The notes under the pieces: generated by a model | Told to the model about the DNA's origin: nothing | Database searches by the model: none | What the model saw: only the letters and a program-made list of their open reading frames with translations | Shown: piece after piece, positions 1 through 41,351 of the stretch | How positions within the stretch are numbered: the stretch's first letter is position 1 | How the letters are laid out: every line of letters begins with the position of its first letter | Origin: Catajapyx aquilonaris | Taxonomy: Eukaryota | Direction: 5' to 3' | Assembly: GCA_000934665.2 (NCBI GenBank) | Contig: JYFJ02003455.1 | Span: 1-41,351 of the forward strand | DNA length: 41,351 bases | Made by a program: the position numbers and the translations under genes

Positions 1-154
1 AACATGTCCGTAACCTGGCAGCGCCCAGGATTACCAACACATAAACACAAAAGGACATAAACAGTCGCGACATTACTTTTGCGGTCAATAGTACATGTTC
101 TTATGGTTACATAATATTACCACAACACTGTACTATGATAAACTCCCAAGGGTC

Positions 155-503
155 GGGGAGGTGTAGATGGCCGAGATGGTAACGTCTCGGCTTGCTGAGT
201 GAAAGGCCCCAGGTTCGATCCCCGCCTGGGGAACTTTCCTTTCACCTGCGTCAGGAGGGTCTCTGACCTGCACCAAGGAGGTGTCTGGCAACCTAACCTC
301 CTGGGGAACAGCACATAACCCCTTTACAGATCTTGCACTTGCACCTGTGTTCCCTCCCCAAAAATCCCTACCCCTCCCTCCCCTACATCCTTGACTCCTT
401 GCACCGGATATTGAAGTTAAAATCTAGAAAAATGGAGTGAAATGGTGGTATTCCACTCCCCTAAAAAGGCTCCGCCATATCACGGGGTAACTTTGAAAAA
501 AAA
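155..503 (+). mobile_element. tRNA-derived SINE, family A
   Basis: A-box TGGCCGAGATGG, B-box GGTTCGATCC, A-rich tail, TSD AAACTCCCAAG(G/A)GTC at 140-154 and 504-518; closely similar copy at 32586. Confidence 0.9.
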
Positions 504-891
504 AAACTCCCAAGAGTCCATACTTTACGGGGCACCCTGTACTGAGGGAACATGTTTACATAAACGATCACGTGGGAGCAACGTGACCTTGGCATATACG
601 ACTCAACTTGGCGGGAACAGGGGGGAGGGGGGGATCTGGAGTTGCCATGGTAGTTGAGTCACAATCCAAGAGATGGCAGGAGCATATTGAACCGGGTTTG
701 GCACTGAAAAGTTCGCCTTCTCTATGCACATCCTCGAGGGCTAAATTCACAAACCATCAGGACATCGTAATATTATGATGTATTAGCCGTCAAAGGTTTA
801 ATATAAGGAGGGGGGAGGTCGGGGGGAGGGGAGTATGATGAGGATAATTGTTGGGTGAGCATCATTAAGAACATGGCCTACACCGCAGGCT

Positions 892-977
892 GCAGGCCTA
901 GAAAACAGCGAGCGAAGCGAGTGGTTTTCTAGGCCTGCGCCCTAGGAAAAGGCGAGCGGAGCGAGGGTTTTCCTAGT
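892..977 (+). repeat. Tandem double hairpin ending CTAG-T, possibly a Helitron-type 3' terminus
   Basis: 15-bp perfect stem 892-906/924-938 and 9-bp stem 942-950/968-976, each with a 17-nt loop containing GCGAGCG(A/G)AGCGAG. Confidence 0.6.
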
Positions 978-1149
978 CGTGTGTTTAACGACAATGCAAC
1001 ACATATCTTTCATTACGCAAAAGGGGACCACGTTAACGGTTTTAGAAGTTCAAACACGAATGAACGTGATCTTGCACCCTTCAACAGGTCTGGGTGCTTT
1101 GTAGGAATGAGCCATAAATTCCTTAGTCCTTGAGGTGGTCCATATAGTA

Positions 1150-1630
1150 CTTACAAGATGAAGTCCATTCGTTTTACAGCTACACCGAAACATTCCACTG
1201 ATTCAAAAGGAAGCGTTATCCATTCAAACCTCTCCCTGCAGTTGAATATGTTAAAACACCACAACCACCATATGATGACAATCTTCAGGAAAACAACCAG
1301 AGAGATTCCTGTATAACAACCAAACACACCACCCAAGGTCTTATCATCAGACAACTTGAGGCTTATTAATAACATTAGAGACTATGGAATGCACTAATTC
1401 AATTTGTAGCGTCTAGTTATCAGATCTTCCAAGTAGATCCTAGGATAGACCTAAGTCTGACTGGAACTGTGCAGGGCCACAAAGGTAACTCGACAGAAAA
1501 ATCCTGCGCCTGCTACTGTATCAGCCTGAAGACGTTGTCATATCGATAAGAAAACAGATATCATCTGAAACACTTGTATATAATTTCTGGAAGAACCACC
1601 CAGCGACACCAACAATAAAGAATTTACAAT
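1150..1630 (+). mobile_element. Degraded Penelope-like 3' region (GIY-YIG C-terminus plus hammerhead-like remnant)
   Basis: Broken reading LIIRQLEAY..NIRDYG resembles the PLE endonuclease end (RxxREAxxI...NRDxG), followed by CCTGAAGA...GAAAC at about 1525-1571. Confidence 0.35.
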
Positions 1631-2351
1631 AAGCAGAGCCACCCTTGAATATTTAAAATGATCGTTTTACATCAAGTTATTCTGTTGGCATGCAAGAATT
1701 GACAGATCAAGCAACTGCTTCATACGTCAGTTTCGTTTTGCCTGCTGCCCCAAAAAATATTTGCATGATGCCAACGACAAATCCAGTGCTTGACACACGA
1801 TATCACATCAAAAACGAAAACTACGTACAGGTGTATAGAGATTGTGCAGAAGTCACAACCACTGAATAAACCAAAAAGGACACTACATTTTTGCATAGGT
1901 TTTGCCAGTCTTGAACCATACACTTCCATGCTTTGCATTAACATAAGAGTTGACAACAATTGCGGAAGTAGTAAAATATTTAAATTAGTACATATAAGTA
2001 AATGCAATATTTTAAAAGACTGAAGCTGCAGCGCTAAATATTTGCATATCATACAATCTGTAAATTGTAAAAATAAGCTTCACATTTTCACATAATGTAC
2101 GCCCTGCCAGTATGTAGACGAGTATGCTACAATTACGTACGTGGCTATGAAGGGTTCACACACTCGTTTTGTAATACACATACTGACATAGTATTATTAA
2201 TATATTAAAGCAGTTGATGTGAGTGCCATGGACTAAACCCTCCAGATAATGGAAGCACAGAGGGGGGACACACCAGATCAGCATTATTGCACTGCCATAA
2301 TTTATTTATTTTTATCCCATTATAAAATTGCTTTCGAAAAAAACATTCATC

Positions 2352-2357
2352 TTTATT
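2352..2357 (-). terminator. Candidate polyadenylation signal (AATAAA) for the eIF4E-like gene
   Basis: AATAAA on the minus strand about 430 nt past the stop; more copies at 2301-2310. Confidence 0.35.
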
Positions 2358-2784
2358 ATTTAGTCAGCCATCATCATGAGTACAGAAAGTACGGCCATTT
2401 TAGTTTGGCAGAAGAGGAAAAGGTGGCTCGCAGGGGATGGAGCCTTATTTAAGCAGTACCAATCACCATCGGTTCCGACGCCAATGTCCTAGGCCTGCCT
2501 TGACCTGTCCCCTTGACGTCTGGCTCATCCTCAGGTGGAGATGACCACTGAGGCACAGACAAACTTCAATGGAACGGCAGCCAACTTGTAAAGAACTAAA
2601 AAATCGTTCAAACAGGAAACGTATAGATAACATATTTTTACTGCACGAACCCACGCAAACATCGGGAAGAAGGAGAAAAAAAAAATCTGCAGGTTTGCAG
2701 TCAAAATATGTCCTCGAATAACAATACAAGAAATTTTGATTGCCAAAAAAAACAGGATGGGAGAGGTTCGTGGCAATGGTCAAA

Positions 2785-3848
2785 TCATATCCGGTAACGA
2801 GGGTTCTTCATCGCCTCCTGCTGACCGCAATCGAATATGTCAGCGTGGCAAAAGTAGAAGATCTGGTAGGAGATGTCCCATATGGCCTTCAACTTGGTAC
2901 TGAAATTGGGGGGAAGCTGTTCAGATGAGCCATAGAGATTCTAACGCTGAATCACTATTAAATTAATTTTAAAAGTCGAACAAAAAACTAACCCGATGGA
3001 ACGGATTGCAACTTCCTGATCTGAGTCTTCGGTCCACACCTCGATCCTGTTGCCCCAAGCCCTGCAACCCGCGACGGCCCCAGTCACCTGGACGCCGTAC
3101 AACTGGAAACCCGAACCGACGATGCACAACAGCTGCAACATGAAATATTCCCCATGAATTTCCGTCGAATTCTCGCCAAAAACGCTGACTTACAGTCTGC
3201 ATCCACTTGTCCCTGATCATGTCCCGAGGGGCGTTCTTCCCCAGCGGGATCCTAAAGTGACCTCCGTACTTGTTATCGTCTGACTCCCAAATAGGCTTGA
3301 CTCCGTCTCTGAAGCAAGCGTAGTCGTACCCCCAGTAGTTCAGTGGACCAGGGTCATCTGTATCCTCCCACACCCTATGGGTGGTGTACCATTGTTAACA
3401 ATTGTTAACCGGCTTTGGTTCATCGAGGTGCTTACCGTATGAAGGCAGGAAGAGACTTCAGGAGTATCAGGGGAGCTAGTTTGTGTCCCCACCTCTTCCT
3501 CTTCTGTGAGTAGGTACGGATGACCCACATGTTCCACCCGGCACCCAGGAGAGGCATGGCCCCCTGAAGCTCATCTGGAGGGAGATACCGGTTCACAGTA
3601 GGCAGCGGATCTCCGTACATGTAGTACATCACTGGTTCGATAGGTGTCTGGACACTCTGGTTGTATTCCCTAGGGTAGAAGCAGGGTGCCAGGGCGGACA
3701 ACTCCACTTTTGAACTAGTTGGTGCGTCACCTCCTCCGACGTCCATGTGTTCCTCTGGTGGTACCACAGTCTCCTTCTCTTCGATGGTAACGTCCCCACT
3801 GCCGTCTCCAAGCTCCATTCCAATCTCAAGGGTCGAGGCACCCTCCAT
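2785..3848 (-). CDS. eIF4E: Divergent class I-derived eIF4E paralog with N-terminal extension. Exons 3848-3436, 3374-3194, 3132-2993, 2899-2785; 282 aa
   Basis: Three GT-AG introns (3435-3375 GTAAG..CATAG, 61 nt; 3193-3133 GTAAGT..TGCAG, 61 nt; 2992-2900 GTTAGT..TTTCAG, 93 nt) join into one open 849-nt frame ending in TGA. The protein aligns by eye to eIF4E: PLLGAGWNMW~HPLQNRWALW; GYDYACFRDGVKPIWESDDNKYGG~GCDYSLFKDGIEPMWEDEKNKRGG; KWMQTLLCIVG~FWLETLLCLIG; VTGAVAGCRAWGNRIEVWT~VCGAVVNVRAKGDKIAIWT; YFCHAD~YQSHAD. An acceptor-like CTCTCAG just upstream of the ATG suggests a further 5' exon. Confidence 0.92.
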
Positions 3849-4439
3849 TAGATTCCTGAGAGTTTGAAAGGCCCGACCGTTACTTTAGGTTCTCAACAAT
3901 TTGTAGACCACCAGTTGATTACATGACAACATGGATCAAGCAAGTTCGAAAAGTACATGTGACCAAGCATCGCAATGTCACACTTTTCCACTAGTACAAA
4001 TTCAAGTCGGGCGAATATCAAACTGTGGACCTCCACTTTGTTCCACTCAGCATAGAACACACCCAACGTCTTAAGGAGATGACCTTTCGGACTTGGACGA
4101 AATAACTGTGACAGAGCCATGCCACGAACATATTGAGAATAATTTATAATATGCATGAATAACTGACCTTTATGAGCGGCTGCCCTATTATAAAATCACA
4201 GGACGACGTACAGCTCCTCTCTCTGTTCAGGCAGAAATGGAATTAACAACGATCGAGTGTCAGCAACAATGTGTGTCAACAGCGCCATGGTTATCATGGA
4301 TGCGTGCATGGATGTCGAGTAGTGGCCTTGGAGTAGTGGTTCCCCAGGTTACCGTCAAACATGAAATGTGCACAAAATTATATAAATAACTTATATTTAA
4401 TATATAATTACCAGAATATCTTTTAGCATCCTTGACATT

Positions 4440-4850
4440 CTTTTGTTGTGAAACATCATATTCTAAAATCAGTTCCTCTAATGTTTATGATAGCCTTCAT
4501 CTTCTCCCAATTATTTTTACATTTCATTTGATAAGCCTTCCAGAATTGATGATACTTAAACGCGTCATGTGGCTTTAATTAATCAGAGCGCTGTGCATGC
4601 ATTAAAAAGAGAACTGCATTAGGTTCAGTTCGTTACCGCTGACATGAGGAATGCTCTCCCAAGTTATTTTCTAACTCATAATATTTTCAGGCAGAATTGT
4701 TTTTTTCTTTTCATTTTTCAAGACGCTTCATTTAGTTTTGTGTCACAAATATATTTCAGTTGGTTTCAAAGAATAATTCTTTTTCCACTATCGAATTGCA
4801 CTTAAAAGTCTTTTGGTTTCATCCGTTGTCTCTGGCTGTGATTCTGCAAA
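4440..4850 (-). pseudogene. Degraded Myb/SANT-like DNA-binding ORF (PIF/Harbinger accessory-gene-like)
   Basis: Minus-strand fragments TDETKRLLSAIR and MKCKNNWEKMK resemble Myb/SANT helices 1 and 3; many stops. Confidence 0.35.
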
Positions 4851-7846
4851 GTAAACACATTTGTTTGCTGCATTATTCGCTGTCTTTCAATCTCAACTTG
4901 GAGTAAGTATACTACACTACACGATCGTTTAGCCAACAATAAATCTACAATTTATTAATACTAAAGTAACTACGGTAGCAACTATTGTCATGCTATCTTA
5001 TTGTTTTAGCAAGAATAATAGAAAGCAATGAAAATGGTATTGTCCTTCTGTGCCACTGTTACACGTAACTGTCACTCAGCTCATTGATTGCTGGCTCTAT
5101 AGATACTATGATGAGCGTCCGTTTAGAGCTGCCTGAGTGTTAGGCTTAAGTGCGAATGTATAACAGCAGTAAATGTTGCTTCACAACTGCCCTACGTGCT
5201 AGCACATCCGTTTACCGCATGCCCACAAGGTAATTCTCAATTTCTTGTCGGAACAGCTCAAGCTCCCTTGTCCTGTTTATCCATCACCTCCACTAAGCCC
5301 TTCGCTAGCCAACCCCACCATCTTCTCTCTCTTTAGAGTCTAGACCTAGCAGTGTACCAAGTAACAACCAAGGGACGACGACGCCATGAATAAATCATTT
5401 TAAAAATTTCTGAGGATCCACAATTTTTTTGCACACCACAAAGTGCACAAGATACTATAATTAAGAATATTATTTTAAAATCTTAAATTACATCCCCCCT
5501 CTTATTATAAATATGACATTAATGGCCTTATATCACGTGACTTTTTGCCATAAGCCGATATGACAAAAAAATCTTGCAAGGTACCACTTATGGGTTTTTA
5601 CCTTGCGATTTTACATCGCAGATCGCAGTTGAAAGGCGTCTTCCCATGCATCGACCAAAAGCATTTCTGGATACATTTGCACAATGTACAAACCCTCTGG
5701 CTAAATTTCCTTTGTAAACTAACATTAAAACCTGTAATTAATGCTCTTCTCACCGCTAATTTATGGTGGGATGATGTCCAGGTCGTGATCTTAACCCTCA
5801 TTTGAAGCTATACCAGCTCATTGAAGGAGCAGTTAGTGATTATCAGGCGGGATTCGGCTGACACATGACGGACAAGCGATGAGAGGAAGGTACTGCCGGA
5901 TACTACAAAAAAAAAGGTTGCCTTATAAGCTCTACGTGGGTGGTCCCGTCTGCAAAATCAAAAATCAATTAGGTTTGTCTGGAAGTCCAACCCAAAAAAA
6001 TAAATACAAGTGTGAAATGTCAGATCTGAGTGATTAAAGGTTCTAGATAGATAAAAAAACCTAGGAACGTCCTAGCAGTGAAAGGGTTTCATTAAGTTAG
6101 TATAAAGGCCACGCTTTTGGTTGCCGCAGCGATCAGATTCCCAGATAGCAGTAGGATTTCCCGATCAGCTTTCATCTCTAGGCAAATTGCAGTGGGACGT
6201 CGAATTCCACGAGAGCCAATAGACCCTTTCGATGTCTTTGGTCTTCCTCCCTAAGCTTTGCAATTACTCGGGCGGGGAAGAACTACCGTACTTTAGGTGC
6301 CGTCCGAAGTTGGTTGGCCAACCAAGAAAATCCGATTCTATGCAACTATGGGCCAGGAAGAAGCTGCATCACAAAGCTTAAGACTTGGTAAAATTTAATA
6401 TTCCTTAATTACGACTCATTTTAATTACATGAAGTGCATATGATAATTTTATATTTGCAAGTAATTGCGGAGTCGGTATAGTGAAAACGCGCCAACAAAT
6501 CTTAAAATAATCAGATAATTTGCCTGATGGACCATTTTGACTTCATATTGGCCATTGTTGGTTTCAATTAATGTTACATAAATTATTACATTCCATGTTA
6601 TTTTGGCCAATAGTACAGATATGGTTGTATCAGTGAGGGGTAATGACTGGCAAAATCCACTAGAACCAACTTGGTTTAATGAATGGATCAGGTCTTTTGT
6701 AACCATGCATTTGTCGACGTAGGCAAAAAATTAATTAGCCTATTCTGAAACACTATCGCGTCAAACTATGAATTCAGATGAAGGAGGAAATGTACAATTA
6801 TGTCGTATAATGCAATGTGAAAACGTTTTCTGCTTACATTAGGCCGAGTAGATTAATTTATCCATGCTCTAAGTTGCAATGTGTTCATACAACCAGCCGC
6901 TAGGTCACATTAAGAAGAAAATCTCAGATGATGTTAAAAAGGGCTGTTAAAATCCAATCGTTTCCCAAATTCGCTTTTCTACAACAGGCTCAAAGAGTGT
7001 TAAAGACAAGCACTATGAGAAGAAAAAAGGTTGACGTTTTCGACCTACACCGACTTTAAAATGGGCAAAACACACAAGCCCAAAGTTTGGAATTCGAAGC
7101 GCAGACTGTATAGAGCGGTGTGTATATAGGTTTTGGGATTTATTCTGCAACATATCGTACGAACACCTGTCTTCGAGAAGATTCCTGATTGTGGCTTGAA
7201 GAAGCCGCAGTTGAATCCGGATGCGGTCTGACCGAAATTCCAAAGATTTTATCACTGGAATCAGGCAGGGGAGGCAGCAGCAGCAGGAGACGAAACGAAA
7301 GGATTCCCTACTTCAAACTTAGTTACGAAATGAGATTAGGGCAGCGAACAAGGTTTCTACATTTGCCTCTCGCACTGCTGCCTTGTTAACTCCAAGCCTT
7401 GTTTTCCGAGCCTGCAGCGCCGAGAATGCGAAAGCGTCAGAGAATGAAGATGATCAGAGGCTAGCCGCCTGTCACTTGTTCTCTTTGAAATGGGGAGGGC
7501 TGTGGAAGATGGACTCTCATTTTGTAGTCGTCTCAAAAGTTGACTTAGATGTTTGCCCTCTAGTTGCCTTCTGAGCTGACACAGCCCGTTTCTACACTAT
7601 TCAAACTTGCAGCTCTTGCCTCAAAGTGTTGCTAGTCTGTCCTCGCTGGGTAATTGGACTTTGACATCGTATTAAGTATGACACGAGACGCTTTCTACCC
7701 AATGTCGACTTGTTGGTTACAACGTGTAAATTCGGTAACACGAAGTTCTTTTAAATCCGCTGCAATTAGTGGCAAACAGATGGCAGCACCTGTGTAGTGT
7801 TGTAAGATGGGACCAAAATAGCCATATTTTCAATTTTACTACACTA

Positions 7847-8004
7847 CAGTCCATTAAACGAAAAAACGATCTGACGTCAAGTTCAGCCCCGCCTCTTCCC
7901 ACCTATCACTTCCCCTCATGGCTCTGCAAGCATTTACTGCGCATGCTTAGAAAACACGGCCGGTGTGACGTCAGATCGTTCTTCGTTTAAACTTTAAAGG
8001 ACTG
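7847..8004. mobile_element. Tc1/mariner-type MITE
   Basis: TA|CAGTCC...GGACTG|TA with subterminal inverted AACGATCTGACGTCA. Confidence 0.75.
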
Positions 8005-8269
8005 TACACATTTGTTGTGTTATATGACTAGGTATGGACCATAATATCTGAAAATTTAAATAACACGATAAACTAATGAAGTTGCCGCTTTTATTGGTTG
8101 TCACTTCATTGCCAAATTACTTAACAGAAATTCCAGGCGCACTTTTTGTTTCAATAACATGTGCTCCATTATACCTGCATTGTTTAACACTGCAAAAAAA
8201 TATTGGAGGCATCCGCTTGACAGTTGGGGCGATAGAAGACTAATGTCATTTGACCCCTCTATTATCAAT

Positions 8270-9060
8270 AGCAGCCGTTCATACCCCCTGGCCCCCCTCA
8301 GTGTGGGCTGAAGGAAACAGGTCGCCCGTGACCATGCCAGTCACATCCAATTGAAGGAAGAGCAAGTGCTGGTGAGGGTGCAAGTGACCCTTCCTTTTGT
8401 ATAGGAAAGTGGGATATTCTGTTAGAAGTGGAGAGAATGGATGCCAAGAAATATGATTAATGGGGAAATGTCTCAGGACTGCATTCCAGAGGATTGTATG
8501 ATGGATAATAGTGTCCCCGCTGGCCTTTGGCTGGGTCAAAATGCTGTTTACAGTGGTATGTCTGTTTATTACAGTTTGTTAAAAGTTTTACAACATACAT
8601 TTCATTTTGTGCAACCTATCAAATTGTGTACATTACCAGCTGTGCATAAAAGACTTCTTACACATTTTCATGTGGAAATACTCTATAATATAGTGTATAG
8701 TCGTGTAATTTTAGCCACACTCATGCCTTCCATCCATATCCTTTAGAAGCTTCATAGGGGTGGGTAGAGTTCTTATCAACATCAGCTGCACCAGTGGATG
8801 CGGTTGCATTGGAAGGTGAAATCAAGGGTCATAACGAGCGAGTTGTCGACGTGGGAATGCATTGTCTCCTCACACCCTTTTTGCCTGATGGTCCCTGAGC
8901 TCAGATAGGGTGAAAATGGTCTAATTCACCAGGGAAAATAAGCTAGTATTTGGGCCAGCGGAAACTGTCCCCATCCCCACCTCACACTTCTGGCCAACAA
9001 TGTCTGCTATGGAAGGAAGGGAGGAAAAATACGTCGAAGTGGTCAGTAGGGGTAACTCAT
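8270..9060 (-). mobile_element. Highly degraded Penelope-like RT/endonuclease relic
   Basis: Minus-strand fragments in PLE order: FDV (~9040), DFTFQ (~8815), HP..KG (~8755), VLRHF..PTFLYKR (8390-8490), PGGMN (~8285). Frameshifted and deleted. Confidence 0.3.
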
Positions 9061-10120
9061 TCAAATATAATAAAGTCCGCTTACGACTTTCGAGTTAGTC
9101 TAATGACCAGAAGCGGCAGGCTTTATCTTAATGAGTATCTCCTTTTGCTTGCCTGCCATCCCGAGAGACCATCCCCCCCAAAATGCTAGAAACTACAGTG
9201 GGGAGGCCTATATATTGCGGACAACGAAGGGACAGTAAGATTACGAATGTATACCTCACGCCCCCTGATGGCCACACTGGCAACGAAGCACTGTTGCCAA
9301 CTCAAATCGCGTCTTGCAGCAACACCTTACATGTAAATTCTTAAGGTGATTTGAACACTGCAATTGCAAAACAGGCAGCAGAATTTGCCATTTGGTGAGA
9401 CAGTTCATTCACCCACCCCCTACCACGCCCTATTCACCACTCTACACGCTGCAACAAGCCTATCTCCAGCCATTATTGGGCGCTGGTGTAATGAAGTCAC
9501 ACACCGCAACAAGTCATTACGATGGAAAATGGGGATTTTTGACCATGAAACAGAAGTATCCGTGTCTCGACGAGCGGGTCTGTGTCAATAGGAACAGCCA
9601 TAACGGGGTTCATTCAACGTCATGTTCACCACACGAAACTCTTTTCAGCGAAGAATTGCGGCAATGAATGACCGTTCAACACGAAACATCCCAGTGTTTG
9701 GTTGTGTGTATTTTACACCTAAACTATAGCGGGATGCGGCTACATACATTAGCGCTACTCATACTATCGTCCACCCTCAATATCCGCCATAATGACATAT
9801 TTTAGTTGCACAGATATAATAATACAGGCTCATTTGGGAATTTCGCACCTGACTCTCAACTACTAGACATCTGATTAACTTTGAACCAAAAGTGGTGGCA
9901 AACATGGAATTTAAATTATGAATACGATAGGGTGTTTAGCTATAGTTGAAATTACGAAAATGGCGTATAGCTACTTGGTGCACACATATCCGGCGAAAGC
10001 TACATCCGAACGTGTAATGCGAGGCACCCAAACATTTTAAATAGTACCAGTTAAGATAGGAAAAACAGTAAAATTTTGCCAACTCAAGCGTGAATAGTAG
10101 CAGTTACTTTCAGCTAATAA

Positions 10121-10434
10121 TGATGATAATAATAATATAATATCTAATATCTATAATATCTTACCCCGTTATCAGCCTTTTTCGGCGGGGGGGGGGGGGG
10201 GGNNNNNATCTTTGCTTTTTGTCTGGAACTCTTGCGTACATTTTTACTTTGCTTTTTGGGATAGAGGAGGCGGCTGTGGCCTATTAATTTAGGAAGCAAC
10301 CCCGGAATTCTCCTGGAGGGACCGTGGGAAACCACAGAAAACCACGGTTAGAGTTGCCGGCCCCGGGGCTCGAACCCAGGACCTCCCGATTAGCAGTCGG
10401 ACCCTATATAGCCACTCCACCAAACTGCTTCGGT
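10121..10434 (-). mobile_element. tRNA-derived SINE, family B
   Basis: Head ACCGAAGCAG..CCGACTGCTAATCGG..GGTTCGAGCC, TSD TACTTTCAGCTAATAA at 10105-10120 and 10434-10449; contains an N gap. Confidence 0.9.
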
Positions 10435-11321
10435 ACTTTCAGCTAATAACTAATATTCTCTTCTTATTACGTAGCTAAGTGAGTGGTGTTTCATTTTCCC
10501 AACAGTTTTTGTGAGTTTGGCAGAGGCCATTTTGGATCAGAGCACCCATAGCAGGCACCCTGCGAATGCGATTGAATGATTCCATTAGCTATTTAAGTGT
10601 ACACCGGACTGAAGGCCTGGGGTAGGGAATGGAATGAGTACGACTGATCCGGATTGAGCTGCACTGAGGCGGATGCTGTTAGATTGAGCCGGACGTTGCC
10701 TAATTGAGTCGGAGGTTGCCAGATCAAGTCATAAGTTGCCGGAATAAACCTGACTGGGTCAAATTGTGTTAGGATTTGGTGTGCTGGATGGAACGTTGTT
10801 GGGTTGAATTGGACGCGTCCTAGTTTTACGTGGATGAGACCAGATTAAGTCATATGTTGCCAGGCTTTCAAGCTCAACATGGCAACGTCTAATTCCATCC
10901 GGCAGCGTCAGACTCACTCCGGCTCAGTCCGGCCAACATAAATGCACCTTCAGAGATCACTAAGATCATTCCAGGAATGGGCTGACTACCATGAAAAACA
11001 ATTATACTGTGCATAATATCTCATTATACAGTGCAGTGGGATAATCCATAACCTACTGTACCTTGGTAGAGGTGGGAGGGGTGATGTTAACGTTCGAGTA
11101 GTCCAGAGTTCGACCTCCGGCGTCGACCTCACACGCCTTCGAAACTAACCAAGTGATGTGCGTTATTTTTATCCCCTTGGGTCATGTGCAGTATTTTTTA
11201 CACGCCTGCTTAGTTTTGATAACAAATTATAAGGTTTTATATTAATTAGCCAGACTATAATAATAACGTTCCCTTCCCGAAGCATTTAGTTTCACCCCTG
11301 CAATGGTACTGTATGAGCTTA

Positions 11322-11577
11322 ATTGAAGACCTCGGGAGAAAAACGATCAAGCTCCACTTCAGGTGAAACTGAGATAATCCAATTTTAAATTTCCAAGGCC
11401 CATAAGGCTCCATTAAAAATCCCAATTTCGGGGCCTTCCATTGTGACCTATGACCATAACTCAACAACCACGACCAATCCATCATATTCTACACTAGTGA
11501 AAGTATCATTTGAGATATGTAACTCATTTTTGACAAAAAAAGTGTACCTTGATCGTTCTTCCCCCGAGGTCTTCAAT
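11322..11577. mobile_element. MITE
   Basis: About 30-bp TIR ATTGAAGACCTCGG..AACGATCAAG, flanked by TA. Confidence 0.75.
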
Positions 11578-12027
11578 TACATTGTAGGCCTACTTTATTA
11601 AGAGCTTTCATGAAGTATGTAAAGATGTCAAAAATAATTATTACAATCCGTATTGAAACATGATGGGGATTTGCGTAAGAGGCACATACTGTAGAACGGT
11701 TAGCCCTACTTTAGAGAGTTAATACTAAGAGAGTCTAGAGAACTGGGCCAGCAAAATGTCGACTACCATGATCATGCTCTGTTGCACAAGTACACTGATT
11801 ATAGCAGTTGATATGTATAATTCAAGTGATGACGAATAACACTGTAGAAATAAGGGCATTAAATACTGCAAGTTTATAAGTAGTACAAACTGAAAATGTG
11901 ACAGGCTTCTCTCGGAGGCTACAAAGTCAGTTGTATACTTAGCCGGAAGTCTGGGATTCCTTATAGGTTTAAACGAAAAGTCCGGAGAAAAGTCAGTCTG
12001 GACTTCTGTAAATCAGAAGGGAATATT

Positions 12028-12175
12028 CAAGGGGGTAATCACTTCGGTACTCCGGTGTACACCTGGGAGTGGTACTCCCTGGTACTCCTCAGGCACCTCA
12101 CTCTTTATTACTCCGTGGTACTCCTTGAATTTGGTACTCCAGTGTACACTTTTCAGTCGAGTGAATACCCCCTTG
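12028..12175. mobile_element. hAT-like MITE, 148 bp
   Basis: TIR CAAGGGGGTA(A/T)TCACT, perfect 8-bp TSD GGAATATT, five internal GGTACTCC repeats. Confidence 0.85.
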
Positions 12176-12960
12176 GGAATATTACTTGCAGTGAACTGTT
12201 TCCAGTTTAGGTATTACTTAAAAAATATTAGTACAGCACGATAATCTTTTGACGTTTATCTAAAATTGCATGTAAATGTGCCTAAATTATTATTTGTGAG
12301 AAAATATGACAAATAGAAGCGAGTAAATGATTTCAATACTGCCCTTTTTGACATGGCGAACATCTTACGTAGTGCAAATCCTGAAATTATTTCCAAGTAC
12401 ATGTGGATCACGTCCAGAATTGCCCATATAATCCTGCAGTATCATACAGTTTTTGGCTGTGTCGCAATAAATAATAGTAATGAATGGCTCATTTGCTGAT
12501 GATGTGCTCTCAAGCCCTCGCTGGAATCCAGTAACTTATATTCTCGTCTTCTCCTTCCCTCCCTTCCCACAAAAAGAGAACTAAAGACACAGGTTGCTTT
12601 GGTGTCAGAGGTCAACCTCATTCAAATCCCATTTACCAAGTTTCGCCATTCCCCTCTAGCAGAAATAGCTCTCCTGGGACTCGAGGAGAAACACTGCTGG
12701 TATAGGTGGGGCGGGGAATGACGAGGGGGACTCCAAGGTCTTCGTTTCAGAAACCAGTTTCCAGTTATTAAATTTTTTAACTATTCATATGACTAGAAAG
12801 TTAATTCGCACAAAATTGCCCTATTTTATAGTTTGGGAGTAATAACTGAATGAACTATTGTTAGGAGATTTACAATCATATATATTACCCACAACATAAC
12901 TTCTCAAAACAGGGATTAGGCGACCTCTCCCTCACTACTGCATACCAGACACCCTAAACA

Positions 12961-13011
12961 ATCTGATTGGTGGAGCAGAGGGTGGGGGAGCCTCTGCTCC
13001 ACCAATCAGAT
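12961..13011. repeat. Perfect 21-bp inverted repeat with 9-nt loop
   Basis: ATCTGATTGGTGGAGCAGAGG / CCTCTGCTCCACCAATCAGAT. Confidence 0.9.
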
Positions 13012-14298
13012 CGGTGAGTACAGTGCGGTACAAAATAAATGCTCTTTTGAAACCTGACCGTGTATGGCTGAACCACAGAGTATGCAATATTCAGGACATG
13101 CATTTTTTTCAGAATTTAGGTACTGTAACACAATTCTGACCTATAAAAGTGGCTTAGTCCAGTGAGCTGCAAATGGAAAACACGAGGCCTTTAAGTAATG
13201 GTATAAACGCATTGCATGCATGTCCCAAATAGTTAGGATGCATCTGGCCTGCGCCCTGAGTGTGGGCCAACAGCATGCCTTTTCTAATCCTCTGCGCCGA
13301 AACTGATGAGCCAAGCCCTACTTGCGGTCAGACGCAGTGGCGTCTGATGGATGCAAATCGGCTCTGCTTTTTATAGGCTTCCCTCCTTGGCGAAAGCCTC
13401 AATCGATCATCCACAACCTCCCTCCCTTCCTTCCGAATTAAAGATGCAAAATATTATTCTCGACAATACGATCCATTTCTCCTCACCCCTGCTGGTAAGC
13501 ACTGTTGGAGCATCCCCCTCCTCTCCTCTTTCTCACCGCTCTTCCCTCCCTATTCGATATGAAAACAACTAATCCTTTCCGGATGACACCTTGATCCCGA
13601 GAAAACCATGTCGACATCCATTTTCTTTCCGCACCTTCAACCACACACCTACCCTAACAATGCTGACGTTGTCAGGATAAGGCCCGTGACTTATGAGGAT
13701 GTTCCATAATTGTATCCACATGACAAACGAGCGTCATTTTAAAGGACGCGGTCTTGGTTTGGTTGGGAGGGTGGTGGGGAAATGGGGGAGGGGGGGTGTT
13801 GAAGGGAGAGGGGAGGAGGGGAGGTTTAGGGGTGGGGCTGGGTGAGGACGGGGGAGTGGATCCAATTCGGAGCGCATGAATGCGCCCCCTAGCAGCCTGC
13901 AAGCAGAAGCGGGCCTAGGCGAGAACCGACGAACGGCATCATAATCTTGCACGTCACTGAACTTGATGTGACAGCATGAAATATTGACTTACCTACTGTA
14001 CTATCATCGGTCCTGTCCCTTCAAGAATGTTCACAGCTTTCTTCACCGCGCCTTCCGTAAGCGATAAATAGCCTAAATGGAAGGAGACTGGCTGGTTCTT
14101 TTACTTTTTGAAAAGGGAGTGATGAGATTTTTACAAGGACTGCCACGTGTTTGTCAACATTGAGCATCACTTATATGTTGACCTGAAATTCTGAATGATA
14201 AGAGTCGTATTTTGGTGGAGATTAACTTCAAAGCCCCAGGTTTTCACAGGAGTTACTGTAGTTAAATTGATCTCGATAGCGGTTCAATGTAGCCTATA

Positions 14299-14429
14299 CT
14301 ATCGGGTTCAAATACTTTTGGCCACTTTATTCTGGTCTTGAAGCAACCCTTCGCACAGACCCCACGTTAAGGAAGTGTGTGTGTGAAGGGTTGCTTCAAG
14401 ACCAGGATAAAGTGGCCAGAACACGATAG
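14299..14429. mobile_element. Palindromic MITE
   Basis: TA|CTATCG..CGATAG|TA; near-perfect arms of about 40 bp within 14319-14418. Confidence 0.75.
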
Positions 14430-14680
14430 TACGTGTAACAGTTTAAGCATATACATGTGTGTGAACTCTTTCCTAACTGCCAATATTTAACGTTTCACTA
14501 AAATTGCACGTTAAACCTGTGAAAAATATCTGCAAGGAATTAGCGGAAGTTATTATTTTATGGAAAAGTTTCAGTGACTAAGTGACAATGTGAATTAATT
14601 TATGAATTTAAATCGTTCTTGACATGGCGGATATCATGTGGGTTTCAAATACATGCAATTGACTGAATATTTACATTCCC

Positions 14681-14980
14681 ACCGAAGCAGTTTGGAGTAG
14701 GGGATATGGTGTCCGACTGCTAATCGGGAGGTCCTGGGATCAAATCCCGGGCCGCGGCCGACAACTCTGACCGTGGTTTTCTGTGGTTTCCCACGGTCCT
14801 TCCAGGAAAATTCCGGAGTTGTTTCCGTAATTAATGGGCCATAGCCGCTTCCTTCCGTCCCTATCCTATCCCAAAAAGCGCAGTAAAATGCAAGCAAAGA
14901 GTTCCAGGCAAAACAAAAACTTCCCCCCTAAAGAGCCGATAGGCTGATAACGGGGTATGAATTATTATTAATATAGTATT
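14681..14980 (+). mobile_element. tRNA-derived SINE, family B
   Basis: Ser(GCT)-like anticodon arm, B-box, ATT tail, 15-bp TSD AATATTTACATTCCC. Confidence 0.92.
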
Positions 14981-17009
14981 AATATTTACATTCCCCATGT
15001 GAATATACATGAAATTGAAAAAAAATCCGAGAAGTACTAGAAGAGTATTTTGAACTTACTGTGGAAGCAGTGAGGTTTTTCCAGGAAGATAGGTCTACTT
15101 TAAGATACAGTCCCATCAACTGCAGAATATTAGAACAGATATTTTTAAAACTTGTGTACCTGTACCTAGTTGTTTAAGATAATTAATTTGACAAATTTCC
15201 ATACATCAAGATGGCCTCAAGGAGACCTTAGCCCAAATGCAGGGCATGATCAGAAATTATTGAGCAAGCCATCCAAGAATATCCTCGATTGATGGAATTT
15301 TCTGGGTATTTGGTAAGATTAGGGTAATTCATCCATTTTAATGTGAGTAGCATAACTTTTGCAGGTGCACTTATAAGAAGTTTGTTTTTTCATTACTTTA
15401 AATTGACAAGGAGTTTACACTCATGCAAATACAAAACACCACGACTAGCATTTTGGTCACACTGCCGCGCACTGCCGACTCTCCTCCAGAAAATTTCTGC
15501 ATACCGTGATTTTCGTTATGACATCATAGAATCCATGAAACACGTTGAGGAAGGTACGATGTACTGTATTCATATTATATTTGGTTATGCAATATAATTT
15601 TTGCATCTTTAAACAAGCATTCACAACACTTTTGTTTTCATTTAGAAAATATAAGGGGACTATTGCGTCTACAAAGCCTTCTGCCGCCTACCACAGTGAG
15701 TGGTCGAAAATCTGTGGCAGCCAGGCGGAAACTACACACTGATGCCAATAAGTACAAGGGAGAGACGTTATTCAAGATAGTTCCGGTAGTTATACTTTCC
15801 TAATCGTTACTAGCCTGTAACACAATCATGTGGCATTCAGACTTATGACAATGATATTAATTTGTCATTCACAGGTTGGAAGATATAATAATTAGGCCTA
15901 CTATATCGAGAGTGGTTGAAGATTTCGGGTGAAATTCACTCGAATTTATTTGCGGAGTACATGAGGGTATTTCTTTGAAAATTTCACATCAGTTAATATC
16001 CAAGTGCTGAAATGTGATACTTTCGTGTACAGTACATTCGGCATAATTTGCTAAAGTGTTCCAGAATTGTTTTCCCTGCATGTGTTTATCTCGTAGAAAA
16101 TCTCGTATGAGTAGCAGCATCCATTATTACAAAAGTTGTCAAGTCATGCTAAAGGCAGTTTTCTGAACTCGACAGGCCACTATAAAAGATAGTGTGATTT
16201 GTATTCCTGTCGAACTAACGATAACAGATATGGCACTTAAAAAGTGGTCTAATGTGTCCAATAATGGACGCATAAGCTCATTCCTTGTACAGTATATGTC
16301 ACTCTAAAGCGAATATGTCCTCACAGGCTACAGGAAGATCCCACATTTCTTAAGCAAGCCTCAGAGGTAAAAGAAAAAAAAAGATAGGGCGGAAAAGAGC
16401 GACAAGGCTGCCTTGAAGCCTCTTCTCAGCAAGCAACCAATATCCCGGCCTGGCTTCTAATATCGTATCACAAGCAAGTGGCTTTTCCCAGGGTGTACTC
16501 GATTATGCGCCATCCCCATTCTCCACGCAATATGCATCGTCAGCGTATTTTGAAAAGGTACAATGTACAGGGTTGCCAACCCTTTCGTAATCAGGAGCTT
16601 TACGATCACATCTTTATAAGTGACAGCAACATTTCTTTGCCTTCGTATGTTAACACACGTGTAATATCTAGTGAATACTCAGCTTGACATGCAGTATAGC
16701 ATTATACTCTGATGGAATATATCAACAGTGTGACCCAACACAACAGGGGTCCAAGTCCGCAGTGATCAAAAATCAATGGCAATTGTTTTGATATCAAACA
16801 CTATTGTTGGCATGGAAATTTTTATATCTAGCTTGTGTGTATGAAAAATTAATTTATTCTGCACCCTCACCATTTTTATATCATGCTGAACTTTCGCCCT
16901 TGTTCATTTATGCCGTTCAGTGAAATGGTTTCAAGACATATTGATCCTAGGCAAGGTTTATCGATTTATTGTGACATAGAAAAACGATGTTTACTGGTTG
17001 CACAGCCTA

Positions 17010-17079
<70 letters not shown>
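17010..17079. repeat. (AAT)n microsatellite forming the tail of the adjacent SINE
   Basis: More than 20 perfect AAT units. Confidence 0.95.
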
Positions 17080-17410
17080 TGTGGGTAATGCTTTCACCCT
17101 TTCCGGGGTATATCGCATGGACCTTTATTGTATTTTGAGTTGTGCAGTACATGGTGCCTATTTAATTAAAGCCCGGGCCCACGGGCAGGATGACAGGAGG
17201 GGATGTGCAAGGTGCAGTGCATCTGACGCTGTGGCCATTTTAGTGAACTCCCCCGGGTGGTTTAGTCTGTGGAAATACCACCCGAGACGAAGCCAGAGGT
17301 GACCCTGAACTCTGCACGAGATGAAGGGGGGTGTCCCCGGGCTGGGATCGAACCCGGGACCTTAACATCCGTGGGTGCATACGTTACCGCAGCACCACTC
17401 CGCCTCCCCC
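17080..17410 (-). mobile_element. tRNA-derived SINE, family D
   Basis: Head GGGAGGCGGAGTGGTGCTGCGGTAACG..GGTTCGATCC; body similar to the copy at 34325. Confidence 0.85.
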
Positions 17411-17432
17411 TATTGGGCATATAAGGTGTATA

Positions 17433-17651
17433 CAGGGTGTTCCAAGTTCGTGGGCCACTTTTCTTATCACTAATATTGTTTTGTAGCTTGTTGTGCCCCT
17501 AATCAGTTGTCCTATTCTATATAGCGACTGCTTTATTCGATGACCTGGGAGTAATGGGGCAACTGATTAGGGGCACAAGCAGCTACAAAAAATTACCACT
17601 TCGGGCAATAATAGTGATAAGAAAAGTGACCCACGAACTTGGAACACCCTG
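17433..17651. mobile_element. Tc1/mariner-type MITE, CAGGGTGTTCCA family
   Basis: TA TSD; almost fully palindromic; four copies in the window. Confidence 0.9.
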
Positions 17652-19283
17652 TATTTAGCATCTCAGTGACTGATTATGTTTTTAAAAGGGCAAATGAAAT
17701 ATTCGATGTGGATGATTTGTTGCTGACGGATTAACCCAAATATGCCTAAATTATTTTTTGTTGAATTTTTGACATGGTGTTTTTATTAGTTCATAAAAGT
17801 TGTCAAAACACCACATAAAAGTTGTCAAAACACCACACTTGAGATACAACATTGTTTGAATGGAATGCTTGTTTGCCCCCTATAATTATGGGATAGGCCT
17901 ACTTGGAAAATGTGTATACTGTAATAGTTGTTGGTCCCCTGTAGGGGGCGATAGTCAAATCTGGGTCAATAATATTCAACAGAAAATAATATTGTATTGT
18001 ATCAATATGTAGTTCTCTATTCTAGACAGATCTTCATTTTATGACTAGACGCATTCACACAAGTTATGTATCAACCCAATTTAAAACTTTTCCTTGAACC
18101 TGCTTTCGTAACGATCATTTCAGAAAAGGAACTGTTGTGCCTAACGAAACAAGTTTATCGCATAATTTTCATTCCAGGTTTCGACTATAACTCAACAAAT
18201 AATTAGAAAAAAAAGTGATGTTTCCAAACAAAAGAAAGTGAATATCCAATAAAAATCTAAAGAATGTGGACCAACATGCTTCTCATGTCTTAAATATAAT
18301 CTCTTGTCAGAACGAATAGTGTTCAGGGTGCGAAAAAAATCGAATGATTACTAAGGCGAATTCACGCCATACCCACAAAAATTGAATGACTAGCGAGCGC
18401 AAACGAACTGCTCTCCGGGAATCACCAGATCCTTTAGTCGCTCAGCGGGCGCATGCAAAATAGCTTCTTGTGAGGAAGACTTGAAGAATGGCAGACATGA
18501 GTCTTCCTCGTTGTATGCGACAAACTCATATTTATCACTCCTTCATGAATATTTTGTGGGCTGCAGAAATGGAAGCGGGTGATGGAAAAATATTCGGGTG
18601 GGGAGATTGCACATAATATAGTCTCAAGATCGCGTCAAGGACCCCCCCTCTCAAATACTGCAGTGTGAGGCCATGCAACCCTGGCGATCAACATCGACTC
18701 TGACCCCCTGGTGGTGCTTGATCCCACTAGCTCCTTGTAATGTTGTACTCCTCCACCAATGAGCGAGCTGGAAATAAATCGGCAGCACTAGAGGTGAAGA
18801 AATCTAGCCATGCTCTCCCCTCCCGGTTTTGAATTGTGGCCTGTGTTCCCACCATCCCTTTTGTCCCGGGATTAGATCTTCATTACGCCCAATGAGACCC
18901 TACCTGCTGCTTACGCTTTTATTAAAATATAACGAGGCCCCGTCGGCATTTGGTACGGAATTATAAGCAGCGGCTTCTAGTTAATTAAGATCTCTGGAGG
19001 GGGGTGGGGGAGGAAAGGGCGTGGGACTCACCCCTATTGACTTGTAGTCCTATTTCTAATAATGTAACCGATATGACTTTTGGCGTAATTACAAGGTGCA
19101 ATTAGGAACGAAAAAAAGAGATGAGATTGAGCATGAATTTTTGTTCATTTTGAGTAAGCCGCTTATACAACCTCAAGGTTCTTGTATACGTAGGTATCAG
19201 ACGAGTAAGTATCAGGGATCAATTTTTCTCTTCAATAATAAAAGTCTTTAGATATTGTCATATTCACTACCTTAACTTTCATA

Positions 19284-19612
19284 TCTATCCATAAAAATAA
19301 AGCCGTTTGTGAGGCTGTCTGTCTGTCTCTCTGTCTGCCTCTCTGTCTGTCCGCCTGCCAACCGTCATTTGCCTGCCATCTGTGCTCCACCCCCAGGCCG
19401 GGTGAGGATGGAGGTGTTGGGGGTTGACTACAGATGGCAGGCAAATGACGGTTGCCGTTATACAGGCGGGAGAGGTTGAAGGTGTTGGCGTAGCAGGACC
19501 ACAGATGGCATTGGTGGGCGGACACACAGAAAGACAGACAGTTGACGGGGATACTGGCAGGTGTTTTCTCTTCATTCATTTCTTCCCGGGCAACGCCGAA
19601 TGCCGCAGCTAG
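19284..19612 (+). mobile_element. Non-autonomous Helitron
   Basis: A|TC 5' end followed by a CTGT-type microsatellite; subterminal CCCGGGCAACGCC hairpin; CTAG|T 3' end. Confidence 0.8.
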
Positions 19613-20562
19613 TTAATAATAATCAAGTACGGTACACCTGTGAAACTGTTTTCTAAACAGAAACAAGATTAGCAAATCACGAGAGCGTGATTCGACAAGA
19701 CTTTTTCTCATTCTTTTAACTCTTAAACTGCTGCAGCGTTGCCACTATTCTCCCACCGCTTGACTGAATCGTATTTAAAAAATTCAATATCTCACCAAGG
19801 CGATGTATTAGCCCCTTGTCGCGTATATCATTCGAACCGCATTGAATCGCTGCTCCCGCCAGATCTACTACGCACCTCCCACGATCTAGGCCGTGGATAA
19901 CATAACAGCCATAACTACATATATACTCAGCTACTCAGAGGTCAGAAAAAACGTAGCGGTGAAATTTACGGGTTCAAAGAACTATTATATGCAAAATATC
20001 GCTTAGATTCCGATATAACTCGTTTCTAAAGTCCCAGAATTTAGCTAGAATTCATACAATCTCTATCATTACGCATAGAACTCTTTCCAATATGGCGGCC
20101 GGAAGATGACTTCAGTCGAAAAAGTCCGACAAAGCACTTGAGCATGTGATTTTTGTGTTGAATTCTGCGTTTTTAGCTTGTGAATATGCCGAAAACCGCA
20201 TTCATTTATGATTTATAGTTGTTGTTTTTTACACAAAATTCTCAAAATATTTGTCCGGATTTGTCCGTGGAGGACGGACATGGCGGGGAGAGAGTGTATA
20301 TGAGGATGTGAATCGATATATCGATACCGAGATATCGTAACCTAGGCAACTCCGTATCGATTACAGTATCGGCCTGGACGATAACATCATGGCGGCTGAG
20401 GACCCGCATCGCAAACATGTCCAACGTCAGGAATTAATTCCACAGCCCCTGTGTCAGAGCGCCAGGTAAAACCCAGGTAAATCCCCGACACACCTGGTCA
20501 AGAATCCATGGAAACTAATTTCGAAATCCGACGATAACCCGCCCGTAAAGTAGACTTGTGTG

Positions 20563-20878
20563 ACCGAAGCAGTAGTGGTGGAGTGAATAGGGTATCCGAC
20601 TGCTAATCGGGAGGTCCTGGGTTCGAATCCCGGAGGCCGGCGACCCTGACCATGGTTTTCTGTGGTTTCCCATGGTCCTTGCAGGATAATTCCGGGGTCG
20701 TTACCGTAATATAGGCCACAGCCGCTTCCTTCCTTCCCTTTCCCTGCTTCATTTCAGATGATGAGAAAATAGTAAAAAAATGGAAGAGTTCCAGACAAAA
20801 AAATTGGGAGAAATCCCCCCCTAGGAAGGCCCGTAGGCTGATAATGGGGTATCAAATTATTATTATTATTATTATTAT
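20563..20878 (+). mobile_element. tRNA-derived SINE, family B
   Basis: B-box GGTTCGAATCC, (ATT)n tail, 17-bp TSD TAAAGTAGACTTGTGTG. Confidence 0.92.
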
Positions 20879-21660
20879 TAAAGTAGACTTGTGTGGATAG
20901 AGTGAACCCGGATAACCGGAAGTGGTGGATCACCGGATTGCCCATGAAACCTATTTAGGTCACGCTTAATCCGAATCCGAAAACCGTTTATCTCTATCGC
21001 TTGCGGTTTAGGCCCTGATACCTGTCCACAGACGGACAGACAGAGCCGTTCTATAAGTATTTTTTGTCGATGAGAAAAAGTCTAAAACAAGGGGTCGAAT
21101 TTTCGAAATTTTGACCCCTTGTATTTTTCTGCCATGTCCCTTTTTGGACTCTCTTGCAGAGACCAGAAACTCCAGATGCCAAGGCGCACTGTGCGGAGGC
21201 TGCTCAATGTGCATGTAATACCCTGTATTATTACTTTGTAATTTGGCCCGGGTGTAAATCACGTAGGTGGACGTTGGCACAAGTCCACGTACCAGAGTAG
21301 ATGCTGCTCCGCAATTAACTGGAGTAACTTTGATTAATCTTTCGTAGACTTGGTTCGCAGCGTGAAGGTTAGGTCGTTACGTTTATAGTGAGATTTATAA
21401 TAAAGCGGGTCGTCTGACAATTGGCCTATTTCACGCCCCTGTTTTAAAATGGTCTCAAGTTCATTTTATCCTAGATTTTAAACATTGTGTCTATGTCGTC
21501 AGCGTACAAGTGAAACACACTTGACATTGGAAGTCAAATTTCGGTTCGGAATTAAGTGCTATGTAGCATTTCAAATACCATATCGCTAGTTCTAAATATT
21601 CATAAGGAGCCAGGAAGCCAGCATCTTCTGTCTTCACTAGCATGTAAGCAAGTACAAGGT

Positions 21661-22308
21661 TGGGAGGCATGGTGGTCTGATGGTTACGCCATTGGCCAGC
21701 CAAGCGGGAGGCCGGGGTTCAAATCCCGTCCCGGTCACCTCTGCTTGCCCGGGTCTTTTTCCGCTTTTCACCCGACATGCCGGGGCAGAATTGCACTCCC
21801 TACTCTGCCCTGGGCCAGGAGAAACGGTCTGGTGTATTTCAGAAAGTCAGAAATGACTATAAATTACAGCGCCCTCCCTTGGGAACCTCCCCTTCACCCT
21901 TAAAGGAAGGGTTCAGTGATTTTGCATGTTGAGCCCCAAAAATCAAACACGACTCCCTGATTTGAAATATCTGATCCGTTTTGTTGGCAAATGCACCATA
22001 AGCGTAAAATTTCAAGTCAAAGTTGATTTTAAAAAAAAAAATCAGCGCCGAACACGGCTTCCCTCTAGCCACAAGAGTGGAAGCTTCGATGCAGCGCACT
22101 GGTGGCAGGTTACCGGAATTTCCGCGGGAGGCGCTGGCTGTACGCTTACCGTATCGAATACAGTAGCGGATATGGACTTTCACCTAACGGAATTTGTTTA
22201 CGCGGCGTCAGATTCCAAAACTGACCACATTTTTGGAATCAGGGAGTCTTCCTTGATCTCTGAAGCCCAACATACAAAATCACTGAACCCTTCCTTTAAA
22301 AGGGCTAA
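21661..22308 (+). mobile_element. tRNA-derived SINE, family C, interrupted at its 3' end by a MITE
   Basis: A-box TGGTCTGATGG, B-box GGTTCAAATCC; TSD AAGTACAAGGT at 21650-21660 and 22309-22319. Confidence 0.85.
21904..22295. mobile_element. TTAA-target MITE (Kolobok-like AG termini)
   Basis: TTAA|AGGAAGGGTTCAGTGATTTTG ... CAAAATCACTGAACCCTTCCT|TTAA; imperfect IR extends further inward. Confidence 0.85.
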
Positions 22309-22756
22309 AAGTACAAGGTCAAATCTTTGCATTCGATTATCTTCAACGTTAGTATGTTTCACGACAAGTAATAGCCGGATATAATTTTTTAAACATGTGT
22401 CTTTTTTTAAAACGTACTTGTTCATCATATCCGTACATTAACTTGCCCCGTAATCATATTAACTACACAATGCGTAGTACAGCTACAAATTTCACGAAAA
22501 GAACGACCAGAAAACGCAATAATTTTTTTAAAGCACAAAAGGTGCACCGAACATAATTTTCTATCCGCCGGCTACACACCACCTGTTTTATTATTACCCC
22601 ATTCGCCCCAAATCTTTATAGCTTAAAAAAAGAGCACGATAACAGTTCATAATTTTTGCACCCCAAGTACCTTATTACTCATAATCGCCGAGTCATTTTC
22701 CACCATATTTTTTTTCTTCATACCCGCATGAACAGCGGACACTATTAGAAATATAC

Positions 22757-22960
22757 CAGGGTGTTCCAAATTCGTGGGTCGTTTTTTATAACTGATATCA
22801 CCAGAAGTAGTTATTTTTGTGTAGCTTGTTGTGCCCCGATCCAGGTTCTCCATTACTCCAACGGGGTCGAATATAGCATTTATTATCTGGTTAGTGGCAC
22901 AACAAGCTACTTTGGGCGATATCAGTTATAAAAAATGACCCACGAATTTGGAACACCCTG
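22757..22960. mobile_element. Tc1/mariner-type MITE, CAGGGTGTTCCA family
   Basis: Long TIRs matching the 17433 copy. Confidence 0.9.
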
Positions 22961-22964
22961 TATA

Positions 22965-23554
22965 CATGGTGTTTCAACTTTTTTGTCCGAACATTTATCG
23001 GATAACTGCACGTAGCTGCTACTTTTTTGTTACCCCGTGATAGGGCCAGAGGCCCTCTTAGAGGGGAAGGGGAAGTTCCCAAGGGAGGGCGCTGTGCGGT
23101 AGTCATTTCTGACATTCTTTAAACACCAGGTCTTTTCTCCTGGCCCCGGGCAGAGAAGAGAGTGCAATTCTGCCCCGGCATGTCGGGTGAAAAGCGGAAA
23201 AAGACCCAGCCAAGCAGAGGAGACGGGGACAGGATTTGAACCCCGGCCTCCCTCTTGGCTGGCCAGTGGCGTAACCACTAGACCACCATGCCTCCCTACG
23301 TAGCTGCTACTTTGTAAGCAGTGACTTGCAAACGGTGATTTTTCGGAGGGACGGGGAATATTCCCTGCGAATCGTAGATTGAAGTGGCACACCCGCTGAA
23401 AATTGAGGGTCACACATGCCATGGGATGTGTGACCCTCTTTTTCCCCATTCCCCATTCATCCAACAAATCACCGGTTGCAAGTCACTGCTTACCAAGTAG
23501 CAGCTACATGCAATTTTCTAATAACTGTTCGGACAAAAAAGTTGAAACACACTG
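22965..23554. mobile_element. Tc1/mariner-type MITE carrying a SINE
   Basis: TIR GTGTTTCAACTTTTTTGTCCGAACA, TA flanks, long imperfect palindrome. Confidence 0.85.
23026..23297 (-). mobile_element. tRNA-derived SINE, family C
   Basis: Full head and tail; 16-bp TSD ACGTAGCTGCTACTTT. Confidence 0.92.
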
Positions 23555-24192
23555 TATATTAAAAAATAATTAAGGAATATAATATAGCACTAATTGTGTC
23601 AGCTGTGTGAGGATATTTCCTTCTTCTTCCAGCCCACCCTCGTCAATTCGGCTTCTCTCTTGCGGCAATATTATTCCGACTCTCATAGCGTGAAGAGTGC
23701 CTTCAAATGAGGCTGAGCTATAAAATAAGGGCCATCTTAATTCTCATCTAACGAAACCGGGGGTGGGATGAGTCGGATGAGGGAAGGAGAGGGGGAGTCT
23801 TCCGCTACCAAAATAGGGCATTATTCCAGCCTCGTTTATCCCTTATGAGAGTCCTGGCTAGCAGCCAGCCTTCCCTAGGCTCACTCCCCTCCTTCCCCCA
23901 CCTCCCCTATTCACTCTCTTGGCTAGAGAGGGAGAGGCGGAGAATTACGTCATCCGAGCTGGCAGCTTTCACTAGGGATTCTGGAGGCTGGAATTCCGGA
24001 AATCTCCAGTCCCAAAATGATCCCGGCCTACAAACATGGGACAAAAATTGGGCTCAGACAATGCTGGCCCTACCCAACACTGCTAATTTGCTAAGTTATT
24101 TAGTGCTGGAAACTACCATAATTTTGGTTCATTTTCGAGGTGGTGTTAGGTGATCTCCAATTTTTTGTTGTTTACTAAACCGTAAAGGTGTA

Positions 24193-24405
24193 CAATCCCG
24201 AGCATAAAGTTGGAGACGCTGCGGGCTTTCTCTGACCTTCCTTTATCGAACTTAAATTAATTGACTCTTTTTGGACTGAGTTAGCTGCTTTAGGCGTGTG
24301 TTCGTGTATTTATAACCATATTATTTGATACTGTAATTACTTAGATTTGCTGAGCACCTTGCTGAAGGGGAGGGCCGGTCGTCTCCAACTTTATGCTCGG
24401 GACTG
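24193..24405. mobile_element. Tc1/mariner-type MITE
   Basis: TA|CA(A/G)TCCCGAGCATAAAGTTGGAGACG TIR. Confidence 0.85.
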
Positions 24406-24613
24406 TACCTGCCTTCAATAAGCTGTGGGACCGGAAGTAGTTGTCTTTACTGTAACTGTGGGGACTTTTCACTCACCTGTGGGGACATTTTCCCCACTTG
24501 CGGGGACGTTTACGGTCCCCACAAGAAAATTGCGGATTTGCTTTTGCAGCAGTGGGGACAAGTCCCCACTATTTCCAGTTGCAGGGTTTTAGAAAAGTCA
24601 ATTTTTCTCAGCC

Positions 24614-24699
24614 TAGGTTACGTAGGGTAGGGTAGGGTAGGTTAGGGTAGGTTAGGATAGGTTAGGATAGGTTAGGATATGTTAGGTTAGGTTAGGTTA
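24614..24699 (+). repeat. Degenerate (TTAGG)n-like array
   Basis: Mixed TTAGG/GTAGG/ATAGG pentamers, preceded by GTGGGGAC repeats at 24457-24569. Confidence 0.85.
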
Positions 24700-24758
24700 C
24701 ACTAGCATTGAAAAGTTGTCTTTTTCACATCCCCACACCTAATAGGCCGCAGGGATGT

Positions 24759-25069
24759 GTGCGTTTACATGTGGGAGATTTGACGAGCGAAATCTTCGCC
24801 GATGCTGAAATTAACAATCGATTTCCCCCTCAAATAATATTGTTACTTGGGTCACCCAGCCTCGGCGAAGACTTCGCTCGTCAAATCGCTCACATGTAAA
24901 CGCACCTTTAAAGGTGTGTTTACATGTGGGACATTTGACGAGAGAAGCGGAGCGAAGTCGTCGCCGAGGTAACCAATATTTTTTGTGGCGAAAATCGATT
25001 GTTAATTTCAGCCTCGGCGAAGACGTTGCTCCGTTTCGCTCGTCAAATCGCCCACATGTAAACGCACCT
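24759..25069. mobile_element. Two adjacent PIF/Harbinger-type MITEs in opposite orientation (24759-24907, 24912-25069)
   Basis: TIR AGGTGCGTTTACATGTG.., TTA/TAA flanks; internal TGAAATTAACAATCGATTT is inverted between the copies. Confidence 0.85.
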
Positions 25070-28000
25070 TTAGTCTTTGTTGGTACTGCAATCTTATAAT
25101 TTTAAACATCTACATTCAATATGCTTAAAAAATTGTTAGGAACATTAGCAATTGCAATATCTTTTACAGAGTTTGTGCATTGTCACGTGGCAGCCAATAA
25201 GTGATTCGAACGATGCAATAATTCGGGTACAGAGTTATCAGTGTTAATATCAGCTTACTGGCGGACCTAAAATGTCCGCTTTCACGTCAAATATGTTACG
25301 TTACATCCGACTAATATTCCCGGAAAATCATGCCTCACTGGCAGGACCCTATTTTTCCGATGTTGTGAAGTTTCCGATATATCCAGGGTACACTTCACAC
25401 GTGTTTTACTGCGTCTCACTTTAAAATGAAGAACTAAAATTAGTTTCAACGGATATTATGTCATTTTCAGCATATTGATATTATTGTTTGCATTGGATTT
25501 ATATGTATAAGGTTGGTGTATTCCAGCTTTCAAAAGGTTTATACTGTCATTAAAATCTTAGAAATAATTCTAGGAGGATGTGAAATGTAAGCCAGTTATG
25601 AGATATAAATACTAGCCAATATTAGCAATTACTACTAAAGAATAATAAACAGCATCTCCCATTCATATGAAACAATGAAAAAATGATACATCACAAGTCG
25701 CTATCATTTCATATACTCCAATCCATCGGGAGTGTAAACCTAATAATTGTTAGTTAAACAACAATCACTTTCCAATGAACCGAGTTATTATTCAATCCAT
25801 TACCTATAATCGAGTTTGGCCAAGCTCCAAATTGTACGATCATCAGATAATAAGCCAAAACATTAAGGGGCGGGTCGCGTTTCCTTAATTAGATAGAAAT
25901 AGAGCAGAGTGAATGCTTTTACTTCTGGAACTTTTCCAAAACCTTAGCTCAAATGGATCTTCATTAAGGAATAGGCCGCAATGTTCCTCTCATTTATTTT
26001 CACTGATAACACTCGTAGGATTGTGTCTACCTGCGTTCCATTGAAAAGCTAAAGGAGTCGGTTATCACAAGGTCCTCGTGTAATTGGTTGGACCGATTCT
26101 TATCCGCATTGCATTGGAGCCAAAATGGCTGAACAATGAAGCACGCAACAATTTTGATTTGAAAATAAAAACACACACAAATGTTATATGATATTATTGG
26201 TATTCAAATCTAACAAAGCTGAGCCACGACCTTCTTCTCTCCTTTCCTCTTTTCCTCCGCCAAAAAAGAGAAGCAAAAAAGAGGGATAAAAGCCTCTAGA
26301 TATGACCGCAGAATTTCAGGAAAGGCGATAGCCAGTTTAGCGATACCCTGCGGGTCCAAATTCGAAATTCCAGACGGATATTCGTGGCCAAAGGGAAACC
26401 GATAGCTTCGCTTCCAAAGAGCATCAAAGGAAGGAACAGGAGATATACATAGATGAAGATAGAACTCTCGCACAATTCTCCCCAAAGGTGTAAAACAAAG
26501 AAAAAATTCACTATGTTCCCTCGATTGATCTCCGAAGCCCGTGAATGGCATTTCAATAATGCTGTAATATATTTTAATGTACATTAGGTTTGTACTGTGA
26601 AGATACGTAAGATAAATGCATCAACGCTTCATATGTACGTCGTAGCTTACATCAACATATTATGGAAATATAATATTAATATAGGCTGTTATATTACGTC
26701 ATCAATGGATATATGTGGACTTTTAAAGATAATGTTATTGTCATACGATTTTATTAATAAGACGCTATTATCTGAGGGCTGCATTTACCACTTTGAGGGT
26801 ATAACCTTGAGGCGAAACATTCAAAACTCTTCTCCTTTGGTTATACTGTACTTTACGTGCATTTAAAGCCCTCTAGGCGTTTTAAAGCGTGATGGGAAAA
26901 AACCTGGCATTTTTTTCCTGCTGTCTGAAGTACAGTACATGGAGTTTAAAAAACGCCGAGTGTGACTCACCCAGAGGGAATCCTGTTTACTACCACATTT
27001 GCAGTAAAAAGGGTACATTTTTTCTACCAGAAATACAGCAAACCAGTTCCCAATTATTAAATAATTAGCCGTAAAAAGTGCGAGTATGTTACTTCACAAT
27101 GAGAATAATCGCAGTGAGAAAAATTACCAAATGTATAGTAGGCCACTGATTTTTTATCAATTAAAATACTGTATTAATAAAATAAATAACGTCTTTCAAT
27201 ACAACAGTAACTTACTGGCCTCCTTCATAATTATTCATAATTAACAGTAAGATGAAAACTAACAATGCAGCATCGATATTGTCACTGATGTCATCAGCTC
27301 ACGGTTGGTTACAAAATAATACTCTTCACATTCGACCTATCACAATTCACAACGAACGTGCACATTCTTTATATATATATTTAGAAATGTTCACTTATAC
27401 AGTCATAGCCTAATCATTGTAGTACAATATATTTTGCATCGTGGCAATTACACCGGACAGTTTGACCATCATGAATAATAAGTTGTGAATAATGCAATAT
27501 GTGATAATTACAAAACCATAGTAAGGATGCGAAGTAAAACGAGGGAACTTAACTTCGAGATTATAGGAGAGGTCGCTATTTTGAAGCTATGCGCGATAGT
27601 GAGAGGAAAAGTTAGGGAGTAGCAAGCATGTCACGAAGGAAGGAATCGTCAACTTCACCGACGCTGAAGAGGGACTTAGCTCTAAAACGAGCTAACTACC
27701 CAGGTTGTCGTTCTGAGAACGTGGACCCAAAGCTAAATTGAAATCCACGAATCTAGGCAAGACGAGTCGTAGTCCTAGGCATAAAAAGTAGGTAGGTTAT
27801 TGTTACAAGAGGCCTCCTAATTTTTTTTAAAATGGTTAGCATACTAAAACCACAATATACTTGTAATAATAATTGAGTGTTATTTTGTTTTTAAATCTAT
27901 TATTAATAATTTAATAATAATAATATAACCATTACAAGTGTATCTTAGATGGGTATAAAAAATGAGAGAATAAATGACAAGTTGGGCCTATTTGAGGGGA

Positions 28001-29154
28001 AAGGGAATAACAGAGGAGGTGGATTGGAAGTCGAAGAAGCATGTGCAAAAGAGTGGCCGCCTCCTTAGCAGGTCTTTTCCATTTTGCTGATCCACCGCCG
28101 ACGGCTGGCTCGTCCCTCTTCACCTTCAGAAACACTCTCCCCTTTAAAGGAAATGAAAAGTCTGGGGAACCAGATTCCACCTTCCGCTAGCTCCATTTTC
28201 ACTTAGAGCTTTCAAATTAATGTAGGAACGAACGAAAAAAGAATGTGCCAGATTGCTCCTGGACTTGTTTTCACATGGCCTATGGAACAAAATTTCACTG
28301 AAAGTTGGAGGCTCTATTTAAATTTCAAGTTTCATTGCCATGGGGGTACATGGCCTACCACAGATATTTGCTCATAGGCCCATATGATTTTATGCAAATT
28401 ACTATTTGTTTTATGCGTATCCTGTGAGAATTATTGTAGTTTGCTATTCATCCAGGGTGATAATAAGTGGAACGGGTATATCTATATACATTGTAACATT
28501 GGGCTATCGAGCCACCAGTTGTTCTTGTAACTGCAGTTTTATTTAATTGGCTTTAATGCTACCACCAGAGATCCTATGATACATTATACACAAGTACGCG
28601 TGTGTTGAATGCTATTTCTAACTCACACTCATTTATTTTTAATTCGTCCTTGACAGCTAGCTGAAATTCTTAAGCAACTTTCAAGAGTATGTTGTACACA
28701 TAGGAGGGAGACCAAAACAAATGCATATAGGTCCTGTTTTACGACGGCGTTAGGTTCTAGTAACACTGGATCGCAAAATTAAAAGTCGTAAAACTAGGCC
28801 TTATGTAATGGTACCTGCACATCTAGAGACCTTGCCACAATGCAACAGCACTAAATACAAAACACCTGTACGGATAGTGTGTTTGGATTCAGAGGTGTTG
28901 TTACGATGAGTTTATGTTTCGATTTTTGGTTGTTTTTAATTTTTCGCACTATCAATTTTTAAGGTAATTAAAACGTTGTAAAATGGTAGCATCGTAACCT
29001 GTGCTACAGGTGCACTGACCCTGTTGTAAGAATGCAAGATTATCAAAAATAATTAGAGAGCAAAGGAAATCAAATAACAGAAATTTTACCCATTTATATG
29101 AGCATATCATATTATTATACAAGTGAAGCAATAACTTTTGGCAGTGGAGGTGTA

Positions 29155-29356
29155 CTATAACACTTAAAAAGATTGTCGCACTGTGGTGTGGTGTCCGCAA
29201 CTTTTTGTTTACCCTCCTGCGACAAGGGTCGTTGTCGGGTGACGATGTGGTGTGATTCTACGCCAAATCAGTCCAAACACCCCTTGCGGCAGGAGGGTAA
29301 GCAAAAAGTCGCGGACACACACGGATACAGTGCGACAATCTTTTTGCGTGCTATGG
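29155..29356. mobile_element. Palindromic MITE
   Basis: Imperfect arms of about 75 bp (AAAAAGATTGTCGCACTGT..), TA flanks. Confidence 0.8.
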
Positions 29357-30959
29357 TACATAGCATTGCTTGTTCACCAACAGTGTCCACAATGTGTGCC
29401 CATTTCCATAACTTTTGAAGAACATTATTACTCGTCGTACTATTCTGATTAAGAGCATGTCCTTGATCATTATTTTAACAAGCTTTGTAGTACGAGCATA
29501 CACAGGCATTCCAATCATATCTGGCAGAATTTCATAAACATTACTGTACTTATTATTATGTAAAAGATATGCCTAGTTTACATATGAAGGAATTAATATC
29601 AGGAAAAGCTATTACATATCAATTTAACAACTAATGTGGACTATTGTTTGGACTATCAGTAAGCTATATCTGTGAACCTTTCTTAACATGTAAGCCTATC
29701 ATGTCTATGTTGGACACTGACGATGACGGTTCCAAGAAAAATGTCCAACATAAGGTGTCCAACTTCACCGATTTTAATGTACTGTATTTTAATAAGAAAT
29801 TCGTATAAAACAGCTCAATAATTATATTTCTTTTGAATAGGTGAGACATCAAATTTAGCTCTACGTACTGTATATGCTATATTCCCCAGCTTCATAACCC
29901 TATTTAGAATCATGGAACATTTAAGTAGCAAAAAATAAATCATGCTCAAGTCCTCTAGTTGTAAAATGAGCCATCATCTGCAGTAACTTAAGCGCGGTAA
30001 CTTGTCACATCACTCTCAACCCATCAGGTACAGTACGCGTCGTGGTTTTGCTGTAAGACCTAGAACAAAAGAAGTATTGATTAGGGAAAAAAAACTTCCG
30101 TAGTTTCAGGCTTCCTGTGGTCGACGTTCGCTCGACACCCAATATGGCCGCTCACTTTTAGTCAAAAACAAAGAGTAGCTCGTATAGCACCACATCCGGG
30201 CTTCTCCTCCCCCCACCCCCACCCCCACCCCCATCCCCAACCCTCTCCTTTTCCTTTCCCTGGCGCTCTGAAAGGACTTTGACAAGTTCTGGCCACGGGC
30301 TTGCTCGCTTGTTTTATGGGTCCGATGAACATGTCTGCCATCCAGCGTAATGACATTATGTGCAAGACCTTTAGCAATTACCCCCCGCTCCATTAGATAT
30401 CGCAAGCGCATAGGATAAGGGGGGAGGGAGGAGGGGGAACTTTAGGTGTCATTTCATAGTAATTGAGGCAAATTGAAGTTCGCGCGCTTGGCCGCAGAAC
30501 CATTAAATTGTCAATAGCAATCCGGAGTGTGTTGAAGTCTTGGAACTATACGTGACGGGCCTTGTCTTGAATAATCTCTCTCGGGAAACGCAGGTTGCAT
30601 AATGACGCTCGGGACGATTCAGTTACTGTCCGGAACACTAGGGAATATCGTTAGTCCCTCCACTTCTTCAATCTCCCAAGTGGCTGCTACTGCTCTGAAG
30701 ACTCTGATGCATATTTCAGTCACAGCTGACTGTTATATTGTGTATAACTATTCGGTGCTCACAAGCCAGTATTTGTTATTTTTTTCAGGACACTCGAAGT
30801 GACCTGAAAATGTCTCGTTCAGGCTTTTGGATATGAACTTAATAAACTGGCCTCAGTAGACTGAATCTGCCAACAGCGAGGATTTTCTGAACTCAAAGCA
30901 ATTTGTCTTCACGGAAGCACTCAGTGCACTACGTCTAATATTATACCTGCGCAAGACGA

Positions 30960-31210
30960 GAGGGGAAGAGCATACTTTGATCTCTCCTACACAGAGAGCG
31001 GTCCATAGTACGCCTCATTTTGCAAACTTGCTGTGTTCTTGCAGAGGGAAAACTTGGAAGTGAGCTCAGGCAAGGCGAAGAGTCTGTTGTGAAACTTTAC
31101 ACTCTCACTAAATCTCCACGCTCTGTCCATATTAAAAAGTCTAGAGTACTCCAGCAGCTCAGTTTCAAAAATTGATGAGTCTTTCATTCTACACATATGC
31201 ACACCGGTTG
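30960..31210 (-). pseudogene. Possible hAT-like transposase C-terminal relic
   Basis: FETELLEY...YGPLSV*ERS resembles the hAT dimerisation motif PxSxxxERSFS. Confidence 0.25.
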
Positions 31211-32469
31211 CACATCATGAATTGTCATACTTAAACCTTCTAGAAGGCTGTAGAGTAACGAGGTTGTCCAAAGGAAGAAGAATATTTCCTCTCTGCCGTA
31301 TAGTGCTGCCATATCCAGACGAATATGGTTCCAGAATGATCGAGCGTTTGGGCGTTACCTCACAGTGTGGTATTTTATGCCCTAATTATCTACAAATTGC
31401 ATCAGGTTTTGCAGACCGCATAAGTTACACACGAATGAAATGGACACTGGAGCAAGGCGCCGCGCCTAATTATCATAACGGATTTGCTTTGAACTAAATT
31501 AGGCGTACTATACAATTTCATGGTCATCTTTTACTTTTATGGCGTGAGAATCGGACAATGTTGCTCATCCTGGACACACGCTGTGACAATGAGCCACATG
31601 GCAGGGTTGCTGGAAATTAATTTCTTGCTGACTCGACAACTATTAAGAAACTGCAAATACATTAAGCTATATAGTGTTTTAAGGGCACGATGTGTTTGTT
31701 TCCATTAAGATTTGTCAATTAGCAAATTACGGAACGCCCTATTATAAAATAGCAGCATGCATAGAAGTATGCACAGTATGAAGCACTATCATCACATCTA
31801 TAGTCCTATATCGCTCTCTAGGCATGTGGAAGAACGGAATAACATACATTAGTCACAGCATTAGGTGGTGGCAAAATGTGCATGCGTGCCTGTGCGTGAC
31901 TGCAATTTCATCTGACCTGGAAGTCATTTGCCATCAAGCTGTACATTTGGCAGCTGCCAACAACGTTTTGTCATGTGGACTTAAGGTTTCATACACTTTG
32001 CACTGTCGTTATCGCTAATAATGTCATTATTATAGAATCGTATATCATTGGGCTTGACGTTTGTTCCCCGCTTTTCACATACCTATCGATAGCTATTACT
32101 AGCACAATATCGGATGAATTTGATGGATTTAGTTGCTCCGAGCAGCTTAGCGACACTGTACAACTTGATCGGCCTAAACTAACAAAATATTTGTCTAGGG
32201 GATGTTATTCGGCCCAGAAAAATGTCATAAACGCTTTTAAAAATTAATAACTAAGCATGTGATTTGAGCATTTACTATACAGTGCGGTATAGGACACAAT
32301 GAAAGAAGTTGATCCTCCCTTCGGCAGATTTCCCATCCGCATCGTTATATCCCCCTCGCCCTCAGCCAGTATGCTAATATTTACAGTCTAGTTTTAATTT
32401 GCAGGAAATAACCAGTTTTTCAAGACCTCCAAATCTTACACATGTTTGCCAATATGAAGCTACCGCATA

Positions 32470-33103
32470 CAGGGTGTACCAGATTCGTGGGTCACTTTTT
32501 GATAACTGATATCGCCCTATAGCAGTTATCTTTTGTAGCTTGTTGTGCCCCTAACCATGTGCCCCATTCTATAACTACAGCAGATGGGGAGGTGTGGTGG
32601 CCGAGATGGTAACGTCTCGGCTTGCTGAGTGGAAGGTCCCAGGTTCGATCCCCGCCTGGGAGTTCCCTTCCACCTCCGTCAGGAGGGTCTCTGACCTGCA
32701 CCTTGGAGGTGTCTGGCAACCTAACCTCCTGGGGGACTGCACATATGGCCCAAAGGTTTAAGACATTGCACCTGTACAAGTGTTCCCTCCCCCAACAATC
32801 CATATCCTTTCCCAATGTCCCTGTTTCCTTGCACCGGAGAAAGAAGCTGAAAAAATATACAGAAAACTGATGGTGGTGTGCCACCCCCCCCTATAGATCC
32901 CGTAAGGGACATCACGAGGTACACAAAAAAACTACAGCAGGTGCTATAGAATGGAGGGGCACAACAAGCTACAAAAAATAGCTGCTATCGGGCGATACCA
33001 GTGATCTTTTTTTAAATTTGTATTACCCAGTTTTGGGCCATTTCGGCCTTTTTGGGGGAGATATCAGTTATCAAAAAGTGACCCACGAATCTGGAACACC
33101 CTG
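32470..33103. mobile_element. CAGGGTGTTCCA-family MITE with two nested retroposon insertions
   Basis: TIRs and TA TSD; inserts at about 32586-32929 and 33007-33058. Confidence 0.88.
32586..32929 (+). mobile_element. tRNA-derived SINE, family A
   Basis: Same head as 155-503; TSD AACTACAGCAG. Confidence 0.9.
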
Positions 33104-33164
33104 TATATTTACTTGTAACCCCTACCCTATCATATAGGTAGGTACGCTAACTTATAGACATGTT

Positions 33165-34225
33165 TATTTATTTATTATTGTTTATTTTACCCCGTGATAA
33201 GCTGTAAGCCGTTATAGGGGGGTGGCATACCACCATCAGTTTTTTAGAACTTACACACATGTACTGTACGACCAAATTTCGGTAAAGAACACGCAATTGA
33301 TATTAAAACTACGCTGGTAAACTCCCAGAATCCCCAGTGAGGACTCCCAGCAACACTTGTCCTGAAATTAATCATCCCATTCCTTCCCCATAGGTCCCCT
33401 CCTCTTCCTTTCCACCCGAACAAGCCGTGCAAAATGTTCTAGTCATTTCTCCTGATTTTTCTCCCTCCACCATCCCCCCACCAGTGTGATGCGAGCAGTG
33501 GTGAGGGTGTTACCCGCTAAAGGGTTGCAGGAAGGGTTTGGCCGAGTCCGGATTCGCATTTCCCCAGCGGTATAAATCGCAGGGATTGGCGTCCGTGCCA
33601 AGCTGGAATTCCATCCAGGGCCCCGCAGGCACTTGTACTGCGAGGGGAAGCGGCCATAAGTGCCTGGCTCCTTCCCATTTGGGCCCATCCATCACCTGCT
33701 CATGGCCTGCATTTTACTGGTGAATGAGCTTCCACCACATCTCGCAAGAGCTCTTTCTTAACGTTCCTCCGCCATTTTTTTTTGTCCGCATGGCCGACCA
33801 CCCTTGTTTTCCAACTTGTCTGCCGTATCACATGCGTTAGGTGAATATCACTAGAAGTAGGGTATATGACGATGGAGTATATAGAGTTGTCTTACTTGGA
33901 AGGGTGATTCTGAGTGAATATTTTGAGGGAATGGAGTCGGTGTGACGCCATCTCATAGAGGCGAAAGGCAATGGGAGCCGTTTGGTTGCAGATCAATATC
34001 TAAATAATGATTTCGCTTTCTGGGTGTTATCACTGCTTGAGTTTTTTTGGGGGGGGTGTGAAGATTGCTTGAGAGAAGGAATCAGGGAATTAGACGAGGA
34101 GAAGGTTGGGAGAAACTTGACGGAAGTGGGTTATTAGATGCGGGCAAGGTGGGAGTGAGTAATGATTTTTTGGTTATGAGGGTAATATACTACTTTTGAT
34201 CGTATATGAGCTCGATATGGGTTTC
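33165..34225 (-). mobile_element. Possible 5'-truncated LINE (degraded ORF2 end, 3'UTR, shared tail)
   Basis: Tail at 33187-33240 matches the family A tail but has no tRNA head. Minus-strand QAIFTPP and APIAFRLYEMA..NHP (33880-34075) weakly resemble the Jockey/I post-RT region. Confidence 0.35.
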
Positions 34226-34287
34226 AGGAGTGGTTATTGAGGTCCAGAGTTCGATCCCCGGATTTTCTTGGAAAGGCGTTTCGATGA

Positions 34288-34906
34288 TTTTTTTAAAAAT
34301 ATGTTTTTAAATACCCCGTGATAGGGAGATGAAGTGGCGTCGCGGTAACGCGTGCGCCCACGGATATGAAGGTCCCGGGTTCAATCCCCACCCGGGGTTC
34401 CCACCTTTACCCGTGCAGAGTTGGGCCATCTCTGGCTTCATTTCGGGTGGCAATTTCCGACAGACTAAGCCATCCGGGGGAGTTCACAAAATGACTATTA
34501 GAGACATTGCACTTGCACTTTGCACATCCCCTCCCACCCACCCTTGGAGTACACTAATTAAGATTCTTCTTAAACTCGCTCCAAAAACAAATCCTAACGG
34601 TGGTAACCCACCCCCCCTAAGGAGTAGTATAACTCCCCCGTGGGGTAATTTTAAAAAACGTGATAGGGCGGAAGGGGGAGGTTCCCAAGGGAGGACACTG
34701 TAATTATAGTCATTTCTGACTTTCTGAAATACACCAGACCTTTTCTCCTGGCCCTGGGCAGAGTGGGGAGTGCATTTCTGCCCTGCATGTCGGATGAAAA
34801 GCGGAAAAAGACCTGGCCAGGCAGAGGTAACGAGGATGGGATTTGAACCCTGGCCTCCCGCTTGGCTGGCCAGTGGCGTAACCACCAGACCACCATGCCT
34901 CCCCGA
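34288..34906 (-). mobile_element. SINE family C, split by a family D insertion
   Basis: TSD GTTTCGATGA at 34278-34287 and 34907-34916. Confidence 0.85.
34325..34658 (+). mobile_element. tRNA-derived SINE, family D
   Basis: Head with B-box GGTTCAATCC; duplicated CGTGATAG(GG) target. Confidence 0.88.
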
Positions 34907-35069
34907 GTTTCGATGAGTTCTCTCCGCGTTCTCCAAGATTTTCTCGGGATTTTACCGTTTTCTGCCACTATCAAAATCTAGCATGGAGCAAGCATGAATT
35001 AAAAGCGGGAATTTAAAGAGGAGCTCCCTAAGAGGCGACATATACCAGATGAATGAAAGGAATATTATA

Positions 35070-35304
35070 CAGGGTGTTCCAAATTTGTGCCGGGTCGTTT
35101 TTAAATAGCTGATATCGCCCAACAGTGGTTATATTTTTGTAGCTTATTGTTGTGCCCCTAACCAGGTGCCCAATTACTCCCAGGGGGTCGAATATTACCA
35201 GTTGCTTTAGAATGGGGCACTTGGTTAAGCTTAAGCTACAAAAAATAACTACTATCGGGCGATATCAGTGATACAAAAATGACCCACGAATTTGCAACAC
35301 CCTG
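35070..35304. mobile_element. CAGGGTGTTCCA-family MITE
   Basis: Similar to the 17433, 22757 and 32470 copies; more diverged. Confidence 0.85.
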
Positions 35305-37782
35305 GTGTAAGTTAATATTTATATTTTAAATGTAATTAACACCCATCATTTCCTATTTCCGATTTCGATTAATGGTGATCAAAATAATGTGTAATTAAGT
35401 AGCCATTTAAAAATATCCACTCTCAAGCTGGCCACACCATTGCATATTATGACGGGTTGCACTTGAGTGGTGGCAGTGTGGGGGCGGGGGGNGGGGGATG
35501 GAAAGTTTGTTAATTCTGCTAATTCATATCAGACACCGTTCCAGAACAAGATTACGCTCGTTGTGGTGCCTTGCCGAACCTAATCCGGATAAAGACCTCT
35601 ATTGGATAGTAAGTATAAGGGAACAATATTTTGTGGGGTCATGCGAGATAGCAATATTCTTATCACAAATATATCGAATAATGGTCTGGATGACTGAAAG
35701 TTGAAGGGTTCAGTGGAATGACTGGAGATGTGGATAAAACGCTGCTGGCATGCCTGATGGCCCTAGTTGCCTCACATCACCTGTACTGTACACCACTTAG
35801 GGTAGTGCTTACATGGGTGGGTGAATCAACATGTTTTCTCACCTGTTATTTTACTAATAGTACAGTTGCGGAACTACTAAGCTCATCTGAAGCTCAAAAT
35901 AGCCTCCAGGCACACATAACAAACTGCCAAAACATCATTTAGCAACTTGTCTGTTTGTGATTCACATTAGAGGCGAATTAGATTATTTTAGCACTATATC
36001 AACCCTTAGTTTTGCTTTACACATATGCAGTTGTAAAAGCGTCCATGGAGAATAAACTACCTGCATTAGAATATCGCCACTATTAGTTTCTGTTGCAGAA
36101 AATAATCTTTACCAACATTGATCACTAGAAGTAAATTATTCAAGGCGGCCGGCGCGGCGTTTGTTCAAAAACTGAACTGTACAGCGGAGTTCGAATAATT
36201 ATTGTGAAGTTCCGTAGCAGAGGCTACAACACTTACACATGAGTGGATTGGAAATTATGCCTGCTGTAATGCTCTTCTTTCCATGCACTATTTCTCGAGA
36301 ACAATAGGTGCAGGTAAGAGTCGCTGTTTCTCAGCATGTATACCGACGTCAAAAACAATCAATCAAATAGTGTTATTTATTTGCCCTTTTCCGTCTAGGA
36401 CTACTACTTGTGCTAGATCTCTAAGAGCATCATATTCAGTAATTGCGTTTGTGATGGTCCTAGTGCATTTGTCAAAAGCGCATCAAATTATCTGCAAGTG
36501 GTTCAATATCACAGAATTTCTGCTCCCTTAGGTTACTTTTAGTAGGCTATAGTTATACACTATTCGTGTCCCAGGACTATTGTTGCCGTTTTCTAAGAAG
36601 CTCTCCTCAATTAGATGCCAACCTGCAGTGAAATATTAGGATTAAGCCGCAGTACGCCATAACGGTTAAGAAATTGGCGCTCATTTGCATTCGCCCAGAC
36701 CCCCTCTCCTAAAAATTCCTAGATATAATAAACGACTGTGAAAATATGGAAATGAAAACGGGTACCGCACGTTTCACACCACCCCCTACCCCCTACTCTT
36801 TTCCTAGCCCCCTCTTCTACCCCCCCCCNAGTTGGGGAGTTTCCAAGTCGAACAAAAGGACGGTGACCTGCCACACCTGCTGTTCCCCCCTGAATCCACA
36901 AGGCGACCACGTCCTCTTACGTTTTCTTTTCTTTTGCTGGAAAAGAGTAGAAAACAATGAGCCATGGTATTCCAGAGAGGAATACCATGGGCAAGTGTTC
37001 CCAGCTCGAGAGCAAAGTTTGACCAAGTTTCAGCTACTGTAACATAGTATCCTCTTTCAGCGAGTCCTCCCAATTCTTGCACGTTTCCATGCAGAGTTGG
37101 GGACGAACTGTGGTGAGAAGGAAGCTTGACCTTTACGGCTCTATAAATCTGCGAGTTGGGTGGGCGAGTGGCGCCAAAGGGCTTTTCATCGCTACCTCTA
37201 GTTGTCATAAACTACCTGCGGGTGTCGGGAAGGTAGCAAAAGGAGGATGCAAGAGACCTCTTTTGTCAAAACAGTTTGTGTCTCTTGACACTCTGTGTAC
37301 ATTTTGTTTAGTAAGCTGGAAAGGGAAGGGGCTGGAAAAAAAAGTCTGAAGTACTGGAAAGGGTAGACTGTACTGTACAGAGGCGACGTGAGGAAAATAG
37401 TAATGGAGGAATTTACCAAAAGCTGTTCCAGTCTGGTCAAACAGTGGCGACGGATTATTCGCTTTGTCGCAGTGGTTTTTATTCAGCCTTACTTCATGCG
37501 ATGGTACACTCTAAAATATTCTGAGTTGAAAGTTATTCAGTTTGAACTTACTCTTAACACTTCTGATCAATTTGAGTTTTTTTTATTTTCACCGTCGCGT
37601 CGTCGTCGCCAGGAATGGTGGACATCGGCCTTGCTACTCCTGCGCCCAGAGCAGTGTAAAACAGCTGTAACTCGGTTAATTTATATAGATCCAATTAATT
37701 TAATTTTCAATGTGTAAGAAGGTAATATGCTCCTGTATACCCTGATGACTCTAAAATTCATATTTTAGTTATGTTTGGAAGT

Positions 37783-37903
37783 GTTTTTTTTGCATTACCC
37801 CACGGGGGGAGTTACGTACTCCTTAGGGGGGTGGATTACCACCATTGGGGTTTTAGTTGGAGCGAGTTAAGATAGAATCTTATTAGTGTACTCCAAGGGT
37901 GGG
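37783..37903 (-). mobile_element. 5'-truncated family D SINE (tail only)
   Basis: Matches 34537-34648; 13-bp TSD TATGTTTGGAAGT. Confidence 0.85.
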
Positions 37904-39828
37904 TATGTTTGGAAGTAATTGGTGTCCCGTTCCGTGATGAGGTTTTGCTCTTGGGCCCGAAAAAGCTACTTCCAATAATTGAAATATTTCTTTGATCTCA
38001 ACATGTGTATGAAATATACGATGTGTGTGATAAAATGCCACTTCCATATTTAAGATTGGTCCACAAAGAAGTGAGATCATGGTGTCCAATTCCACCTGCG
38101 ACGACCATTCCTGGAGACGCTTAGTGGGCCTTTTCATTACACACAACATTTATCTCGGAACTAAATTCTGAGCTGTATTCAGATCAACCAAATTAATTAT
38201 ATCAATAGTTCTGAATCAGGTTCAAAAACAATCTGGTAACATCGGTCACAAAATACTCCATAATTATATTATGGACGAGTTTGGCCTGTATTATTTAATA
38301 TGATAGCCTCTGCATATTTTATTGATAAAGCGTGTCGATTAATTCCTGCCTAGTGAACATATTCCTTGAATTCCATATTCCTTTTGATTCTAGAGAGGGG
38401 AATTATTAACTGGGTATCATTTTAAGGAGATACATTACCATAGACTGCAAAACGGTTTCTCGGAGCGACGTTAAGTTCCGTAAGCGGAAAGGGAGGATGG
38501 AATATTGAAGGAAAATGGGAGTCTTGGTAGGGGAAGGGAATCTAAATCCTCAAAAATCAATATTGGAAAATGGTCTGAATATCAAAACAAATATAAGGGG
38601 AGTTCAAAATATAAAGATCCATAGTACAGTGTGACGTTCCTACGTCACTCTAGGCCGCCTAGGGGAAGAGGGGTCGATCCTCCAAAGGAAACAACTTTTC
38701 CAAGAACACTTGGAGTGAGTACGACTCAGCCCTGGCTCAACCCAGCCAAGACTGCTCGAGCCCCGCCATCTAGACACAATCTAGACACTGCCACCAGAGG
38801 CAAACACTTATAGTAGTCTACCCACTCAATACCGGTACATGATCTCAGACTGTGACGGGGTTGTTACAATAGCTACTGATGGCTAACAACTATGGATGGC
38901 GTCTCCCATTACTACTGCACAAAGACTGCAGAAGTAGACTATGAAGAGTTGATGCAGTCGAAAATTAACATGGCCGTATCTTCGTAAAAAAACTTCAGAA
39001 ATTAAGTCTTAAAAATTGTCACCAAACATAATCAAATATTACCCACTATCCACATCCTGGGGCTCCCAGAAACTCCTGAATATTTCACCATTTTTCACAA
39101 TTTTCATTATGGCGTATATAAGGATTTTTTCATATACTAATATGGTCATGTCATATTTCCCTCTACTTTGATGTGAGTTTACACAGCGGCCTACTTTGAA
39201 AAAAAGAGTAGCTCCCACTCTATTAATTTTGGCTCAACATAACAATTATTGTTGCGATTATTGTTGCCCAGGCCTATAATAGCAAAATGCTGCATTATTA
39301 CCTCGCTCGAGGCACTACACCGTATATCATTACCTGCTTTACATGGTGGGCGGCCTGATTGCGATTAATGCTAGAAAATGATTTCCGGTTAAGCTTTCCC
39401 CCATTTTCATCTCCGGGAGAAACCTAATATACAGGGAATTGCATTATTAAAGATTGCTGGATAAACGTTGCCCCCCCTATAATAAGGCCGACAGATAGAC
39501 AGCTTTATTGGAATCTGCATGATGTTGGCTAACAACACCATAACACACTTTGCTCTGTAGAGAAAAATGTTATATACTTGTTACGTGTATTTTTTGGTTA
39601 ATTTTGTGTCTATTATACAATCATATTGATTTCCAAATTCATAGTGCACAGGTATAAGCTTACAATACCACATTGAAAACTGTAGGTGTGTACCTGGTGT
39701 GTACAATATTTCGGATAGACAAATAAAGCTGGTGCAGTGTAATGTACAATACATACAATTATTACAAATGGGTGGAATAATTGCTATAGTTATTCTCACT
39801 TAACCAGCGTTATTTGCTTATGTACCTA

Positions 39829-40771
39829 TAGAGATGGGCAGTATTTAAATACAAATGTATTTAAATACGTATTGAAATACTTTTTGGCATTGAGAGATGT
39901 ATATATATATATATATATATATAACTATATTGGTTCTCCTGTATTTAAATACTGTATTTCAATACATTTCTGTGCATTTAAATACTGTATTTCAATACAT
40001 TTCTGTGCATTTAAATACTGTATTTCAATACATTTCTGTGTATTTAAATACTGTATTTCAATACATTTCTGTGTATTTAAATACTGTATTTAAATACATT
40101 TCAGTCTATTTAAATACTGTATCTCAATACATTTCTGTCTATTTAAATACTGTATTTCAATACATTTCTGTGTATTTAAATACGGTATTTCAATACATTT
40201 CTGAGTGAGTATTTAAATACAGAAGGATTTAAATACATATCGTAAATACATTCCATAACTCCGTTTTAATTTATATTTGCATAATTCTTAATTCTGAAAC
40301 CTAATGAAAGAAAAGCAGCCAATTAGCAGCTTTTTCTCCTAGGCAGCTTGCAGCATGATAATCATAGGTGGAGGAGACCAATTGGAAAGTATGGAGTTGG
40401 TGAAGGGGAAAACCCTCAAGTAGCCTACTGGGAAAATATTTGGGTGTGTCATGGGTTATGGGTCTGTTATGTTTTCTTATTTTTATCCAAAGAATGATGG
40501 TAAGAAATTAGTTGCACATTAACAAAAACATGGATTTGAAATGTATTTAGTATCTAATTACATTTTTATGCAGTAGATAGTATTTAGCATTTAATTACAT
40601 TTTATGCAGTAGATAGTATTTAGCATTTAATTACATTTTTATCCAGTAGATAGTATTTAGCACTTAATTACATTTTTATGCAGTAGATAGTATTTAGCAT
40701 TTAATTACATTTTTATGCAGTAGATAGTATTTAGTATTTAATTACGTCCAAGTATTTAGTGCCCATCACTG
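39829..40771. mobile_element. hAT-like non-autonomous element with subterminal minisatellites
   Basis: TIR (T/C)AG(A/T)GATGGGCA; about 8 x 33-bp repeats at 39938-40205 and about 5 x 36-37-bp repeats at 40544-40745; 8-bp TSD not clean. Confidence 0.75.
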
Positions 40772-41351
40772 CCTATAGTCAATATTTTAATGCACATGCA
40801 ATGGAAAAGTAGGGTAGGGACCATTGAAAGCGGAGAAGAGCAAGAACAGTGTGAACATCACTATTTCTTCCACGTCCTCACCTTCTTTTTTTCTATATAA
40901 CTTTGATATACAGTAGGCCTACTGGTACGAGTGTATCAGAATGATATCTGGCATGACACGCCTACTTGCAAAACTCAATTTTCCGCTGGGAGGAACTTGC
41001 TCCTACACTGGGACTCAAACGTAACCGAATGAAAGTGTGTTCTTCCTCTTTGCTTTCTCGCTACGCTGTGTTAAGCCACAAATCTGTTAGGAAAGTTGGT
41101 AGAATCTCGGTCGGCAGCTTGGGAAATGGAAGCGCAGTGCAAAGGAAAAGCCCTTCTAGGGATCAATAAGTTGGAAAACGCTGTCAAAATCGTCTCACAC
41201 ACATTTCACATTGTCAGAATAAAATTTTAAAAGGTTTCTATAGGGTGTTAATCCTAAGCGTGTCACCAGAAAAGGTGGTGGTAGAGGGCGCAGGTGTGAG
41301 CATTTTTGCATAAGGAACTAGGGGTCGGAAACGCACCCTCACCGAGTTAGT

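Follow-up and report, generated by a model that had tools for sequence, protein, structure and literature searches.

In the textbook closed loop, eIF4E on the cap and PABP on the tail are held together by the scaffold eIF4G. Trypanosomatid eIF4E3 and eIF4E4 follow a different plan, in which an eIF4E core sits behind a long N-terminal extension with a PAM2-type motif, the chain runs cap-eIF4E-PABP-poly(A), and binding of PABP has been measured (PMC6379680, PMC11754739). Leishmania eIF4E4 binds PABP1 via the PAM2 motif in its N-terminal extension and, with a dorsal face that still functions, also holds eIF4G3 tightly (PMC6379680). The arrangement has been described as unique (PMC6379680), and in the literature surveyed PAM2-bearing eIF4Es appeared only in trypanosomatids (PMC6379680, PMC11754739). 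These trypanosomatid proteins are the nearest precedent for the gene described here, which is predicted to encode an eIF4E-like protein of 282 residues and lies in the 41,351-nt stretch of Catajapyx aquilonaris DNA that was analyzed (the window).

LARP1 carries a PAM2 motif, represses translation by excluding eIF4F, and is a functional analogue of the predicted protein. A single LARP1 chain is reported to bind the cap and to act in a PABPC1-dependent manner (PMC8034618, PMC7797073). Unlike the gene described here, LARP1 belongs to an unrelated fold and family, in which the DM15 region binds the cap, and has a specificity for 5'TOP mRNAs. Within the eIF4E family, the predicted protein resembles 4EHP/eIF4E2 (Class II) and other cap competitors that do not bind eIF4G, in that it would also be a cap binder that does not assemble eIF4F and is probably repressive. 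In sequence, Class II members have Tyr, Phe, or Leu at the W43 position and Tyr or Phe at the W56 position, and keep W73 (PMC1260017), whereas the corresponding residues here are Trp, Trp, and Ile.

The gene shares with trypanosomatid eIF4E3 and eIF4E4 the order of its parts, an eIF4E core behind a long extension with a PAM2-like motif. In contrast to the trypanosomatid genes, it has spliceosomal introns, a Class-I-like core, and Ile at the W73 equivalent, and its binding to PABP is predicted rather than measured. A homologous extension and retained eIF4G binding would place a protein in the trypanosomatid type; the extension here is without relatives and W73 is lost. Since the extension has no detectable homology to any protein, the likeness is convergent at most and, judged from sequence, is one of architecture and not of descent. 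Relative to trypanosomatid eIF4E3 and eIF4E4, the predicted protein is of separate ancestry and, in addition, has lost W73.

Several features of canonical Class I eIF4E (human and mouse eIF4E-1, as in 1ipb and 1ej1) are present. The predicted protein has Trp at the W43, W46, W56, W102, W130, and W166 equivalents, keeps E103 and R157, and its gene has two intron positions in common with a Class-I-type gene. It departs from canonical Class I members in having SLPAFI for (S/T)VxxFW, His, Phe, and Trp at the equivalents of R112, W113, and K159, an extension of ∼97 residues with a PAM2-like motif, and ends of the core so diverged that neither is recognized when searched singly.

Gene model and putative cap-binding core

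The gene spans 3848..2785 of the minus strand and consists of four exons and three introns in a single open frame. Its coding sequence of 849 nt comprises 282 codons and a TGA stop, and the start ATG at 3848..3846 has A at −3 and G at +4. Its features are as follows, in the direction of transcription.

3436..3848, minus strand: exon 1, residues 1–137 and two bases of codon 138; it carries an N-terminal extension up to about residue 97, then the beginning of the eIF4E fold
3672..3701, minus strand: PAM2-like motif LSALAPCFYP, residues 50–59, by match to the consensus
3536..3525, minus strand: W105 and W108, equivalents of W43 and W46, by anchored profile alignment
3489..3491, minus strand: W120, at the position of W56, which stacks on the cap; placed only by the anchored profile alignment
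3438..3455, minus strand: SLPAFI, residues 132–137, which replaces the (S/T)VxxFW docking motif, by profile alignment
3375..3435, minus strand: intron 1, 61 nt, GTAAGC..ATAG, phase 2, in the codon following the W73 equivalent
3194..3374, minus strand: exon 2, residues 138–198
3289..3284, minus strand: W167 and E168 in exon 2, equivalents of W102 and E103, by phmmer against 1ipb_A
3133..3193, minus strand: intron 2, 61 nt, GTAAGT..GCAG, phase 0
2993..3132, minus strand: exon 3, residues 199–244 and two bases of codon 245
3063..3061, minus strand: R222, equivalent of R157, by phmmer against 1ipb_A
3048..3046, minus strand: R227, equivalent of K162 (as Arg), by phmmer against 1ipb_A
3036..3034, minus strand: W231, equivalent of W166, by phmmer against 1ipb_A
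2900..2992, minus strand: intron 3, 93 nt, GTTAGT, then a pyrimidine tract, then TTCAG, phase 2
2785..2899, minus strand: exon 4, residues 245–282, with the TGA stop at 2787..2785
2847..2845, minus strand: H263 in exon 4, likely equivalent of the core-bordering H200

The intact spliced reading frame of 282 codons proposed in a first-pass annotation of the locus is borne out. All three introns are GT..AG and the frame is kept throughout. The spliced protein scores 60.3 bits (aligned residues 101–255) against a profile built from 120 eIF4E-family proteins, which are mostly Class II (4EHP-type) by their listed source names, and the alignment crosses all three exon junctions, none of which opens a gap. 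Against this profile, the separate scores of exons 2 and 3 total 41.2 bits; the score rises by 8.6 bits when the end of exon 1 is attached to exon 2 and by 3.4 bits when exon 4 is attached to exon 3. Exon 2 residues 15–60 align without gaps to residues 88–133 of human eIF4E (1ipb_A) and exon 3 residues 1–43 to residues 134–176 (phmmer), so the second junction joins adjacent residues and nothing is missing between them. For intron 3, the 282-residue model is the best of five. The four alternatives (read-through, two models with weak donors, and read-through of a form lacking 102 nt) were rejected on their lower scores of 55.7–56.5 bits, and six other combinations of donor and acceptor for this last intron yield proteins of 247–297 residues, none of 282.

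Base composition follows the gene model. GC content is 49–60% in exons, 34–44% in introns, and 42% in the flanks, and periodicity by codon position is strong (GC3 of 0.67 versus GC2 of 0.43). Introns 1 and 2 match, in codon and phase, the two comparable introns (2/2) of an unrelated Class-I-type eIF4E gene on a metagenome contig (L001). One shared intron interrupts, in phase 2, the codon that follows the W73 position, and the other lies, in phase 0, three residues beyond the W130 position. This sharing argues for duplication of a gene that already had introns, rather than for retroposition.

The gene belongs to the eIF4E family, as recognized by its predicted translation. Pfam IF4E (PF01652) matches the translations of two of the four exons, exon 2 with 32.2 bits (E = 1.1e-7; curated cut-off of 28.7) and exon 3 with 27.8 bits (E = 2.4e-6), or 32.7 bits when exon 3 is read as a stop-to-stop frame. 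Exon 2 thus exceeds the Pfam cut-off, and this match and the score of the spliced protein against the family profile uphold the assignment made in the first-pass annotation. Exons 1 and 4, searched singly, have no match in Pfam, and the C-terminal 46 residues of exon 1 and exon 4, searched singly against the PDB, return nothing relevant. The top matches in the PDB are vertebrate eIF4E-1 proteins, with 34.6 bits for exon 2 and 28.2 bits for exon 3. Nematode and fly eIF4Es and human 4EHP rank below eIF4E-1, with 4EHP chains reaching 26.5 bits for exon 2.

Residues of the cap pocket are largely retained. Alignment to human eIF4E by phmmer confirms the previously claimed equivalents of W102, E103, R157, K162 (as Arg), and W166, and also aligns W195 with W130. 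Retention of W56, which had likewise been claimed, is seen as W120 in the anchored profile alignment only and is less secure than that of the other cap residues. Searched alone against the eIF4E profile, the eIF4E-like end of exon 1, which contains W120 and SLPAFI, reaches −2 bits, compared with 6.2 bits for the best of 1,000 shuffles; because this end is not significant alone, assignments of the W56 and W73 positions hang on the anchored alignment to a Class II profile. Class I eIF4Es are distinguished by Trp at the positions of both W43 and W56 (Joshi et al. 2005, PMC1260017), and by this profile alignment both are present, as W105 and W120. Three positions of the core are altered relative to human eIF4E (phmmer), with H177 at R112, F178 at W113, and W224 at K159, and these substitutions could weaken cap binding.

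Dorsal surface and N-terminal extension

The docking motif of eIF4E for eIF4G and 4E-BPs is (S/T)VxxFW, which includes V69 and W73 (PMC1260017). A nonaromatic residue at W73 disrupts binding of both eIF4G and 4E-BPs, and W73 is kept by all but one member of the three nonprotist classes (PMC1260017). In the predicted protein, SLPAFI stands in place of the Class I docking motif, and profile alignment places L133 at V69 and I137 at W73. The adjoining dorsal contacts are also changed, L131 to M196 and E132 to Q197. A remodeled dorsal surface, as had been proposed, is thus evident in the sequence itself. W140, which lies three residues past I137 on the same helix face, might partly substitute for W73. 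The 282-residue protein contains no YxxxxL-phi eIF4E-binding motif of its own.

The extension of ∼97 residues ahead of the eIF4E core is rich in Pro, Glu, and Gly (12, 12, and 10, respectively, in the first 100 residues). Its sequence has no recognizable relatives. A HMMER scan of 1.84 billion representative sequences with the 137 residues of exon 1 found no true relative; the two hits are repeat-like proteins matched in 5–7 stretches and were rejected as spurious. In a word-indexed search among longer proteins, none of the 282 candidates for exon 1 is related. Against the PDB, exon 1 retrieves only a chitinase-like lectin (E = 0.49), which was also rejected.

Within the extension, LSALAPCFYP resembles the PAM2 consensus LNxxAxEFxP (PMC7356810). 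Leu and Phe of PAM2 occupy the two hydrophobic pockets of the MLLE domain, and a residue bulkier than Ala7 would clash (PMC7356810). The string is identical to the consensus at four of its six specified positions (Leu3, Ala7, Phe10, and Pro12) and deviates at two (Asn4 to Ser and Glu9 to Cys). The pattern L[NS]xxAxxFxP arises by chance in 0.0165% (1.65e-4) of 200,000 shuffles of the 282-residue protein, and its single match in the six-frame translation of the window (82,698 residues) is LSALAPCFYP itself. With the Pfam PAM2 model (PF07145), no family is reported at E ≤ 10 for residues 40–70 or for the whole of exon 1, which is a weak negative because HMMER filters discard most weak matches. 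The PAM2-like motif put forward in the first-pass annotation is a partial match to the consensus, improbable by chance and unique in the window, and is not a match to the Pfam profile.

Variation, proposed role, and rival explanations

The sequencing runs listed as containing the locus are four DNA runs from one sample, with no RNA run among them, and a fifth run under the same species label has nothing that aligns to this stretch. Three of the four, aligned at 80% likeness, yielded 19 contigs each, some of which differ from the window. Variants as listed cover 40 of 68 substitution rows and 12 of 18 indel rows, with alleles and paralogues pooled, and three variant contigs are listed in full (2708–2857, 3058–3225, and 3595–3788). 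Across these three, coding sequence has 10 substitutions and no indels in 374 nt, and noncoding sequence has nine substitutions and nine indel events in 138 nt; the difference between coding and noncoding is significant for indels (Fisher, p = 6e-6) and marginal for substitutions (p = 0.06). Twelve of the 26 listed exonic differences are synonymous and 14 nonsynonymous, which is an excess of synonymous changes relative to the 22% expected from the share of synonymous sites (binomial p = 0.005) and corresponds, for these listed differences, to a crude pN/pS of 0.33. This ratio, taken from partial DNA-variant data, speaks against a neutrally decaying copy.

In the variant contig that covers codons 21–85, the PAM2-like motif has two synonymous changes (Y58 and P59) and no replacements, S46 just before the motif is also changed synonymously, and residues 64–73 carry four replacements. 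Conservation of the motif is read from this one contig. At place 3260, up to four contigs have a letter other than the reference, in one sample. Similarity of one variant form to the window stops at 3196, two bases from the boundary between exon 2 and intron 2. Together, the variant forms suggest a small family in which the exons are conserved and the introns have diverged. One DNA variant lacks 102 nt across part of intron 3 and exon 4, and a variant of 406 nt has 37 differences and seven gap letters, with part of its differences itemized.

We suggest that the gene is a lineage-specific and selectively maintained Class-I-type eIF4E paralogue that may bridge the cap to the PABP-coated tail and may store, protect, or repress the mRNAs that it holds; we give this reading a probability of roughly one in three. 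It would have originated by duplication, at the level of DNA, of an intron-bearing Class-I-type eIF4E gene. The cap would be clamped between W120 and W167, with m7G read by E168 and W231 and the phosphates held by R222 and R227. The dorsal face would no longer accept the YxxxxL-phi helix of eIF4G or 4E-BPs. The MLLE domain of cytoplasmic PABP would receive L50, A54, and F57 of the extension, and a single chain would then hold both the cap and the PABP-coated tail. The 43S complex would not be recruited in the absence of eIF4G, and it follows that protection, storage, or repression is the likeliest outcome and not activation. Bound mRNAs would be protected, stored, or repressed in competition with canonical eIF4E.

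A single-chain bridge from cap to poly(A) had been the central proposal of the first-pass annotation. Sequence features favor it (the residues of the pocket, Ile in place of W73, and the match to PAM2), and from these features we predict that the protein binds the cap and PABP and no longer binds eIF4G. Its further suggestion, a role in the germline, gained no support. A bypass of eIF4G, also proposed there, would go further than the precedent in Leishmania, whose eIF4E4 retains its binding to eIF4G3 (PMC6379680). A broader claim, that a eukaryote with ordinary spliceosomal introns, possibly an invertebrate animal, independently evolved the trypanosomatid solution, in which a small Class-I-derived eIF4E family gained a PAM2 grip on PABP through a new N-terminal extension, abandoned docking of eIF4G and 4E-BPs, and became an eIF4G-free clamp from cap to tail that stores or silences mRNAs, is slightly less probable than this reading of the gene.

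Equally weighted with the cap-to-PABP bridge is the explanation that the gene encodes a functional but divergent eIF4E paralogue whose PAM2-like string arose by chance or is used by some other partner, with no direct contact to PABP. Such a protein could be a tissue- or stage-specific cap binder or a competitor with its own partners, as are 4EHP and the extra eIF4Es of Drosophila, and families of eIF4E do expand and diversify (PMC1260017, PMC3382400). The gene model, the constraint, and the cap residues fit this explanation equally. The motif, moreover, was spotted post hoc in a 97-residue extension that has no detectable relatives, the Pfam PAM2 model gives it no score, and two consensus positions differ. 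An inert string is harder to reconcile with the chance rate of 1.65e-4 and with uniqueness of the motif among the 82,698 six-frame residues of the window. The protein that carries the motif is, moreover, a translation factor, and PABP makes functional sense as its partner; the sole variant contig over it has synonymous changes there and replacements just downstream. Were the same residues instead a prolyl-hydroxylation degron of the HIF-alpha type, the cap-binding protein would be subject to oxygen-dependent turnover and would not dock to PABP. LSALAP does fit the LxxLAP motif (defined in PMC3135610), which is far less specific, occurring in 0.58% of shuffles versus 0.0165% for the PAM2 pattern, and leaves Phe and Pro at PAM2 positions 10 and 12 unexplained. 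A link between eIF4E and a prolyl hydroxylase was not found in the literature surveyed, and we consider the degron very improbable.

A further alternative is that the locus represents a recent or degenerating copy in a multicopy family, unexpressed or functionless, with a frame that is open for lack of time. The presence of several forms of the exon 2 core in one sample, with up to four contigs carrying a nonreference letter, is as expected of such a family, as is failure to find an orthologue in large protein collections. Residues that are usually conserved are altered (the W73, W113, and R112 equivalents), one DNA variant lacks 102 nt over part of intron 3 and exon 4, and a frameshift is possible in variant rows beyond those listed. 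Decay is difficult to square, however, with a crude pN/pS of 0.33 and the synonymous excess (p = 0.005) among the listed differences, or with the location of all nine indel events in noncoding sequence of the fully listed contigs (p = 6e-6). The variant whose similarity ends two nucleotides inside exon 2 looks as if exons are conserved and introns diverged, GT..AG boundaries and frame are intact at all three introns, and GC periodicity by codon position is strong. On balance, a decaying copy seems unlikely.

If the cap-to-PABP bridge is real, the gene would be a second, independent PABP-docking eIF4E, implying that the wiring between cap and tail can evolve repeatedly. The effects of eIF4G-free bridging between cap and PABP on stability, storage, and repression would become open to direct test, and if the protein has also lost the W73 docking tryptophan, it would be a natural tool to separate end-to-end bridging of mRNAs from recruitment of ribosomes. 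Should the motif turn out to have no function, the gene would remain a rare natural case of a W73-less Class-I-like eIF4E.

Relatives and surroundings

Searches for an orthologue in protein collections, metagenome contigs, and viral contigs found none. In the word-indexed search among longer proteins, exon 2 has no candidate that shares three five-residue words, which is weak evidence. Among metagenome contigs, nine of 153 pattern matches for exon 2 encode relatives, all distant. Three of four pattern matches in viral contigs encode relatives; since these are only giant-virus eIF4Es, a viral origin of the gene gets no support.

The gene is single in the window. No second copy is detected by tblastn, and none of the repeats within the window overlaps the gene. 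A degenerate TTAGG/TTAGGG-like array in the window and the 61-nt length of two introns hint at an invertebrate, perhaps an arthropod, but this was rejected as evidence of taxon. When the 91 frames of at least 75 residues in the window were compared with Pfam, two matched IF4E, both of them exons of this gene. Four others have matches below the cut-off (TSKS, Zn_ribbon_4, Cnl2_NKP2, and Flp_Fap) and 85 have no match. Searches for Rfam families and tRNAs in the window found none.

Variant forms of the eIF4E-like gene in the sequenced sample

The eIF4E-like gene with a PAM2-like motif seems, on sequence comparison, to be represented by several related copies in the sample, which may be paralogues and/or alleles. 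Across the exon-2 core (window 3196-3360), non-reference letters, such as that at 3260, occur in up to four contigs per run in three DNA sequencing runs from one sample (X1-X3). Contigs of these runs also include one variant form whose likeness to the window stops at 3196, two bases short of the exon/intron boundary.

Another form differs at the junction of intron 3 and exon 4. In one DNA contig per run (X1-X3), position 2864 is joined to 2967 and the 102 nt between them (2865-2966), made up of a 3' portion of intron 3 plus 35 nt at the start of exon 4, are apparently absent. The gap does not have intron-like ends. Read-through of intron 3 would keep this form in frame and yield a protein of 279 aa.

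Intron positions shared with a metagenomic eIF4E gene

In the window gene, introns 1 and 2 have the same position and phase as two introns of a Class-I-type eIF4E gene from a plant-associated metagenome. This second gene is partial and occupies positions 216-760 of a short AT-rich contig (L001).

Gene content and repeats of the window

Outside 2785-3848, window 1-41351 has 89 other frames of 75 aa or longer, none with a recognisable protein domain. The window seems to be about 41 kb of repeat-bearing DNA with the eIF4E-like gene as its lone gene, as judged from frames of this length, a scan that short-exon genes would escape. The window contains seven N letters and the following repeats.

Repeats in the window
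21659-21862, 23123-23299 and 34704-34903, both orientations: interspersed repeat of ~120-200 nt, present three times, the copies 89-95% alike
24456-24511: 21-nt repeat, beside the array in the next line
24614-24699: degenerate TTAGG / TAGGG-type array, interstitial, resembling telomere repeat
39874-40269 and 40543-40745: pair of AT-rich tandem arrays, one with 8-9 copies of a 33-nt unit, the other with 5.5 copies of a 37-nt unit
17010-17079: perfect (AAT)23

The interspersed repeat may be a SINE-like element; tRNA and Rfam searches returned no match for it. Long frames running through its three copies have a peptide in common.

Follow-up and report, generated by a model that had tools for sequence, protein, structure and literature searches.

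The window analysed here (41,351 nucleotides, Catajapyx aquilonaris contig JYFJ02003455.1) harbours an eIF4E-family gene on the minus strand (3848-2785; four exons, intact, 282 unbroken codons), the predicted product of which carries a PAM2-like motif in its N-terminal extension. The motif is kept in a private clade of paralogues, in which several residues of the eIF4G/4E-BP site are replaced and those of the cap pocket are retained. On balance, we lean slightly towards a lineage-specific eIF4E that would bind the cap via its core and the MLLE domain of PABP via PAM2, without eIF4G, keeping mRNAs closed, protected and untranslated.

The features of the gene are as follows (window coordinates; eIF4E residue numbering after PMC1260017):

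1221..4375: block also present on contig C4017 (DNA identity 79-90 %, extending over introns and flanks), the gene having undergone segmental duplication
3856..3870, minus strand: acceptor-like site, 7 nt ahead of the ATG
3436..3848, minus strand: coding exon 1, beginning with the ATG at 3848; encodes an N-terminal extension of 97 residues and the start of the eIF4E core
3710 to 3672, minus strand: PAM2-like motif, residues K47-P59 = KVELSALAPCFYP, from the translation
3672-3701, minus strand: invariant motif core L50-P59, LSALAPCFYP
3489..3491, minus strand: codon of Trp120 (equivalent of cap-stacking Trp56), kept, from the alignment
3438..3440, minus strand: codon of Ile137 at the Trp73 position (eIF4G/4E-BP site), Trp lost
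3375..3435, minus strand: intron 1, 61 nt, GT-AG; position and phase match the genome's canonical eIF4E1
3194..3374, minus strand: coding exon 2; Trp167/Glu168 kept as equivalents of Trp102/Glu103, Glu132 position occupied by Gln197
3133..3193, minus strand: intron 2, 61 nt, GT-AG
2993..3132, minus strand: coding exon 3; Arg222, Arg227 and Trp231 (Trp166 equivalent) kept
2900..2992, minus strand: intron 3, 93 nt, GT-AG; position and phase match canonical eIF4E1
2785..2899, minus strand: coding exon 4, ending in a TGA stop

Judged by its IF4E domain and cap-pocket residues, the gene is a member of the eIF4E family. Pfam IF4E (PF01652) matches exons 2 and 3 with 33.1 and 32.7 bits, respectively (E 6e-8 and 8e-8; both exon frames above the cut-off of 28.7 bits), and eIF4E chains are the best matches in a PDB search (E 9e-10). 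The eIF4E core begins near residue 98; exon 1 contains the equivalents of Trp43 and Trp56 as well as Ile137 at the position of Trp73. Comparable acceptor-like sites are present ahead of the ATG in three paralogues and, since these differ in phase, the site in the window gene probably belongs to a 5'-UTR intron.

An earlier note on this DNA had proposed a PAM2-like motif at 3672..3710 without naming a strand. The motif is indeed present there on the minus strand, the plus-strand reading of the same bases yielding an unrelated peptide. As claimed, its surroundings are acidic and rich in Pro/Gly (13 D/E, 2 K/R, 11 P/G and no aromatic residue among residues 1-49). This composition suggests that the N-terminal extension is disordered; the AlphaFold model of exon 1, with a mean pLDDT of 41.7 throughout, is uninformative in this respect. 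Compared to the PAM2 consensus LNxxAxEFxP (PMC7356810), the four anchors named earlier (Leu3, Ala7, Phe10 and Pro12) are all in place with proper spacing, and this applies to all five motif-bearing members of the clade. The consensus residues Asn4 and Glu9 are replaced by Ser and Cys, likewise in 5/5 members, so that the substitution of the usual Glu by Cys reported for the window copy extends to the whole group. In shuffles of the 97-residue extension, the pattern L[NS]xxAxxFxP recurs in 8 of 200,000 cases and a looser one in 275 of 200,000, both patterns having been picked after the motif had been seen. Across 82,698 six-frame positions of the window, the strict pattern has a single occurrence, namely at the motif site, and even the loose one is absent from all 121 canonical eIF4Es compared (4,678 N-terminal residues). 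Conservation among the paralogues represents the stronger test, and on this ground a chance match was rejected.

The sequence LSALAPCFYP is identical in all four intact clade members (window, C4017, C1125 and C5750) and differs by one residue in the partial fifth member C7682. Mean pairwise identity (four members, near-twin C4017 omitted) amounts to 0.95 for residues 50-59 versus 0.32 for residues 1-47 and 0.39 for residues 61-97; the same comparison yields 0.50 and 0.60 for the core parts of exons 1 and 2, respectively. Within residues 1-199, the motif is the best-conserved 10-mer. Across its 10 codons, the window copy shows 4 synonymous differences to C1125 and 5 to C5750 but no non-synonymous one, whereas the flanks reach pN values of 0.37-0.51 in these two comparisons. 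The chance of zero replacements is about 5e-6 (C1125) and 4e-5 (C5750) at the rate of the linker and 0.02 and 0.001 at that of the core, these being rough probabilities that take sites as independent. Since synonymous but no amino acid differences are found, it is the protein rather than the DNA sequence that is being kept, and by this measure the motif is under purifying selection across the paralogues. Beyond the PAM2 anchors, Leu53, Pro55, Cys56 and Tyr58 are also invariant (5/5) without being needed by PAM2, a hint of a different or additional binding partner.

Assignment of the motif to PAM2 draws on the anchors, the conserved island and the MLLE genes of the genome, and is not supported by the Pfam model. 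When the PAM2 HMM score is used as a check, as suggested in the earlier note, none of the five exon-1 translations matches PF07145; the window motif remains below the cut-off of 20 bits and is not among the 11 genome-wide matches. Of the five short motif peptides, only that of the C5750 paralogue gives a match, a weak one (E 0.21), and that of the window copy gives none. Among 24,736 Pfam families, PAM2 is the sole one touching any of the five peptides. A profile built from PAM2 motifs of the own genome (9 of 10 examined genome matches, selected for Asn4, so that Ser is penalised) scores the window motif at 5.7 bits versus 10-31 bits for the training motifs; 384 of 20,000 shuffles attain this value, and canonical eIF4Es score up to 9.9 by chance. 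When the motif alignment was run against PDB sequences, a single chance match (E 1.1) resulted.

The genome's closest PAM2 to the window motif (7/11 residues identical) is LNPLAPEFVPR of a HELZ-like helicase (C711:8586-8618), an LxxLAP-type PAM2 above the Pfam cut-off. In human HELZ, PAM2 overlaps with LxxLAP and binds PABP, binding being abolished by an F-to-A exchange (PMC3135610). In case of Leishmania eIF4E4, the E146A exchange raises the KD from 33 to 163 nM, i.e., binding is about five-fold weaker but retained (PMC6379680); since the exchange merely weakens binding, loss of the Glu may be tolerable in the window motif as well. Candidate targets are encoded in the genome, which harbours three PABP-type MLLE loci (KITGMLLE pocket) and one UBR5-like MLLE locus. 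From the combined sequence evidence, we consider it likely that the motif binds the MLLE domain of PABP. The two extra PABP-like loci (C3386:1339-1512 and C611:9179-9358) are 81 % and 77 % identical to the main locus and could possibly be dedicated partners of the eIF4E clade or decaying duplicates.

Searches with PF01652 and with individual exons revealed five relatives of the window gene in the genome (C4017, C1125, C5750, C7682 and C363). Three of them (C4017, C1125 and C5750) are intact and share its four-exon layout; their cores are 87.5 %, 70.1 % and 56.0 % identical to that of the window protein (canonical eIF4E1, 29 %). C7682 is more distant, comprises just two exons on its contig and carries an in-frame stop codon ahead of the motif. 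In this gene (L016:5860-7256, minus strand), the first half of exon 1 is present in tandem in at least three copies; the copy joined to the motif contains the in-frame TGA and one lying upstream has an open frame with a donor-like site at its end, such that alternative splicing might bypass the stop. A lone clade exon 3 near a contig end (C4661:14744-14872, minus strand) probably continues the C7682 gene beyond a break in the assembly. The C363 copy (C363:11250-13400, plus strand) is frameshifted, its exon 1 does not include the PAM2 region, and it is likely a pseudogene.

Phylogenetic analysis (trees of 31 and 18 rows, for which 23 and 13 homologues, respectively, were taken from the 120 listed) clusters the five tested members as a single group with support 100/100, the stem of which measures about 4 changes per column. 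The trees, which contain no kinetoplastid sequences, do not place the clade (AU p 0.079 for grouping with the own eIF4E1). Since introns 1 and 3 occupy the identical codon and phase as in the canonical eIF4E1 of the genome, the gene structure points to descent from the host's own class I gene. The window protein (Trp105 and Trp120) conforms to the class I rule of Trp at both positions 43 and 56 (PMC3382400). Class II or III identity was rejected, both Trp residues being present and separate class II (C430) and class III (C56) genes existing; viral origin was rejected in view of the spliceosomal introns shared with the host gene. The canonical eIF4E1 exon of the genome shares 75-76 % identity with proteins of silverfish, booklouse, locust, wasp and termite, which points to an insect-like host without close kin among the species listed. 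The class III-like eIF4E gene is located at C56:53154-53665; just two partial class III sequences in insects were reported in a 2012 survey (PMC3382400).

The core of the clade is predicted to retain the cap pocket. Trp56, Trp102, Glu103 and Trp166 correspond to Trp120, Trp167, Glu168 and Trp231 of the window protein and are kept in 4/4 intact members, as is the Trp43 position (window Trp105); these residues argue for cap binding by the clade. At what we take to be the phosphate-binding positions, Arg157 is kept, Lys162 is replaced by Arg and Arg112 by His, and the presumed further contact Lys159 is Arg in three members and Trp in the window copy. Given His at the Arg112 position, cap affinity may be lower.

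The surface for eIF4G and 4E-BP is remodelled. The position of Trp73 is occupied by Ile or Leu in 5/5 members, the alignment register at this site being fixed because a phase-2 intron in the next codon is common to canonical eIF4E1. Instead of the canonical (S/T)VxxFW, all five members read SLPAFI/L. Further contact residues are altered (His37 to Met/Lys, Leu131 to Met, Glu132 to Gln/Thr, Val69 to Leu); Pro38 and Leu135 are kept. A non-aromatic residue at position 73 is known to disrupt binding of both eIF4G and 4E-BP (PMC1260017). Judging from these residues, the clade has likely lost both interactions.

Orthologues outside of this genome were not found in the collections searched. Exon 1 yielded none among 282 candidates of longer proteins, the ESM Atlas search gave no usable match, and a metagenome scan revealed orthologues in 0 of 175 stretches. 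An exon-1 profile run over 1.84 billion representatives gave one match (E 2e-4), a repeat protein of 828 aa rich in Ser/Thr that on visual inspection seemed unrelated, and the sole hit among 1453 candidates for the exon-2 profile is a canonical eIF4E without the motif. The island-like conservation by which the earlier note proposed to judge the motif is evident among paralogues (0.95 versus 0.32/0.39) rather than orthologues. The collections include few insect genomes and provide weak evidence for lineage restriction of the clade. Because all conservation comes from one genome and no orthologue was found elsewhere, the claim for the motif is limited to one species for now.

In the reading we lean towards, the core would hold the cap and the PAM2, separated from the core by a flexible linker of about 40 residues, would hold PABP. 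The clade-wide gain of a PABP motif together with clade-wide loss of the eIF4G site suggests that one replaced the other. Without eIF4G, the usual recruitment of eIF4A or the 43S complex would not take place; the cap would be shielded and the MLLE site to which other PAM2 proteins dock would be occupied, the expected product being a closed, stable and silent mRNP. By analogy with LARP1 and eIF4E1b, a role in storage or repression is probable. As a tentative extension, which we regard as somewhat less likely than not, one may speculate about an animal eIF4E family, evolved independently of trypanosomes, in which the eIF4G/4E-BP site was swapped for a PABP hook, forming a single-protein, scaffold-free cap-to-tail clamp that is blind to 4E-BP/TOR and sets chosen mRNAs aside.

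The motif could also bind PABP in a protein that acts as an activator as in trypanosomes, via a specialised eIF4G or another scaffold contacting the remodelled surface. Leishmania eIF4E4 binds both PABP1 and eIF4G3 (PMC6379680), Drosophila eIF4E-3 with Trp exchanged for Phe still weakly binds eIF4G (PMC3382400), and Leu135, Pro38 and the hydrophobic nature of the Val69 position are kept in the clade; but the residue at position 73 is non-aromatic in 5/5 members and His37 and Glu132 are gone too, making an activator unlikely. We likewise consider it unlikely that the island docks a partner other than PABP, be it as a HIF-like LxxLAP prolyl-hydroxylation degron, as ligand of the UBR5 MLLE domain or by folding back onto the remodelled dorsal face of the core. 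The low PAM2 profile scores, the fit of LSALAP to LxxLAP, the invariance of Leu53, Pro55, Cys56 and Tyr58, and the UBR5-like gene would agree with such docking. However, Phe57 and Pro59, the PAM2 anchors beyond LxxLAP, are equally invariant, and LxxLAP alone arises in 517 of 200,000 shuffles versus 8 for the PAM2 pattern. Moreover, the overlap in HELZ is a PABP site and HELZ is not oxygen-regulated, the LxxLAP pattern alone being insufficient for HIF-type oxygen-dependent turnover (PMC3135610).

A further alternative concerns the window copy itself, which as a segmental duplicate of C4017 might be a young decaying gene that inherited a motif working in older clade members. Its branch accumulated 34 polarised changes (21 non-synonymous, 13 synonymous) versus 9 (4 and 5) on that of C4017, with 14 unassigned. 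The non-synonymous changes of the window copy include Arg-to-Trp at 224 in the phosphate-binding loop; furthermore, the N-terminus is shorter, exon 4 has a 2-residue deletion, and two other members look broken (frameshifts in C363, in-frame stop in C7682). Yet the frame of the window copy is open, its splice sites are canonical, and omega on its branch is about 0.45, which is lower than expected under neutrality (binomial p 0.02) and shows no significant difference to C4017 (Fisher p 0.46). Decay appears unlikely, and we take the window copy to be probably functional but possibly relaxing.

The favoured reading, a cap- and PABP-binding eIF4E without eIF4G, has partial counterparts in several known systems. 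Trypanosomatid eIF4E3 and eIF4E4 likewise combine an eIF4E core with an N-terminal PAM2 extension linking cap and PABP directly (PMC6379680, PMC11754739), as predicted here. They differ in having two to three motifs with Asn and Glu kept (MNPNATEFMP) and in also binding eIF4G, whereas the window gene encodes a single motif of the LxxLAP type with Ser and Cys at these positions and has lost residues of the eIF4G site. That the host's class I gene has introns in common with the window gene argues for an origin independent of the trypanosomatid proteins. The PAM2 of HELZ shares the LxxLAPxFxP spacing (PMC3135610), but sits in a helicase and has Asn4 and Glu9, unlike the Ser4/Cys9 motif of a cap-binding-type protein. 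LARP1 similarly contacts cap and, through a PAM2, PABP within one protein and has been linked to repression and stabilisation (PMC12645190); however, it uses a DM15 domain that reads the TOP motif instead of an eIF4E fold. Vertebrate eIF4E1b is class I-type and serves in mRNA storage; it binds the cap without binding eIF4G (PMC10883267). It has retained binding of 4E-BP and 4E-T and its targets are mRNAs with short tails, whereas in the window clade the 4G/4E-BP/4E-T surface looks lost and a putative PABP hook gained; no PAM2 is described for eIF4E1b in the excerpted text of PMC10883267. The Drosophila eIF4E-3 to -7 expansion is also a lineage-specific multiplication of class I genes with variable N-termini, yet most of the fly paralogues keep eIF4G binding (PMC3382400, PMC13733232).

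According to a paper of December 2024, PAM2 in an eIF4E has been reported for trypanosomatid eIF4E3 and eIF4E4 only (PMC11754739). Neither PAM2 nor PABP is mentioned in a 2026 review on the Drosophila paralogues (PMC13733232), nor is PABP in the 2012 insect survey (PMC3382400). No animal eIF4E with a PAM2/PABP link was apparent among the open-access papers listed. If the peptide binds, a direct link between cap and PABP would have arisen a second time independently, here accompanied by loss of the eIF4G site, and an eIF4E-PABP interface would be less likely to be unique to trypanosomes. A natural protein would then split the closed loop from eIF4G recruitment and render directly testable the much-debated issue whether joining of cap and tail alone activates, protects or silences an mRNA.

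In the remainder of the window, no Pfam match was obtained for the 16 longer open reading frames examined (of 73 listed, besides 5 analysed separately), and no tRNA was detected. Similar repeated frames at 14634-14927, 20454-20753, 21556-21932, 23030-23482 and 34484-34977 suggest dispersed short, SINE-like repeats, and a repeat similar to these is located in an intron of the C363 copy. At 39743-40208, a tandem repeat of about 27 bases gives rise to repetitive open frames on the plus strand.
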